DNA of 64,000 bases, from positions 2,176,001-2,240,000 of the forward strand of contig CAVZJV010000014.1 in NCBI GenBank assembly GCA_963775685.1, in the 5' to 3' direction. Within the stretch, counting starts at the first letter, position 1, and each line of letters begins with the position of its first letter. Shown here one piece after another: positions 1-64,000 of this stretch. The notes beneath the pieces are model-generated. The model had not been told where the DNA came from and ran no database searches. It was given only the letters and a program-made list of their open reading frames with translations. The position numbers and the translations under genes were made by a program. This DNA is from Candidatus Bathyarchaeota archaeon (GTDB lineage Archaea > Thermoproteota > Bathyarchaeia > Bathyarchaeales > Bathycorpusculaceae).

Positions 1-701
1 GTGATGATCCGTCCCGGTGGAAGAGGGAAATGGAGGCAGAATGGGTTGAAGATGACAATGTCTGGTTAACACAGAGTTTGATTGCGTCCTGCATAGGCAC
101 AGTAAAGAATTGTAGCGAGAAGGTAGATGTATTCGATCCAGAGGTTTCCAAAGAAGGCGATTTTTTTGCCGGCTTAGACTTGGCTCAAACCAAAGACTAC
201 ACTGTATTCTCGGTAATAGAGCGCAGAAACGATACTCTTTATCTGCGTCACCTCAAAATCTTCAGTCAACCAACCAAATACGCCCCCGTTTTAGGCTACA
301 TTAAGGCTCTGCAGGATCGCTGGGGCGGCTTCGAACGAATCAGAGTGGATTTCACCCGTGAAGGCCCAAGCATCATAGCCGACATGGAAGCTGCTGGCAT
401 CGGTAACGCTGAGGGCGTCAACTTTAGTGTGCCACGCAAAAGTGAAATGGCCAGCGTGCTCAAGCAACGCATGGCTAATGGCAAGTTTTACTACCCGCTT
501 CTAAATTGGGAACGACCCTACCGAGGAGACATCTGCAGCGAACTAAACGTTGAACGCTACGAGCACCGCAAGGACGGAACCATAGGCTATTCACATCCTA
601 ACTGCACCCACGACGACGTCTTCTGGAGCATAGCGCTAGCCGTCTTTGCATCCATGCATATGGAGCCTAAACCATTCTTGGCAGTTATCCCCCGAAGCTA
701 A
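1..701 (+). CDS. Phage terminase large subunit, C-terminal RNase H-like nuclease domain (5' part outside window)
   Basis: Motifs REMEAEW, GLDLA..KDYTV, VDFT and HDDVFWSIALA are typical of TerL C-terminal domains; the frame is open to the window edge. Confidence 0.8.
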   Translation, partial: DDPSRWKREMEAEWVEDDNVWLTQSLIASCIGTVKNCSEKVDVFDPEVSKEGDFFAGLDLAQTKDYTVFSVIERRNDTLYLRHLKIFSQPTKYAPVLGYIKALQDRWGGFERIRVDFTREGPSIIADMEAAGIGNAEGVNFSVPRKSEMASVLKQRMANGKFYYPLLNWERPYRGDICSELNVERYEHRKDGTIGYSHPNCTHDDVFWSIALAVFASMHMEPKPFLAVIPRS

Positions 702-793
702 AGACCAATTTAGCGTCAAGAGATTTAAGTTTGAAACTCCGCCAGAAACTGCCTTCCGTCTCACTGGATTACGAACTCAAAGTTTGCTTGTGA

Positions 794-816
794 TGGAACC
801 GCTGGGACTCGAACCT
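794..816 (-). repeat. tRNA 3'-end-like fragment (possible att remnant)
   Basis: Reverse complement AGGTTCGAGTCCCAGCGGTTCCA = T-loop, T-stem and acceptor 3' strand, ~95 bp after the terminase. Confidence 0.45.
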
Positions 817-1171
817 AAGGTCGTCACATGCGCCCCAGACATGTATCTTAATCTATGCTATCGGTTGTTTGTAATGTCCATACTAATGAGGGTTTTAATG
901 CGATAAAAAAAGCAGAGGATTTTGTTCGTTGAGGATGAAGGATTAAGACCATTTGAGCGACAGAGCAGTTTTTAGAAGCACAAGACAGGCCACCACTGGT
1001 ACTGTGGATTCCTTCAAAAATATATCCCGGCGCAAAGTTTGTGTTCTTTGAAACCGGCGGATAGATGTTTGGTGATACCTAGATGATTTACAAAGTGAAA
1101 CGGGTCAGCTTTCTGCGAAAGAACAAAATAATTCCATAAAAGGAAAAGTTAGGGGGTTATCCGCCTCTTTT

Positions 1172-2115
1172 TTAATACTGGGTTACGACGCCGATTTTGG
1201 TAGCTAAGAGCTCGTAGCCCGCTGTCTTGAATGAAGACGCAACTTTGCCCTGCAACTCTTTACCCGGTGTCAACGCAATCATGCAGCCTCCGCCTCCGCC
1301 GCCTGTGAGCTTAGCCCCGAATGCGCCCTGCTTTCTGGCTAAGTCAACGAGGAGGTCGAGTTCTTTGCTCGATACCCCGATTTCTTGGAGCAGGCTATGG
1401 TTTTCGTTCATGAGATCACCGATTTTTTTTAGGTTGAAGAATTCCAAGGCAGCTCTGCCCTCGTAAGCTAGTTCTTCTGCTCGTTTGAAGATCTGGTTGT
1501 ATTTTTGGGGGTTTTTAAGTTTGCGTTCGGCTACCCCTTCAACCATAGCTTTGGTGTTGGCAACTTTGCCCGTGCTTCCGATGACGATTTCCACAGGCTC
1601 TTTGATGCTTAGAGGCTCAACTTTGTCGGGTCCTCCACCCATGTTTTTCTTAAACCACATCAGCCCCCATAAGTGGCTGCGGTGTTGTCGATGCCTGAAG
1701 GGTTACCCGCGTAAGCTTTCTCGGCTTCATAGGCAACTTGATTAATTTTTTCGTTAGCAATTTTCATCCCGAGTTCTTGGGCGATGGCACGTGCAATGGC
1801 AACGCTACTTGCCGCAGAAGCTCCAAGCCCACTGAAGCCTGGAAGGGTGCCGCCTACCCAGATGTCCAATGCGATTTTGGGGTCAATGCCCATGGCTTTT
1901 AGCATCCTCTCGATAGATTCAAGTTGCTGGAGCCTTTTTTCCTCGCTGTAGCCCTTAGCGGTTTTGCGCTCATCCTGAACGTTTATTCCTTTAGCAGCTT
2001 TTTTTACCTCTGCATCCGTTGTGGAATCAATGGCTGAAACGATTCCCGGCACACCATGAACGACGAAGTGTTCTCCAAACAAAATTACTTTTCCATAACC
2101 TGAACCTTTACCCAT
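1172..2115 (-). CDS. mvk: Mevalonate kinase (GHMP family), split by a 1-nt indel at ~1662-1668
   Basis: GKVILFGEHFVVHG, PGFSGLGASAA, GNPSGIDN and GAKLTGGGGGG motifs; the two ORFs join if a G5 run is G6 (YGG-LMW). Confidence 0.9.
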
Positions 2116-2377
2116 GTTGAACCACCATAATGGCTAGCTATTAACACAGACCTAATTAAAACATTTTTTACAGGATTTTTAATTGCCAAATTTTTTATTC
2201 AGTTTGATTCTGATAAATGTACTGGACTGGAAAGGCGCCTACAGATATTTTATTAGATTCAGAGTCTAAAAAAGAAAAGAAACGTAACCAAGCCATGTAC
2301 CGCTGGGATTTGATCTAACCGAACGTTTGCCTTATTAATTGGGAAAAGACAAGCAAGCCCGGTTAATAGGGAAAGTC

Positions 2378-2537
2378 TTTATAGGTTCTTGGGTGGTGGT
2401 GTTTTTTTAGGTTTTAGACCTTGTGTCATATTGCTTTTCTAGTAGGTAGGTTAACCAAACCCAGAATGCGAGCATTTAGGCGCATGTTAGGGTTTTCCGA
2501 AACCTAAAATAAGACCGTGACAAAAGTATAGCCACCT
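2378..2537 (+). promoter_or_regulatory. TATA box (TTTATA 2378-2383) and structured 5' leader of the eno-rps2-MEMO1 operon
   Basis: BRE/TATA GAAAGTCTTTATA; nested inverted repeats between 2405 and 2526. Confidence 0.4.
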
Positions 2538-2551
2538 GAGGTTAACTGTCC

Positions 2552-3808
2552 GTGTCATCCATTATCGAGGACCTCATTGCTAGAAAGATTTTCAACAACC
2601 GCGGAGAAGAAACCATAGAAGTCGACGTAATAACCGCTTCCGGGTTCGGAAGAGCAGGTGCGCCAGCAGGCAAAAGTCGCGGAAAAGCTGAAGTTGTCTA
2701 CTATCCACAGGGAGGCGTTGAAGCCGCCATCAAAAAAGTCGACGACCTGATCACTCCTGAACTCGCAGGGCTCAACGCAGATTTCCAAGAAGAAATCGAC
2801 AACACCCTCCATGAAATTGATGGGACAACAGATTTTAAGAACATCGGCGGAAACACTGCATTCTCTATATCTCTTGCCAACGCCGAAGCCGCAGCAAACA
2901 GCCACAGCTTGCTCTTGTTCCAGTTTTTGGGCGGAAACGCTGCAACAACTATGCCCTATCCGCTGGGTAACTGCATTAGCGGTGGAGCACACGCTCGAGG
3001 TGGCAAAACCCCCAGTATCCAAGAGTACCTTGCTCTACCGCATGGCGCTGAAAGCTTCCTTGAAGCACAAACCGCCAACACCCAGATCCACAAAAAAATC
3101 GAAACCTCGCTAAAAAAGAAAAGCACAACTTTTTCAGGTGGCAAAAGTGACGAGGGGGCCTGGATTGCAAACATCGACACAGAGGACGCGTTTGAAGTTA
3201 TCGCCAAAGCCTGTGAAGAAGTCGGTAACGAAATGGATTTTGAATGTGGGTTTGGCATAGATGTGGCCGCTTCCTCGTTTTGGAAGCCGAAAGAAGAAAA
3301 ATATGTTTACGAGATGGAGGGCAAAAAACGAGACACCTCCGAACAGCTTGAATTTATGCTAGAGTTAATCAAGAAATATCACCTTGCCTACGTTGAAGAC
3401 CCCTTCGACGAAGACGACTTTGACAGTTTCGCCGAGCTTACCCGCAAAGCCAAGAATTGCATGATCTGCGGAGACGATTTGTTCACGACTAATACTGAAA
3501 GGTTAAATAATGGAATTAAGATTAACGCTGGAAACGCCATCATAATCAAAGTCAACCAGATTGGCACCTTAACCGATGCAGCTGAAACAATAGAATTAGC
3601 TCAACGTCACGGTTATGATCCTGTTATGTCTCACCGTTCCGGAGACACCTGCGATTGGCACATCGCACATTTGGCAGTCGCCTATAAATGCCCCGTAATC
3701 AAAACAGGCGTTGTGGAAGGCGCGCGTATAGCCAAACTAAATGAGCTCATCCGCATCGAACATTTCCTTGGGAACCGAGCCAAAATGGCTGACCTAAAAA
3801 TACGCTAA
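2552..3808 (+). CDS. eno: Enolase
   Basis: GGAHA, DEG, DVAAS, EDPF, GDDL, IKVNQIG, SHRSG and KTG motifs. Confidence 0.95.
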   Translation: MSSIIEDLIARKIFNNRGEETIEVDVITASGFGRAGAPAGKSRGKAEVVYYPQGGVEAAIKKVDDLITPELAGLNADFQEEIDNTLHEIDGTTDFKNIGGNTAFSISLANAEAAANSHSLLLFQFLGGNAATTMPYPLGNCISGGAHARGGKTPSIQEYLALPHGAESFLEAQTANTQIHKKIETSLKKKSTTFSGGKSDEGAWIANIDTEDAFEVIAKACEEVGNEMDFECGFGIDVAASSFWKPKEEKYVYEMEGKKRDTSEQLEFMLELIKKYHLAYVEDPFDEDDFDSFAELTRKAKNCMICGDDLFTTNTERLNNGIKINAGNAIIIKVNQIGTLTDAAETIELAQRHGYDPVMSHRSGDTCDWHIAHLAVAYKCPVIKTGVVEGARIAKLNELIRIEHFLGNRAKMADLKIR

Positions 3809-3814
3809 GAGAAG

Positions 3815-4615
3815 ATGAATAGAATGTCTGAAGACCAAGTAAAAGAAAACCAACCAGTTGAAAACGAACCCACAGAGGAACCTGCCGAAGAAGAAATGGA
3901 AGAGGCTCCTCAAGAAGAAGTAGAGTCAACTGAAATCGTTACTGCTGAACCTGAAGCCGAAGCTGAGGAAGAAACTCAGGAAATGCAATCTCCAGAAGAA
4001 ACCCTTCTTTTACCCCGAGACACCCTGCTGTCCGCAGGCATCCACATCGGTACCCGAATGAAAACCCTCGACATGGAACCATTCATCTACCGTGTACGCC
4101 CAGACGGACTTTTCGTTTTGGACGTTAAAAAAACAGATGACCGAATAAGAGTTACAGGAAAATTCCTCTCACGCTACGAACCAGCACGAGTAGCAGTTGC
4201 AGCAACAAGGCTTTATGCACATGAACCTGTCAAAATGTTCTGCAAGCTTACAGGCGCAACACCCCTAATCGGCAGATTCATCCCCGGACAACTCAGTAAT
4301 CCACAGTATTCAAGCCGCATCGACCCAGAAGTTATCCTTGTATGCGACCCACGAGCTGATGCCCAAGCAGTCAAAGAAGCGTCCAAAGTCGGTATACCAA
4401 TCGTTGCCCTATGCAGCACTGACAACGAGTTTGCAGGCGTAGACCTTGTCATTCCAACCAACAACAAAGGCAGACGCGCCTTAGCAGTCGTATTCTGGTT
4501 ACTATCAAGACAAGTACTCCGAGAAAGAGGCGAACTAGGTCCAGACCGCGATCCGCCGGTAACTATTGAGGACTTCGAAGCTAAAGTGACGCGCGAAGAG
4601 GATGAGGAGCCCTAA
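3815..4615 (+). CDS. rps2: 30S ribosomal protein uS2 with acidic N-terminal extension
   Basis: LLSAGIHIGT, GRFIPGQLSNP, DPRADAQAVKEA and IPTNNKG motifs. Confidence 0.95.
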   Translation: MNRMSEDQVKENQPVENEPTEEPAEEEMEEAPQEEVESTEIVTAEPEAEAEEETQEMQSPEETLLLPRDTLLSAGIHIGTRMKTLDMEPFIYRVRPDGLFVLDVKKTDDRIRVTGKFLSRYEPARVAVAATRLYAHEPVKMFCKLTGATPLIGRFIPGQLSNPQYSSRIDPEVILVCDPRADAQAVKEASKVGIPIVALCSTDNEFAGVDLVIPTNNKGRRALAVVFWLLSRQVLRERGELGPDRDPPVTIEDFEAKVTREEDEEP

Positions 4616-4620
4616 GAACT

Positions 4621-5475
4621 TTGCCGTCGATTCGGCGTCCATATGTAGCTTCTCAATTTTATGAGGGCAACGCCGAAGCGCTCAGAGCACAAATCACCTC
4701 TTGTTTCCTCCACCCGATTGGTCCAAAAAAACTTCCCCAAATAAATTTTCATAGCCACCCTCGAAATATAGTGGGTTTGATTTGTCCACATGCAGGTTAC
4801 GTCTATTCAGGTCCCGTGGCAGCACATGCATTTTACGAGTTAGCTTTAGATGGCAAACCTGATACTGTCTTTCTTTTGGGTCCCAACCACTCAGGCTACG
4901 GTAGCGCTTTAGCGTTGATGCGCGAAGGAATCTGGCGAACACCTCTAGGCGATGTCGAAATTGATACTGCATTGGCGGACTCAGTGCTACATGAAACCAG
5001 CATCGTGGATGTGGATGAAACAGCCCACAAATATGAGCACTCACTTGAGGTGCAACTGCCTTTTCTCCAATTTCTCTACGGCAACTCATTCAAAATCGTG
5101 CCAATCTGCTATTTGATGCAGGATTATGATTCAGCAGTTGAAGTTGGACGCTCACTTGTGGAAGCTTTGGACGCAACAAACACCGTGATCATCGCTTCCT
5201 CCGATCTGACCCATTATGAACCAGCTAAAACAGCAGCTTCCAAAGACCAAGCGGCGCTCAAAGCCATAATAGATCTCGATCCAAAACGCTTCTATCAAAC
5301 CGTTGAAACCCAAAACATAACCGCATGCGGTTACGCGCCAATTACTTCATTAATTACTTATGCTCAAGGCGTGAGCACTAACGAGGTTACGCTTTTAAGC
5401 TACCACAACAGCGGTGACATCACAGGCGACTACTCAAGCGTAGTTGGATACGCAGCGTTGTGTTTCAAAAAATAG
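4621..5475 (+). CDS. MEMO1 family protein (AmmeMemoRadiSam protein B)
   Basis: CPHAGYVYSG, LGPNH, EHSLEVQLPFLQ, SSDLTHY and VVGYAA motifs; typical position after rps2. Confidence 0.9.
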   Translation: MPSIRRPYVASQFYEGNAEALRAQITSCFLHPIGPKKLPQINFHSHPRNIVGLICPHAGYVYSGPVAAHAFYELALDGKPDTVFLLGPNHSGYGSALALMREGIWRTPLGDVEIDTALADSVLHETSIVDVDETAHKYEHSLEVQLPFLQFLYGNSFKIVPICYLMQDYDSAVEVGRSLVEALDATNTVIIASSDLTHYEPAKTAASKDQAALKAIIDLDPKRFYQTVETQNITACGYAPITSLITYAQGVSTNEVTLLSYHNSGDITGDYSSVVGYAALCFKK

Positions 5476-5478
5476 CTT

Positions 5479-7802
5479 TTAGTTTGAAAATCGCAAACTA
5501 AATTTGGTGCCTTTCCCTCTTCACTCTCGATTGTAACGGTGTCGTTCATTGCCTCTGCCATGCGCTTAACGACTGCTAACCCAAAACCTTGTCCCTTAGA
5601 TTTTGTGGTCATCAAAGGTATGAATAGTTTACTGCGAAATTCTTCAGGGATACCTTCCCCTGTGTCTTCTATGTCAATTGTGATTTGGTGTTTTTGGAGA
5701 TAGGCCCTTATTGTGAGTTTTCCGCCTTTGGGCATGGCTTGAACAGCGTTTTGAATTAGGTTTACAAGAATTCGCTTTATCATGGTGGAATCGATGCTGA
5801 GAAGAGGAAGATTCTCGTCGGCTAAAACTTCAGTTTTTACAAAGGCGGGAATTGTTATCATTTCTAAGGCATTGTTGATTGCTTTGTCCACTTCTACTTG
5901 TTCTTTCTTTGGGTTTAGGGGTCTAGCGTAGTCTTGCAGGTCTGCCACAATTTTGTTGATGTAAACCAAGTTTTCTTCAATACTTTTTATGCTTTCCCCG
6001 AGGTTTTCTTTGCATTCGCTTTCGGCTAAAGAATTAATCTCAATCTTCTCAATGTAGAGTTCGTTTGTGATTGCTTGCAGCGGGTTGCGAATATCGTGAC
6101 CAACCATGCCTGCAGTCTGGCCAATCGCCGCCATGCGTTCAGCATCTTTGAGTTTTTTTGCCCTTTCCTCAGCTAATTCTTCCATTTGGGTAGCGAACTC
6201 TTCAACTTCCGTAGCTTTTTCCTCAAGCTTTCCCTGTAGCTCTTTTTGATTGTAGAGGGCTTTGGCGAGTTTGAGGTTTGCATGGCTTATTTTCGAGATG
6301 AACTCTGACATTCTAGAATAGAAGACCATTAGGTCTTGGATTTTTTCTCTGCTAAATCTCGGAATGCTATCAAATGCTGCCAAGTATTCTTCTTTGTTAA
6401 AACCGTATTTTTCGGCTTGGGCAATAAATAGGTCTCGGTCAACTTTTTCATCGTCAAAGAAGAATTGACCAAAGAAAACGTTAGCTACCTGTTTGTCGCC
6501 GATGAACAGCGGCGTAGATACATCCCAAATGTTGTTTTTGCATTTGTATAAACGGATTTCGCCGTTTACGAGTCCACTTGTAAGTTCAAGGTCGCTTTCT
6601 ATGCAGTTTTTGTATGTAGTCGGGTTAACTCGGTGGAATTTTGTGCAAATATCCTGCCAACCTGTGCCCACGAGCACGTTTCCTCTGAGGTCTACTAACG
6701 CAAAACCCATCTTTGTAACTGTGTAGAGGTGGTCCATAGTGGCCTGCAGTCTTGGCACATCTAATATGTTGGCTACTTCTTCTTCCGCCATTTCTACATC
6801 AGGAGAGAGTACAGAGTCCAATTTTAATTGTAAGCGTTCTTCGCTTTCTCTCAGTGCTTCTTCGGTGGCTTCGCGTTCCGTGATTTCTTTTTCTAGCTTC
6901 TGGTTTACCTGTGTTAGTTCTTCTGCATGATTTGCCAGTTTGGTTTCGCTTTGTTTTAGGTTTCGAAATAAGAGTTCGTAGGGTTTAGTGAGGCCAGTCT
7001 CGATTAAGGCCCTGTAGATAAAGTAGAATGATAGGACGTTAAGCAAGTGCCCCACTAAGTTCGCCACCCCGTAAACATCGGTATATAGAGTGAAAGCCAT
7101 TTCTGTTGCAACTGCCAATGCCATGGCAACTAACAGAAACTTGTAGATATCTGCGCTAAAGTCTCTGCGTTTTTTAATAAGTAAGCCGATGGACGCAATA
7201 ATCATTAGTGAGATGCCATATTCACTGCCTATCTTAAACGCCGTTAGGCTTAGAGAATTATTATCATATGCTACGGGAAAATTTTGCCAATAAAAAATTG
7301 AAGCCAGAATAAAAGCTGAAACTAAACTGTAACCAGCAACGATTAAACTTGGTTTTATTTTTCTTTGAGTAAAAAACAATGGAATTAAGAATGAGAAGCC
7401 AAGAACATATCTTGTGGCAATCCAAAGTTGAGTTGCGAGATTTGAGCCTACAAAACCTGGAAAAACTCCCATTCCCTTGTAGGCTAAAGTATGAAACACA
7501 TCCAATCCCACCACGAAGAGGAAAGCTACACCTATGAAAACCAGATAATTGTTGTCAATTAAATGTCTGCTGTTCCACGCTATGGCAAAAATGGCGAAGG
7601 CAATGACTATGCTAAAGATTTCTACAATGCTGTGGAAGAGCAGGTAGTTTTGACGACTTAAAAGGTAAAGTGCTATTAAACTCACTGCGCCACCGATGAT
7701 GACGACGATGTTTCGAAAGTGGACTGCCTTTTTAATGCGAATTGCATTTGGGGGTGGGTCTACTCTTTGTTCACTTCTGAGACCAGCATCTTTAGAAATC
7801 AT
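5479..7802 (-). CDS. Sensor histidine kinase: MASE3 membrane domain + PocR + HisKA + HATPase
   Basis: YLLFHSIVEIFS (MASE3), GWQDICTKFHR (PocR), HDIRNPL, NLIQNA, DTGEG and GFGL; likely 1-nt indel near 5512, true end GTKFSLRFSN* at ~5479. Confidence 0.85.
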
Positions 7803-7931
7803 CGCTTAATTTAAGATCTCCACGGCCAAATATTGTTGAATATAATTCCATTGTGATTTAAAAATATGATCAAAAATTATACAAAAATTTTTAACGAAAA
7901 TTCGAGCAAATCAGAAAGTGATAAGAAAATA

Positions 7932-8705
7932 CTATTTATATTTCTTTAAAGTTTTCTCAAAAAACACTTTGGTTTTGGAAATTTCTTCCATGGACGTTTT
8001 GCGTTCCAGCTCAAGCGTTATCGGACCGTCATAACCGTAGCCATACAGTTTAGAGAGGAACTCAATTAGCTCAGGAGTTTCTTTTGTGAAGGGTTTGTGG
8101 GCTTTGTTGGCCATATGAACATTGCAGACCCGCCTGCCATATACCTCAAGCAGATTATCCACTTCTTTAGTTTCTAATGCATGACATAAATCAAACGTTA
8201 TCCCCATTTCGTCATCTGGGTCTATTACCTCTAAGACTTCCTTTAGTTGTTCAACGCTCTTGCCAAATCCAGTTGATGTATACGACAAATTCTCCAAAGA
8301 CAACTTGATGCCGAGTCGTTTTGCAAACGGCTTGATCTCCCCGTTGAAAATTTCATTTAAACAACTTTCCCTGACGTTCCGTGGTAGCTTTTTAGAAATG
8401 TTCGAATGCACCGTCATAAGAGGTGCTCCCAGCACTCTGGCACATTCAAGAGAGATTTTGCCATAATAAATTGCTTGGTGAACCTCAATGGGGTCTTTAA
8501 CGTGGAGAACTGCTGAGTGAAGGGTTAGGCAATTGAGTCTAGAGGCAACGTACGCTTTCTGCTCCAGGTAAACATCTGTGTCATGTTCTTTTTTTATAGA
8601 TTTCATGTTAAACTCAATGTTTTCAAAACCAAGTCGTTTAACATTGTTAAAATTGTCTTGTATTCCCAGTTTGCTAAAAATTCCGTTGGATAGACTCAAC
8701 TTCAT
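7932..8705 (-). CDS. Sugar-phosphate isomerase/epimerase-like TIM barrel (AP endonuclease 2 family)
   Basis: GFENIE, LSLENL, TFDLCH, NVH and GYDGPITLE metal-binding pattern. Confidence 0.75.
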   Translation of the reverse strand: MKLSLSNGIFSKLGIQDNFNNVKRLGFENIEFNMKSIKKEHDTDVYLEQKAYVASRLNCLTLHSAVLHVKDPIEVHQAIYYGKISLECARVLGAPLMTVHSNISKKLPRNVRESCLNEIFNGEIKPFAKRLGIKLSLENLSYTSTGFGKSVEQLKEVLEVIDPDDEMGITFDLCHALETKEVDNLLEVYGRRVCNVHMANKAHKPFTKETPELIEFLSKLYGYGYDGPITLELERKTSMEEISKTKVFFEKTLKKYK

Positions 8706-8809
8706 GCGTTAGCCTCAGTTTTGGTTTTCTCTATTAACTGTAGCATCTTCGTTCTTTAATTGTTGTTTCGTTACATAAAGTTAAATTTCCAGACTTTCCT
8801 TTTAGCTTC

Positions 8810-9115
8810 ATGGTGCCAAGCGTGGAAGTTAAAATCCGCTTCTTCACTAACCTTCGTGAAATCGTGAACAAAAGAGAAGTAACTCTAAACTTTTCCGACA
8901 ATGTCAAGGTTACCGTGGACGTGGTTCTTAAAACGCTTTCCGACAAATATGGCAAACCCTTCATTGAATATGTCTACAACCAGGAAACGGGGCAGCCTAA
9001 GGCTTTTCTTCAGTTTCTTTTTAATGGAACAAGCATATCAAATCTGAATGGGTTAGAAACGGAGCTTAAGGACGGCGCCGTTTTAGCGGTTCTTCCGCCC
9101 GTCGGTGGCGGCTAA
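8810..9115 (+). CDS. MoaD/SAMP ubiquitin-like sulfur carrier
   Basis: Beta-grasp pattern (VKIRFFTNLRE) ending LPPVGGG. Confidence 0.88.
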   Translation: MVPSVEVKIRFFTNLREIVNKREVTLNFSDNVKVTVDVVLKTLSDKYGKPFIEYVYNQETGQPKAFLQFLFNGTSISNLNGLETELKDGAVLAVLPPVGGG

Positions 9116-9381
9116 AGTTGAAATGAAAGTTCGCTTGGTGCGCGGTGTCTTCATAAGAATTTATGTCTGCGCTGGGAAATCGTCAAACGTTCAACAATGA
9201 ACTCGTCTGCATTCAAAAAAAAGAAAGACTACTGAACAAGTGTAGCGTTGACAAACTCAAGCTCACAAGTCTACCAGTTGAACACTTGACTAAGTGGACG
9301 AATAATTCATATAATTTTTAAAGCACTGGAAACAAAAGTAGGCTTGAGGGAAAAAAAATTAAAGCTGCCGTACTAGCGCCT

Positions 9382-9849
9382 TTGTACCTTTCTATATCCT
9401 GGATTCTCACAGTAAGTTACCAACTGTTCACCGATACTGCTGTTAAGTCAGTTGCGTCTTATGCTAATTTGTGGCTCCCTTCTGCCGGCACATGGATAAA
9501 CTCAAATGTTCAAACACTAGTTTTTATCTATGCCTTCACGTGGATTTTTGTATTATCTTCAGTAATACCCTCAGCGATTCTTGGAAAACATAGAGGCGTT
9601 TTGGTTCAATACATTGTGGTTCTCATACTAACATTGTTGGCTTTCTTCATGGCAGATGTACTTCAAATAGTTGGAGGTATCCAGATAAACGACTTGCTTT
9701 CCGCTTCGAATATTCTCACTAACCCGATTTTAGCAATTGTCTACCTAGCAGTACCTTACATTTTCATGGTTGTCTTAGATTTCCGCTCCAGAAGGGCAGC
9801 AAGAGGCATAAAACAGTTCGACCATATAGTGCAAGAAGTCAGTAAGTAA
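9382..9849 (+). CDS. Hypothetical membrane protein (~4 TM)
   Basis: Alternating hydrophobic segments; the start may lie slightly upstream. Confidence 0.6.
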   Translation: MYLSISWILTVSYQLFTDTAVKSVASYANLWLPSAGTWINSNVQTLVFIYAFTWIFVLSSVIPSAILGKHRGVLVQYIVVLILTLLAFFMADVLQIVGGIQINDLLSASNILTNPILAIVYLAVPYIFMVVLDFRSRRAARGIKQFDHIVQEVSK

Positions 9850-9857
9850 GACGCATT

Positions 9858-10187
9858 TTATTTTTTACGTACGTTGCATTGGAGCACTTTGGGACAAACC
9901 AAGCATTCATCCGTACTTCCCGAAGGTGTATTGAGCAATCCGCTAAAATGTGTGCATTTGGCTGGCGAATCAAAAACCATTGGGTATTCTGTTGGTCTAA
10001 TGCCAACGATCTTCTCTTTAACAGTGTCTAACTCTAATCGAGACATGCAAAATGGGCAAGCATAATGCGTTTGGCGAGGCATAACAGAGTCATCTGTAAT
10101 CATCGTCGGCCTATCAAAGCGCTTCTCGCAGCCTTTGTAGGGGCATTGAAGCTTGTCATTTGAACTGTGAAAGTTGAAAAAACGCAT
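9858..10187 (-). CDS. Small Cys-rich Zn-binding protein
   Basis: CPYKGC..F, CPFC, CTHF, CLVCP..LQC. Confidence 0.65.
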   Translation of the reverse strand: MRFFNFHSSNDKLQCPYKGCEKRFDRPTMITDDSVMPRQTHYACPFCMSRLELDTVKEKIVGIRPTEYPMVFDSPAKCTHFSGLLNTPSGSTDECLVCPKVLQCNVRKK

Positions 10188-10289
10188 TACACTCAGCCTT
10201 TAAAAAAACGTGTCGCAAACTTTAATAAACCTTCCCGCAACGCACCCAAAATGCTGAGAATTACAACACAAATACACAAAAACCGAGAA

Positions 10290-10363
10290 AGCCTCGAGCG
10301 GGCTTTGCTCCCGCGGCCTGCTGCTTACGAGGCAGCCGCTCCACTGGGCTGAGCTATCGAGGC
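10290..10363 (-). tRNA. tRNA-Thr(CGT) with non-canonical D/T loops
   Basis: GCCTCGA acceptor, GCTC/GAGC D-stem, GCTGC-CTCGTAA-GCAGC anticodon arm, GCGGG-AGCAAAG-CCCGC T-arm, U73. Confidence 0.9.
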
Positions 10364-10483
10364 ATACAGCTGTCTTTAGCGTATTGAGTATATTTGGTAT
10401 TTTTAAATGTTGGTTTGGGTGTTGGCTGTGATTTTTGGGTGTTTATTTATTTGGTTGATTATCTGATTGTTTGTTGTTTATTG

Positions 10484-11485
10484 GTGGACGGTTTGGCTGG
10501 CGAAGGTTTGGGCGAGCACGAAATAATTAGGCTTATCCAGCAGCGTTTAACAGTTATGCCCGATATGCCTGTGCCGTTTGGAGACGACGTTTCAGCTGTA
10601 TCGCTAGGTAACAACGAAGTAGCAGTTCTAAAAACAGACATGCTTGTGGCAAAAACCGACGTACCATCAGGCATGAGCTTATTTGCAGCAGCCCGAAAAG
10701 CAGTCGTAATGAATATCAGCGACTTCGCTGCCAAAGGGGTCTTACCGTCAGCGGTTTTAGTGGCGCTTGGTTTACCCAGAGGCCTAAGTACTGAAGATGT
10801 CATAGAGATTGCTGAAGGGTTGAATGTTGGAGCACGTGAATATGGCGCTTACGTGGTTGGTGGCGACACAGGTGAAGCATCTGACTTGATAATTGGCATT
10901 TCACTTTTTGGAACCGTTAAACAAAGCTTTTTGATGTTGCGTAGTGGCGCTCGAGCCGGCGATATTGTTGCGGTTACTGGGTTGTTTGGGAAATCTGCAG
11001 CTGGACTACGTTTGCTGCTTGGAAAATGCAGGGCTTCGAAAACAATGAGTGATGTTTTAGTTGATGCAGTGTTTAATCCTAAGGCGCGGTTGCGTGAGGG
11101 TTTGGCTCTCCGCAGCTACGGCTATATTTCAAGCAGTATAGATTCGAGTGATGGTTTAGCTTGGAGTTTGCATGAGTTGGCGCGGATGAGCAATGTTGGC
11201 TTCGCGCTTGATAAAGTTCCAATTGCATCTGAGGTAGAAGAATTTGCGTTGTGGAATGGTTTGGATGCGTTGGAGCTGGCTTTGTACGGAGGCGAAGAAT
11301 ACGAATTGGTGTTGACGGTTAAACCTGAAAATTGGTCAGAGGCAAAAGCGGTAGTTGAAACCGTGGGCGGATGTCTCATTCCTATTGGAAGGGCAACCTT
11401 TGAAAAAGAAATCATTATGGAGATAAACGGCGAAAAACGACTTATTGAGGCTCGTGGATGGGAGCATTTCAAAAGCCAGATTTAG
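10484..11485 (+). CDS. thiL: Thiamine-monophosphate kinase
   Basis: GEHEII, GDDVSA, KTDMLV, NISDFAAKG, GGDT, DSSDGL, GGEEYEL and GWEHF; start reassigned downstream of the ORF-track start. Confidence 0.92.
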   Translation: MDGLAGEGLGEHEIIRLIQQRLTVMPDMPVPFGDDVSAVSLGNNEVAVLKTDMLVAKTDVPSGMSLFAAARKAVVMNISDFAAKGVLPSAVLVALGLPRGLSTEDVIEIAEGLNVGAREYGAYVVGGDTGEASDLIIGISLFGTVKQSFLMLRSGARAGDIVAVTGLFGKSAAGLRLLLGKCRASKTMSDVLVDAVFNPKARLREGLALRSYGYISSSIDSSDGLAWSLHELARMSNVGFALDKVPIASEVEEFALWNGLDALELALYGGEEYELVLTVKPENWSEAKAVVETVGGCLIPIGRATFEKEIIMEINGEKRLIEARGWEHFKSQI

Positions 11486-12047
11486 CTTGCTTGTCTAAGG
11501 TATAATTGATTATTGTTATGCATGACGCTGCAAGGTATGGAGTTTTTCCAAGGCTGATTTTTTCTCCAAACCGCAAGGCGAACAGTTCTGTTTTTTTGGG
11601 CAAACCAACATGGTCCCCCAGGATAAAGACGCTATTTTCTGCAAGCTGGACTTGGCTTATGTCTTTTCCGCCTTCCTCAAGTACATAGACCTTGTGCGTT
11701 TGGGCTTTGGTTTTAAGGAGTGTTTCAAAACTTGTTTTGTCCTTGGATATACCAGGATGAGTTTTCCCAGATATGATTTTTTTTAGGATTGCCTGCCAAG
11801 TATCCCTGTCGGTTCGTACATCGTAAAGATTGTCTCCATTGATTTGAATATGCAAAGGTGGGTTAGGTGGACCATTTAGGATGGCGTGAAAGGTTACGTC
11901 TCTGCGGAGTCCATGAGAAAGAAAAAGGCTGCTGACGACGCATTCGTGAACGATATCAAGTCTTCCAGCATCGTGCAGATTATGGAAGTTTGAATCGGTT
12001 TGACCTATACGTGAGAAAAGGATGAATTCACATGGCAAGACAGTCAC
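11469..12047 (-). CDS. trmY: tRNA (pseudouridine54-N1)-methyltransferase, SPOUT family
   Basis: AGRLDI...SSLFLSHGLRRDV, GPPNPP, FILGDHVG, ISLG..PYLAASCI. Confidence 0.85.
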   Translation of the reverse strand: MTVLPCEFILFSRIGQTDSNFHNLHDAGRLDIVHECVVSSLFLSHGLRRDVTFHAILNGPPNPPLHIQINGDNLYDVRTDRDTWQAILKKIISGKTHPGISKDKTSFETLLKTKAQTHKVYVLEEGGKDISQVQLAENSVFILGDHVGLPKKTELFALRFGEKISLGKTPYLAASCITIINYTLDKQAKSGF

Positions 12048-12220
12048 GGCATAAACCTATGTGTATATTGCTTTAAAGCGCTTTCCCGCCTCTCAACCGA
12101 TGTTCTTGGTGTCTATTCAATGCTATTAAACGAAACAAACGCGACATCCCACGGAACCTGAGCAAAGGGTAGCTAAGGTTTTTATGGTTCTTGCCAAATT
12201 ATGTTCACTGCAACACGGGC

Positions 12221-12298
12221 GGGGCCATCGGCTAGCTTGGTCTAGGCTTGTAGACTTGGGCTCTATAGACTCCGGTTCAAATCCGGGTGGCCCCACCA
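12221..12298 (+). tRNA. tRNA-Pro(TGG), CCA encoded
   Basis: GGGGCCA/TGGCCCC acceptor, GTAGA-CTTGGGC-TCTAT anticodon arm, canonical GGTTCAAATCC. Confidence 0.95.
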
Positions 12299-12626
12299 TT
12301 AACTTTCTAAAAAAAGCTTGGTTTGAGCTTGGTTCATTCTTACTGATTTCCGTAATCTTACTTAATTCAATAAGACCCGCCCGTTGAAGGAGCTCTAACT
12401 CTACTTTTTATTTTATGTTTTAAAACGTATGAGTAATCAGGGTTAAAGCTCTGGGGAGAGCGGAGAAATTCGATTTCTTTTTGGCTAAACATTTTAAATC
12501 TGTCTCCGTTTATAGAACTAAGCGAATTTTGGGCTTAAAAAGGCTCGCATTTAATCATTCAAAGTTTTTCGGTGTCTAAATGTTACAGCCATAGAAACAT
12601 CGAGAGGAGCAAACTCAAAATTGCTT

Positions 12627-13139
12627 TTACTTAAATATGTAAGGCGGCGGTGAAGAAACTGGAACAGGACCTTCTTGGTTAGTCGTAGGTGAAGGCGAAA
12701 TAGACGGAGGAGCAATAGGAGAAATTATTGGCTCAGCGCTTGAAATAGTCGACTTGACGTATAAGATTAATTGGTTAGAAGTCACATTTACGCTGCCTAC
12801 CACGATTTGCAGCCCCTCAAAACTGAATTTAGCTCCTTGAATCGCTCTGAAACTTTGGTTTGAGTTAATAATTAGTGTTTGTTCTGTTGTAATATGGAAA
12901 AAAGGGTCAGGAGGGGCACCTATTATGGGAGCGCCTCCATCAGATTTTCCAACTAAGTAAAAGAGTATATAATACGAAGTGTTGCCAAATTTTACAAAGG
13001 TTGGCGGGTAAGAATAAGGGGTTAAAGTAATTTTACTATAACCTAAGAGCGTATTAGCTACAAAGAGTTCAATGCCAACGACCGCTATGACAACTACTGC
13101 CAATAAAATGGCGACCGTTACAATTTTTCTCTTTGGCAT
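12627..13139 (-). CDS. Secreted/membrane-anchored protein with Pro/Ser-rich tail
   Basis: KRK plus hydrophobic N-terminal anchor; PSISPSPT linker. Confidence 0.65.
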   Translation of the reverse strand: MPKRKIVTVAILLAVVVIAVVGIELFVANTLLGYSKITLTPYSYPPTFVKFGNTSYYILFYLVGKSDGGAPIIGAPPDPFFHITTEQTLIINSNQSFRAIQGAKFSFEGLQIVVGSVNVTSNQLILYVKSTISSAEPIISPIAPPSISPSPTTNQEGPVPVSSPPPYIFK

Positions 13140-13279
13140 TCAATCGGTTCCTCTAATTCCCCATTAGGCTCTTTGTTTCAACAGTTTTTACCTATACTTA
13201 GTATTAGGCATGACTAGCTTTATGCACATTTTCGCCAGCTGTAAAAGAATTATTTGATTCAGGCTTATAGTTCTACGCT

Positions 13280-13317
13280 TGGAACACACGAAAACTAGTT
13301 GTTCCAAGGCTGGAACA
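13280..13317. repeat. TGGAACA/TGTTCCA/TGGAACA triad, copy 1
   Basis: TGGAACA-cac...-TGTTCCA-aggc-TGGAACA; related copy at 15216-15242. Confidence 0.7.
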
Positions 13318-13318
13318 G

Positions 13319-14106
13319 CTAAGATTTTTGTTTACTGGTTTTTCGATGCCTTCTATAAAGGAAAACAGACAATACGATAATAGCCACCATAACGCTGACA
13401 GGAATCAAGTAAACTATTGGATCTAAGTGGGGTGGATTTCTAGGCGGAAGATAAGGCGTTGGCGTACCTGAACTTTCAGGAACAGTTATTGTTTGTGTGT
13501 TACTCCAATCGCTTGTTTCAATAGTTGACCAAATAGCTATAGAGTTCACTCCTGTGGGTTCTCCATAAAATTTAATCCGCCAGGAAGGCAGGGGTTCAGA
13601 AACACCGTATATATCGGTTACATTCCCTATTATTGCTTGAACCTGAAAGTCGATTGAGTCACCTACAGAAGCGTTAATTGGTAAGGACGTGGCATAGGTA
13701 GAATTGTTTCAACTAAGTTTAAGGTTGGTAAAGGAGTATTGTTTGGGAGGGTGTCAAAATTATTTGACTGAGTGGGGTATCCGCCAGGCTGATAAATATC
13801 TGTCCAGTTGTTTTCCTTTTGATTTTTTACCCGAATATTGTAGTATAATGAAATTGTCGAGTTTGTTCTTGAATCAAAGTAGCTTGTGAAGTTTTGATTG
13901 GTTATGATAACTTCTATGCTGTTTGCCACAAAGAAATTTGGGTATGTTGAGTTTGTAGTTGTAGGACCATTAACGTACAGAAGGGTAAATTGAGGAACAG
14001 AAGGTTTAGACTCTGCTGTCTCAGCAACTTGCGCCTCAGCCAATATTGAAGTAACCAATAAAAAGATGGCAACTATCGTTGTGAAGGATTTCTTAATCAT
14101 AGCCAT
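13319..14106 (-). pseudogene. Surface protein (signal peptide, KPSVPQFT ... SDWSNTQTIT, C-terminal TM plus basic tail), frameshifted
   Basis: ORFs 13663-14106 and 13319-13549 are bridged by an out-of-frame segment (GDSIDFQVQAIIG...). Confidence 0.65.
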
Positions 14107-15142
14107 CTCTCAACTTCCTTTTTCTAATCAGGACTACAATAAAGAGTAAGGAAAGGAATAGGGGCAGAATCATCAACCAAGAAAACTCTGGAATGGTTGG
14201 AGTTGGAGTTGGGGAAGCAGGTGCAGAGTTATTTGTGACATAGCCAGTTACATAGGCGTAAGACGGAAGTACATAGTCTAAAATTGGGAAAAGGTATGTT
14301 TCACCGGGTTGAATTGCATAGTCCATTAAACCTCCTGATCGGTATGGTTCCTGCCAGAACACTGTAACGCTGTTTAGCGGGAAAGTGTTGTTGTTGAAAA
14401 CTGTTACGTTGCGGTAAGTGTAATCGAGCGCACCCATGTGATGCATTAAGCCGAAGTTTTCTGCGTAAATATCATACTTTGAAATATTGTGGTATCTCTG
14501 ATAGTAATTGGGGTTGTAGGCAATGGTGACCATATTGCTTTTTTGCGTGCTGTCATAATATTGACGGTATGTGCCTTCGTCAGATTCTACTGCTCTGAAA
14601 TTTACGATTTGTAAGTAAGCTTGCGCTTGTGGCACAGTTAATGATTGACCGTTGATAATGTCTCCAAAGTTGTTCTGGGAAACGTAAATTGTTAGGTTGT
14701 GAGAGCTAAACCCAAATGAAATTTGGCTTTGGATACTCAAGCTAATATTTTCTTTTCGGTTTGGCTCAATGTTGATTGATATTATTGGGGTGCTGAAGTT
14801 TTGGATATCTTGTAGCATCTTTACGCTTTCAAAAAACGAGTTGGGCGTTTTTAACGTGTAATTGGAATCCCACAGTTTCAGGGTTGGACTAATTATCTCT
14901 GAAATATCAAACCGTATGGATAAGTTTAGATTGCTATAAGAATTGCTTGTAGGGTTTACAAGGACTATGTTTCCTTGTGTTTTGCCTTCCGTGGTTGAAC
15001 TGTAGTTAGTATGGCTCCAGGGTCCGGGGATGTAGCTTGCTACGTACAGGCTGTTGTGCGCATCAGTGCTTGCTAAGGCAACTTTTGATTTTTCAATAAG
15101 CAAAGACGTTGTCAAAACAGCGAAAAGGATGATTGTTACCAC
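14093..15142 (-). CDS. Cell-surface glycoprotein-like protein with PEF-CTERM-type sorting signal
   Basis: Many N-x-S/T sequons; C-terminus PTPTPTIPEFSWLMILPLFLSLLFIVVLIRKRK. Confidence 0.75.
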   Translation of the reverse strand: MVTIILFAVLTTSLLIEKSKVALASTDAHNSLYVASYIPGPWSHTNYSSTTEGKTQGNIVLVNPTSNSYSNLNLSIRFDISEIISPTLKLWDSNYTLKTPNSFFESVKMLQDIQNFSTPIISINIEPNRKENISLSIQSQISFGFSSHNLTIYVSQNNFGDIINGQSLTVPQAQAYLQIVNFRAVESDEGTYRQYYDSTQKSNMVTIAYNPNYYQRYHNISKYDIYAENFGLMHHMGALDYTYRNVTVFNNNTFPLNSVTVFWQEPYRSGGLMDYAIQPGETYLFPILDYVLPSYAYVTGYVTNNSAPASPTPTPTIPEFSWLMILPLFLSLLFIVVLIRKRKLRDGYD

Positions 15143-15215
15143 GATAAGACATGCCTTTTTCGTAATCTTTCCTCACTTCTCTTATTATAATCTTGAATAC
15201 TCTTAATTCTATTCA

Positions 15216-15242
15216 TGGAACACACTGTTCCAAAGCTGGAAC
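15216..15242. repeat. TGGAACA/TGTTCCA/TGGAAC triad, copy 2
   Basis: TGGAACA-cac-TGTTCCA-aagc-TGGAAC. Confidence 0.7.
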
Positions 15243-16069
15243 GGAATGGCAAAAGGGGTTCTTGACTAAAACGCTAAGGGTTCTCGCTGGAATAAAGAAT
15301 TCTTAGAATAATTTTTCTTGTCTCAATAAGGCTTATTTTGAATCATTTTCATTGAACTTAAGATGTCTGCAAAATAGCCTATTGTCTGATTATAGTCTGG
15401 GAAAAAATTACTTGGGTGAGCACAAAGGTTCCTTTTACCTAAGAAACCATGAAGCATCGCATTTCACCTTTTGTCGCTAATTTTAGATCTTTGCATACTT
15501 CAACTATTGAAAACTCTGTGCAATTGTCTCGCAAGTCATCAAGACAAAATTTGCGATTTGTTGATTAAAGCTTCAAACCAAGGGTTTTTAATATCCCAAA
15601 TAAACATAAAACGCAAGCCCTATGCCAATAACACCTGAAGGAAGAGCGGTAGACTTCAAAGTTCAATTTGTTTGTAGTAGCTGTCCTAATGAATAAAATC
15701 AGAATCGAATAATTTAAACAAGATTAAAAAGAGGGGGCAAATTTTGACAGCTAACCACTTAGCGGAAGCTGCAGTCAAGCCGCAAGAATTAAACGCTGTC
15801 TCTATGAGGAGCTCCTAAACCGAACTCCCCAACCTCGTATTTTTAACGAGAAAAAATCAAAGGAGAAAAAAGACAAACCATTGATGCATGGATTAGCGAA
15901 GGGTCTCTTTTATTTGCGAAATATCTTAGAAATGAGCGAAAAGAGTGGAACCCGAGAGCAAGTAATCACGCTTAAAAATGCAGGTTTTAGAAAAACATAA
16001 ATTGGTATTCAACTGGATTAAAACTCAGGCGGTTGAAAGCTATACTGGTTAAAGTTGAGAAGGAGGTGT

Positions 16070-16524
16070 ATGTTATTGAGTGGTAGTACAGAAGTTGTTA
16101 ACCAAAATATAACGAAACTGCCATTATTATCTGGAATTTTCACTATAATTTCTGCCATATTAGTTATACTAGCTGGAGTATACACAATTTACGGTGCTTT
16201 AATTACTTATGGCGGCTCGGGTACGGCTTTATAGAAGGTACAAATGTATTCTTCTGGATTGTTGGAATTTTTGAAATAATTGCTTTCTCAGTAGGTTTAA
16301 CTGGTGGTATCTTCCAAATTAGAAGACAGTATTTCTTAGGCACGATTTTCAGCAACATTCTTTTGATTGCTTCAGCTATAATTCTAGTGGCACAATCATT
16401 CTTTAAGATTGGACGTATGGAATTGACTTTTGCGAACCTTTTACTTCTCGCAGTACCAATACTGATATTGACAATTCTGAGCATCGTCTTTATCGGGATG
16501 TCAAAAAAAGAGTTCAAAAACTAG
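16070..16524 (+). CDS. Small multi-TM membrane protein (one frameshift near 16225)
   Basis: AGGAGGTG RBS before ATG 16070; hydrophobic helices continue in a shifted frame to TAG 16522-16524. Confidence 0.5.
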
Positions 16525-16552
16525 TTGAAACGTAATTCCCCTATTTTTTTTG

Positions 16553-16897
16553 TTATCCTTTATTATTGTGTAGTGTGACGTTAGTTTTTTTTCTGTCTGT
16601 TTGTCTTGGTTTATCTATCTGTCTTTGTCTGTTTGACTTGTGCATGCTAAAGGAGCGAGCGTAATAGAGGATCTGCTTAATGCTATCAACGAATTGATTG
16701 TATTGTTTCTTGCTGGTGGATAATCGATAATATGCGTTTACGTTGTTTAACAACTGATAATGTTTTCTTGAGTGTTCAAGGATTGATAGAGCATAACCTT
16801 CAGCATACTTGTTATCTACATATTGTTTGAAGTCTTGCCAGTAGATGACTTTCGGATTCTTGGGCTCTATAGACTCCGGTTCAAATCCGGGTGGCCC
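16553..16897 (-). pseudogene. Truncated int(C) fragment of an SSV/pTN3-like tyrosine integrase
   Basis: Begins GPPGFEPES (antisense tRNA att) followed by WQDFKQYVDNKY..YA..I..HSRKHYQLL; no catalytic domain visible. Confidence 0.6.
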
Positions 16898-16901
16898 ACC
16901 A
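16859..16901 (+). repeat. attR: duplicated 3' half of tRNA-Pro
   Basis: CTTGGGCTCTATAGACTCCGGTTCAAATCCGGGTGGCCC-ACCA; identical to 12255-12298 except one C. Confidence 0.92.
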
Positions 16902-17426
16902 ATAATCAAATTGTTTGATCAATGGTAAAGAGACATTTAGGTCTTATTTTGTCTAAGACTCTCTTAAATAACACAAAAAGTAGCTCTTTAAAAAGGCATT
17001 TTTAACAATTGATGGCATAACTATATTAATAAACTTTAAAGTAAAAACCCTCATTATAATTGTCTATTAAGGATTTGGATGTTTTTTTAGTGTTTATTTT
17101 TGAAAAGTAAGTTAAAAGGAACGGGTTCAGAGCTTTTTCGAAGATGCAAGGTGTGATGGCAAACCATCAAATGCATTTCTCTCTGAACCCATTTATTGAG
17201 AACAGAATTTCTCACACTAATGCTTTATGAAACCTGGATTCATATTTGAAGAATTGATTTCAAACAAATATAACAAAATCTCTGGTTGGCTGGTGCGTTA
17301 ACATTTTACTTAGGGACTTGTGAATATATGAATTATATTTAGCTAAGTAAGAGAGACGAGCTTGTCGGGGATAAATTGCATGATGTAAAAAGGACTTAGA
17401 CGAAGAACGCAAAGGCACATTCTAAA

Positions 17427-18641
17427 ATGGTTGAAATAAGAAGTGTGGCAGACAAAGGATCAAGCTTGCTTTGTTCCATGGGGTCGCTTAAAAAAATGCC
17501 GTTTTCTCTTGACGACCTTCATTTTGTGCCAGCTCAAGTTTCCAAAATTCCACTTAACACAGACGAGGAGGTAAATATTAAAGTCGTTATAGGGTCTGCG
17601 GCAAAAAAGCCTCTGAACTTTTTCTCTCCAATCATGTTTAGTGGCATGAGCTATGGCGCAGTATCTAAAAATGTGAGGTTGGTTTTGGCGAAAGTTGCCT
17701 CAAAACTAAATCTTGGAATAAACTCGGGAGAAGATGTTGTTCTGCCAGAGGAACTAGATATTGCCTCCAAAAATCTTGTTGTACAATACTCCACCAGCAG
17801 GTTTTCAATATCTGAAGATATTCTAAAGAAGGTTTCAGCGGTGGAAATAAGATTTGGCCAAGGAGCCTATCCAGGGTGGGAGAGCCTATTACCCGCAGAA
17901 AAAGTTCCACCGGAAATAGCTAAGCTGATGAACCTTAAGGAAGGTGAAGCGGCACACGCTCCTGCGCATCACTCTGACATAAAAAATGAAGCTGAACTTA
18001 ATGAAAAAATAAGGTGGTTAAGGGAGTTGACTGATGGGGCTCCCATCGGAGCTAAGATAGGTTGCGGAAATGTCGAGGATGACATTGAAAGTTTAGCAAA
18101 AAGCGGTGTGGACTTTATTTCACTTGATGGATTTGGAGGAGGGACTGGTGCAACGGAATCTTTTGTCAGAGAAAATGTTGGAATTCCCATTGTAGCAGCT
18201 TTACCAAGAGCTGACAGGCATTTAAAAAAATTGGGCCTAAGGAATAAAATAAGCTTGATAGCTGGAGGCGGATTAAGAACTTCAGCAGATTTCGTAAAAT
18301 GTCTTGCCCTTGGTGCAGACGCAACATACATCGGAACTTCTGCTTTGATTGCCATAAACTGTCAGCAATACCGAATCTGTCATACAGGCCATTGTCCAAC
18401 AGGAGTTACTACAAATAATCCAGTTTTAGTTAAGCAATTAAACGTTGACGAGGGCGTTCGTAGACTGACCAACTTCGTTAACGTTTCAAATTTAGAGGTT
18501 GCGAATTTATTGAGAATTATTGGGAAGAATGATATCAAGAAAATAGCCGTGGAAGACCTTGTTGCACTTGGAAAAGAACTATCTGAAGTTACGGGAGTCA
18601 AGTGGATAAATGGAAAAAACGTTAGTTTACAAGAAAAGTAG
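17427..18641 (+). CDS. FMN-binding glutamate synthase family protein (archaeal GltB domain-2 type)
   Basis: SGMSYGA, NSGE, EIRFGQGA.PG, DGFGGGTGA, GGLRT and C..CHTGHCPTGV [3Fe-4S] motif. Confidence 0.88.
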   Translation: MVEIRSVADKGSSLLCSMGSLKKMPFSLDDLHFVPAQVSKIPLNTDEEVNIKVVIGSAAKKPLNFFSPIMFSGMSYGAVSKNVRLVLAKVASKLNLGINSGEDVVLPEELDIASKNLVVQYSTSRFSISEDILKKVSAVEIRFGQGAYPGWESLLPAEKVPPEIAKLMNLKEGEAAHAPAHHSDIKNEAELNEKIRWLRELTDGAPIGAKIGCGNVEDDIESLAKSGVDFISLDGFGGGTGATESFVRENVGIPIVAALPRADRHLKKLGLRNKISLIAGGGLRTSADFVKCLALGADATYIGTSALIAINCQQYRICHTGHCPTGVTTNNPVLVKQLNVDEGVRRLTNFVNVSNLEVANLLRIIGKNDIKKIAVEDLVALGKELSEVTGVKWINGKNVSLQEK

Positions 18642-18759
18642 TTGCTGACAAAATCGTTTCAAATAGCTTTTAAAACAATTGCCATAAACCCACAAACTCG
18701 TTGGCTCTTGATATCTGGGTGATCTTCATTTAGAACAAAATGAAAAAACCATGTTTTTT

Positions 18760-19140
18760 GATGCCTCAATGTATAAAAGAAAAAGAACACCATGTGCATT
18801 CATTTAGCAGACTCGTTTCTGTTGCATATTTTTGTTTTTTGGTAACTTTATCTGGTTTATGTAATTTTTCTGCAGTTTGTTCCAGCTCATTTTGGGTATA
18901 ACGGAGTCGCCAACCGCTGGGTAGATAAAACTAAATTACTATGGATAGCGGAACTTGCTGTTGTTTCATGTTATGCATTCGGTTTATGTTTGAAATTTGG
19001 AAAATACGGGGAAGGCAATGGTGCTTTTGATGGGTGCAATATTCATAGCCGTTATTGCTTTGTTTATCTTTACCAACTATTCACACGATAACAATCTTAG
19101 AGTAGTCTACGGAAATTCAGTTTCGGAAATGTTTTAGCTT
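18760..19140 (+). pseudogene. Degraded DUF1648-like membrane protein
   Basis: In-frame FPAHFGYNGVANRWVDK after a TM segment; frames broken; boundaries approximate. Confidence 0.4.
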
Positions 19141-19205
19141 TGGCTTGGGCAAATCTCTAATAATTGTAAAAACTAATGAATTATGTAAAATGAAGGTTGC
19201 ATAAG

Positions 19206-19589
19206 ATGAATCCCGTTGGTTTATGGACGCTGCACTATGACTGGGGACCCAAAGGAAACTACAGTTGGGCTCCTCTCTACTTCAACTTTGACGGAACCTT
19301 CGCATATTTGGCTGGCGCCAACGAGGGAACATGGGTGCAGGTTGATGACACGATTATTTGGCGGTTCAAGAGGCTACCGGACACAGAAAACAACACCGTT
19401 TATTCAGGAACATGCACAAGAAATTTCATGTCTGGGCTGATGCTGTCGTTTGAAGGAGAAAAAGGCCACTGGTACGCCGTCAAGAAAGGCACCAAAGTAT
19501 TTGCCCTCAAAGAAAACAAAAAATTGCCCTACCTGGTGGAAAGAGAAAGCAAACCACAACTCGACTCAACAGGAAAAAAAGTAAGATAG
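19206..19589 (+). CDS. Hypothetical Trp/Tyr/Gly-rich beta-type protein
   Basis: Clean ORF; GLWTLHYDW, FNFDGTF, GTW, YSG and GHWYA. Confidence 0.65.
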   Translation: MNPVGLWTLHYDWGPKGNYSWAPLYFNFDGTFAYLAGANEGTWVQVDDTIIWRFKRLPDTENNTVYSGTCTRNFMSGLMLSFEGEKGHWYAVKKGTKVFALKENKKLPYLVERESKPQLDSTGKKVR

Positions 19590-19655
19590 AATTTTAAAAA
19601 AGTCTTTTTTGTGACAGATAAAGAAAATAAATAGCAGGTAATTGGCGAAGTTGCC

Positions 19656-19889
19656 CTATTCTACGGCTTCAACTTTCTGTATTTCTGGAACTCTTTGCTT
19701 AATCAGTGCTTCAACGCCGTTTTTAAGCGTCATAGCCGACATGGGGCAACCTGCACAATGTCCAACTAAACGAACCTTCGCAGTCGAATTTTCAACAGCT
19801 ACCAGCTCCACATCTCCGCCGTCAAGTTGGATTTGAGGTCTTATCTCGTTAAGTGCATCTTGGACTCTTTTTTGGATTGATTCAGTCAT
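19656..19889 (-). CDS. NifU C-terminal (Nfu) Fe-S carrier
   Basis: IRPQIQLDGGDVELV, GHCAGCPMS..TLKNGVE. Confidence 0.9.
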   Translation of the reverse strand: MTESIQKRVQDALNEIRPQIQLDGGDVELVAVENSTAKVRLVGHCAGCPMSAMTLKNGVEALIKQRVPEIQKVEAVE

Positions 19890-20397
19890 GTAACTTCACT
19901 TATGTATCTTTGAAAAGAATAAACGATTATAAAAGATTCCTGTTTCTTGGGGCGCTTCTTCTACTCTTTTAATTTAGGCAGAACCTTTGTAGCCCATTCA
20001 GTTCTGGTTGAGTAGATTTCTCGCAGTTTTGGAGTAGAGGTGGATGTCAATTTAACTTTTGCAAGCATTCGGCTTTTAGATCTGCTGATTGCGCTGTTTC
20101 GTTTTGGCTTGTTCCGGTTTATTTTATAATTTTCAGGGTTCATATTCGATCTCTGCTATTCAAGCTTGAGTCCTTGCATATAGAAGTTTTCCCTTTTTAG
20201 GATTGTTTTAAAAATCAGTTTTTCCCAGCCTTCTCCACGCTAAAGGAAAAATCAGTTAGAAACGATTTAGCTAGGGTTACATTCTTCAAATAGGATAAAG
20301 TGCTCGAATTAGTTATGAAAAACAAAATACAATCCCTACTGCGGAAGACTTAAGCTCTCATAACCTATTTACACATAAAATAAGGCAAGGTTTTGCA

Positions 20398-20638
20398 ATG
20401 GTCCATCGAAGAGTTCGAGGCGGGAAATTTAAAATCAAACATGTTGAGAAGCGATGCCCCGTCGAGTTAGGAGACGAATTAGAAGTAAACATCACTGACA
20501 CTTGCCCAAATGGCGATGGCATGTCTAAAATTCAAGGTTATATTATACAAGTCCCGAAAGCTAAGCCTAGAGAACGGGTGACAGTGAAAATTAGTCATAG
20601 TGGGCAAAAAAATGGCAACAGGCGAAATAATCAAATAA
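20398..20638 (+). CDS. TRAM-domain RNA-binding protein (1-nt indel near C-terminus)
   Basis: PVELGDELEVNI...GDGMSKIQGYIIQVPKA.P.ERVTVKI; shifted frame gives GKKMATGEIIK*. Confidence 0.75.
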
Positions 20639-20734
20639 ACCACTCCATCTGCCAATTGTTATGCTCGCGGTTGCTTATCTAACAAAACCTGCAAATAAAA
20701 GCCGCCGCGACTTAGTACTCTATGTTTTTGTCCT

Positions 20735-21082
20735 TTAACTTTCTATCAATAACGCCAAGTAGCAGATCTGTCTGTATTGGTTTTTCCAGAAGCGCGTCTG
20801 CGCCTTCAATGCTGTTTTGCCAAAAGGGTCTTTTCCTGTAGGCGTAATCTTCACCGCGCTTGAGGAAGTTGCGTGTATTAGTAGAAAAAGCTCGGTGCCT
20901 TGCATATCAGGGAGACGTAAATCAATCAACGCGACATCGTAGTGGTTGTTGCTTTTTTTCAATGGCGTCTTTGCCCTTTTTCCAACTTCTACAAAATAGC
21001 CTCTCCTCTGGAAAACTTTAGTTAAAGTTCGCAGAATCACTGTGTCATCATCGATGATCAGTATAGAATGGCTTGCCGGCAA
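20735..21082 (-). pseudogene. Stand-alone response regulator receiver (several frameshifts)
   Basis: ILIIDDD, YDVALIDLRLPDMQG. Confidence 0.65.
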
Positions 21083-21167
21083 AACACAAGCCTCAAAACC
21101 TACTAAATATTGCCGCTGTCAAGTTTATTTTCCCCTATGTAAAAGACAAATCTCAGCATCTCTTAGC

Positions 21168-21410
21168 TTAAGCGGCGGGCTGTTTAATCCAAACTTTTAC
21201 CTTGTTCTGCACCTTTATTCGACCCTCAGTCTGCATCAGTCTAATCTGAGACTCGACAATTCTTTCATCTGCCGTGTGAAATTCTTTCTTGATTGCGTCT
21301 TCTAGCTTTGGTATGTTAATGTGTTCAGCTGCACCCACAACATTCCAAAAACAAACCTGTACCCTCTGTCTTCCTTTTTGCGCTTCCAAATCGAAGTCTT
21401 TACCCATCAA
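21168..21410 (-). CDS. Small hypothetical protein (wHTH-like)
   Basis: Helical ORF ending QIRLMQTEGRI..V. Confidence 0.5.
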   Translation of the reverse strand: MMGKDFDLEAQKGRQRVQVCFWNVVGAAEHINIPKLEDAIKKEFHTADERIVESQIRLMQTEGRIKVQNKVKVWIKQPAA

Positions 21411-21413
21411 CAG

Positions 21414-21533
21414 TTACCTTGCACAGTATGGGTCTTCATTTTTTGCTTTGTGGTGATTTACGCATTCTTGGCAGTCGCCATGTCTTAGGCAATCTTTCTT
21501 TGGGCAGGGGCAATTCGGAGCTTTAGATGACAT
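21414..21533 (-). CDS. 39-aa Cys/His-rich metal-binding microprotein
   Basis: MSSKAPNCPCPKKDCLRHGDCQECVNHHKAKNEDPYCAR; TATA-like AATATATTT ~25 bp upstream; missed by the ORF track. Confidence 0.7.
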   Translation of the reverse strand: MSSKAPNCPCPKKDCLRHGDCQECVNHHKAKNEDPYCAR

Positions 21534-21643
21534 AACCAAACATACTGGTTAAGCAAATATATTCATTGCCGAGCCAAATCTGCCATATGTACCGTCAACC
21601 TAATTAGTGACCGTAAACTCCCATGCTACATAAGGCAAAAAAC

Positions 21644-22048
21644 ATGACTGCTGCCCCATTAGCTAGCACAATAATTGCCATAGGCTTAATCCCCGTCGCA
21701 TTTCTCTTCGTCCATGCGTTCCTCAGTGGCCGAGGAAAAAGCCGCATCCACCCAGTCACAGGAACGATTGCAATTACGTGGGACCTTGTTATGTCTATTG
21801 GCTATATGCTCCTACGCAGTGTAACCATAGCTTTGACTCCACTTTTGACAGTTTATTTTGGAATCCATGGAGCAATAGCCGTAATTGTTATGGGTTTGGA
21901 AATTTCGGTTCTCGCCATCGGCATTCTACAGGTAAAACAGAAAACGCCGAACAAATGGCACCGCAAACTAGTAAAGTTTCTTTTTCCAATCTGGTGGTTT
22001 GCGTTCCTTTCGGGAGAAATAGTTTACCTACTAATGTACGTATTCTAA
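21644..22048 (+). CDS. DUF420-like membrane protein
   Basis: Four TM helices with conserved-looking His residues (RIHP, GIHG, KWHR). Confidence 0.55.
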   Translation: MTAAPLASTIIAIGLIPVAFLFVHAFLSGRGKSRIHPVTGTIAITWDLVMSIGYMLLRSVTIALTPLLTVYFGIHGAIAVIVMGLEISVLAIGILQVKQKTPNKWHRKLVKFLFPIWWFAFLSGEIVYLLMYVF

Positions 22049-22057
22049 AAAAAGAGT

Positions 22058-24040
22058 TTAGTGGAACAGAGTTAGTAGCCTGAAGGCTAAACCACCAATC
22101 AAGACAGCCGCTCCAATGTTGGCTAACGAAATGGTTGTTGCGGCTTTCCAACCGAACTCTTTTCCCAAAATCGCCACCGTCGACACGCAGGGTATGTAAA
22201 GCATCGCTACCAACGCCATCACAACCAGCTGCACAGGCGAGAAGTACAATGCCAAATTAGTAGTGCCAAAGATTGCTACAGCACCCAAAAGCACGAACTC
22301 TTTGCGCACAGTGCCCAAGATTAGTAGTACTCCAGCCGCGGCGGGTAAGCCAAGCCACCAAACCGTCAATGGCGAAAGCGCATTACTAATGGGCGTTAAC
22401 ACATTGTACACATACAACGCTTGGAGCAAGGCACTCCCTACGATGTAGATGGGAAACACTATGTAGATGATAGATTTGGTTCTGGCCCACGTCTGCTTGA
22501 GCACGACTTTAAGTGAGGGCATCTTGAAGCTACTCATCTCCATAATCAACCCAGTGGATTTACCCGGAACAACTTTCATGGCGATTCTGCCTAAACCAAA
22601 AATTATTGCAACATCAACCACATAGAGCAGCAGAGCCCACTGTATACCGACAAATAACCCAACCATGCCAAATAGCACGATTGTTCTCGCTGAGCATGGC
22701 GCGAAAGTTATGGCGAAAGCTGCCAAAAGCCGCTCACGTCGGGTCTCCATGATTTTGCATGCCTGAATCGCGGGCACGTTACAACCGTAACCCAAAATAA
22801 TCGGAATCAAAGCTTTGCCATGTAAACCCATTTTGTGCATAGCGCTATCCATCACAAAGGCTACGCGGGTGAGAATGCCTGAGTTTTCAACCAAAGCCAA
22901 CAGTAGGTAAAATGGGACGACGAAAGGGATAATCAGGGTCATTCCCGCGTTGAATCCGCCCCAAACACCGTTCAAAACAATCGATAGAATCGGTTGGGAC
23001 ACTGACAAAGCGGGATCAACTGGTGTAATCAAGCTTAATCCGCTTGAAATCAAATTAGATAATCCATTTCCTATAAAAAACGTCCAAAGCAGCAACCCAG
23101 CGATTATTCCCACCGAAGTGAAATATCCCAGCACCCTGTGAGTGGTTAACCATTCAAGTTTTTCAGAGAAAGTGCTCTTAACTTCGCTCTGCTGGAGTGC
23201 AGAAGCAGCGATGGAACTTGCCAAGGCATATCTTTCAGAAGCAATAAGCGAGAAACATGCTTCTTGGCAGGTGCTGGACATTTCCTTTGAAATAGCTACG
23301 GCAGAATCGATGACCGCCCTTGACTGGGCAGAAACGAGCTTGACGATTTCAACATCGCCCTCAAGCAGTTTTATAGCAAGCCAACGAGGGGGATACTGCA
23401 ACGAAAGGTTTGCTTTTTCAACAACCTCTCTTAGTTTCTCTATGGTTTCCTCAACTTCTCGTCGGTACTTTAGATGCTTGGTTTTCGGCTTTGACAGGGC
23501 TACATTTACAGCTTCACCCATAAGTTCATAGATGCCTTCGCCCCGTGTTGCAACTACAAAAACAACAGGCACGCCAAGGATTCCCTGTAACTTTTCCTTG
23601 TCAATTACCATACCTTTGCTTTTGGCAACATCCACTTGGTTTATGCACAAAACCAAAGGCGCCTGCATTTCGAGCAACTGAATCGTAAAGAACAAGTTTC
23701 TTTCCAAAACTGAAGCGTCAACAACATTTATGACCACGTCGGGCTCTTCAAGAGCAATGTAGTCCCTCGAAACAAGTTCCTCCATGGAAAACGTCGAAAA
23801 CGAGTAAATTCCTGGCAAATCAATAATTTTAATTTCGTAGCCTTCATAGCATAACGTACCCTCTGCGCGGTCCACAGTTTTTCCGGGCCAATTACCAATT
23901 ATCTGGTTTGACCCAGTGAGCTGGTTAAAGATGACGCTTTTGCCTACGTTGGCGTTTCCTGCGAGCGCAAAAGTTAGTTGATTACCAGTTTCTCTGTTGG
24001 GTTTTTTAGTCTTTGATTTAGGGTTAGGATGACATGACAA
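22058..24040 (-). CDS. feoB: Ferrous iron transporter FeoB
   Basis: GNANVGKS, GNWPGKTV, DLPGIYS, GYGCNVPA and PCSAR motifs. Confidence 0.95.
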   Translation of the reverse strand: MSCHPNPKSKTKKPNRETGNQLTFALAGNANVGKSVIFNQLTGSNQIIGNWPGKTVDRAEGTLCYEGYEIKIIDLPGIYSFSTFSMEELVSRDYIALEEPDVVINVVDASVLERNLFFTIQLLEMQAPLVLCINQVDVAKSKGMVIDKEKLQGILGVPVVFVVATRGEGIYELMGEAVNVALSKPKTKHLKYRREVEETIEKLREVVEKANLSLQYPPRWLAIKLLEGDVEIVKLVSAQSRAVIDSAVAISKEMSSTCQEACFSLIASERYALASSIAASALQQSEVKSTFSEKLEWLTTHRVLGYFTSVGIIAGLLLWTFFIGNGLSNLISSGLSLITPVDPALSVSQPILSIVLNGVWGGFNAGMTLIIPFVVPFYLLLALVENSGILTRVAFVMDSAMHKMGLHGKALIPIILGYGCNVPAIQACKIMETRRERLLAAFAITFAPCSARTIVLFGMVGLFVGIQWALLLYVVDVAIIFGLGRIAMKVVPGKSTGLIMEMSSFKMPSLKVVLKQTWARTKSIIYIVFPIYIVGSALLQALYVYNVLTPISNALSPLTVWWLGLPAAAGVLLILGTVRKEFVLLGAVAIFGTTNLALYFSPVQLVVMALVAMLYIPCVSTVAILGKEFGWKAATTISLANIGAAVLIGGLAFRLLTLFH

Positions 24041-24055
24041 AGTTTGTAACCCTCC

Positions 24056-24775
24056 TCAACTCATATGTTCTGTCTCAACGAAAACTTTTGATGCGATACC
24101 TCTGCCAAGAGCTAATTTTGAACCCCGCACTGAAATCTCAATAGGCCCCTCAAATGGCGCTGCTTTTAACAGAGTTATCTTTGTGCTAGGTGTTAACCCC
24201 ATATCTAAGAGTCGCTGAAGCACGATGTGACCACCTCTTATGAAGGAAATTTTGCCTGATTGGCCCGCTTTTAACTCACTCAACGCAACAAGGTTTTCCT
24301 TTCGTTTTCCTACTTCTTCTAAGCCTTGACTGTGAAGTTGAATGCATTCTTCACAATTTGAAAAAGGTAAGTTACAGGCTGGAATTGTTTTACCGTCATC
24401 GGAACAAATGTCTGGATGTTTTAGGAGACGGCATAGTGATTCTTCTGCCTCGTCGGAGAGGGAGTGTTCCATTTGACAGGCTTCCTTGTGGACTTTGTCT
24501 TTTCCAATGTGTAAAACGTCGGAGAGGAAGGTTTCAAGCAAGCGGTGTTTTCGAGTTACTTTTTGGGCTTCTTGGAGTCCTCTTTCGGTAAGGGTACTTC
24601 CGTGGTAGGGCGAATAGTTTACGTAGCCGTCTTGAGAAAGTTTTTTTAGCATCTCTGTTACGCTTGCGGGTGCAACTTCTAGTCTTTGGGAGATTTCGGT
24701 TGTGCTGACTAAGTCTCCGTTTTTGGATTGGCTGTAAATGGCTTTGAGGTAGTCTTGGGTTGATTTTTGCTCCAT
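24056..24775 (-). CDS. DtxR/MntR-family metal repressor with C-terminal FeoA domain
   Basis: DYLKAIY, SVTEMLKKL, RKHRLLE.FL and EACQMEH; LLDMGL.P FeoA tail. Confidence 0.92.
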   Translation of the reverse strand: MEQKSTQDYLKAIYSQSKNGDLVSTTEISQRLEVAPASVTEMLKKLSQDGYVNYSPYHGSTLTERGLQEAQKVTRKHRLLETFLSDVLHIGKDKVHKEACQMEHSLSDEAEESLCRLLKHPDICSDDGKTIPACNLPFSNCEECIQLHSQGLEEVGKRKENLVALSELKAGQSGKISFIRGGHIVLQRLLDMGLTPSTKITLLKAAPFEGPIEISVRGSKLALGRGIASKVFVETEHMS

Positions 24776-24790
24776 TCTTCTCGCCTCAAA

Positions 24791-24838
24791 TTTAGGTAAA
24801 CCTAAACTTTGCCTAATAAATGTTTAGGCATACCTAAA
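24791..24838. promoter_or_regulatory. Two DtxR-type operators flanking the TATA box of the DtxR-feoB operon
   Basis: TTTAGG-taaa-CCTAAA (24791-24806) and TTTAGG-cata-CCTAAA (24823-24838); minus-strand TTTATTA between them. Confidence 0.8.
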
Positions 24839-24950
24839 AAATAACTTCCATCAAACATGACACATTAAAACCCTTGAACTTCCACCCCCTTCCAGTAACG
24901 GCTAAATACTGCAAAGACTAATTCCGTTGATGCCCAGCAGAGGGAAAACA

Positions 24951-26288
24951 ATGAAAGACCTGCCCAATTTAGTCCAAGACATCGTGGAAGCCACACGCAA
25001 ACACGAACTATACCGCGACAAAGAATGCATAAACATGATAGCCAGCGAAGGACTAAAATCTCCTGCTGTCAACCAAATGCTCGACCTCTCACACGACCTT
25101 GCATGCAGGTACGCCGAAGGAGAAAACGACGCCCAAGGACACGTAAAAAAACGCTACTACCAAGGGCAAAAATACATGTCCCAGATAGAGGATTTTGCAA
25201 CCGACATCATGAAAAGCCTCTTCAACTGCACCTGGGCAGACGTCCGTCTGGTTTCTGGAACCCATGCGAACCTTGCAACTTTCAAGGGCTTGTCTCTAGC
25301 CTCAAAGAATAACAAGATGGTTGTCACGCCACTTAGTTGCGGTGCCCACATCAGTCACGATTACACGGGGTTAGCTGGCAACATACTCGGCTTAGACAAC
25401 ATAAATCACGTTTACAACATTGACGAATTCAACATCGACGCGGAAAAATCCGCGTATGTCATCCGCGCTGCCAAACCCGGAATTGTCACATTTGGCGGCA
25501 GCCTCTTTCTGTTTCCCCATCCGATAAAAGAGTTAACGGAAGTCTGCCATGAAGTTGGTGCATACATCGCCTATGACGCCTCACACGTGCTCGGCTTAAT
25601 CGCGGGTGGACAATTCCAAGACCCCCTTCGTGAAGGCGCAGACTTCATAACATCTTCAACACACAAAACCTTCCCAGGACCCCAAGGTGGAGTAATAATG
25701 GGAAGCCCAAACAGTCCCGCAACTGAGAAGGCAGTGAGAAAGATACAGTTCGCGGTTTTCCCACTTAGCGCTTCAAGCACCCATCTTGGCAGGTTACCTG
25801 CACTCAGCATAGCTGCCTTGGAAATGAAGGTTTTTGGTCCACAACTGGCAAAACAAATTGTCAAAAATGCCCAAACCGCAGGCCAATACCTCTGCGAAAA
25901 CGGCGTCAAGGTCCTCGCTGAACACAAAGGCTTCACACAATCTCACCAGATTGCACTTGATATTCGCAGTTTTGGCGGAGGCAACAAAATCGCACAAGAC
26001 CTTGAAGACGCAAATATAATCCTAAACAAGAACCTTCTGCCCTACGATGATCAAAGTACAAAAGAGAACCCCTCAGGATTGCGAGTTGGTTTCCAAGATA
26101 TAACTAGACGGGGTTTTGCAGAAGGCGACATCAAGCATCTGTGCGACCTGATGCTTGACGTAATCAAAGGCAAACGCAGCCCTGCCCAAGTGAAAATGGA
26201 AGTTTTGGCTCTCAAAAAAGAGTTCAACAGCGTAAAGTACGGGTTCCAAGACGTTGAAGAAGGCTTAAACTACATCAAAAAGGTTTAA
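24951..26288 (+). CDS. glyA: Serine hydroxymethyltransferase
   Basis: INMIASE, YAEG, GAHISH, YDASHVLGL, STHKTFPGPQGG and NKNLLP. Confidence 0.93.
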   Translation: MKDLPNLVQDIVEATRKHELYRDKECINMIASEGLKSPAVNQMLDLSHDLACRYAEGENDAQGHVKKRYYQGQKYMSQIEDFATDIMKSLFNCTWADVRLVSGTHANLATFKGLSLASKNNKMVVTPLSCGAHISHDYTGLAGNILGLDNINHVYNIDEFNIDAEKSAYVIRAAKPGIVTFGGSLFLFPHPIKELTEVCHEVGAYIAYDASHVLGLIAGGQFQDPLREGADFITSSTHKTFPGPQGGVIMGSPNSPATEKAVRKIQFAVFPLSASSTHLGRLPALSIAALEMKVFGPQLAKQIVKNAQTAGQYLCENGVKVLAEHKGFTQSHQIALDIRSFGGGNKIAQDLEDANIILNKNLLPYDDQSTKENPSGLRVGFQDITRRGFAEGDIKHLCDLMLDVIKGKRSPAQVKMEVLALKKEFNSVKYGFQDVEEGLNYIKKV

Positions 26289-26357
26289 ACCTCAATTTTT
26301 CACCTTTTGCCCTAAACATTAATTAAGTAACTTTTCGCTTTTTAGCACTGAAAACCA

Positions 26358-26648
26358 ATGACCTTCGATCCTCTTTCGGTTCTCTTCTTGATTGTTGCCA
26401 TAGGTTTTGTTGTGCTTTTTGTTTTGTTACCAAGATATGGGCCACACTACACATCGAGATTGACCTGCCCTAACTGCAGAAAAAGCTTCAATTTCCACTG
26501 GGTGCCCGGCGCCACAATAGCCTCTCTTGTTTACCGAGGTAGGCGACAACTAAAATGTCCCTACTGCCATGTGAAATCAACCTACGAAATAGCATCAACA
26601 AGAGTTACCAAACCAAAAAACTCCCAAAAAGCCAAGCTCAAAGCTTAA
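26358..26648 (+). CDS. Membrane-anchored Zn-ribbon protein
   Basis: N-terminal TM, CPNC...CPYC. Confidence 0.6.
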   Translation: MTFDPLSVLFLIVAIGFVVLFVLLPRYGPHYTSRLTCPNCRKSFNFHWVPGATIASLVYRGRRQLKCPYCHVKSTYEIASTRVTKPKNSQKAKLKA

Positions 26649-26732
26649 ACAACCTGCGGTTTATTTCAGAGAACTTTATTATCCACAACAGCAATCAAAC
26701 TTTTAATTAATCTTTACTGGAGATCCCTTAGC

Positions 26733-27917
26733 ATGAAAGTATTGTTGAATGACGGTTTGGAGAAGGAAGGCTTGAAAGTCTTCCAAGAAGCAGGCATAGA
26801 AACCGACGCCAAAAAAAGAGAGTTAGCTGCTCTTGTCGCCGAGATTAACCAGTTTGATGCTTTAGTTGTCCGCAGCGCCACAAAAGTTACGCGCGAGGTT
26901 TTGGAGGCAGGAGCCAGAGGCAAACTCAAAATCGTAGGCAGAGCAGGCGTAGGATACGACAATATCGATGTGGCGGCAGCCTCAGAGTTTGGTATTGTAG
27001 TAAAATCTGCACCTTATGGAAGCACCAACGCCGTCACGGAATTGACCATCGGTTTAATGCTGAGCATCTCAAGAAACACCCCCCAAGCCCACTCTTTACT
27101 AAAGGCTGGCGTTTGGGAAAAAGACAAACTCAAAGGAAAAGAATTAGCCTACAAAACGCTGGGTCTTTTAGGTTGTGGCAGAATTGGACAAAAGGTCGCT
27201 CAAATCGCCAAACGCGGCTTCGACATGGAAGTCATAGGCTACGACATTAAACCATGTTTTGAATCAGGCATAAAGTTCATGACAAAAGAAGAAGTCCTCG
27301 CCAAAGCAGATTACATCAGCATCCACACAGGCGGCAAAGAAACAATTATCACCGAAAAAGACTTCGCCCTGATGAAACCTACAGCTTACGTAATCAACAC
27401 CTCAAGAGGAAATAACATTGACCAACAAGCCCTCTATAAAGCACTAAAAGAAGGCAAAATCGCAGGCGCCGCAATAGATGTCTACAAAGAAGAACCCAAA
27501 ATGGAAGGTGCTGAATTCAAAGACCAACTTAGAGAACTCGATAACATCGTTTTAAGTTGTCACCTTGGAGCATCAACCGCAGAGGCGCAACGTGAAACTT
27601 CAACAGAAATTGCCAGAGTCATATCAGGATACCTTTTAGGCGGAGACTTCACCAACTCCGTCAACGCTGGAGAAAACATCGAAGTCGAGGAAAAACCAGT
27701 TCACACTCTGTTCATCCACCACCGAGACGTTCCAGGCGTGTTCGCAAACATCGACAAAGTCCTAGCTGACTGCGACATAAACATACGCGCAAACTATTCA
27801 AGGCAAATCGGCAACAGCGGCTACGCCATATCAGTCTACGTGCTCCACAAAAAAGTCACACCAGAAATCATCAACAAACTCAAAGCAATCCCAAACATTT
27901 GCAACGTTAAATTCTAA
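26733..27917 (+). CDS. serA: D-3-phosphoglycerate dehydrogenase with ACT domain
   Basis: VRSATKV, GRAGVGYDNID, GCGRIG, NTSRG, HLGAST.EAQ; HRDVPG ACT domain. Confidence 0.9.
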   Translation: MKVLLNDGLEKEGLKVFQEAGIETDAKKRELAALVAEINQFDALVVRSATKVTREVLEAGARGKLKIVGRAGVGYDNIDVAAASEFGIVVKSAPYGSTNAVTELTIGLMLSISRNTPQAHSLLKAGVWEKDKLKGKELAYKTLGLLGCGRIGQKVAQIAKRGFDMEVIGYDIKPCFESGIKFMTKEEVLAKADYISIHTGGKETIITEKDFALMKPTAYVINTSRGNNIDQQALYKALKEGKIAGAAIDVYKEEPKMEGAEFKDQLRELDNIVLSCHLGASTAEAQRETSTEIARVISGYLLGGDFTNSVNAGENIEVEEKPVHTLFIHHRDVPGVFANIDKVLADCDINIRANYSRQIGNSGYAISVYVLHKKVTPEIINKLKAIPNICNVKF

Positions 27918-27968
27918 GTCGCCTGTTTCACACAGGCATATAAACAACTTTTCTTCTTTTAAGTAGTT

Positions 27969-28649
27969 ATGCACTTAGGAGTTTTATTCTCAGGCGGCAA
28001 AGACTCAACCCTTGCTCTACACTTGGCTAAAGAGAAAGAGGAAGTAGCTTGCCTAATCACGGTTGTTTCAAAGAACAAAGAAAGTTACATGTTCCACACC
28101 CCAAACATTGAAATGACTGAGCTTCAGGCTGAAGCCTTGGGGTTGCCGTTGATTTCGGTGGCTACTGAGGGGCAAAAAGAAGAGGAGCTTGCCGAATTAG
28201 AGAAGGCAATTGCGCAGGCAAAAAGTAGCTTTCAAATCGACGGTGTGGTCACGGGTGCTGTGGAATCAGTATATCAAGCCTCCAGGGTTCAACGCATCTG
28301 CAGCCGTCTTGATGTCTGGTGCTTCAACCCACTGTGGAAACATGATCAGAAAACGCTTTTGGAAACTTTTGTTGAAAGAAAATTTCAAGTATTAATTTCG
28401 GGAATTTTTGCTTATCCCCTTGATGAGAAATGGCTTGGGAAACAAATAGACGTACAGGTGATAGCGCGATTAATGGAGCTCCAAAGCCAATATGGAATTA
28501 GCCCCTCTGGGGAGGGGGGAGAGATTGAAACGATTGTCCTCAATGCCCCATTGTTTAAACGGAAAATAGAAATCCTCGATTTCGCGGTTGAGGCTAAAGA
28601 CAACTGTGGAGTTTTCCAAATAAAGCAGGCTCGGTTGGTTGAGAAATGA
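27969..28649 (+). CDS. dph6: Diphthine--ammonia ligase (Dph6/MJ0570 family)
   Basis: LFSGGKDS, SYMFH, GAVESVYQ..R, PLW and GEGGE.ET. Confidence 0.88.
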   Translation: MHLGVLFSGGKDSTLALHLAKEKEEVACLITVVSKNKESYMFHTPNIEMTELQAEALGLPLISVATEGQKEEELAELEKAIAQAKSSFQIDGVVTGAVESVYQASRVQRICSRLDVWCFNPLWKHDQKTLLETFVERKFQVLISGIFAYPLDEKWLGKQIDVQVIARLMELQSQYGISPSGEGGEIETIVLNAPLFKRKIEILDFAVEAKDNCGVFQIKQARLVEK

Positions 28650-29194
28650 TTTTGGTTGTAGACATGAACTGGAGCCAGAGGTCGTTGGCTTTCAACGAGT
28701 TTGTTTCCCCAATCGTTACCGTTGTTCAGCAGCTTGAGAAATGCTTGGTAAAGCATTTTTTGGATATCGAATCCTCCGAACTGGAAGGTTACAGCAAGGT
28801 TGTGCTCTCAGGAACAGCGCTTAAAGACCATGCCACGCTAAAGCAGGTTGACAAGTTCAATTGGATTAAAAAATATGACAAGCCCATTTTGGGGATTTGC
28901 GCTGGCATGCAGACAATCAGTTTAGTTTTCGATGACCCCTTGATGAGTTGCCTGCAAGTCGGAATGATCGAAATCACAACGCTTAAAGAAAACCCCCTGT
29001 TTCAAGCCGACTTTAAAGCTTACGCGCTTCACAACTACTCAACTGCGCCTTCCCGAACCTTTGAAACACTCGCAAAATCCACAAAATGCATCCAAGCAAT
29101 AAAACACAAACAAAAGAGCATCTACGGTGTCCTGTTTCATCCTGAGGTGCGAAACCAAGAAATCCTAAAACGCTTTATGCAATTAAATCAATGA
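28646..29194 (+). CDS. Class I glutamine amidotransferase (GuaA-A-like, stand-alone)
   Basis: VLSG, PILGICAGMQ nucleophile elbow, FHPE; ATGA overlap with dph6. Confidence 0.85.
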   Translation: MILVVDMNWSQRSLAFNEFVSPIVTVVQQLEKCLVKHFLDIESSELEGYSKVVLSGTALKDHATLKQVDKFNWIKKYDKPILGICAGMQTISLVFDDPLMSCLQVGMIEITTLKENPLFQADFKAYALHNYSTAPSRTFETLAKSTKCIQAIKHKQKSIYGVLFHPEVRNQEILKRFMQLNQ

Positions 29195-29436
29195 GCAAGC
29201 TTCGGGGTATGGAAATGCACTTAAGCGGCGAACACTTACAACCCCAAATGCAACCTCCAAGGATTCTAATCAAGCCGGGCATCCGAGTAAAAATTGTTTT
29301 GAAGCAAGACCAGCGAAGTGGCAAATTAACTGAGGGCGCTGTCGAAGAAATTCTTACCAGCAGCCCAACTCACCCGCATGGGATCAAAGTAAGGCTTACA
29401 GACGGCAAAGTCGGCAGAGTACAATCAATTGGTTAA
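29191..29436 (+). CDS. YwbE/DUF2196 family protein
   Basis: IVLKQDQRSGKLTEG.V.EILT.S..HPHGIKVRL.DG.VGRV. Confidence 0.85.
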   Translation: MSKLRGMEMHLSGEHLQPQMQPPRILIKPGIRVKIVLKQDQRSGKLTEGAVEEILTSSPTHPHGIKVRLTDGKVGRVQSIG

Positions 29437-29474
29437 TTTCTGTATGCTGGCCATTGACAGAAAAAAGTAAACAG

Positions 29475-29720
29475 TTAAGGGGTCTGTTCAGAATTGACCT
29501 CTTGTTCAGCTTGTGTTTTTGGTTCTGCTTTTGCTGGCTTCGAAGTAATGAAAGCCACTGCGAATGAAAGAACCGCGGCGACTATGAAGGGAACCATCGC
29601 TGTTAAGACGCTTAACCCAATAAAGATTGCAGGAGCCGCTGACGAATAAAGCGTCGCATCTAACTCGTAATTTATAATCGCTGCAAACACAGAAAATACT
29701 ACGAAGATAATGCCAAACAC
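29475..29720 (-). CDS. Small 2-TM membrane protein
   Basis: Two hydrophobic helices and a charged tail. Confidence 0.5.
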   Translation of the reverse strand: MFGIIFVVFSVFAAIINYELDATLYSSAAPAIFIGLSVLTAMVPFIVAAVLSFAVAFITSKPAKAEPKTQAEQEVNSEQTP

Positions 29721-29956
29721 TTTGGCAATTTTGTTTATAATTTTCCAGTTACCTATTTGTCCTCACCAATTATCTTCTGCTTGTACTTGCGTCCTTTTAA
29801 GGAATTGCTATTTCAAGATGACACTGCTTATGATCGAATAATCAAAAAATCATTCAATAAAAAAAATTAGGTCAATATAGCATGTTGACGCTTGGCAGAA
29901 ATGGTTAAGAGTTAAGAGTGTGTTTTTTTAATGTAGCTATTAGGAGGATTTTTGTT

Positions 29957-32368
29957 TTGGTTAACCAACTGCCCATAGAGAAATTGAGGAATGTTTGTGA
30001 TGCTAATTTTCTGCATTGTGAATCAACCAAGGACCTTGTTCCGCTTAACGAAATCATAGGTCAAGAAAGAGCTGTACGAGCACTAAAATTTGGACTCGGC
30101 ATAAAAAACCATGGCTTCAACGTATACGTAGCCGGTTATCCCGGAACGGGAAGAAAAACCGCAGTGAAAAACTTTGTCGAGGTCCAAGCTAAAACCCAGC
30201 CTGTTCCACCTGATTGGTGCTACGTGAACAATTTCGGCAATCAGTATGAGCCACAAGCCATAAAGTTGCCAGCAGGAAAAGGCAAGGAATTCCGCGAAGA
30301 CATGAAAAACTTGATCGAGAATGTTAAGACGGCGCTTCCTAAGGCTTTTGAGAGTGAGGACTACGTTGCCAGAAGGGAAGCAACAATCAAAGGTTTAGAG
30401 AACCAGAGAAAAAAACTAATCGACGAGTTAAGCGGAAAAGCACAACGCGAAGGATTTGTAATTAAAACAACCCCCATAGGCATACTAATTATTCCTGTCT
30501 TAAATGGTAAACCACTTAGCGAAGAAGAAGTACTTGCGCTCCCCCAAAAAACCAAAGACCAGCTGAATGAGAAAAGGGAACAATTAGAAACAGAATTCAG
30601 AAACGCCATGCGACAACTAATTGACATGGAAAGAAAAATTCATGAAGCTCTAACGAAGCTAAACAAGGAGGTAGCCCTCTACGCTCTCGGAAATCAAGTA
30701 GAAAGCCTTAAAGTAAAATACCGAACTATCTCCGAAGCCACCAATTATCTAAAAGAAGTAGAAACTGACATCTTAGATAACTTGCAGCAGTTCATACATC
30801 GAGGTGAACCTGAACAGCAATTTCCTTTTCCAACGTCATGGATGAAAGAGGAACCCTATAAAAAATATGAAGTAAATCTAATCATTGACAACTCCAACAC
30901 GACTGGAGCACCAGTAGTTATGGAAACCAACCCTACATACCACAACCTGCTTGGCAGAACCGAAAAAGAAGCCCAGTTTGGCGCCCTTATCACTGATTTC
31001 CGGATGATCCGCGGAGGGGCAATACACCGAGCCAATGGTGGATACTTAATCGTTCCAGTTGAAGATTTGCTTAGAAACCCATTATCCTACGATGGATTGA
31101 AGCGAGATGTCCGAGATGGAAAAATGTCCATAGAGGAACCGGAAGAAAGATACGGATTTCTCAGCATAAAAACCCTCAAACCCCAACCAATTCCTTTAAC
31201 AGCTAAAATAATTCTCATAGGAACACCCTACTTATATCAGCTTATGTTCTCTTTAGACCCTGATTTTCAGGAACTCTTTAAGATAAAAGCAGAATTCGAC
31301 ACAACAATGGAAAGAACGGATGAAAAAATAAAGCAATATGCTGCGTTTGTGTGCGGACTTTGCGATAAAGAAGGGCTCAAGCACCTTGACGGCAGCGGTT
31401 TAGCGAAATTAGTTGAGTACAGCTCGAGAATAGTTGAAGATCAATACAAGCTATCAATACAGTTCTCTAACATCGCTGATATTATTCGCGAATCAAACTA
31501 TTACGCAGAACAAGAATATACTGAGTTAATAACAGGCGTCCATGTCAAGAAAGCCATAGAAGAAAAAATCTACCGCTCTAAGCTCATCCAAGAGAAAATC
31601 CAAGAAATGATAACCCGCGGCTTCTTCCTTATAGATACCACCGAAAAGAAAGTTGGACAAGTTAACGGCTTATCTGTTATGGGGTTAGGCGACTTTTCTT
31701 TCGGCATGCCTTCACGGGTAACCGCAAGTATCGGTTTAGGCAGGGAAGGCGTAATGGATATTGAACGGGAAGCGAAAATGGGTGGTCCAATCCACACCAA
31801 AGGCGTATTGATCCTCAGCGGCTACATAAATGACAAATATGCTCGAGATAGGCCTTTGAGTCTCTCAGCAAGACTGGTTTTTGAGCAGAACTACGCGGGC
31901 GTGGAAGGCGACAGTGCATCTAGCACTGAGTTGTACTCCATCCTTTCGGCATTGAGTGGCTTGCCGATAAAGCAGAACCTTGCTGTCACCGGTTCGGTGA
32001 ACCAAAAAGGAGAGGTGCAAGCTATCGGCGGTGTAAACGAGAAAATCGAAGGCTTCTTTGAAGTCTGCAAAGCCAAAGGATTAACTGGCGAGCAAGGCGT
32101 AGTGATTCCTGAAAGCAACGTGCAGAACCTAATGCTTAAAGAAGAAGTCGTTGACGCGGTTAAAGCCGGAAAGTTCAACGTTTACTCGATTAAAACAATC
32201 AACGAAGGTATCGAAGTTCTTACTGGAGCAAAGGCTGGCGAGCGCAGGGCAGATGGAACCTACGAAGAAGGCACAGTTAATTACCTAGTGGACAAGCAGC
32301 TTCGCGAGATGGCGGAAAAACTAAAAGAATACCCCCCTTCGACAGGACAGACTAAAAAGATTGAGTAA
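29957..32368 (+). CDS. Lon-family protease, LonC-like (soluble, coiled-coil insertion)
   Basis: IIGQERA, GYPGTGRKT, HRANGGYL, GDSAS and GGVNEKIEG Ser-Lys dyad; AGGAGG RBS before TTG 29957. Confidence 0.88.
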   Translation: MVNQLPIEKLRNVCDANFLHCESTKDLVPLNEIIGQERAVRALKFGLGIKNHGFNVYVAGYPGTGRKTAVKNFVEVQAKTQPVPPDWCYVNNFGNQYEPQAIKLPAGKGKEFREDMKNLIENVKTALPKAFESEDYVARREATIKGLENQRKKLIDELSGKAQREGFVIKTTPIGILIIPVLNGKPLSEEEVLALPQKTKDQLNEKREQLETEFRNAMRQLIDMERKIHEALTKLNKEVALYALGNQVESLKVKYRTISEATNYLKEVETDILDNLQQFIHRGEPEQQFPFPTSWMKEEPYKKYEVNLIIDNSNTTGAPVVMETNPTYHNLLGRTEKEAQFGALITDFRMIRGGAIHRANGGYLIVPVEDLLRNPLSYDGLKRDVRDGKMSIEEPEERYGFLSIKTLKPQPIPLTAKIILIGTPYLYQLMFSLDPDFQELFKIKAEFDTTMERTDEKIKQYAAFVCGLCDKEGLKHLDGSGLAKLVEYSSRIVEDQYKLSIQFSNIADIIRESNYYAEQEYTELITGVHVKKAIEEKIYRSKLIQEKIQEMITRGFFLIDTTEKKVGQVNGLSVMGLGDFSFGMPSRVTASIGLGREGVMDIEREAKMGGPIHTKGVLILSGYINDKYARDRPLSLSARLVFEQNYAGVEGDSASSTELYSILSALSGLPIKQNLAVTGSVNQKGEVQAIGGVNEKIEGFFEVCKAKGLTGEQGVVIPESNVQNLMLKEEVVDAVKAGKFNVYSIKTINEGIEVLTGAKAGERRADGTYEEGTVNYLVDKQLREMAEKLKEYPPSTGQTKKIE

Positions 32369-32457
32369 GCAAAAAATTTTAGACCCCTTCCTTTTTTATT
32401 GATTTTCAATCTTTATTCTAATAAATCAAACCTTATTGTCAATCAGCATGGTAATAA

Positions 32458-32700
32458 ATGGTTACAAATTTGTACAAAAAACGCCTCGCAAACGTAGCAA
32501 AGGATAGTCATTACTTCTACCTGTGCTCATTTTCATTGGCTTAATTGGGTGGCTAATGTACACTTAGGTAACCCCGAAAAGCCACAAGCATCCCGAAAAA
32601 CACCCAAAAATGACAACGTGCCCCTGTTGCCCATTTTCGGTGAACAACAAGAAATAAATGTACATAACATAACACAACAAGGAACCACTAATTCTTATCA
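32458..32700 (+). pseudogene. Small single-TM protein, frameshifted
   Basis: Basic N-terminus, LPVLIFIGLIGWLMY helix and KNDNV..LPIFGEQQEI tail in different frames. Confidence 0.35.
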
Positions 32701-32804
32701 TTCGCCAATTTTAAAGGCAGACTCGGATTCAGAGCTCGCATGCTTGTTGCTACACGAGCACACCCACAACTTCATTTATAGTCGGAAAATAATTGTTATC
32801 TTGC

Positions 32805-32960
32805 GAGAAATAGCCATCCAAGAGGTACACCCATGCTTGACGGGTCAGCTGTTAACCACGACGCGAGTCGTTTCTGCCCCTAAAGAAGGATTAGGGAGCT
32901 ATTTTTGATTCGCGCCTTAGGGTAACATTGGCGATCCGTCAAGCCTACTTTTGGTTACAA
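32805..32960 (+). ncRNA. Candidate rod-shaped structured ncRNA
   Basis: Five nested stems spanning 32818-32954 with G-U pairs on the + strand; TTTATA at 32775-32780. Confidence 0.55.
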
Positions 32961-33036
32961 CGTTCAAACATAATATAGTCGGTTTCGGGTATATAATTTA
33001 TTAAGGAAGATGCTCTGCTGTCTTGCGTGAGCATCT

Positions 33037-33390
33037 TTGAGTTATAAAGAACGTATGCATCCTAAAGTCAGTAGAGCAGAAATCGAAGTTTTCAAATCTT
33101 TAAGCATGTTAGGATTAACCAGTGGTATGGTTACACAGCAACACATTATCTTAAAATCCACAATTCCTGACTTTTGCTGGATGGAAAAACGCAAAATCGT
33201 CTACTTAGATGGTAACCCAGTGCATAGAAAAGACAAACAAATTGAACGCGACGAAGAAATCGACAACCTCCTAACCTCACAAGGCTGGGATGTACTCAGA
33301 ATTCCATATGACCCGCCTTTAACAGATAAAGGGTTGCAAGAAATTATGGTAACCATAAAACGGTTTTTGAATGTTGACGAGGAAGAATGA
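33037..33390 (+). CDS. Small PD-(D/E)XK endonuclease (DUF559/Vsr-like)
   Basis: SRAE, PDF, YLDG..VH, RD..I...L...GW.VLRI. Confidence 0.8.
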   Translation: MSYKERMHPKVSRAEIEVFKSLSMLGLTSGMVTQQHIILKSTIPDFCWMEKRKIVYLDGNPVHRKDKQIERDEEIDNLLTSQGWDVLRIPYDPPLTDKGLQEIMVTIKRFLNVDEEE

Positions 33391-33699
33391 GCAGAATTAT
33401 TTCCTCTAAACATGAAACTCGCAAGGCGAACGGTAAAATTAATTCCTGACTTTCACCTATTCCGTGCGCTTTTGAAACGCTGCCAAGAAAGAATCTCAAA
33501 ACAGAAAAAGGAAAGAATATCTTGAAAATATTGCAAACTTATTGAAAAGATCTACAACCAAAAACTACTTCAACTTTCTTTCGGGTTATGCTGTTAACAT
33601 ATTGTCCAAAAACCCCACGGGCTTCATTAATCAAGATTTAAGCAATAGCTCATAAATTCCCAGAAAAACCCCGAACTTTAAAAGGCGCCGGGTGGGTTC

Positions 33700-34080
33700 A
33701 TTTCAATTGCAAAAGTGGTCCACGGCTCAAAAGGGCAAGTAAAGCTCGACATAAATGGAGTCCAAAAATAATCTCCTCCTCTGACAAGTTTAACCAAAAA
33801 ACAGTTTTTGGTTACGCTTAAACTCGCAGCTGTCATTTTGTTATAGGAACGACAAGTTTTAAATCCTAAATGGAATGGTTACATCAGTAATCTTCTTAGG
33901 GGAACAATTGTCGAAATTACCTTTTGATGAAATCAATTGCCCAAGTCATTGTTGATGTGGGATTTCCAATAAAATCTAAGCTACCGTCAAGTTCGCTTGG
34001 CGATTTGGGTGTTGCTGAGGGAGAAGTTGTTTATGTGCAATTCAAGGGTAGGCACTTTGAATGTATCTCTTTAAAACAAT
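33700..34080 (+). pseudogene. Remnant of ABC ATPase C-terminus with TOBE domain
   Basis: VIVDVGFPIKSKL..SSL.DLGV.EGEVVYVQFK in a broken frame. Confidence 0.4.
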
Positions 34081-34901
34081 TTTGAGTTGTAATAGTAAAA
34101 CAATCTTGTATTGCCTGCTTTTTGAAATTAATAATCAATAGCGTGATTCGGGGTGTGTTCTTTTTAATTTAGGCTGTTCTAATTAGTAGAAGAAGAAGGT
34201 TGATGGGGGCGCTTCTTCTTCTTTCAGTTAACTGGTTGCTTCTGATTTGGTCAGGAGAACAATAATGTGCTACCGACTGTTGTTGTTATTTTGTAAGTTC
34301 TGAAATAGATTGAAAGAAGAAAGGGGTATGTTGCAGGAATTTAGCTGTTTTTTTCTTCTATTATTTTATTGCCTTGCTATAGATAATGAGTGATCGGCAT
34401 TCTGGGTTTACAACTCCAATTTATGGTCTATTTCTCCCCTTCGCAAAAGTAGTTATTTCCAAGAGACATTCTTGCTTCTTGACTAAGGCTCATTTTCTTC
34501 CACGTACAATAGTTAGAGTAGCAATCAGTTCATAGCACACATCGCTACTTTTCCTCAGAGGCTAAATAAATCAGCACCGAATGGAGATTACACGCGTTGC
34601 AGTGAGATTGTTTAAAATTTTGGGAATATCGCCCCTAAGTGTTTTTATGAATCACAGATTTTACAACAGTTGTGCAGTAGCAATGTTTGCATTGTGAATA
34701 TGCGTCACATATTTCACAATTTGTATGAACAATTCTCAACTACCTTCTTATCCTCTCGCGTCCATTCAGCGGTTAGGAACGTGTGCAAATGAAAAAAACC
34801 TTCGGAAAGGAAACCAACTTTAAAAAAATTTGCCAAAAAAATAGCGAATCGCTAACAAACAGAAAAAACTAAAAGGATACTTGTTTGCTTACTTCTTTAA
34901 T

Positions 34902-35679
34902 TCAACCCTTTCTCTTCTTCCCTTTGCTTGTCATTGCTTTTATTCCAATCGCAATAGTTTTGGTCTTTCCAATTAGACCACCTTTTAAACTGGCATTAGT
35001 CATATTCCTGTAATCGTTTTTAGATATTGGGACATCACTGATAGTTTGCATTATTTCAGGAGATACAACTCCAATCGTGAGCTCGGCACCAGCTTGTCTA
35101 ACTGCCTCAATATTGTGATCAAATAAATAGGGAACATTCGCTGCTCCAGCAGAGGGTATCAGAATTTCGCCAGCCCACGGTAATCCCATATTCATCATAA
35201 TTTTCTTGAAATGTTGACTCATTAACGTAAAATTCTCCATATCTGGGAAACCACAGGAGGAAACTAACACACCTTTTGCCTTAGGTGTAAACCCGATGGG
35301 GGTGATTAGTAATTCCGTTATCCATTAAAAACTGTGAAGATTCCAAGTTTATGAAGAACCGATCTATGACGTTTTTCACTGTGGCTGGAAAACCAAAAAC
35401 ATACACAGGTGCCGCAATTATGAAGTAATCACACCTTTTGTAAATGTCATAAATTAGTTGAAAATCGTCTTTCTGGATACATTCCCCTTTGTTTTTTCCT
35501 TGCCAGCACCTCCCACAGCTTGTGCAGGGTCCAATTTTCATCTTATGCGGATAAAACTTGTGAACTTCCATTTCACCCATTCCTTCAAGCAAGGTGTCTA
35601 ATATTTTCTCGGTAAAAGATTGGCTTCTCAGAGAGCCTGAAATTACCAAAACTGTCGGTTTCTTTTTGTTAGACATCAT
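34902..35679 (-). CDS. Flavodoxin-fold NADPH-dependent FMN reductase / iron-sulfur flavoprotein-like (split by an indel at ~35285)
   Basis: ISGSLR, CTSCGRCW..C..KDDF, APVY and KNVIDR; continues LVSSCGFP in the next ORF. Confidence 0.75.
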
Positions 35680-35978
35680 TGATCACAACTCCATTTTAGG
35701 TCAATTTGTCTTTTCAAACGTCTTTAGCCATTAGCAAAGTACCTTTTCTTCAATAAATAAGAGTTACATCTTAAATGGAGCCCCATAAGGGAACCAAACC
35801 CTATCCACCATGTCAAAAATTGAACTGGGGATGGCTTTTGAGTTGAAGTACGTTATCTAACCTGTTAGGGCTCGAACAGGTTGTCAGCTTTTTCCAAGAT
35901 TCTGCAGGTTGCAAATCACAAATTTGAAATAACGTCAAATATATCACTTTAGACAAATAATCTCAAAAACAACCCTAA

Positions 35979-36005
35979 CTGGTAATTGTCGCCGGGGAGT
36001 GGGAT
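35979..36005 (-). repeat. Degenerate duplicate of tRNA-Ser 3' end (att-like)
   Basis: CTGGTAATTGTCGCCGGGGAGTGGGAT vs CTGGTAAATTGGCGCCGGGAGGGGGAT at 40163-40189. Confidence 0.55.
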
Positions 36006-36049
36006 CCCAGCACCCTTTTTACCAGTAAAATTAATTTCAAGAAAGTCTA

Positions 36050-36102
36050 CTGGGATTAGCTTAATATTTTAAGCGAATCTTGTTCAAAACAGACACAAAA
36101 TT
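36050..36102 (+). repeat. Imperfect direct repeat copy A with GCTTAA-N4-TTAAGC core
   Basis: Aligns with 38004-38052. Confidence 0.7.
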
Positions 36103-36298
36103 AATGTTGAGGCCACAGGGGGCATACCAAAACGGGGCTCAGCTCTATCGCCAATTTATCAGAGCTTCGCAAGCCCAACTGCTACAAAAAATAGATAAAT
36201 CCAGCTTCAAAACAAAAAAAGTTAGGAAACGAACATGTAGAACTGCATTTCGGAATGCTTTTTTCAGAAAGTTTGCACAGAGTGTGTCCAGCACGGAA

Positions 36299-36600
36299 TC
36301 AGCTGAATTTGGGAAATCTGACTTTTCCAACATACTGGAGAATCCATTTTACAAGCTCATCGTAGGTGTCAACTCCAAGCTTTGTAAGGGAGGCGTCATC
36401 GTTTGAATCGAACTGAATTAATCCCTTATCTGACATCCAAGTCAGATACTTTATCAGCCGGTCATAGGACAAACCTGTAGCTGTGGCAAGAGCAGTTTTG
36501 TTTGTTTTGCTCTGTTCTTTTAGGGTTTTAATTACCCTTGCCAGGACATAGAGGTCAGGCTTTGAAATCGACTCTCCTGAATTCACTGTCAAACCACCGA
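36299..36600 (-). CDS. Winged-helix DNA-binding protein
   Basis: KPDLYVLARVI, KTALATATGLSYDRLIKYLTWM.DKGLI, LTKLG; true start probably ~36586-36600. Confidence 0.75.
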
Positions 36601-37223
36601 AGCTCCCACAGAAGCGAGTCAAGACGCCCAACCTGTGCATAACGATAACGAAGGTCTTTCATGCTTAGAATCAAAACAAGAACCAGAGGAATCACAACCA
36701 TCGAAATTGGGTCGAAACTCAAATGAACTGTATTTTGAATCACCCCTACCAAAACACCGAAGAAAAAGAAGACCAATACCCAGTAAGCAAGTATCTTCAC
36801 GGCTCCATAAATTACGAACCCAAGTTTTGCAAACCTTATATCGCTAAAGGTTTTTTCCCAGTTTGTTTCTTGCAGAAGCTTTATTGCACCCGGCGTTCCG
36901 TCATCCAATGTGCTTTTCCACTGCATAATTATTACGGAACTCAATTTCCGTCGAACCCATAAAACTCCAAAAATCACTCCAAAAAAAAGAACTACTGCAC
37001 TGTAAGAAGGAAGCACAAGTGAAATTCCCGGATAAACAATGCTTTGCCCATAAAAAACATCCAGTAAGTTAACGATGATGTATCCTGCCTCTAAAGCAAT
37101 TATCGAAGCTAAAACTATTATTACAAAATCCGACATGGCACTAGAGAGTTTTCGGTAGGCTTTAACCTGATCCAACACGGTCATGAACTCAGTCATTTTG
37201 GCTGTAAGGTTCTCTTCTGTCAA
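36555..37223 (-). CDS. Hypothetical 4-TM membrane protein
   Basis: Four hydrophobic helices; overlaps both neighbours (operon). Confidence 0.65.
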   Translation of the reverse strand: MTEENLTAKMTEFMTVLDQVKAYRKLSSAMSDFVIIVLASIIALEAGYIIVNLLDVFYGQSIVYPGISLVLPSYSAVVLFFGVIFGVLWVRRKLSSVIIMQWKSTLDDGTPGAIKLLQETNWEKTFSDIRFAKLGFVIYGAVKILAYWVLVFFFFGVLVGVIQNTVHLSFDPISMVVIPLVLVLILSMKDLRYRYAQVGRLDSLLWELRWFDSEFRRVDFKA

Positions 37224-37720
37224 AGTTCCACACCGTACCCTTGAATGCTAACTTGAGCGTTTCCTTGAACAAGAAACCAGTAGACTGAAATTCCTACCGA
37301 GGATCCCGTGTAAGTTTGATATTGAGAAAGGACCTGTTGGAAGGTGGTGCTGCTGTTTGATACGAACTCTACATCTATTGGATGATTATTTGAAATGTTA
37401 ATGCCTTCAGTTTGAAGAGCAAAGCTTCCTGTATTTGACCCAGTCCTTGGTAGGATAACGGAGAATTTATAGTGCGTCATTGCAGGTACATTAGTTGAGG
37501 TTCCGTTTGGAAATATCAGCGTCGTATTAGATTGTCTATTGATGACTTGGGCGAATATGTCAATTTCAACCCTAAGATGAGCGTTGGCTGCCTTTGAAAT
37601 CACCACGGTAGTTGAGTCACCTGCCCAAGTGTTAACATCAAGAGAGTGAAAGGAAGATAGAACGGCTACTTGGCTAGACACAATAATAATTAATGCCAAG
37701 AGCAGCCAGAGTTTTTTCAT
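37220..37720 (-). CDS. Secreted beta-rich hypothetical protein
   Basis: MKK plus hydrophobic signal; N-glycosylation sequons. Confidence 0.6.
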   Translation of the reverse strand: MKKLWLLLALIIIVSSQVAVLSSFHSLDVNTWAGDSTTVVISKAANAHLRVEIDIFAQVINRQSNTTLIFPNGTSTNVPAMTHYKFSVILPRTGSNTGSFALQTEGINISNNHPIDVEFVSNSSTTFQQVLSQYQTYTGSSVGISVYWFLVQGNAQVSIQGYGVEL

Positions 37721-38003
37721 GAATCCTATTAATGGGGCTGTGAATATAAGGGAAACTCACCCTCGAAGAGTATGTTAACCGCGTTTTGCCCAAGCACTGT
37801 TCAGGAGTATTTTCATACGGAGGCTGCTGTAGTGAGTTAATCTTAAAAATAGTGTGGTTATTAAGCTCAAGATTTGGACAACCATATTATGCTCATAACA
37901 TGACTCCTGAAAATGGTCTAACTCTTGGGCACACTATCAAAAAGCGAGAACAAGCATGCGCTATGTAGGATGCGCCTAATGGAAAAGAAATAGAACGGAC
38001 CCG

Positions 38004-38052
38004 CTGGGATGCGCTTAAATTATTAAGCGAATCCTTTCAAAGACACAAAATT
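38004..38052 (+). repeat. Imperfect direct repeat copy B
   Basis: CTGGGATGCGCTTAAATTATTAAGCGAATCCTTTCAAAGACACAAAATT, abutting tRNA-3'-like GGACCCGCTGGGAT. Confidence 0.7.
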
Positions 38053-38609
38053 GCTGGTGAAGCAGAAGGACCGAATAACAAAACGAGCCTATCATGCGTT
38101 ATGTTATCAATAGATAATATCTGTTAAAGGCGAGAGTTCGAACCAAAGATCTGTCTCGCTTTAGGTTTTAATACTGTTAAATAAGCACATTAAAGATAGT
38201 TGTTTTCAGATGAAGCCAAAGAATCCCGAGAATTAACAAGCATTTGGAAAAAGAGTTTGGCGAACATGTTGCGGAGCAGAGAGGCTGTCTCTGGGCTAAG
38301 GGCAAGCTTTGGCGTAGCGGTTTACAAGGTATCCGAGAAGGATTTGATGGTTGAAGGTATTGCTCTGAATAGAACTTCTGAGGAGGAGTTCTAGCTGAGT
38401 GTGAGCGACAGATTCTACGGTTGCACGCTGAGGGCTTAAGTATTATCGGATTGCGCGTAAATTGAATATGGAAATGCCTAATGTCAAGCGTTCTAGAAAG
38501 AATGCTTTAAAGAAACTTGAACTCGCAAGGGCTGATTTAGAGTTTTTCGACTGCACCAAATCAAAGCGGTTTCGAACGTAAGCCATTTAATGGTTTCCTA
38601 TAGCCGCGG

Positions 38610-39043
38610 TTACTGATGTTTTGTCTTAGCTACAGATCCCCAAATAAGCAATAGAGTGGCTGCAATGAGCACTAAGCCTGACAAACCTGCCATCACTCCA
38701 TCCGCGATGGGGCTTTTGCCTGCATATTGATGTGCCAACCCTGCGATGGTGGCGCCGAGGGTAGATCCGAATGCCACTGTGGCTGCGGCTCCATTTCCCA
38801 AACTTGGTAATCGAAATGAAATAATTACCGCTAATACCGTGATTGTAAGCAACAGTATCTTTGCAAGGGCATGGAAAACCAAGAATCCAAAGTCATAGGG
38901 GATGCCTGCAACCCTTTGATCCGCTAGCAGTGATCCTGATGCAATCTCCATTGCTAAGAAAACGATGATTGGAATTGATAAGATTCGAAGACTTTTACTT
39001 TTCGGTTGATCTCCCTTAAGCTCTTTTGAATGTCCTCATTCAT
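38610..39043 (-). CDS. Small 4-TM membrane protein (N-terminus frameshifted), divergent from TetR
   Basis: Hydrophobic ORF 38610-38951 with an upstream out-of-frame start. Confidence 0.5.
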
Positions 39044-39194
39044 AACGATTACCCTAATTTTCATATTAACCTTGATTTACTATATTAACCTTAGTTTAAT
39101 TAGTTGGGCGTGAAGGGAAGACATATAGAAGAAGAAATGTTTGTATTTGTCAACATAGGAAGAATCGCCTTTCTTAGTCTAAGAGAGATTAATG

Positions 39195-39775
39195 ATGCCT
39201 CGAATAATTGCTAATTATAAGAGTCAAGCAAAAGCACTATTATTGAAGCAGGACTAGCTGAATTCTCAAAGCGAGGTTATCGGAATACAACGATGGAGGA
39301 AATCGCAAACAAGGTAGGAGTAACAAAGGGGAACCTATATCACTATTTTCCTAGCAAGCTAGCTCTTCTTCGCGAAATATTCTTAACACTGCAGCAAGGT
39401 TTTCTCCAATCTCTTCTTGAAGGCTTAGTTAAAGCTGACTCTTTGGAGGCACTGATAGGTGCTGTCGAGCGAATTCTGGACAAGCAGAATCCTAGTGCCG
39501 AAGTCAATCTTTGGTTCGACCTGTTGGCTGAATCTACAGACGATTCGGAGGTAGAAACCCTCTTGAGAACGTTAAATGATGAATATCTGCAAGCGGTGAA
39601 GATGGCACTATCTCGTTTTCCTAAATCATCCAATTCTGGTTCGAACTCCTACGACTTTGCAATGTCAATTATGTTTCTACTTCATGGCGTGCTAGTAAAC
39701 ATTAAATTGGGCACACCTCGCGAGGCGATTCGAGGCACCCTTCGGGAAGGGATAAGGTCCATTCTGAGCTGCTGA
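39195..39775 (+). CDS. TetR/AcrR family regulator (1-nt indel in A-run ~39230)
   Basis: IIEAGLAEFSKRGY..TTMEEIA.KVGVTKGNLYHYFPSK. Confidence 0.85.
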
Positions 39776-40171
39776 GTTTACCCATATTCGCACTTCAGCC
39801 CCCACGAATTCTGGCAACCTTCAGTATCGTTGTATGTCGTGTTTGCGATAGAATCGTGTTTAGGCTCTCAAGCCATTAATGCTTAGTTTTGGATAATTTT
39901 TGCGATTTAGGGCTATATAATTGTGTGGCTGAGGTTGTAAGTAATATTCCTGGATGCATAGCCAGGAGTCGGCTTAGACAAACGGCAATTAAATAAACCT
40001 TACTGAAAAAGAGTAAGCTTTAATCTTAACTTTAGCATAAATCAATTCCTGCTCATTTTAAGGTGGTTTGCTTTTTCGAAGATTTTATATGTAATAAATC
40101 GCCGATCGGAAATAACTTCAAATATGTCAATTTTAGGCAGAATAAAATCAAAATAGCCATTGCTGGTAAAT

Positions 40172-40285
40172 TGGCGCCGGGAGGGGGATTTGAACCCCCG
40201 TGGCCCCGAGAGGCCACAAGCTGATTGGTGTCCTTTCAAAAGGACATCTCCAGGCTTGCTCCCTGCCTGGCTAGGAGACCCCGGC
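40172..40285 (-). tRNA. tRNA-Ser(GGA) with 25-nt intron at 37/38 (40223-40247), CCA encoded
   Basis: GCCGGGG acceptor, long variable arm TGGCC/GGCCA, GGTTCAAATCC, BHB-like motif around the intron. Confidence 0.93.
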
Positions 40286-40440
40286 ACAAAGATGAATATG
40301 CTTGGTTTGCACCTTTTCTCTGACCTTAGCACAATTTAAAGTTTTATCGTAAATGCTTTCGTTCTGTGCAGTTTATTGTCTTAGCGTTTAAACAAGCAGT
40401 TGGGGAATAAATTACATTTTGTTTACTAACAAACTAACCG

Positions 40441-42225
40441 CTAAACTCCGCCCCAGAACAGTGTCTTCTTCCGCATGAGCGCAATGTACTCTTTGAGGAC
40501 ATCCTGCTCTTCAATTGTCAAATCATCCAAATGCGCAGTCAATAATTTTTTCGCATCAGCCTCAGGCACCTTCACAAACAAAACATCTCGTTCAAAAACG
40601 TGCCTTCCGGCAACGGGTTTATCCATAGAAACCGCTACTTGCGCCCCAACTTTGGCTTCACCAACAGCCTTGCCTTTGTCTTGGACCTGCTGGACCTCCC
40701 CTAAATCGCTACTATCCTCAGCGCGCAATAGCCCAACGCGCGGTTTAATGCGGCCGCCCAAAACTTCTACACCAAAGATTGCTGGTTTAGCTCGACGGAA
40801 TATGCAGTTTGGCAGCACCATAAGTTTTCCCGGTTTGACGAGTGCTTCGAATTCTTGTTCGCTTTTTGTTTCACGTTTGTTCTTAACCCATTCAAGGTAC
40901 TTGTCGATTAGGTTGTAGATGATGGGTTCTTTAAAGATTGGAACGTTGCTCGCGGCCGCTTCTGTTTCTGCATCGGGCAAGGTTTTTACGCCAAAGGCCA
41001 AAATTGCACCAACCAAAGGTTCCCGCGTTTTTACCACCGAAGCCTCAATAACGTCGCGTTTGCTGATGTCACCGATGTCCGCGATTCGTACTTGTACATT
41101 GTTGGCTTTTAGGATTTCAGCCATAGCCTCTAAAGAACCCAGCGTGTCAGCTTTAACGATGACGCCTTCAATTTCTTTGGCAATTCTGATTCTGCCAATT
41201 TCTTCGGTGATGAGATTGCAGTACTTTGCGGGGTCTTCGCCTGAGGGCACAGCAAACAAGGGTGCACCAGCCAGCGCTCCTTCTAAACCTGGAGCAACAA
41301 TTTTCACACCCGCTGACGCATATACGCACTCGACGCTGGTGAATTTGTCGCGAGGGTCACGCATTTCATCGAGCGGTTTTGGCACTAAAATTGTTCTAAT
41401 GCGGGCGGAAATGGGGCCTTCTCGTCCACCAATGACGATTAAATCGTCTTTGTGTAATGTACCATCGTAAACGATGGCGTTTAGGGTTAAGCCTAAACCT
41501 GGCTCTTCCTTTACTTCTAAAATTGAGCCTTTCGCTGCACCCTCAGTGGTTTGCAGACGCTTCTTGAGGAACTGCTGGGTTAACCCAACCAAAACCATGA
41601 CCAACTCGGACAATCCTTCACCCGTTTTCGCACTGGTTGGAACCAAGGCAATGTTGACAGTGAAGTCTCGGATATGGTCAAAGCGGTCGGTTTTGAAGTT
41701 TAAGCGGCTGAATTCACCCATGACTTGGTAGAGTCGGTTGTTGAAGTCTTCCTGAACAAAACTATTCTGCATCGAATACGACTGCAAGAAAGGCGTCGAT
41801 TGCTGAGGCTTCCAACCTGGGATGCGGTCGATTTTGTTGACTGCAACAATGAAGGGTGTCTTGCGCGCCTTGAGGATTTCTATGCACTCAAAAGTTTGTG
41901 CTTCAAAACCTTTGAGAATGTCTACGACGAGGATGGCTATGTCGGCGACGCTTCCGCCTCTGCGCCTCAAATTCGTGAACGCTTCATGCCCTGGTGTGTC
42001 AACGATGAGCAAACCTGGGATTTCAATGCCTGTTTTAAAATTAGACATGTATGGACCGATGAGTTGTTTGAGAGTTTCTATGGGGAAAAAGCTTGCGCCG
42101 ATATGCTGTGTCATTCCCCCGGCTTCACGTGCTTGAACACTGGTTTTTCTGAGTTCATCTAGAAGCGAAGTTTTGCCTGTATCTACATGTCCAAGAACAC
42201 AGACTATAGGTTGGCGCGTGGGCAT
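40441..42225 (-). CDS. infB: Translation initiation factor aIF5B (IF-2)
   Basis: GHVDTGKT, EAGGMTQHIGA, DTPGHEAF, NKID and KADTLGSLEA. Confidence 0.96.
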   Translation of the reverse strand: MPTRQPIVCVLGHVDTGKTSLLDELRKTSVQAREAGGMTQHIGASFFPIETLKQLIGPYMSNFKTGIEIPGLLIVDTPGHEAFTNLRRRGGSVADIAILVVDILKGFEAQTFECIEILKARKTPFIVAVNKIDRIPGWKPQQSTPFLQSYSMQNSFVQEDFNNRLYQVMGEFSRLNFKTDRFDHIRDFTVNIALVPTSAKTGEGLSELVMVLVGLTQQFLKKRLQTTEGAAKGSILEVKEEPGLGLTLNAIVYDGTLHKDDLIVIGGREGPISARIRTILVPKPLDEMRDPRDKFTSVECVYASAGVKIVAPGLEGALAGAPLFAVPSGEDPAKYCNLITEEIGRIRIAKEIEGVIVKADTLGSLEAMAEILKANNVQVRIADIGDISKRDVIEASVVKTREPLVGAILAFGVKTLPDAETEAAASNVPIFKEPIIYNLIDKYLEWVKNKRETKSEQEFEALVKPGKLMVLPNCIFRRAKPAIFGVEVLGGRIKPRVGLLRAEDSSDLGEVQQVQDKGKAVGEAKVGAQVAVSMDKPVAGRHVFERDVLFVKVPEADAKKLLTAHLDDLTIEEQDVLKEYIALMRKKTLFWGGV

Positions 42226-42381
42226 CTGGTTTTTCTCCTTAATAATCGATGATTGGTTGAATTGTTATGAGTGTGGATTAATAAATACTCTTTTTATCTG
42301 CATTGTGCCTTTGTTTGTATAGTTTTAGCTCTGTCAGGTAAGGTTTTTATTTTGTCAGGTGTTTTCTGGTTTGGAGATTGG

Positions 42382-42699
42382 TTGCCTTATTGCGTCAAGT
42401 GTGGATCTTTACTGATTGACGGGGACAAGTTTTGTACGATTTGCGGTGCAACGGTTCCCCAGTTTTCGCATGAGGAATACACGGTTTCTGGCAGCAACCT
42501 GATTGAACGCGTAAGGGAGTTGTTGCGTGAGGGAAATGTGACGCGTGTAATCGTTAAAAACGAGGGAGATAAAACTTTGCTTCAGATCCCTGCAACGGTG
42601 GGTATGGTTGGGGTAGTTTTGGCTCCTTGGTTGACCGCTTTAGGAGTTATTGCAGCTTTACTTGCAAACTGCAGAATTATAGTTGAAAGAAGAGAATAG
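42382..42699 (+). CDS. Zn-ribbon + DUF4342 protein
   Basis: PYCVKCG...FCTICG, then EEY.V.G..L.ERV.EL.REGNV.R. Confidence 0.75.
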   Translation: MPYCVKCGSLLIDGDKFCTICGATVPQFSHEEYTVSGSNLIERVRELLREGNVTRVIVKNEGDKTLLQIPATVGMVGVVLAPWLTALGVIAALLANCRIIVERRE

Positions 42700-42704
42700 G
42701 GAGT

Positions 42705-42920
42705 TTATTCGGGCGGTTTAACCAGAAGCAGGAAAATGCCCAAAAGCATTAGGATAACACTCAGGGCACCAAAGAGCACGCTAAACGGACCTAAAGAGTC
42801 AGTGGTTGAGTTAACGCTTGTCGCAGTGAAATAAAGCAAAACTGCACCAATTATAATCAGAAATACTCCAAATAGTCTTTCAGCTAAGGTTACCCAGAAT
42901 GTGTCGCCTTCTTCGCTCAT
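42705..42920 (-). CDS. Small 2-TM membrane protein
   Basis: Two hydrophobic helices. Confidence 0.55.
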   Translation of the reverse strand: MSEEGDTFWVTLAERLFGVFLIIIGAVLLYFTATSVNSTTDSLGPFSVLFGALSVILMLLGIFLLLVKPPE

Positions 42921-43185
42921 GTATTTTTTCTTCCCTTGCGTGTTTCTTATGTGTTTCTTTCATATAAACAAGAAGAGTTATTTTAAATTATTCCATAATT
43001 ATAGAAATTAAAGGTTTCTTGCCGTGGCTTTTTATTACCTTTGATATAAAGTGGATTTATGCCTGTTGGAATCTCACAGCCTCTCTCTTTGCGACCTAAT
43101 CGCTCTATCTAAGGGGAACAGGATTAGGTGTTGGTTTTTCTTTGCACTCTTCTATTTGAAAATTGCAGTTGCCCTGCAGTTTTTT

Positions 43186-43250
43186 GGGTCAGTGTTGATT
43201 GACGTTTTCTCACAGCTTTAGGCTCGAAGCCGTCGCCTTACATCATTCCC
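43186..43250 (-). ncRNA. Candidate C/D box sRNA
   Basis: GGG-A-ATGATGT(C)...TCGA(D')...TGTGAGA(C')...CTGA(D)-CCC, ~65 nt with 3-bp terminal stem; boxes partly degenerate. Confidence 0.35.
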
Positions 43251-43466
43251 ACTTTAATGTTGTTTATGCGGATTTATCTATTTTGATAATGAAGGCATTC
43301 TTGCTTATTTCTTGAGAAACGAAATTTTTAGTAGGAAAAATAGTGCATAAATCATTTTTTCCTTGGTGCCTTGAGTGAATTTAACGTCAGTTGACGAATC
43401 TAAACGCTTAAACCACTCTGAGAGTAGGGTAGCCTATACGGCTTATCCGTGGAGGTGAAAAAAGAA

Positions 43467-43535
43467 ATGATATTCGAAGAAGAAGATGAATGGGAAGAAG
43501 GCGAAGACGAAGAATGGGAAGAAGAAGAATGGTAA
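43467..43535 (+). CDS. 22-aa acidic Trp-repeat microprotein MIFEEEDEWEEGEDEEWEEEEW
   Basis: GGAGGTGA RBS at 43451, TATA-like CTTAAA ~43407, T-rich terminator downstream. Confidence 0.7.
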   Translation: MIFEEEDEWEEGEDEEWEEEEW

Positions 43536-43711
43536 ACTAAACCCGTAATGCAACACTTTGTATATTTTCTTTTAAGTTTATGTTTTTCCTCGATGTTTTG
43601 AGGTTATTTTTTTGGACCGATTAAAAAAGCCAATTAGCTTCTTTGTTTTTCTTTTTTCTTCAAGGTTTACATTTATAACTATCTTGTTTGCATCATTTAA
43701 CGACGCCACCC

Positions 43712-45553
43712 ATGACGCGAATTGCTGTATTAAACGAAGACAAATGCAAAGTCAAAAAATGCAACTCACTATGCGTTAGCTTCTGCCCTATGGTTCGCAG
43801 TCGAGTGGAAGCCATACGCGTCGAAGGAAGCAAAGCCATAATAGCGGAAACACTTTGCAGCGGCTGTGGAATATGCGTCAAAAAATGTCCCTTCAAAGCC
43901 ATCAGCATCGTTAATTTACCTGATGCGCTTGAGAAGGATTGCAGTCACCGCTTCAGCGCTAACAGCTTCAAACTCTTCCGCCTGCCCATGCCCTCGCCTG
44001 GAACAGTTTTGGGGTTGCTGGGGCAAAACGGCATAGGCAAAAGCACCACGCTTAAGGTTTTTTCAGGCGAAATCAAACCTAACCTTGGCAAGTTCGATGA
44101 CCCCCCCGACTGGCCTGAAATTATCCAGTATTATCGGGGTTCAAGCCTTCAGGATTACTTTTCGAAGATAAGTGAGAAAAAACTCAAAATCAGCAGCAAA
44201 CCCCAATACGTCGACAAAATCCCCAAAGCAGTATCTGGCAAAGCTGGCGAGCTCTTAGAAAAAGTCGACGAACGTAAACAACTTGATGCAATCGCCGAGG
44301 AGTTGGAGCTCAAGAAGATTTGGGATAGACCGCTTGATGTACTTAGTGGAGGGGAACTTCAACGTGTCGCAGTTGCGGCAGCGCTTAGTCGTGAAGCAGA
44401 CGTATACCTTTTTGATGAACCATCCAGCTACTTAGATGTTAAGCAGCGGCTTGTAGTAGCCAGAGCCATCCGTAACCTCAAAGAACAACAGAAAACCATT
44501 GTTGTGGCCGAGCACGACTTAGCCATAATCGACTACTTATCCGATCAAATCTGTGTCTTCTATGGCGAACCAAGTGTCTACGGCGTTGTCTCACACACTC
44601 ATGGAGTTCGAACAGGCATTAACATTTACCTTCAAGGCTACATCCCAGACGAGAACATAATGTTCCGCAAAGAAGCCATAGTCTTCCACGAAAAACCGCC
44701 AGGTGCGGGCGAAATGGTTGGCGAACCTCTTCTTAAATGGAACAAGATGGAGAAAACCTTCAAAGGTTTCAAACTTGCCATTGAACCAGGCGAATTACGA
44801 ACTGGCGAAATCATAGGAATTTTGGGACCCAACGGTATTGGGAAAACCACGTTTGTGAAGATGTTAGCAGGCTTAGAGGAAACAGATGATAAACGTCAAC
44901 TGAGCAAGTTAACTGTAAGCTACAAGCCACAGTACATCGCGCCTGATTACGAGGGTTCAGTTCAAGAGCTGCTCATGAGCGTGGCGAAGGAAAACTTTAC
45001 TTCCAGCTGGTACAAAACCGAAATCGCTCAGCCGCTTCGGCTTCAAATTCTTATGGACAAAAACGTCATGGAACTCAGCGGTGGAGAACTACAGAAAGTC
45101 GCCATTGCCGCATGCCTTAGCCGCAAGACAGACCTATTCTTGCTCGACGAGCCAAGCGCATATCTGGACGTTGAAGAACGACTAAACGTGGCTAAAACTC
45201 TGCGGCGAGTTGTCGAAGCCCACGGTATTCCCGCCTTCGTGGTTGAACACGATGTAGTTACGCAGGACTTTATTGCTGACCGATTGATGGTTTTCAACGG
45301 TGAACCAGGCGTATCTGGCTTAGCACATCCCCCAACCAGCCTAAGGCAAGGCATGAACACTTTCCTTAAAGAAATGGATATAACCTTCCGACGGGACTCA
45401 GTTACTTTCCGCCCCAGAGTTAACAAGGAGGCTTCACAGATGGATAAGTTCCAAAAGGGCATCGGCGAATACTACTACACCAAAACAGTGAAACCCGAAA
45501 AACTAGAAACCAAGCCAGAGAAGCAAGACGCACCTAAAACGCCCAAAAGGTAA
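43712..45553 (+). CDS. rli: Ribosome recycling ATPase ABCE1/RLI
   Basis: N-terminal Fe-S Cys cluster; two ABC domains (GQNGIGKST, LSGGELQ, GPNGIGKT); RPRVNK. Confidence 0.95.
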   Translation: MTRIAVLNEDKCKVKKCNSLCVSFCPMVRSRVEAIRVEGSKAIIAETLCSGCGICVKKCPFKAISIVNLPDALEKDCSHRFSANSFKLFRLPMPSPGTVLGLLGQNGIGKSTTLKVFSGEIKPNLGKFDDPPDWPEIIQYYRGSSLQDYFSKISEKKLKISSKPQYVDKIPKAVSGKAGELLEKVDERKQLDAIAEELELKKIWDRPLDVLSGGELQRVAVAAALSREADVYLFDEPSSYLDVKQRLVVARAIRNLKEQQKTIVVAEHDLAIIDYLSDQICVFYGEPSVYGVVSHTHGVRTGINIYLQGYIPDENIMFRKEAIVFHEKPPGAGEMVGEPLLKWNKMEKTFKGFKLAIEPGELRTGEIIGILGPNGIGKTTFVKMLAGLEETDDKRQLSKLTVSYKPQYIAPDYEGSVQELLMSVAKENFTSSWYKTEIAQPLRLQILMDKNVMELSGGELQKVAIAACLSRKTDLFLLDEPSAYLDVEERLNVAKTLRRVVEAHGIPAFVVEHDVVTQDFIADRLMVFNGEPGVSGLAHPPTSLRQGMNTFLKEMDITFRRDSVTFRPRVNKEASQMDKFQKGIGEYYYTKTVKPEKLETKPEKQDAPKTPKR

Positions 45554-45664
45554 CTTGCCCTGTGGAATGTTTCTTCCACTTTTTCCTTCATAGACGCCTG
45601 TTTCGCTAATTACCCAACTGCGACCTTGCCCGAGTCAGACGGATAAACATCAAATAGCTTGCCT

Positions 45665-45932
45665 CTAACTCGTTGAAGTGCGTTCGACTGCAAATAGTTT
45701 CTTCTCTAATCGCAAAATCTTCTTCCGTTGGAAAAAAGTAGAATGGAAATTATCATCGGTTCAAACAGTTTGGGCTGCGTTGCGTTGCTTCCTGCTGAGG
45801 CATAGTTTCGGCAAGCATACATTATCTCTTCAAAGGCTTTGCGGTCTTCGGTTCTGAGTGCCTTCTCAAAGCCCTTCCATCTGTGTATCTCTTCTTCTAA
45901 CGCTATGCGATTCGACTCAACAGTTTGCCCAT
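45665..45932 (-). pseudogene. Small helical protein resembling the PolB2-operon accessory protein, frameshifted
   Basis: MG.TVESNRIALEEEIHRWKGFEKALRTEDRKAFEEIM..CRNYASAGSNA..P..FEPM. Confidence 0.45.
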
Positions 45933-46352
45933 CAGACAGCTCTCCTTGTTTTTTCTCATATTTTTCTCCAGATGTTGAAGTGACAGAGAGTGTTTTTTGG
46001 GTTTTAAAGCATCAGGTAAAAAGACATTACTCGAGAGCAGAGGGCATAGTGTAAGTGAAGTCTGCAAACATCAAGTTTGCAAGTGGCAAGAAGAGCGAGT
46101 GAATCAAACGGCAAAAGTCGAATTCAAAAAACATAAACCATTAAAGTCGCCGAAGACTAATTGTTAAACAGGCAAAAGCAACCAGACTTTTTCCTCCGCA
46201 CCGAGGCTCTCGCTGAAGCTCAATGCCGTTAAGTACAAGCTCCAAGTGAAGTCAAGGATAATTCTCTTCCTGGCTCTCGATAAACCACCACCTTACTGCT
46301 ATTATATGCATCTTGAAATTTGCTTTTGCTCAAAATAGATGGTGGCGAAAAA

Positions 46353-46727
46353 ATGGCGAAAAAATCAAAGGTTCATCAAATTTTTAAAAGAACAACGTCG
46401 CACTTATTTACCAAGCCAGCGACAACAATGTACCCCTATATTAAACCTAAATTAACAGACAATTTTCGCGGTCAACCAGTATTCGATATTGGGCTTTGTG
46501 TTGGTTGTAGCATATGCAGCAAAGATTGCCCTTCAAGCGCTATTGAAATGGTTGATGTTAATGGCAAAACACGTCCTCAATTTAGACTTGACAAATGTAT
46601 CTTCTGTTATCAATGTGCGGATGCTTGCCCCAAAAAAGCCATAACGAACTCGATTATCTATGAGTTAGCCACAACTGACAAGTCCTCTTTAATTATGAAG
46701 CCGCAGACAATCCTTCAGGAGAATTGA
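46353..46727 (+). CDS. 2x[4Fe-4S] NuoI/EchF-like subunit
   Basis: PAT.MYP, FRG.P, CVGCSICSKDCP and CIFCYQCADACP. Confidence 0.85.
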   Translation: MAKKSKVHQIFKRTTSHLFTKPATTMYPYIKPKLTDNFRGQPVFDIGLCVGCSICSKDCPSSAIEMVDVNGKTRPQFRLDKCIFCYQCADACPKKAITNSIIYELATTDKSSLIMKPQTILQEN

Positions 46728-47052
46728 GAGCAACCGACGACTATTGAAGCACGACTAAATATTCCACTTTTCTTGAATTTTTTGGTTAACGAGAACGTTT
46801 TTGCTTAGAAATTTTTGTGAGTTTTCCGTTTTTGGATAAATGAATTTTTAGTGGTTTAAATTGGGGTGTGTGGCTTCTTTTCACTGGAATAGTGTTTAAT
46901 TTACATGTTTAAAGCAAAATTCACCATTCAACTCTGCTTCAGCCCGCTTTTGGAACAAAGGGTTTATTCTCAAAGTGTAGTTAACTTAAAGAACAAGAAC
47001 AAATATACTAAGCACTCGCAAACTAAAAACGGGAAAGTGGTGTAAGCAGAAA

Positions 47053-48579
47053 GTGGCTCAAGCAACATTTGAAGAAATCAGTGCATCTGACTTTTTCTAC
47101 CGAAACCGAGACATCGCAGGCTTAACCAACCCCTCACGTAGCATCTTTGTTGCCATCCGTGAAGTCGTAGAAAATTCGCTAGATGCAGCGGAAAGCCAAA
47201 GAATCCCTCCAGACGTTTACGTGCGCCTATCCTTCGAAGCCGAAGCGACCAAAGATACCCAGATTTACAAACTTCGCGTCGAAGACAATGGCTCAGGGAT
47301 CCCACCACGATTCATTCCGTCTGCTTTTGGCCAAGTCCTCTACGGGAGCAAATACAAGCTAAAACAAGCCCGAGGCACCTTTGGCTTAGGCGGAAAAATG
47401 GCGGTCCTCTACGGGCAGATCACAACTCATCAACCCGTATTTGTCACCTCAAGTACAGGTCAAGAAAAAATTTACAGTTTTAAATTGATGATTGACATCC
47501 AGCGAAACAAACCTATAATACTTGACCGCAAAGTTCAGATTAACAAAGATCAATGGCGAGGAACAATAATCGAGTTCACTCTTGAAGGCGACTACCTACG
47601 TGCCATGCCAAAAATTATCGAATACTTCAAGCAAACCGCTATGGTTAACCCATACGCAAACCTGACATTTGTCGATCCGAAGGGAAGGCTCTACAAGTTC
47701 ATAAGGGCAACCACTATTATGCCCGAACCACCCAAAGAAACCATGCCTCACCCATACGGTGTGGATGTTGAACTTTTGCAGCGGCTTATTCAAATCACCG
47801 AAACCAATAACATGCAAAGTTTTCTAAGAGGGCATTTCCACCGTGTCGGAGAAATTACTGCACAGAAATTCCTCGAGTTCGCTGGTATCCCGCCTACCAA
47901 AAACCCCAAAAAGCTCTCTCACGAAGAAATCGTGCGGTTGATGCAAAACCTAAAAAAATACAAGGATTTTCTGCCTCCAGACGCAAGCTGCCTCTCTCCA
48001 TTAGGTGAGGAGCTTCTAAAAGCAGGTGTGATGAAAGAGTTAAACCCTGAGTACCTTGTGGTGCATCAACGAAGGCCTTCAACTTATGCGGGTCACCCGT
48101 TCATTGTGGAGATGGCTATGGCTTACGGTGGCAACATTCCTAAACGAGGCAACTTTGTAGTTTACCGTTTCGCAAACAAAATCCCGCTACTTTATGACGA
48201 AGCGAGCGACGTTTCGTACCGTGTAATTTCAGCTATGAACTGGCGACGTTACAAAGTCGCCCCTGAGATGCCTATTGCCATTGTCGTGCACATCTGCAGC
48301 ACCAAGGTCCCCTACAAAACTGTTGGCAAAGAATTCATCTCGGATCGTCCAGAAGTACGCAGAGAAGTTGCAAACTCACTCCGAGAAGTCGCACGGCAAA
48401 TGCAGCATTTCTTGGCAAGGCAGGAGCACGTACACATGGAGAAGAAACGCTTGGGAATTTTCAGCAAGTACCTGCCTAAAATCGCCGAGTTCTCAACCAC
48501 TCTGGCGGAGGAAACGAAGAAGCCTGACATAGAAAAATTACTAAAGAGTGTACAAAAGTATGGCACAGAAGAAAGCTAG
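47053..48579 (+). CDS. top6B: DNA topoisomerase VI subunit B
   Basis: EVVENSLDA, EDNGSG, RGTFGLG, RFANKIPLLY and STKVPYKT.GKE. Confidence 0.96.
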   Translation: MAQATFEEISASDFFYRNRDIAGLTNPSRSIFVAIREVVENSLDAAESQRIPPDVYVRLSFEAEATKDTQIYKLRVEDNGSGIPPRFIPSAFGQVLYGSKYKLKQARGTFGLGGKMAVLYGQITTHQPVFVTSSTGQEKIYSFKLMIDIQRNKPIILDRKVQINKDQWRGTIIEFTLEGDYLRAMPKIIEYFKQTAMVNPYANLTFVDPKGRLYKFIRATTIMPEPPKETMPHPYGVDVELLQRLIQITETNNMQSFLRGHFHRVGEITAQKFLEFAGIPPTKNPKKLSHEEIVRLMQNLKKYKDFLPPDASCLSPLGEELLKAGVMKELNPEYLVVHQRRPSTYAGHPFIVEMAMAYGGNIPKRGNFVVYRFANKIPLLYDEASDVSYRVISAMNWRRYKVAPEMPIAIVVHICSTKVPYKTVGKEFISDRPEVRREVANSLREVARQMQHFLARQEHVHMEKKRLGIFSKYLPKIAEFSTTLAEETKKPDIEKLLKSVQKYGTEES

Positions 48580-49660
48580 GATAGCAAAAAGGCAACAAGA
48601 GGTCCTAACGGGGCTAAAGAACTTCGGTACCCAAATCTATGATCAACTTGAACAGGGCGTCTTCCCAACTATCAATATGCCTAGCCGTTCAACTGAAAAC
48701 ATCGCCTACGACCCAACTCTACGCCAATACATACTTGGTGAGAAAAGCGTCGTTAGAAGCGCCCGCAACATCCGCCACATAAAACCCTTCACACAACTCG
48801 CATGGTGCGCTATGTTTAGTAACGAACTGACTAGTCAACGTAAAACCTCAACCTTAAGAGATGTCTACTATTCGGCGCAAGCTTATGAGATGACTTTTAC
48901 TGACCAGCAAGAATCAAACAACATAATCACTGACCTTGAAACCCTGACGGGCTTTGCTCGCGAAGATTTCCACATTTTTCCCGAAGAACGTAGCGCAATT
49001 TTCGGCGACTTAGACATTGGCTACACCGTTCCTGGCTACGAAGGAAAAACACTCAACTTAACAAGCCACCCAGACGGCGTACTTATCGGTCCAGCCCTGA
49101 CTTCAGCAGAATTCATAAACACCAGAGCCGACAAAGTCATAGCTATTGAGAAAGGTGCTCTCTTCACAAGGTTTATCGAAGAAAACGTCCACAACAAACA
49201 CAAGTCGTTGTTGATTTCATGCGGTGGTCAGGCTCCTAGACAGACACGTAGCTTCATTAGGCGTTTGCATGATGAGTTAAATTTGCCTGTCTTTATTTTA
49301 ACCGATGGTGACCCCTGGGGAATGCACATTGCCCAAGTCATCATATCAGGTTCAGCCAACGCGGCACATCTTCGGGACCTAAACACCCCAGACGCAGTAT
49401 GGAGCGGTGTTTGGGCATCCGATATCGTCGAATACAAGCTACCCACTGACCCATTAGATGAAGTAGATATAAAGCGTCTCTACGAGTTGCAGAGGGACCC
49501 ACGATACCAAAATGACCCACTATGGCAAAGAGAAATCAAGTTGTTTCTTAAAATCAAACGCAAGGCGGAACAGGAAGCTTTCAGTCGCTACGGATTAACT
49601 TACATTGTTGATGAGTATTTGCCTACAAAACTTGAGCAGGCAAATGACAAGAAAAAGTAG
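48560..49660 (+). CDS. top6A: DNA topoisomerase VI subunit A
   Basis: STLRDVYY, IEK, GQ, TDGDPWG..I and KAEQEA. Confidence 0.96.
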   Translation: MAQKKARIAKRQQEVLTGLKNFGTQIYDQLEQGVFPTINMPSRSTENIAYDPTLRQYILGEKSVVRSARNIRHIKPFTQLAWCAMFSNELTSQRKTSTLRDVYYSAQAYEMTFTDQQESNNIITDLETLTGFAREDFHIFPEERSAIFGDLDIGYTVPGYEGKTLNLTSHPDGVLIGPALTSAEFINTRADKVIAIEKGALFTRFIEENVHNKHKSLLISCGGQAPRQTRSFIRRLHDELNLPVFILTDGDPWGMHIAQVIISGSANAAHLRDLNTPDAVWSGVWASDIVEYKLPTDPLDEVDIKRLYELQRDPRYQNDPLWQREIKLFLKIKRKAEQEAFSRYGLTYIVDEYLPTKLEQANDKKK

Positions 49661-49921
49661 CAGCTGCACATAGTAGAATTGTCTCTTGAAAGTAAATGAT
49701 TTTGGCGCAACCGGGTTAACGGCACTTACCTAATGGAGGTGAAGTTTCACGCTAACAAGGGAAGCGCTTTTCAACAATAGCTACTGTAGAAAAATGAAAT
49801 ACAAATTGTCCTGAAGCCTATTTTAATGCTATAGAAAGAAATCCTTTTTTTTGCTTAGATAAAGTTTTTATGCGCGTTTGGAACTCTTACAATTCCTCGT
49901 TAAGATAAAGGATGATTCAAG

Positions 49922-50749
49922 ATGACCCTACAAAAAGGAGATTTCATACTAATCGATTATGTAGCTAAAGTTAAGGAAACAAACGAAGTTTTCGACACTA
50001 CAAAAGATGATGTTGCAAAGAAAGAACATCTTCACAAAGAAGGGCAAATCCACGAGCCTGAACTCGTCGTTGTAGGCGAAAGCTGGGTCTTAAAAGCTCT
50101 AGACGACGCTTTAGCGACAATGGAAGTTAACAAGCCTGAAACAGTAGAGATTTCGCCTGACAAGGGCTTTGGACAACGTGACCCAGAAAAAATCAAACGT
50201 GTCCCAATTAAGCAACTCTACGCAAAAGAAATCAACCCAGTTGTCGGCGCACGCATCGAATACCAAGGCAAAAACGCAACCATACGCTCCGTTGGCGCAG
50301 GAAGAGTTCTCTTAGATTTCAACGCTCCCTTGGCAGGAAGAACCCTTGTCTACGACGTCACAATCACAAGCAAACTAGACAAGGTGCCAGAGAAAATCGG
50401 TGCATTGATCCACCGCAGAGTACCTGTCGTCGAACAAGACAAATTCAAACTAACTATGAAAGGGACAGACTTAATTATCGATATGCCTGAAGAAACCTTC
50501 TATGTCGAAGGCATACAAATCGCCAAGCGCGGCATCGCCATGGACATCCAAAAATTCTTACCTGTCCTGACTGAGACAAAGTTCGTTGAAACCTTCAAAG
50601 CTGAGCCAAAACCAGTTCCCACACCAGCCGCTCCCGCAATACCTGCACCTGAAGCAACTGCAGAAGCGAAGCCCGTGGAAGAAGAAAAACCTGTAGCGGA
50701 ACCGAAACCGGCAAAAGCCCCCAAAGCTGCAAAAGCTTCCAAGGATTAA
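49922..50749 (+). CDS. Long-type FKBP peptidyl-prolyl isomerase (SlyD-like) with Pro/Ala/Lys tail
   Basis: GDFILIDY, VFDTT, FGQRDP and DFNAPLAG..L. Confidence 0.9.
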   Translation: MTLQKGDFILIDYVAKVKETNEVFDTTKDDVAKKEHLHKEGQIHEPELVVVGESWVLKALDDALATMEVNKPETVEISPDKGFGQRDPEKIKRVPIKQLYAKEINPVVGARIEYQGKNATIRSVGAGRVLLDFNAPLAGRTLVYDVTITSKLDKVPEKIGALIHRRVPVVEQDKFKLTMKGTDLIIDMPEETFYVEGIQIAKRGIAMDIQKFLPVLTETKFVETFKAEPKPVPTPAAPAIPAPEATAEAKPVEEEKPVAEPKPAKAPKAAKASKD

Positions 50750-50918
50750 AAACGCTAAACCCGATTATCTTTCCTTTTAATTTTCCATTTTAGTACTTTC
50801 CCAGATGGAATTATGCTCTTTGTTAAATTAATAATAAGAGTTAAATTCTTTCTTGCCCTATAGTAATTGAGCACTTAATTCCCTCCTTATTTATTCCAGA
50901 TGGAGGTGTAAAACAATA

Positions 50919-51302
50919 ATGGACCACACCTTAATTCATTTTGAAATCCCAGCAAACGACGTAGAGAACCTCAAGCGTTTTTATGAGGAAGTTTTCGGTT
51001 GGAAAATTACTCAAACTTCAGGACCAATCGAGTACTGGTCAATCCAAACGGTTCCTGCTGATCCAAACGGCAAGCTATTGCGACCAGGAGTTAACGGTGG
51101 TATGTACAAAAAACAGGTTCCTGAAAGCAAACCTGTAAACTACTTCGCTGTCGAATCTATTAGCAATTTTCTGGCAAAGATTGAAAAATTGGGCGGAAAA
51201 GTTACTCAGCCCAAACAAGAAGTTCCGGAAATCGGTTGGATTGCAGCGGCGGAAGACCCAGAAGGAAACGTTTTTGCGCTTATTCAGCAGATACATGTTT
51301 AA
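50919..51302 (+). CDS. VOC/glyoxalase family protein
   Basis: HFEIPA, FYEEVFGW, GVNGG and EDPEGN. Confidence 0.88.
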   Translation: MDHTLIHFEIPANDVENLKRFYEEVFGWKITQTSGPIEYWSIQTVPADPNGKLLRPGVNGGMYKKQVPESKPVNYFAVESISNFLAKIEKLGGKVTQPKQEVPEIGWIAAAEDPEGNVFALIQQIHV

Positions 51303-52367
51303 GCGATTATTCCTGTTGCCTTGGCTGTTTTTTCGCAGGCTTCAACTCCCAGGTTTAGTTTGTGCAGGATGGTGTAACGTTCAGGTCGTATCTTAGCTGC
51401 CATTTCCAAGGCTTTGACTACGTCGGTGTCTTGGATTCCCAGTTCGGCGGCTGTTGTGGGTGCGCCGAGTTGTTTTAGAGTGGTTTTTATGCGTTGCCAG
51501 TTGCCTTTTTGTAGATAAGCAGTTAAAATCGAGCCAATGCCGCATTGTTCACCGTGCATAGCGTGTTTTGTGTTTATTATGTCTAAGGCATGGCTAAAGA
51601 GGTGCTCGGAGCCGCTGCATGGACGGCTGCTTCCCGCGATGCTCATGGCAACCCCGCAGCTGATTAGGGCTTCAAGCAAAACTCGTAAACCTTCATCTTG
51701 ACGATAAACGATTAACTCTGCGTTCTCCGTTACCAGCTTCGCGCTCATCAACGCCAAGCTTGCTGCATAGCCGCCATAATACTCGCCGTTTTCTATGTGC
51801 GCCAGTTGCCAGTCTTTAACGGCTGTGTACTTGGAAATGATGTCTCCGCATCCGCTCACTACGAATCGCCAAGGTCCTTTAGCAATAACTTGTGTATCGG
51901 CAATTATGGCAAGGGGTGCCTGCGCCATAATCGAGAAGGGCTTGTCGGAACCTTTGATTGAAGCAAGGGGACTGGCGATGCCGTCATGGGATACGGTCGT
52001 TGGAACGCTTATGAAGGGGATTTTTAGTTTCCCTGAGCTTACTTTGGCAGAGTCGATGATTGTTCCGCCGCCAACTCCAAAGAGCACCTGCGGCTTTAGG
52101 GTTTTAATCTGATCCTCAATGGCCAATACGTCAGTCATTGTCATGGTTTTGACTTGAAGAAAGTCCACGGTTAAGCCTGATTGTTCCAGAAAACCCGCAG
52201 ACTGTTTTGCCGGCGATTTCGTAACATTGTTGGTCAGACATCACTAAAGCTTTGTCTTTGAGACCTAGGCGTTTGGCTACGTCGGGAATGCTGCTTAGTG
52301 TGCCTTTGCCAACGATGACTTCGCGTGGTAGCTGCATGTAATGGTATTTTAAACTCAACTCAACCAC
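51299..52367 (-). CDS. egsA: sn-glycerol-1-phosphate dehydrogenase (1-nt insertion in T-run ~52190)
   Basis: MQLPREV, GVGGG..ID.AK, PT..SHDGIASP, SRPCSGSEHLFSHALD and HGEQCG. Confidence 0.92.
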
Positions 52368-52449
52368 TGTTAACTTGCAGAGGTATAGTTCGGGATGGAT
52401 GCTTTAAAACTTTGGGAATTGGTACCCAGTTTAACCCTCTACAATTAAC

Positions 52450-53240
52450 CAAAAAGGCTCAAAAGCGATTAGAGTCCCGATGCAAATGGGCTATCTGTCT
52501 TGGTTACTCCCACATCATCATGGGCATTCCAAGGCATGATGAATTGGTGTTTTCCAGATGTTCCCTCTTGATTTTCCTAAAAGATGCTTACAGCATAAAC
52601 TGCTTATTTGGAAGCGTAATGCCGTATTGTCCAGACTGCACTGGCACAGTGAATGTTTGAACGATTACGTTTGTAGCTGTAAGTCGCTCAAGTATTATCT
52701 GGGTGGGAACAACTCCCGAGCTTACTTTTACAGTGCCTTACACTGAAACCTTAGCGTTTATTACTGAGCGGGTGTAGGGCAAGGAGATTGTAATTCCATT
52801 GTCTGTTGTAGCATTGAAGGTGAGGTTGTAGGTGTTTGTTGGGGTTGTTTCTGAAACATGAAGTGTTAAGGTACTTTTAAAGAACCTGTTGTTTGTCGGC
52901 ATCCTTATTGTTGGCTAAAACTGAGGATTTTGCCGTCTGGAGAATCCAATATTGCCTAATCTGACGTTTTCAGGCGACCCCTTAAAGTTCCTTACAATCA
53001 CGTTAACCTCACGCTGCGTCCCCGTATAATGATACCATGCGAAGTGGAAATTTCTAGATGATAATTGAAAGGGACGAGACTTATGGTTGCCGCTATTTGG
53101 GGCGTCTTGGTCGGTGAATTTCCAAAAAAGTAGATGCTGCTAACCAAGAAAACAGTTAGCAAAATAACTGCTAAAACGATTCCTATAGTCCTTTTTCGGT
53201 AACGGATAATTCGAGGTTCTTGGTCTATTAAACACATAAC
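52450..53240 (-). pseudogene. Degraded membrane-anchored secreted protein
   Basis: TM anchor ORF 52998-53267 followed by Thr/Val-rich fragments with stops and frameshifts. Confidence 0.4.
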
Positions 53241-53389
53241 CTCAAAATACCTACACCTTAAGGGCAATTTAGTTCTACCTATAGAACAAACCGTTCAATA
53301 ACAGGAACAACCAAAAAAAGAGCAACTCCACAATGTTATGCTTATATTCTCGGATGGTTGTTATTGGTTTTTTAGGAGACATAGAAAAC

Positions 53390-53668
53390 ATGCCCGCTAT
53401 TGAAGTCGGAAGATTATGCGTAAAACATCTCGGTCGAGAGAACGGCAAAAAATGCGTCATCATTGACGTTATGGACAAAAGCTTCGTGTTAGTTACGGGA
53501 CCCAAAAAAGTTACCGGCGTCAAACGCAGGCGAGTCAACATAAACCATGTTATGCCTCTGCAAGAAAAAATCGAAATTAAACGAGGCGCCTCAGACGAGG
53601 AAGTTGCCCAAGCGTTGGAAGCTGCTGGCAAACTCAAAGACATGACCCAACCTGCAAAAACCGCATAA
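53390..53668 (+). CDS. rpl14e: 50S ribosomal protein eL14
   Basis: [43 protein letters not shown]. Confidence 0.95.
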
Positions 53669-53733
53669 TTTTAACCTTTAATTACCTCACATATCCTTTT
53701 TCTTACACCTAACCTAGGAGAAAGAAACCAGTC

Positions 53734-54765
53734 ATGCCCAGAACAACCCCGCCGTGGGAAACCCAACGCCAATTGCTAACAAAAAAAGAAGACTACACCG
53801 ACCCAAAATACGGTTGCAAACCCTCTGAGCGACCAGCAAAAGAATACATCAAATATGGTACCATAAACCTCGATAAGCCTGCCGGTCCGACAAGCCACGA
53901 AGTTGCGGCATGGGTCAAAAAAATCATGCATTTAGAAACGATTGGGCACGGAGGAACCCTCGACCCCAAAGTCACAGGTGTTTTACCAATCACACTTGAG
54001 GACGCGACCAAAATGGTTCAGGCGCTGCTTCACAGCGGCAAAGAATATGTCTGCGTCATGAAACTGCACGGCGACGTAGGCGAGGACCAGGTTAAGAGTG
54101 TTTTGGCTGAATTTGAGGATGAAATCTATCAACGTCCACCTTTACGTTCATCAGTCAAACGGCAAATCCGTACTAGGCGCATATACTATAACAATTACAT
54201 GGAGATGGATGGACGAAATGTTCTCTTCAAAGTCGGCTGCGAAGGCGGAACATACATCCGTAAACTCTGCTTTGACATCGGCGAAATCCTAGGCGTTGGC
54301 GCTCACATGCAGGAGCTCCGTCGAACCCGCGCAGGGCCATTCCTTGAAACCAGCGCCAAAAAAGTTACGTTGCATGATGTTGCTTACTGGTTTGGTGAAT
54401 ACGAAGCGAAAAAAGAGCAGTCATTCTTGTGCAAGTTCATTGAGCCCATGGAAGTTGCTCTAATGCAGGTCCCCAAAATCATCGTTCGCGATTCAGCCGT
54501 TGATGCTCTTTGCCACGGCGCCAACTTGACCGCGCCAGGTGTGTTGCAGGTTGATACGGGTATCATGAAGGATTCAGTGGTTGCGATTTTCACGTTAAAG
54601 GGCGAAGCAGTTGCGTTAGCTAAAGCGCTTGTTTCAACCCAAGAGATAATGGAGCTAAACCATGGCGCAGTTGCTGCTCTTGCACGTGTGCTTATGCCAC
54701 GGGGCACTTACCCAAAAGTTTGGAAAAGTAGGGGCGCCAATGAGCAAAGACCCAAAGAACGTTGA
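53734..54765 (+). CDS. cbf5: H/ACA pseudouridine synthase Cbf5 (TruB family)
   Basis: LDKPAGPTSHEV, GHGGTLDP.VTGVL, GTYIR.L and PUA domain. Confidence 0.95.
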   Translation: MPRTTPPWETQRQLLTKKEDYTDPKYGCKPSERPAKEYIKYGTINLDKPAGPTSHEVAAWVKKIMHLETIGHGGTLDPKVTGVLPITLEDATKMVQALLHSGKEYVCVMKLHGDVGEDQVKSVLAEFEDEIYQRPPLRSSVKRQIRTRRIYYNNYMEMDGRNVLFKVGCEGGTYIRKLCFDIGEILGVGAHMQELRRTRAGPFLETSAKKVTLHDVAYWFGEYEAKKEQSFLCKFIEPMEVALMQVPKIIVRDSAVDALCHGANLTAPGVLQVDTGIMKDSVVAIFTLKGEAVALAKALVSTQEIMELNHGAVAALARVLMPRGTYPKVWKSRGANEQRPKER

Positions 54766-55354
54766 GCACTATTTTGCCTGTGCACCCAGATCTCAGGAAC
54801 GCTTCGGACTTGTTCGAACTATCCTTTGCGGTAAATCCTTCGAGTTTTTGACTGCCTCGAGTGTTTTTTCGAAGCGAAAGATTGATTCTGGCACCAGGCT
54901 GCTCATCGAAGCCATGGTGCTGCCTCAAACAGGCTGCGTTCTTGACATCGGCTGCGGATACGGTGCTGTCGGAATATCCATCGCTAAACTCAACCCCAAA
55001 CTGCACGTAGTCATGACGGATGTGAACGCCCGAGCAGTGCGCTTAGCCAAGAAAAACGTGGAGTTAAACAGAGTAACAAACACCGAGGTACGTTACGGCT
55101 TCTTCTATGAGCCTGTGGAGAATTTGAAGTTCAATTGCATTCTGTCGAATCCTCCTGTAAGTGCCGGCATGGAAACAGTGAAAGCAATAGTGACGGGTGC
55201 TCCTATAGAAATGTCGACCGACGCGAGTTTTCAAATGGTTATCCGCTCCAAAATTGGCGCAAAATTATTGCCTTCTCTTTTTACTGAAACTTTTGGCAAT
55301 TGTACAGTTCTTGCTCGTGAGAGTGGTTTTAGGGTACTCGTAGGCAAGATTTAG
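54740..55354 (+). CDS. Class I SAM methyltransferase, RsmC-like
   Basis: HYF, VFS...ID.GT.LL, LDIGCGYG, DVN.RA and SNPP. Confidence 0.85.
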   Translation: MSKDPKNVEHYFACAPRSQERFGLVRTILCGKSFEFLTASSVFSKRKIDSGTRLLIEAMVLPQTGCVLDIGCGYGAVGISIAKLNPKLHVVMTDVNARAVRLAKKNVELNRVTNTEVRYGFFYEPVENLKFNCILSNPPVSAGMETVKAIVTGAPIEMSTDASFQMVIRSKIGAKLLPSLFTETFGNCTVLARESGFRVLVGKI

Positions 55355-55693
55355 CGTCGGTGCTGAGCTTATCGAGTTTTTTTAGGTTTCTTAATTTCGC
55401 GAGTTTTGGTAGACGACAAGTGAACATTTATCAGATATGACCTTTTTCGGTGAGTTTTCTTCTTAACTTGAGCTTTCAACAGTTTCTGCAAAGGTCAATT
55501 TAGCTTTAGATGAAGGGAAGTCTACTATCTGTTGGTGAAAAGAGAGTGTCTCTAAAAGTTCAACACAGCAATTCGCATTGAGTACGAGAATCTTTAGAGC
55601 ACACGAGCAAGGACTATTTCTGCCAAAGTACCGCAAACTTGAAAAAGCCACCCCAACATAACAAAAGAAAACATTACAAGGCAGTGGACTGGG

Positions 55694-55924
55694 ATGAAAC
55701 TAAACAAGATCGACGAAAAAGTCTACCAAACCCTCAAAACAGAAGGAAAGGAATTAACCCTGCAGGAACTAACTGACAAAACAGGTGAACCCTCAAAAAA
55801 AGTCTTCAAATCACTAAAAAAGTTTTTCGAGCAAGAAATCATAGAGACCAAAGCTCGAAAATACTCTTTGACTGGAAAAGACCCCAAAACCGCGAAAGAA
55901 GAAGAACCCAAACCAAAAGAATAA
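55694..55924 (+). CDS. Small winged-helix protein
   Basis: LTLQELTDKTGEPSKKVFKSLKK.FEQ.II. Confidence 0.6.
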   Translation: MKLNKIDEKVYQTLKTEGKELTLQELTDKTGEPSKKVFKSLKKFFEQEIIETKARKYSLTGKDPKTAKEEEPKPKE

Positions 55925-55934
55925 AAATTTCTTG

Positions 55935-56011
55935 TGGAGCCTCGAGCGGGCCTTGCTCCCGCGGCCTGCTGCTTACAAGGCAGCCGCTCTACTGGGCTGA
56001 GCTATCGAGGC
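55935..56011 (-). tRNA. tRNA-Thr(TGT) with non-canonical D/T loops, CCA encoded
   Basis: Same body as the CGT copy (3 differences); T-loop AGCAAGG, D-loop AGCCCAGTA. Confidence 0.9.
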
Positions 56012-56180
56012 ACATGCAGATTCATTTTTGCATCAACACATAAAAACCTACCCAAATAAAAGTTGTTGCTAACGGTACTGAAGGCGATTTATCGCCAAAG
56101 TCCTTAAGAGGACAAATTGGGTAGTGCCTCTTACATAAATGGGATAAAAATTACTATTCTCGCATAGTTAGGTCAAGCTA

Positions 56181-57383
56181 ATGAAGCTCGTGAAAAAGAG
56201 GTCAATGATGGTCTTTGCAGGTTTACTTTTTAGTTGTTTTAGCAAGTATATTACTGTTTGAAAAAGTATCGATTAATGATCCCAAAGGAAGAATGAATTG
56301 TTATGTTGGGGTTGCTTTTGGCGGCAACACCATTGAGGAAGCAAAACTTTTGGATTGACCGAACAAAAGAATACTCAAACCTCTTCATTCTTTAGTCGGG
56401 TCCAATAAGCATGAACGAAACTGCATAAATGAAATTTGTAACTATGCCGTTACATCAGGGCTAAATATTATCGTTTACTTCGGCGAGCTATACCCGAGAA
56501 TACTATCGCAGAAGGATTTGACGTGGCGAACGTCGTGGATTGGCAATGCCAGAAAACTTTATGGTGACCCTTTTTTGGGTGTATATTACTATGATGAAAG
56601 CGGCGGAATTTACCTTGACTCTGACAAAAATGTACAAATTGGCGTTTGACTCCTAACTCGATCTATGATTCAGTCGCGTAAATATTTGAGACCGGCTTCT
56701 TGAAAGACCCTGGAACTATCTCATTAAAGAATAGAAACATCCCGATTTTTTGCTCTGATTATTTGCTCTATTGATTTGATTATCTTTCTGGCTACGATAG
56801 AGTTCTAGCGAGGTCGGGTGGAATCATACTTTGGTAAGAGATATTGCGTTGATTAGAGTGGCAGCAAATTTCCAGCATAAGGACTGAGGAGTTATAATCA
56901 CTTGGAAATATACAAATCCTCCCTATTTCCTTGATACGGGAGCAGCAATTTATGAAAAAAATGTGTTCCGCCTATGTAGTTGGTGCCAAATACATAGTCA
57001 TCTTCAATTATCCCTACACGAACGATACTTATGGAATAATGGGCGATGAACACTTTGCAGCTCTTGAAAAGTTCTGGAACGAAGTAGCACAGAACAAAAT
57101 AATGAAGTGCAATTCTGCTGAAGCTGCGTTAGTTTTGCGCAAAAACTGCGGTTATGGATTGCGTTATCCTGAGGATAAGATTTGGGGATTTTGGGGTCCA
57201 GATGAAAAGTCGTCAATAATATGGGAGATGATCCAGGGATTGTTGAGTCATTATGGTTATTCCCTTGACATTGTATACGACGATTGTTGCTTAACTTTCC
57301 TAAATAGCTATAAAACGGTATATTCTGGAATTCAACCCTTGCCTAAAAGTTACCCATTGGCAACGGGCCGAATAGTCATTTGA
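56181..57383 (+). pseudogene. Degraded membrane-anchored hypothetical protein
   Basis: YVGVAFGGNT.EEAK, GVYYYDE.GG, GAKYIVIFNYP and DKIWGFWGPDEKS pieces with several stops and frameshifts. Confidence 0.65.
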
Positions 57384-57567
57384 TATTTTTGTGATATTAA
57401 CATTGCAGTATTGTGGTTTTGATTCTATATATATTGGGCGGGGTCAGCTGTGAGAAGTCGCGACGTTTAACTTGACGTTATTTTGCTATAAATACGGGTT
57501 TTTTCAAGTTACTTTGAGCGTGAGGTCTTTTGGCTTATAGCGTCGCTTTTAAGTCTTCATATTGCTT

Positions 57568-57620
57568 CATGCATAGGCCAAACAACAACGACGCAACACA
57601 CTATACAATGAAATATGTGT
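57568..57620 (+). repeat. 53-bp exact duplicate of the 23S leader segment (57977-58029)
   Basis: CATGCATAGGCCAAACAACAACGACGCAACACACTATACAATGAAATATGTGT present twice, 409 bp apart. Confidence 0.95.
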
Positions 57621-57835
57621 GGCATCTGAACGCTGTTTTTTCCTACGGGTGTTAAACGGGACAAAAAATGTTTCTGTTGTTCTATATTTAACGACAATCT
57701 TATATGTTGGAAAGTTGCTAGTATGGTTCCCCACGTATGCAACTCGGCAACGAAACATTTGCTTGAGTGAAGAACCCAAAGGAAGCCAGAGACGCACACC
57801 AAAACATCGATAACAAACCATGCTGCTGTTCAACG

Positions 57836-57852
57836 ATACACTTATATTAACG
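57836..57852 (+). promoter_or_regulatory. Probable 23S rRNA promoter
   Basis: CTTATATTAA at 57841-57850, ~25 bp before the 5' arm of the outermost processing stem (57872). Confidence 0.55.
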
Positions 57853-58032
57853 AAATCTGCTTCTATTGCAGTTCAGCAATTATGGGTTATACCATAAAAA
57901 AGATGCAACTCCCCACTTAACCGTGTGGAGTGAAGGGTGAGATGAGTTCCTGATCACTGGGAATTCACAATGACACCATGCATAGGCCAAACAACAACGA
58001 CGCAACACACTATACAATGAAATATGTGTTTC

Positions 58033-58055
58033 ACCAAACGCCAAACAGACACTAC
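58033..58055 (+). other. 5' strand of the 23S bulge-helix-bulge processing stem (pairs with 61094-61116)
   Basis: ACCAAA-CGCC-AAA-CAGACACTAC / GTAGTGTCTG-AGCG-ATA-TTTGGT. Confidence 0.75.
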
Positions 58056-58059
58056 CATT

Positions 58060-61092
<3,033 letters not shown>

Positions 61093-61387
61093 TGTAGTGT
61101 CTGAGCGATATTTGGTTGAAACGCATCTTTCGGTACGGTGTGAAGTGAAGTGTTTGGCCTATGCATGGCGTAACTGTCATATTGCTGAAAGAATTTTTAT
61201 TTTTTTGGATATTTTATTTTGTTTTCTTTTGTCCATTTTCTCTTTAACTAATGGGATTAGCCTTTGTGGAGTTTAGTTGTTTGAGGGTGCACGTTATGGC
61301 TTAGAGATGATTTATTTGGTGTGTTTGTGGGAATTCTGGGATTTTTCTGGGCAAAAGTTATATCGGCAAACTACGGCTAAACCTTTT

Positions 61388-61528
61388 ATGCCAGATAAAA
61401 CAAAAGTGCCCCTGTGTCCCACTTGTTTTATAGAAATGACGCCCAAATGCAACAGCCAAAACGTAGTAATCTACCACCAATGTCCCCAATGCGGAACCCT
61501 GATCTTATTTACTCACTCAGGACACTAA
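61388..61528 (+). CDS. 46-aa Zn-ribbon microprotein
   Basis: CPTC...CPQCG; AAAAGTTATAT promoter ~30 bp upstream. Confidence 0.6.
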   Translation: MPDKTKVPLCPTCFIEMTPKCNSQNVVIYHQCPQCGTLILFTHSGH

Positions 61529-62351
61529 CTGATTAACGAATTAAGAAAAGTTGAGTAGTTTGCCAAGTCTTGGTCACTGAGGGGTTTAGCCAGCGCTCTT
61601 TCATACTCGGGATAAATTACAAATAAATTATACATAGTTCATTATTGAGTTGTCCGTTAAATCGAGTACAAATTTGGTGAATTCTGCATCATTTAGGCTG
61701 TATTTTTACGATCACTCCTGTTTTTTAGGGTTAATTAAGTACGCTTTTTGAGTTTGGTCATCTGGCAAGACCAAGCCTGTGAAGATACACCCAAACTTTG
61801 TGCGATTTCACTGTGTAGCCGGAAGGGGTTGAGAAAAAATCGTTAGGATTTTGGCACCGGTTTCGTGCCTTACTCCGAGAAATCAGCTTCAAATCTGACT
61901 GTAAAACTTCTAACTATGCCGTATGTTCAAGCGCAGTTAGGTAATGTTGTGCCACGCAGCCACAAATAAACCCAAGCTATCGTAGATAACTCTGAAATGT
62001 ACTCTGGATTGCTTGTGAAAAATTCGTCAATTTCCAGTCTTGTCGGGTGGTCAAGAGGCAATGCCGAGTTGGTGTGCGCGCCTATCCAATAACGATGGGA
62101 ACCGAAGCTTTCAGTTGCTGTAGGTTGTCACCACGTTGGTCACTGCCTAAACCATAAAGTACGTCAGGCGTGTTAGTTGCCACTGCAAAACAAACAGAAA
62201 TTGCAAGCATAGTTAAGCAGATTGCTAGAGCGACTTTCGGTTCAAAGATCTTTAACATGAAAGTTTGTTGTATTTCGCTATTTATCGCCACAAATGGATG
62301 ACGGTTCGGGAAGTCAGGATAATCGCGAGGCTATGGACCAAAAATATGCCT

Positions 62352-62402
62352 GGTTCAAATATGTTTGAACCTGAATTTCAAATTCATAAAAGCTATTTAT
62401 AT
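62352..62402 (+). promoter_or_regulatory. Two abutting perfect palindromes followed by BRE/TATA
   Basis: GGTTCAAA-tatg-TTTGAACC (62352-62371), TGAATTT-c-AAATTCA (62372-62386), AAAAGCTATTTATAT. Confidence 0.55.
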
Positions 62403-62429
62403 CCTCAGCAAACGTGTTTCTGATTCAAA

Positions 62430-62567
62430 ATGAAGTGTAAACAAAAACTTGAAACCTCCGTTTTAGATTTCCCGATTACCATTGACTATTTAGACTTAGA
62501 CCTAGCTGAGCAAGTGGTCGAGGAAGCCTTCATTAGAGAACCAAAGAAACGAAGAAGAAAAGCATAA
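62430..62567 (+). CDS. 45-aa leaderless hypothetical microprotein
   Basis: MKCKQKLETSVLDFPITIDYLDLDLAEQVVEEAFIREPKKRRRKA; ATG ~28 bp after TATA. Confidence 0.5.
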   Translation: MKCKQKLETSVLDFPITIDYLDLDLAEQVVEEAFIREPKKRRRKA

Positions 62568-62690
62568 TACCTTTACTTCGTGTTGCCTGCTCGCGAACAT
62601 TATTTCTGTTTACTTCTTTGTTGATTGTTCAAATCATTACTTGAATAAAGACTTAGAAAAAAGTTGAAGACTGTTGAGTTTGCGAATGTC

Positions 62691-62909
62691 TTATTCGCCC
62701 CAGTCTTCGCCTTCAATGGTTAACTCTTGAAGATCTATGCATCCACCTCCATCTGGTATTTTTTTAACTTCGAGTTCAAGTCCGCAGCCTGGGCAGCTTA
62801 GGATTTCTCCTTTTTCTGTGTCGCTGGGAATGGTTAGTTCGAATTCGCATTCTGGACATTTGGTTTTGTTATCCAAATTTTGAATTTTTGAGTTTGTTGG
62901 TTTTATCAT
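62691..62909 (-). CDS. lysW: Amino-group carrier protein LysW/ArgW
   Basis: CPEC...GEILSCPGCG.ELEV and C-terminal EDWGE. Confidence 0.9.
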   Translation of the reverse strand: MIKPTNSKIQNLDNKTKCPECEFELTIPSDTEKGEILSCPGCGLELEVKKIPDGGGCIDLQELTIEGEDWGE

Positions 62910-62962
62910 TTTTTTCTCTCTTTTGGGTTGGTTCTTTTATAGTTTTGGAGGTCTTTTAAGTA

Positions 62963-63011
62963 TTGTGACTTTTATGTCACAAATTGCACTATTTGTGTTC
63001 CATTTGGAACA
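62963..63011. promoter_or_regulatory. Two 7-bp palindromes upstream of lysW
   Basis: TTGTGAC-ttttat-GTCACAA (62963-62982) and TGTTCCA-tt-TGGAACA (62996-63011). Confidence 0.5.
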
Positions 63012-63062
63012 ATTGCCTTTTTTCTATGGAAAAAACATTTATTTTGGAAAAAAAATTCTTGA

Positions 63063-64000
63063 TTGCTAACGGTGGAATTTGGAGAACATAGAAATGGGGA
63101 GTTGGATGAGGTATCATTGCTAAGAAAGGCCCTGTTGATTGTTGCCTTCTCGTTTCTGTTCTACAACATCTATCTGGTCATAACTGCAACAGTCTTTGTT
63201 TCCCACTTCCCTTCCATAGTTGCCCAATTACCCCATGTCATAAAAAGCACCCAGCCGAACCTGCAACTGGGCCTTTTCTTATTCCAAGAGCTTTCTGGAT
63301 TAGTTGGTAGCTGCCTACGTTTTGCAGGTTCAATACTTGCCTTGATTAGTGCCCTGCTCTTTTTGCGAAAAGACCCTGAATATCTTGGAAAACTTAGATT
63401 CGCTTTCCTTTTTGATTCGCTTTACTTTTTGCTGCTTTTACCAGCTGCAATCAACCACTTAGCAGGTTCAGTGATCTCGAATAGTCCATTTTTGAATTTT
63501 TACACGGGGGTTTCATTCTTGCTTCAGGTGATGCTGATTTTTCCTCCGATGTTTATGCTTAGCCGCAAAGCTAAGGAATCCCCAAGCTGTCCACCCGATT
63601 CTAAAATGGGTTAGTATAGCTGTTCCTTTTTATGTTTTGGGCTTGTGGATTAAACATAGCTTAATGTGGGTGTATGCTATTTCGCCTTCAGAAACCCAGA
63701 AGAACAGCTTGGTTGGAACATTTGGTTTTGTTAATTCGTGGTTAACTCTGCTGGTTGCCGCTATTGTTTGCACAATTGTTTTCTTAACTTTTAGGGAAAA
63801 GTGCAAACTTAACATCAAGTTTGTTGGGATAGCGTTAATTTTGATGAGTGGTTACTTTTTGATTTATGATTTGGTCTCGATTTGGGACCCGATTTACCGT
63901 GCTTTCCTGCCTCTGACCGATTTTTGGATGATAACGCTGATAGTTGTGGGGATTGCAGTATTGCTGAACTTAAACCCGCGTGAAAAGTCTGTTACACTTT
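63063..64000 (+). CDS. Polytopic membrane protein, frameshifted near 63570-63600, running to the window end
   Basis: Hydrophobic helices continue in another frame after 63614. Confidence 0.55.

Follow-up and report, generated by a model that had tools for sequence, protein, structure and literature searches.

Threonine tRNA genes with A18, A54 and G55 in place of G18, U54 and U55 in a soil Bathyarchaeia archaeon and its relatives

The canonical tRNA elbow has G18, U54, U55 and a pyrimidine at position 60 (Y60). According to the available part of one source (PMC7912444), U55 is conserved, stacks on residue 54 and makes contact with G18, residue 60 is a pyrimidine, and U54 is universal save for the eukaryotic initiator tRNA, in which an A54-A58 purine pair is formed. 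[quoted passage not shown] Yeast SUP4oc did not tolerate any single change in G18-U55 or U54-A58, and U20G alone was reported to rescue G18A (PMC4117946, in the part available). A natural C55, i.e., a departure from U55 in a working tRNA, is described for tRNA-Gly of Lactiplantibacillus plantarum in the accessible portion of PMC10464925.

T-loops outside tRNA follow the YGNRA pattern, and between their positions 4 and 5 an adenosine almost always intercalates. In the cobalamin riboswitch env8, the position-2 G receives two hydrogen bonds at its sugar edge from the intercalated adenosine (10.1101/2022.12.26.521914, available in part). According to the same partial text, T-loops of the FMN and cobalamin riboswitches have G at position 2, a purine at 4 and A at 5, together with a partner adenosine (10.1101/2022.12.26.521914).

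The threonine tRNA genes with the anticodons CGT and TGT, hereinafter Thr(YGT), of a soil Bathyarchaeia archaeon have the cloverleaf, G19-C56, A57, A58, G53-C61, the loop sizes and the Thr identity elements in common with canonical tRNAs, whereas A18, A54, G55 and G60 stand in place of G18, U54, U55 and Y60. Both genes thus lack G18 with U55 as well as U54-A58 with a pyrimidine at position 60 (A54, A58 and G60 are found instead); the G19-C56 outer pair and a purine at position 57 are present in all variants examined. A54 faces A58 as in the eukaryotic initiator tRNA-Met (PMC7912444, in the part available). The initiators keep U55 and G18, whereas Thr(YGT) are archaeal elongators with G55 and A18. 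A purine at position 60 is common to both, the eukaryotic initiator having A60. The C55 tRNAs keep a pyrimidine and G18, whereas in Thr(YGT) both partners are purines. As to the generic T-loop, Thr(YGT) has G at position 2 (G55), a purine at position 4 (A57) and A at position 5 (A58), with A18 as the counterpart of the partner adenosine. The riboswitch loops have a pyrimidine at position 1 and a non-tRNA partner, whereas Thr(YGT) has A54 at position 1, outside YGNRA, and its partner would come from the D-loop, with the geometry proposed by analogy.

Natural tRNAs with A18/G55 were not found described in the literature searched (subscription-only papers lay outside it), and no catalogue giving the motif as common in the TACK archaea, a possibility that the sequence-only reading had named as contrary to its interpretation, was found there. 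Among the genes fetched, the A18/G55 swap is found in two genera of one Bathyarchaeia family and so is no general TACK trait.

The window, i.e., the whole analysed stretch of 64,000 nucleotides (C14:2176001-2240000 of genome G000), belongs to a 3.06-Mb assembly that is 96.9% complete (Table 1). For Thr(CGT), an intact cloverleaf with the Thr identity elements had been proposed from the letters alone, together with an elbow carrying A18 and A54-G55 and keeping G19 and C56. This elbow was confirmed by direct reading, ARAGORN, Rfam and the arm parse. The cloverleaf held as well: Rfam RF00005 is matched in full (model 1-71) with 53.9 bits and E 8.6e-9 at a gathering score of 29, the parse gives 7/7 acceptor pairs and 5/5 T-stem pairs, and the acceptor read on the minus strand has G1-C72, C2-G71 and the discriminator U73. 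The archaeal Thr identity set comprises an NGU anticodon, G1-C72, C2-G71 and U73. As expected of elongator tRNA-Thr, the two genes have the anticodons CGU/UGU, the acceptor GCCUCGA/UCGAGGC and U73. Position 18 was numbered by homology, since in the relatives with AGCCCGGUA the sole difference is a G-to-A change at the leading G of the GG.

The Thr(TGT) gene matches Rfam RF00005 with 57.7 bits at 55938-56011 (gathering score 29), likewise over model 1-71. Its body is like that of Thr(CGT) of the same genome, the two differing at three positions (21, 34 and 59), and its elbow is the same; only the CGT gene had been listed earlier, so that two genes are concerned. A TTTAWA-type element is located 25-45 nt upstream of many other tRNA genes in this genome, and both Thr(YGT) genes have TATA-like elements there. 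Folding prediction gives the Thr(CGT) transcript a minimum-energy structure other than the cloverleaf (-35.1 kcal/mol), with AGC of the T-loop paired to GCU of the D-stem; the predicted minimum-energy folds of the Thr(TGT) transcript and of one G18/U55 relative are cloverleaves.

Table 1. Features of the window and the basis of their assignment (window coordinates).
Feature	Position	Strand	Details	Basis
tRNA-Pro(ggg), doubtful	794-868	-	aberrant D-arm	ARAGORN only
T5 run downstream of tRNA-Thr(CGT)	10278..10282	-	8-12 nt after the discriminator, in TTCTCGGTTTTTGTG	likely archaeal terminator signal (putative role)
tRNA-Thr(CGT) gene	10290..10363	-	74 nt to discriminator U73, CCA not encoded	ARAGORN, Rfam RF00005, arm parse
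T-loop of tRNA-Thr(CGT)	10303..10309	-	AGCAAAG: A54 (10309), G55 (10308), C56 (10307), A57, A58 (10305), A59, G60 (10303)	direct read, Rfam alignment, parse
D-loop of tRNA-Thr(CGT)	10342..10350	-	AGCCCAGUG: A14, G15, C16, C17, C17a, A18 (10345), G19 (10344), U20, G21	direct read, parse, homology to AGCCCGGUA in relatives
A/T-rich TATA-like elements of tRNA-Thr(CGT)	10389..10407	-	TTTAAAAATA (-44..-35) and AAATATA (-32..-26), counted from the mature 5' end	putative promoter role
TrmY-family gene	11469-12047	-	pseudouridine 54 N1-methyltransferase family	PF04013, 133 bits; NF002560, 147.9 bits, below the 183 cutoff
tRNA-Pro(TGG)	12221-12298			
tRNA-Ser(GGA)	~40172-40285		intron-bearing	
Cbf5	53734-54765	+	pseudouridine 55 synthase	TIGR00425, 447 bits
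MTS-type methyltransferase	54662-55354		after Cbf5	
tRNA-Thr(TGT) gene	55935..56011	-	CCA encoded; D-loop AGCCCAGUA (A18 at 55993); T-loop AGCAAGG (A54 at 55957, G55 at 55956)	ARAGORN, Rfam, parse
Archaeal LSU rRNA	58059-61091			

The Pro(TGG) and Ser(GGA) tRNAs of the window are canonical, as had been claimed. The Pro(ggg) call is doubtful, likely a false call or a decayed copy, since it is given by ARAGORN only, has 5/7 acceptor pairs and lacks an Rfam match; a proper Pro(GGG) gene is located at C14:41474.

A18, A54 or G55 were found in 2 of the 46 ARAGORN tRNA genes of the genome, namely the two Thr(YGT) genes. The remaining Thr gene (GGT, C14:1522866) has G18 and the T-loop UCCAAAU, and the initiator-type tRNA-Met has the normal T-loop UUCAAAU. 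Rfam gave 45 tRNA matches in the genome, the single Rfam-only one being an intron-bearing CAU tRNA. BLAST of Thr(CGT) against its own genome returned no matches beyond the two Thr(YGT) genes, and a regular-expression scan of the genome for a Thr anticodon stem-loop followed by a T-arm found just the three Thr genes and one non-tRNA match. A canonical Thr(CGT/TGT) copy elsewhere in the genome, which would have spoken against the sequence-only reading, was thus not found by ARAGORN, Rfam, BLAST or the pattern scan. In a crude long-ORF set, ACA makes up 32.9% and ACG 13.1% (together 46%) of 29,077 Thr codons. Sole-copy status, this codon use and the single ThrRS point to ordinary elongator tRNAs that are charged and used in translation. 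The Thr(YGT) genes are real and conserved, and almost certainly functional.

Several other tRNA genes of the genome show peculiarities of their own. C55 (T-loop UCC) with normal G18-G19 is found in 5 of the 46 genes: Asp GTC (C5:105992), Val GAC (C14:385174), Thr GGT (C14:1522866), Val TAC (C14:1624706) and Glu TTC (C14:1919181). The T-loop UCCGAAU was found in a Thr(CGT) gene from another family of the order (L028). A second copy of the 3' part of tRNA-Val(TAC) lies about 800 bp downstream (C14:1623883-1624783; ARAGORN, long introns) with small ORFs between the two, an arrangement resembling the integration of a small element into the tRNA gene. For Ser GCT, Ala CGC and Arg TCG, the contig pairs C5/C11, C10/C14 and C5/C8 carry identical tRNA genes whose upstream flanks are also identical or nearly so; these repeats on small contigs suggest redundant contigs in the assembly.

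Among relatives, matches to Thr(YGT) were obtained in 81 of the 121 genomes sampled across the family (G000 counted). The gene was present in 21 of the 24 other genomes of the window's genus (g1); G009, G011 and G018 gave no match to the Thr tRNA. Among the matches listed, identical genes were found in records of Ca. Bathycorpusculum grumuli and Ca. Bathycorpusculum soli, a genus of Bathycorpusculaceae, Bathyarchaeales. For the comparison, 135 Thr(YGT) genes of relatives in this family and order were fetched and parsed; the parse left out L069, which ends at the contig end, and L061 and L096 were registered by regular expression. G18/U55 was present in 97 genes, G18/C55 in one, A18/G55 in 33 (genera g1 and g45 only) and A18/U55 in four, all of them CGT genes from four genera (L035, L036, L044 and L055); G18/G55 was present in none of the 135. 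G55 is thus always accompanied by A18 (33/33) and is absent from the genes with G18 (0/98). The compensatory A18-G55 relationship proposed earlier is supported as to the coupling and fails as to its strictness, since four CGT genes combine A18 with U55.

A54 and G60 are spread more widely than A18 among the Thr(YGT) genes of relatives. A few genera, and other families of the order, have the T-loop UUCAAAU; in UUCAAAG, G60 is the sole change; AUCRARG, the commonest form, adds A54; and AGCRARG adds G55, invariably with A18. GUCAAAG occurs three times, and UUCAAAC, AUCAAUG and AUCGACG are further forms in the family. From this distribution, the A18/G55 swap appears to sit on an older A54/G60 background. 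G19, C56, A57/R57 and A58 are invariant across the relatives' Thr(YGT). In 67 distinct sequences of relatives, the stems covary at 4-69, 7-66, 13-22, 27-43, 29-41, 49-65 and 50-64, which argues for tRNA-type selection on the Thr(YGT) genes.

The TGT genes of G003, G024, G008 and G017 are identical to A18/G55 TGT genes but for positions 18 and 55. Both elbow forms of Thr(YGT) are found together in single genomes (G005, G008 and G017). In G005 the CGT genes are of two kinds, the first with A18/G55, the second with the acceptor GCCCCGA, G9 and G18/U55. With the two forms present side by side in a genome, a single set of partner proteins would accept both elbows; these three genomes, like G000, probably have one ThrRS.

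The changes were mapped on a FastTree nucleotide tree of aEF-2 from 27 genomes, a single-gene tree from MAGs rooted with three other genera. G023, whose candidate is 51% identical and probably a paralogue or foreign, and G004, which has the paralogue only, were left out. aEF-2 was matched in 29/29 genomes searched; a second, weaker match, usually of about 500-690 bits and apparently a paralogue, was present in nearly all of them, G004 excepted. In the assembly studied here, where the matches lie at C14:911443-913640 and C14:1211723-1213270, the aEF-2 gene has an in-frame TGA, possibly due to a frameshift or to faulty assembly. On the tree, g45 is basal to g1, and the minimum number of 18/55 changes is at least 4 for TGT (25 genomes scored) and at least 8 for CGT (26 scored). 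For CGT, 8 changes compare with a shuffle mean of 10.2, and 212 of 2000 shuffles were as low. The count of independent changes may be inflated, since the CGT genes of G005 are of two kinds; sorting of paralogues, gene conversion or between-species recombination could explain much of the patchiness.

A T-arm with the T-loop AGCAAAG or AGCGAAG was also searched for outside the family. Most of the matches listed were chance ones in GC-rich bacteria and lacked a tRNA call, so the search gives no distribution. Among the matches listed, A18-G19 together with the pattern T-arm was found in three tRNA-Asp genes on bacterial contigs (L154 and L195, from Verrucomicrobiaceae and Prosthecobacter, and L223). 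The tRNA-Pro L226 has the pattern T-arm and an ambiguous D-loop register. On viral contigs, A18-G19 was found in five tRNAs, L297 (Pro), L298 (Gly), L299 (Pro), L326 (Pro) and L330 (Ala). Four phage tRNA-Asp (L314, L320, L323 and L329) have the T-loop AGCAAAG and a D-loop ending in ACGAA, with C before G19; C18-G55 may be a third 18/55 combination. No GG was present in the D-loops of the bacterial and viral pattern tRNAs read among the matches listed. These phage and accessory-array tRNAs (Asp, Pro, Gly and Ala) resemble Thr(YGT) in the T-arm pattern and A18-G19. They belong to extra or mobile sets, whereas in the free-living archaeon studied here two sense codons have no chromosomal decoders other than Thr(YGT), and intermediates survive in its relatives. 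On the tRNA genes compared, the A18/G55 elbow is not threonine-specific in nature.

None of the 36 viral loci with the T-arm pattern was a Bathycorpusculaceae-type tRNA-Thr, and no integrase or other Pfam match was found in the small ORFs adjoining the Thr tRNA. A viral or mobile origin of the Thr tRNA was rejected on these grounds.

Based on the directly observed gene integrity, sole-copy status, conservation, 18/55 coupling and enzyme presence, Thr(CGT) and Thr(TGT) are quite probably ordinary working elongator tRNAs that read ACG and ACA and possess an alternative D-loop/T-loop corner arisen stepwise; their three-dimensional contacts, the order of steps and expression are proposed here, the contacts by analogy. 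A18 would slide between A57 and A58 and form hydrogen bonds to G55, replacing the contact of G18 with pseudouridine 55. A54-A58 would take the place of the U54-A58 reverse-Hoogsteen pair, as in the eukaryotic initiator tRNA. The G19-C56 outer pair, the face touched by RNase P and the ribosome, is unchanged; it is the flat-face pair of the elbow, and RNase P uses it too. A18/G55 would then be a standard T-loop contact imported into tRNA, which would explain why G55 is found only where A18 is present.

The elbow appears to have arisen in Bathycorpusculaceae by the successive changes of U60 to G, U54 to A, G18 to A and U55 to G, an order (G60, A54, A18, G55) suggested by the nesting of the T-loop forms and not by a rooted family tree. 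Among the genes fetched, the A18/U55 stage persists in CGU isoacceptors alone, and these are probably partly redundant. Against the alternative elbow count the A at loop position 1, the four genes that combine A18 with U55, the intolerance of SUP4oc to single changes, the predicted non-cloverleaf fold of the Thr(CGT) transcript and the C, not A, before G19 in the four phage tRNA-Asp.

It might also be supposed that the elbow is merely loosened, so that the Thr(YGT) loops drift and the 18/55 coupling comes from shared ancestry and paralogue sorting with no direct contact. The large plasticity of the Thr(YGT) T-loop in the family (8 forms including AUCRARG and AGCRARG), the C55 of five other tRNAs in the genome and the small difference between the CGT changes and the shuffles are in line with such drift, and the two CGT kinds of G005 make lineage sorting possible. 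However, G18/G55 would hardly be missing from 98 genes when A18/G55 occurs 33 times, A18 with G55 is found in unrelated bacterial and phage tRNAs as well, the contact of a position-2 G with an intercalated A has a published structural precedent, and G19, C56, A57/R57 and A58 do not vary. This explanation is therefore considered unlikely.

The loss of modification enzymes was ruled out as a cause, as Pus10 (483 bits), Cbf5 and a TrmY-family gene are all encoded in the genome. Neither pseudouridine 54 or 55 nor m1-pseudouridine 54 can be formed in Thr(CGT) and Thr(TGT), since the target uridines are absent. The Cbf5 gene is located 1.2 kb upstream of tRNA-Thr(TGT), which has G55, a proximity that is probably coincidental. 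The TrmY-family gene is located between tRNA-Thr(CGT) and tRNA-Pro(TGG) and adjoins a Thr tRNA with no U54 to modify; the Thr(CGT)-Pro(TGG) neighbourhood recurs in the loci of relatives.

The removal of substrates of Pus10, Cbf5 and TrmY could point to adaptive escape, in which tRNAs devoid of U54/U55 are protected from a T-loop-directed enzyme (a toxin or viral nuclease) or from these modification enzymes themselves. The same elbow in phage tRNAs, where evasion of host defences is plausible, is consistent with this. Nevertheless, escape is distinctly improbable, because merely 2 of about 45 tRNAs are altered, tRNAs for the same amino acid occur in both forms within genomes, and the viral loci contain no tRNA-Thr of the Bathycorpusculaceae type. 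Pfam revealed no toxin gene beside either Thr tRNA, and no T-loop-cutting nuclease was found here; to our knowledge, none is known for archaea.

The sequence-only reading had also considered the elbow as an amino-acid-specific determinant of identity or editing. Such a threonine-specific signal for identity, anti-identity or editing, recognised by ThrRS or by the editing domain of that enzyme, would agree with the restriction of the change to Thr(CGT) and Thr(TGT) in G000. It is very hard to reconcile with the other data. One archaeal-type ThrRS gene is above the cutoff (NF003068, 761 bits) and no second ThrRS was found in the genome, the other four matches being weak and due to different class II synthetases; this speaks against a dedicated synthetase. 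Thr(GGT) has G18 and U54, both Thr(YGT) forms coexist within single genomes (G005, G008 and G017), and Asp, Pro, Gly and Ala tRNAs have the same elbow elsewhere. In bacterial ThrRS-tRNA structures, ThrRS touches the acceptor stem and the anticodon, not the elbow. Pseudogenes or assembly artefacts can practically be dismissed, for although assembly errors exist here (the in-frame TGA in aEF-2 and the tRNA genes duplicated on small contigs), identical or near-identical genes are present elsewhere in the genus, in 21/24 further genomes, and in a second genus as well, the stems are intact and covarying, and the genome has no other ACA/ACG decoder.

The alternative corner favoured above may, more tentatively, represent a second natural elbow architecture, in which G18-pseudouridine 55 is exchanged for the A-G contact of other T-loops. 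The whole path would then be kept in living Bathycorpusculaceae, with the risky A18/U55 stage tolerated only in the partly redundant CGU isoacceptor and the design passed to the essential UGU one by an anticodon switch or gene conversion.

Few bases in biology are as strongly conserved as G18, U54 and U55, which are treated as intolerant of change in reviews and deep mutational scans (PMC7912444 and PMC4117946, in the parts available); here an essential pair of Thr tRNAs is without all three. The finding is of interest mainly because of the natural single-step and double-step variants in relatives, and the close relatives that differ only at positions 18 and 55 represent a natural double-mutant cycle. 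Natural sequences could thereby serve to address three long-standing questions: the role of pseudouridine 55 and modified U54, how far RNase P, the ribosome, the CCA enzyme and EF-1A rely on the G19-C56 face alone in recognising the elbow, and how an RNA crosses the fitness valley between two tertiary designs. The elbow is also relevant for tRNA annotation and the design of orthogonal tRNAs. If the reading as a second architecture is true, pseudouridine 54/55 and m1-pseudouridine 54 would be dispensable for an essential archaeal tRNA with a rebuilt elbow.

Follow-up and report, generated by a model that had tools for sequence, protein, structure and literature searches.

The threonine tRNA gene at positions 55935-56011 (minus strand) of the window, by which we mean the whole 64,000-nucleotide stretch of DNA that was analysed, encodes a tRNA-Thr(UGU) with A18 and G55 in place of G18 and U55. 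Our results indicate, with a probability of roughly 80%, that this is a working elongator tRNA in which the inner layers of the elbow have been rebuilt, and that ACA and ACG are decoded by it and its CGU sister alone. The host genome is that of an uncultivated soil archaeon of the Bathyarchaeia (3.06-Mb assembly, 14 contigs, 96.9% complete). G18-pseudouridine55 and U54:A58 are textbook near-invariants of tRNA, and modification enzymes, tRNA finders, engineering rules and structural models assume them. Both are broken here in an essential tRNA of widespread soil and sediment archaea.

Two threonine tRNA genes and the decoding of ACA and ACG

ARAGORN called four tRNA genes in the window, including tRNA-Thr(TGT) and tRNA-Thr(CGT) (10290-10363), both on the minus strand. 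The TGT gene is 77 nt long, and its anticodon is located at 55977-55975. In standard numbering it has the acceptor stem G1-A7, U8 and A9, the D-stem GCUC, the anticodon loop CUUGUAA, the variable loop AGGCC, the T-stem GCGGG and the discriminator U73, followed by an encoded CCA. The stems are 7, 4, 5 and 5 bp long, the anticodon loop has 7 nt, every stem pair is standard and the minimum-free-energy fold is a cloverleaf. The D-loop AGCCCAGUA (55990-55998, minus strand) reads A14 G15 C16 C17 C17a A18 G19 U20 A21 from 55998 to 55990, with A18 at 55993 and G19 kept at 55992. The T-loop AGCAAGG (55951-55957, minus strand) consists of A54 (55957), G55 (55956), C56, A57, A58, G59 and G60 (55951). Reading of the sequence thus bore out the T-loop, the D-loop and the encoded CCA described in an earlier note on this DNA.

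The canonical T-loop is U54 U55 C56 R57 A58 N59 Y60. In the canonical elbow U54 pairs with A58 and position 60 is a pyrimidine (PMC7912444). In tRNA-Thr(UGU) the non-canonical positions are 18, 54, 55 and 60, which are A, A, G and G, so that the G18 and U55 combination, the U54:A58 pair and the pyrimidine at 60 are all missing. The other core nucleotides are canonical, with U8:A14, G15:C48, G19:C56, G53:C61, the purine A57 and A58 all kept. The Rfam alignment of the T-arm accordingly shows mismatches against the GGUUCgAaUCC consensus. The earlier note had raised as a check whether tRNA finders miss these genes or score them low. This was not the case: ARAGORN found both, and their Rfam RF00005 scores (57.7 bits for TGT and 53.9 bits for CGT) lie above the gathering score of 29 bits and rank 25 and 33 among 45 Infernal hits.

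The CGT gene has A18 at 10345 and the T-loop AGCAAAG at 10309-10303. Alignment of the two genes confirmed that they differ only at positions 21 (A/G), 34 (U/C) and 59 (G/A), as had been noticed before; by blastn they are 95.9% identical over 74 nt. The distance between them, given earlier as about 45 kb, is 45.6 kb. CCA is not encoded in the CGT gene, and the minimum-free-energy fold of the CGU copy is a non-cloverleaf, whereas that of the TGT gene is a cloverleaf. A non-cloverleaf minimum is common for unmodified tRNA sequences folded in silico.

Putative expression signals surround both genes. A conserved box, AACTTTTATTTGG, lies at 56052-56064 (minus strand), 41-53 nt upstream of the 5' end of tRNA-Thr(UGU), and is a candidate archaeal BRE/TATA promoter element. 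It was found upstream of the TGT gene in all 20 same-genus TGT loci printed, in either elbow state. In relatives, a TTTAAAAA box is located about 35 nt upstream of the CGT genes. T-rich tracts follow the threonine tRNA genes on the 3' side, and the one directly 3' of tRNA-Thr(UGU) (55913-55934, minus strand) may be an oligo-T terminator.

Three further features of the window were observed. A Cbf5 gene (53734-54765, plus strand; DKCLD, TruB_N, TruB_C_2 and PUA domains), whose product is a pseudouridine synthase that can form pseudouridine 55, and a gene for a small-domain methyltransferase (54662-55354, plus strand) lie 0.6-1.2 kb from this U55-less tRNA, which is probably a coincidence. A complete archaeal 23S rRNA occupies 58059-61091 (plus strand; Rfam). 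No 16S or 5S match at gathering score was obtained in the whole 64-kb window, so the large-subunit gene seems unlinked from the small-subunit gene. ARAGORN also called a tRNA-Pro(GGG) at 794-868 (minus strand) whose D-arm and acceptor stem are poorly formed (a simple parser counted 2 and 5 pairs). It was not reported by Rfam at gathering score in the window or genome scan, and it may be a degenerate tRNA or a remnant.

To place the two genes among the other tRNAs of the genome, 46 ARAGORN calls were parsed. A54, G55 and A18 occur together only in the two threonine genes, and 37 of the 46 calls have U at both 54 and 55. Three of the remaining nine, one being the ARAGORN-only Pro(GGG), were mis-registered by the simple parser. 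U54 and C55 with G18G19 were found in five tRNAs (Asp-GUC, Glu-UUC, Val-GAC, Val-UAC and Thr-GGU). Counting the five C55 and two G55 tRNAs, pseudouridine 55 is impossible in 7 of the 46 that were parsed. The two threonine tRNAs, having no U at 54 or 55, also cannot carry a uridine-based modification at position 54. Genes for Pus10, Cbf5 and a TrmI-like methyltransferase are kept in the genome.

Whether tRNA-Thr(GGT) shares the elbow had been raised as a check. It does not have A18/G55, yet it is non-canonical as well (G18, U54, C55). C55 was present in 25 of 25 tRNA-like rows of tRNA-Thr(GGU) from the genus of the window (genus g1), and the same tRNA in other families of the order has UUC, or AUC in one case. 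The T-loops of the C55 tRNAs have the form UCCRAxU, and all these genes, including tRNA-Thr(GGU) at G000:C14:1522866-1522942, are located outside the window. Two partial 3' copies of tRNA-Thr(GGU) (G000:C14:1528487-1528532, 95.7% over 46 nt, and 1529263-1529285, 23/23 nt) lie 5.5-6.4 kb downstream of the full gene, which is the pattern that would be left by an element integrated into a tRNA gene. Elsewhere in the genome, an intron-containing tRNA with a CAU anticodon (G000:C14:1349392-1349526) has the T-loop CUCGAAU and thus C54. An ARAGORN false positive with a long 'intron' (G000:C14:2457683-2458519) covers a stretch that by eye is far richer in G+C than the 38-46% of the window, and this stretch could be of foreign origin or misassembled.

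ARAGORN with introns allowed, Infernal and blastn-short agreed on three tRNA-Thr genes genome-wide, and none of the three methods found a further tRNA-Thr(UGU) or tRNA-Thr(CGU) in the genome. ACA and ACG make up 32.7% and 13.4% of the threonine codons, together 46% (1,039 ORFs of at least 300 aa). Nearly half of the threonine codons therefore depend on the two A18/G55 tRNAs. An NGU anticodon, together with the acceptor stem and discriminator, was taken as the mark of threonine identity. Besides the anticodon UGU, tRNA-Thr(UGU) has G1:C72, C2:G71 and U73 in common with tRNA-Thr(GGU). A profile search of the genome found a single thrS, at G000:C14:1595343-1597103, above the cut-off (505.7 bits), with the only archaeal editing domain fused to it, so that one ThrRS serves all three threonine isoacceptors. 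An arrangement of two ThrRSs, one for each elbow type, is ruled out by this single gene with the sole archaeal editing domain.

Positions 18 and 55 in Bathyarchaeia

The T-arm of tRNA-Thr(UGU) was searched exactly in one genome per species. Most of the matches listed were chance matches inside bacterial genes; six were in tRNAs, and the same tRNA was found, among the matches listed, in MAGs of Candidatus Bathyarchaeota archaeon. An identical or near-identical gene (E <= 1e-10) was present in 111 of the 120 genomes of genus g1. A pattern scan from the D-loop to the T-loop in this genus yielded 150 listed rows and 7 more matches. By hand count, the listed rows comprised 122 A18/G55, 24 G18/U55, 4 A18/U55 (all CGT genes) and no G18/G55. 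In 26 further genomes from eight genera, 44 rows were obtained: 23 A18/G55, all from genus g21, 20 G18/U55, a single A18/U55 (the CGT gene of genus g23) and again no G18/G55. The 194 listed rows of both scans gave 145 A/G, 44 G/U, 5 A/U and 0 G/G. These results show that A18 covaries with position 55 within the clade. A18/U55 exists (five listed genes), and G18/G55 was never seen in the listed rows.

Many g1 genomes hold a second CGT gene type, with the D-loop AGCCUGGUA, the T-loop AUCAAAG and G18/U55. Its presence beside A18/G55 genes means that both elbow types coexist in single cells. When the A18/G55 tRNA was compared with its G18/U55 orthologues in sister species, the acceptor stem, discriminator and anticodon loop were the same, and the differences were only at 18 and 55.

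The A54 background is broader than the swap at 18 and 55. A scan of 301 genomes belonging to the order detected an A54-bearing threonine YGU tRNA in 119 of 147 members of the window's family. Two other families had it in 24 of 60 and 3 of 25 genomes, and it was not detected in the other nine; a reversed-pattern control gave no matches. In 401 genomes of the class, tRNA-like G55 matches were confined to genus g1 (29/39) and genus g21 (12/12), the other matches not being tRNA-like and the reversed control matching at a similar rate. The ancestral state in the outgroup genera is A54 with G18/U55.

The history of the swap was followed on an RpoB tree of 41 genomes (one gene, 2,907 columns, 21 of 38 inner branches starred, 9 open forks). 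Genus g21 lies outside the group formed by g23, g39, g18 and g1. For the TGT gene, 19 genomes are A/G, 19 are G/U and 3 have no known state, which requires at least 6 changes on the DNA tree and at least 4 on a quick protein tree. For the CGT gene, the corresponding minima are at least 6 and at least 5. The TGT gene is flanked by homologous sequence whichever state it has (identity of about 74% for G/U species, 77-85% for most A/G species), and thus both states occupy the same locus. Many of the changes on the tree may stem from gene conversion, since the TGT and CGT genes are so similar, or from recombination between species, so they were not counted as independent substitutions. In that case, 18 and 55 would travel together simply because they are 37 nt apart, and the independent mutational events inside the clade may be as few as one or two. 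The most plausible order is that A54 arose first, at the family to order level, followed by A18 and then by G55 in two genera. A18/U55 would be a tolerated intermediate, and G18/G55 would be forbidden.

Relatives of the gene were also found in RNA libraries. Metatranscriptome contigs from three studies (X16, X18 and X19) contained the gene without any internal difference, and a fourth run (X20) gave only more diverged or partial pieces. The flanks of these contigs are different, which indicates that they come from relatives. The contigs run into flanking DNA and could represent DNA carry-over or precursors, so this is presence in RNA libraries rather than proof of transcription.

G55 tRNAs of phages and packed arrays

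Among the matches listed, the T-arm scan also returned several viral contigs and a short contig binned with a Verrucomicrobiaceae MAG (L075), which has 8 packed tRNAs in 1.6 kb, all with G55. A first sample of 99 tRNAs was parsed on the matched loci, with D-loops classed as AG, GG or other by a simple string rule rather than by structural alignment. Among the G55 tRNAs, 54 had AG without GG, 2 had GG and 7 had neither. The U55 tRNAs comprised 30 with GG, 4 with neither and none with AG, and the C55 tRNAs were 2 with GG. This sample had been chosen through the motif of the A18/G55 tRNA itself, and for this reason a second one was drawn by the T-loop UGCGAAU alone. On viral contigs, 47 of the 49 UGCGAAU matches listed had AG without GG in the D-loop, 1 had GG and 1 had neither.

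The matches listed in the second sample were accompanied on their loci by 475 bystander tRNAs. Of the bystanders with U55, 416 had GG, 3 had AG and 18 were other; those with G55 were 29 AG, 3 GG and 1 other; and those with C55 were 4 GG and 1 other. The AG-versus-GG contrast between G55 and U55 tRNAs is thus very large, and it holds across many tRNA species and loci. Whole packed arrays at L075 and at the viral loci L223, L231, L282, L298 and L299 have G55 T-loops (UGCRA, CGCRA, AGCAA) and AG for GG. No A18/G55 tRNA was found in the cultured phages phi92, Caulobacter phage CcrRogue and Mycobacterium phage Alice, in which all parsed tRNAs had U55, and a megablast search with a G55 initiator tRNA gave no match.

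A different variation was seen in some phage tRNAs, where a T-loop beginning with AUCGU suggests that the U54:A58 pair has been swapped to A54/U58. It occurs, for example, in tRNA-Gly and tRNA-Asp of phage Alice (L448, NC_028986.1 91103-99150) and in ten bystander tRNAs on viral loci of the UGCGAAU sample. The tRNA-Lys of phage Alice has A54 with A58.

The A18/G55 tRNAs of phages and arrays have A18 and G55 in common with tRNA-Thr(UGU). Position 54 in them is mostly U or C (UGCRA, CGCRA), and in many cases they are additional copies carried by mobile DNA. Unlike these sets, the threonine genes described here have an A54 background, are single-copy and chromosomal, and are the only decoders of their codons. 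They are single genes 45.6 kb apart and do not form a packed array or an extra copy on viral or mobile DNA.

Elbow architecture and known parallels

In the working elongator that we propose, the outer pair G19:C56, which faces proteins and the ribosome, would be kept with the rest of the core, and only the inner elbow layers would be rebuilt. The reverse-Hoogsteen U54:A58 pair would be replaced by a purine-purine A54:A58 pair, as in the eukaryotic initiator tRNA. In place of the G18-pseudouridine55 contact, A18 would insert between A57 and A58 and form hydrogen bonds with G55. FMN and cobalamin riboswitches use this predicted geometry in their guanosine-type T-loops, which combine YGNRA with an intercalating adenosine. 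In the riboswitch T-loops, UGNRA accounts for 88.7%; 99.96% of FMN sequences have adenosine as the base inserted between loop positions 4 and 5; in the env8 structure the intercalating adenosine is joined by two hydrogen bonds to the guanosine of position 2, at its sugar edge; and tRNA T-loops are distinguished by a uridine at position 2 (bioRxiv 10.1101/2022.12.26.521914). With nucleotide 55 of a tRNA equivalent to position 2 and nucleotide 18 to the intercalator, A18/G55 corresponds to the riboswitch-type solution and G18/U55 to the tRNA-type solution. G18/G55 would be without such pairing, which fits its absence. Judged from the sequence, A18 is in the right place for the intercalator, and it covaries with G55. 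In the yeast SUP4oc tRNA, no single mutation was tolerated at G18-U55, G19-C56 or U54-A58 (PMC4117946), and this intolerance offers a reason why the changes are coupled.

The earlier note argued that two loci with the same substitutions speak against sequencing error or decay, and that the two genes are the isoacceptors expected to read ACA and ACG. Both points held up. Near-identical copies could fit a recent duplication, and the CGU copy has no encoded CCA, so decaying duplicates, pseudogenes or errors of sequencing or assembly might be considered. However, the same letters occur in more than 100 independently assembled, species-level genomes and in the contigs of the three metatranscriptome studies. 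All stems are intact, and the only variation is covarying or conservative. Conserved boxes stand upstream of both loci, the locus is the same in both elbow states, and the genome has no canonical replacement or any other UGU or CGU gene. We regard decay or error as having a negligible chance of being correct. It is also very unlikely that these are specialised RNAs not mainly engaged in ribosomal decoding, such as donors for non-ribosomal aminoacyl transfer or regulatory tRNA-like RNAs. Odd elbows are indeed known in tRNAs with special roles, namely G55 in tRNAPyl (PMC1851642) and A54 in the eukaryotic initiator (PMC7912444). Against this, the two genes provide the only UGU and CGU anticodons for 46% of the threonine codons, and they do not differ from the G18/U55 orthologues in acceptor stem, discriminator or anticodon loop.

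Another explanation concerns why the elbow was fixed and is compatible with a working elongator. A tRNA without U54, U55 and G18 could escape a nuclease or other enzyme for which those nucleotides are the site of recognition or action, such as a tRNA-targeting activity encoded by a virus or toxin, or a U55-directed modifier, and lineages in conflict, phages included, would keep adopting the swap. The frequency of A18/G55 in phage-encoded tRNAs and tightly packed arrays is consistent with this idea, as are the several switches of state within the archaeal clade and the loss of U55 from all three threonine isoacceptors of genus g1 (C55 in GGU, G55 in most UGU and CGU). On the other hand, no candidate nuclease or enzyme was identified, Pus10, Cbf5 and the TrmI-like gene are kept, and 37 of the 46 parsed ARAGORN calls still have U54 and U55. 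G18/U55 and A18/G55 also coexist within the genus and within single genomes, which suggests that the fitness differences are small. We therefore consider an adaptive swap unlikely, although less so than a specialised RNA. If the switch were selected, it would suggest that archaea and phages share a hidden line of conflict or regulation in which the T-loop is central.

Returning to the rebuilt elongator elbow, neither A18/G55 in a tRNA nor A54 in an archaeal tRNA-Thr was described in the literature searched, which covered few subscription journals and no supplements. The only G55 tRNA met there was tRNAPyl of Desulfitobacterium hafniense, in the available text of PMC1851642. A 2020 review of non-canonical tRNAs mentions neither U55 nor phages in the available main text, and its passages on G18/G19 concern other tRNAs; in a paper on long tRNA arrays, the main text is silent on G18, U55, G55 and the T loop. 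Three features are particular to the threonine tRNAs here: the background is A54 (and G60), the swap affects chromosomal archaeal genes that alone serve two codons, and a single family has retained the ancestral, intermediate and derived states. The occurrence of these states in the same genus provides a natural mutational series for what the elbow requires. Pseudouridine 55 appears to be dispensable for a sole-decoder tRNA, and for engineered tRNAs a design rule would be to change 18 and 55 together and to avoid G18 with G55. A more general proposal, which we put forward tentatively and hold to be possible rather than likely, is that G18-pseudouridine55 and A18-G55 are two interchangeable natural elbow architectures, the latter with the T-loop logic of riboswitches and RNase P. 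An essential elongator tRNA would then move between them through a viable A18/U55 state, here on an A54:A58 background unreported for archaea, and would yield tRNAs without both near-universal T-loop modifications.

Compared with known systems, tRNA-Thr(UGU) shares with the canonical elbow the cloverleaf, the stem lengths, G19:C56, A57, A58, G53:C61, U8:A14 and G15:C48. The eukaryotic initiator tRNA has A60. The initiator type combines A54:A58 and A60 with a CAU anticodon; tRNA-Thr(UGU) has A54 and A58 with G60, likewise a purine beside A54:A58, and the anticodon UGU. A54:A58 in place of U54:A58 is found both in this initiator and in eukaryotic tRNA-Ala(AGC), as in tRNA-Thr(UGU). Unlike these eukaryotic cases, the present tRNA is an archaeal elongator tRNA-Thr with a canonical G15:C48, and A18/G55 is not described for them in the available portions of PMC7566577 and PMC7912444. 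The tRNAPyl of Desulfitobacterium hafniense also has G55 and is without the T54-pseudouridine55-C56 and G18G19 motifs, but it differs by a 5-nt D-loop, a 6-bp anticodon stem, a 3-nt variable loop and the absence of a 19:56 pair (PMC1851642), whereas tRNA-Thr(UGU) has the standard architecture and keeps G19:C56. The closest parallel in loop logic is given by the YGNRA T-loops, which share a G at position 2, a purine at position 4, an A at position 5 and an available adenosine with tRNA-Thr(UGU) (G55, A57, A58 and A18). The likeness of the A18-G55 geometry is one of analogy, since the riboswitch T-loops carry a pyrimidine at loop position 1, where tRNA-Thr(UGU) has A54. Unlike the riboswitch T-loops, this T-loop forms an elbow with a D-loop, in which position 3 (C56) still pairs with G19. 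The swap may link tRNA elbows to the general T-loop motif of riboswitches.
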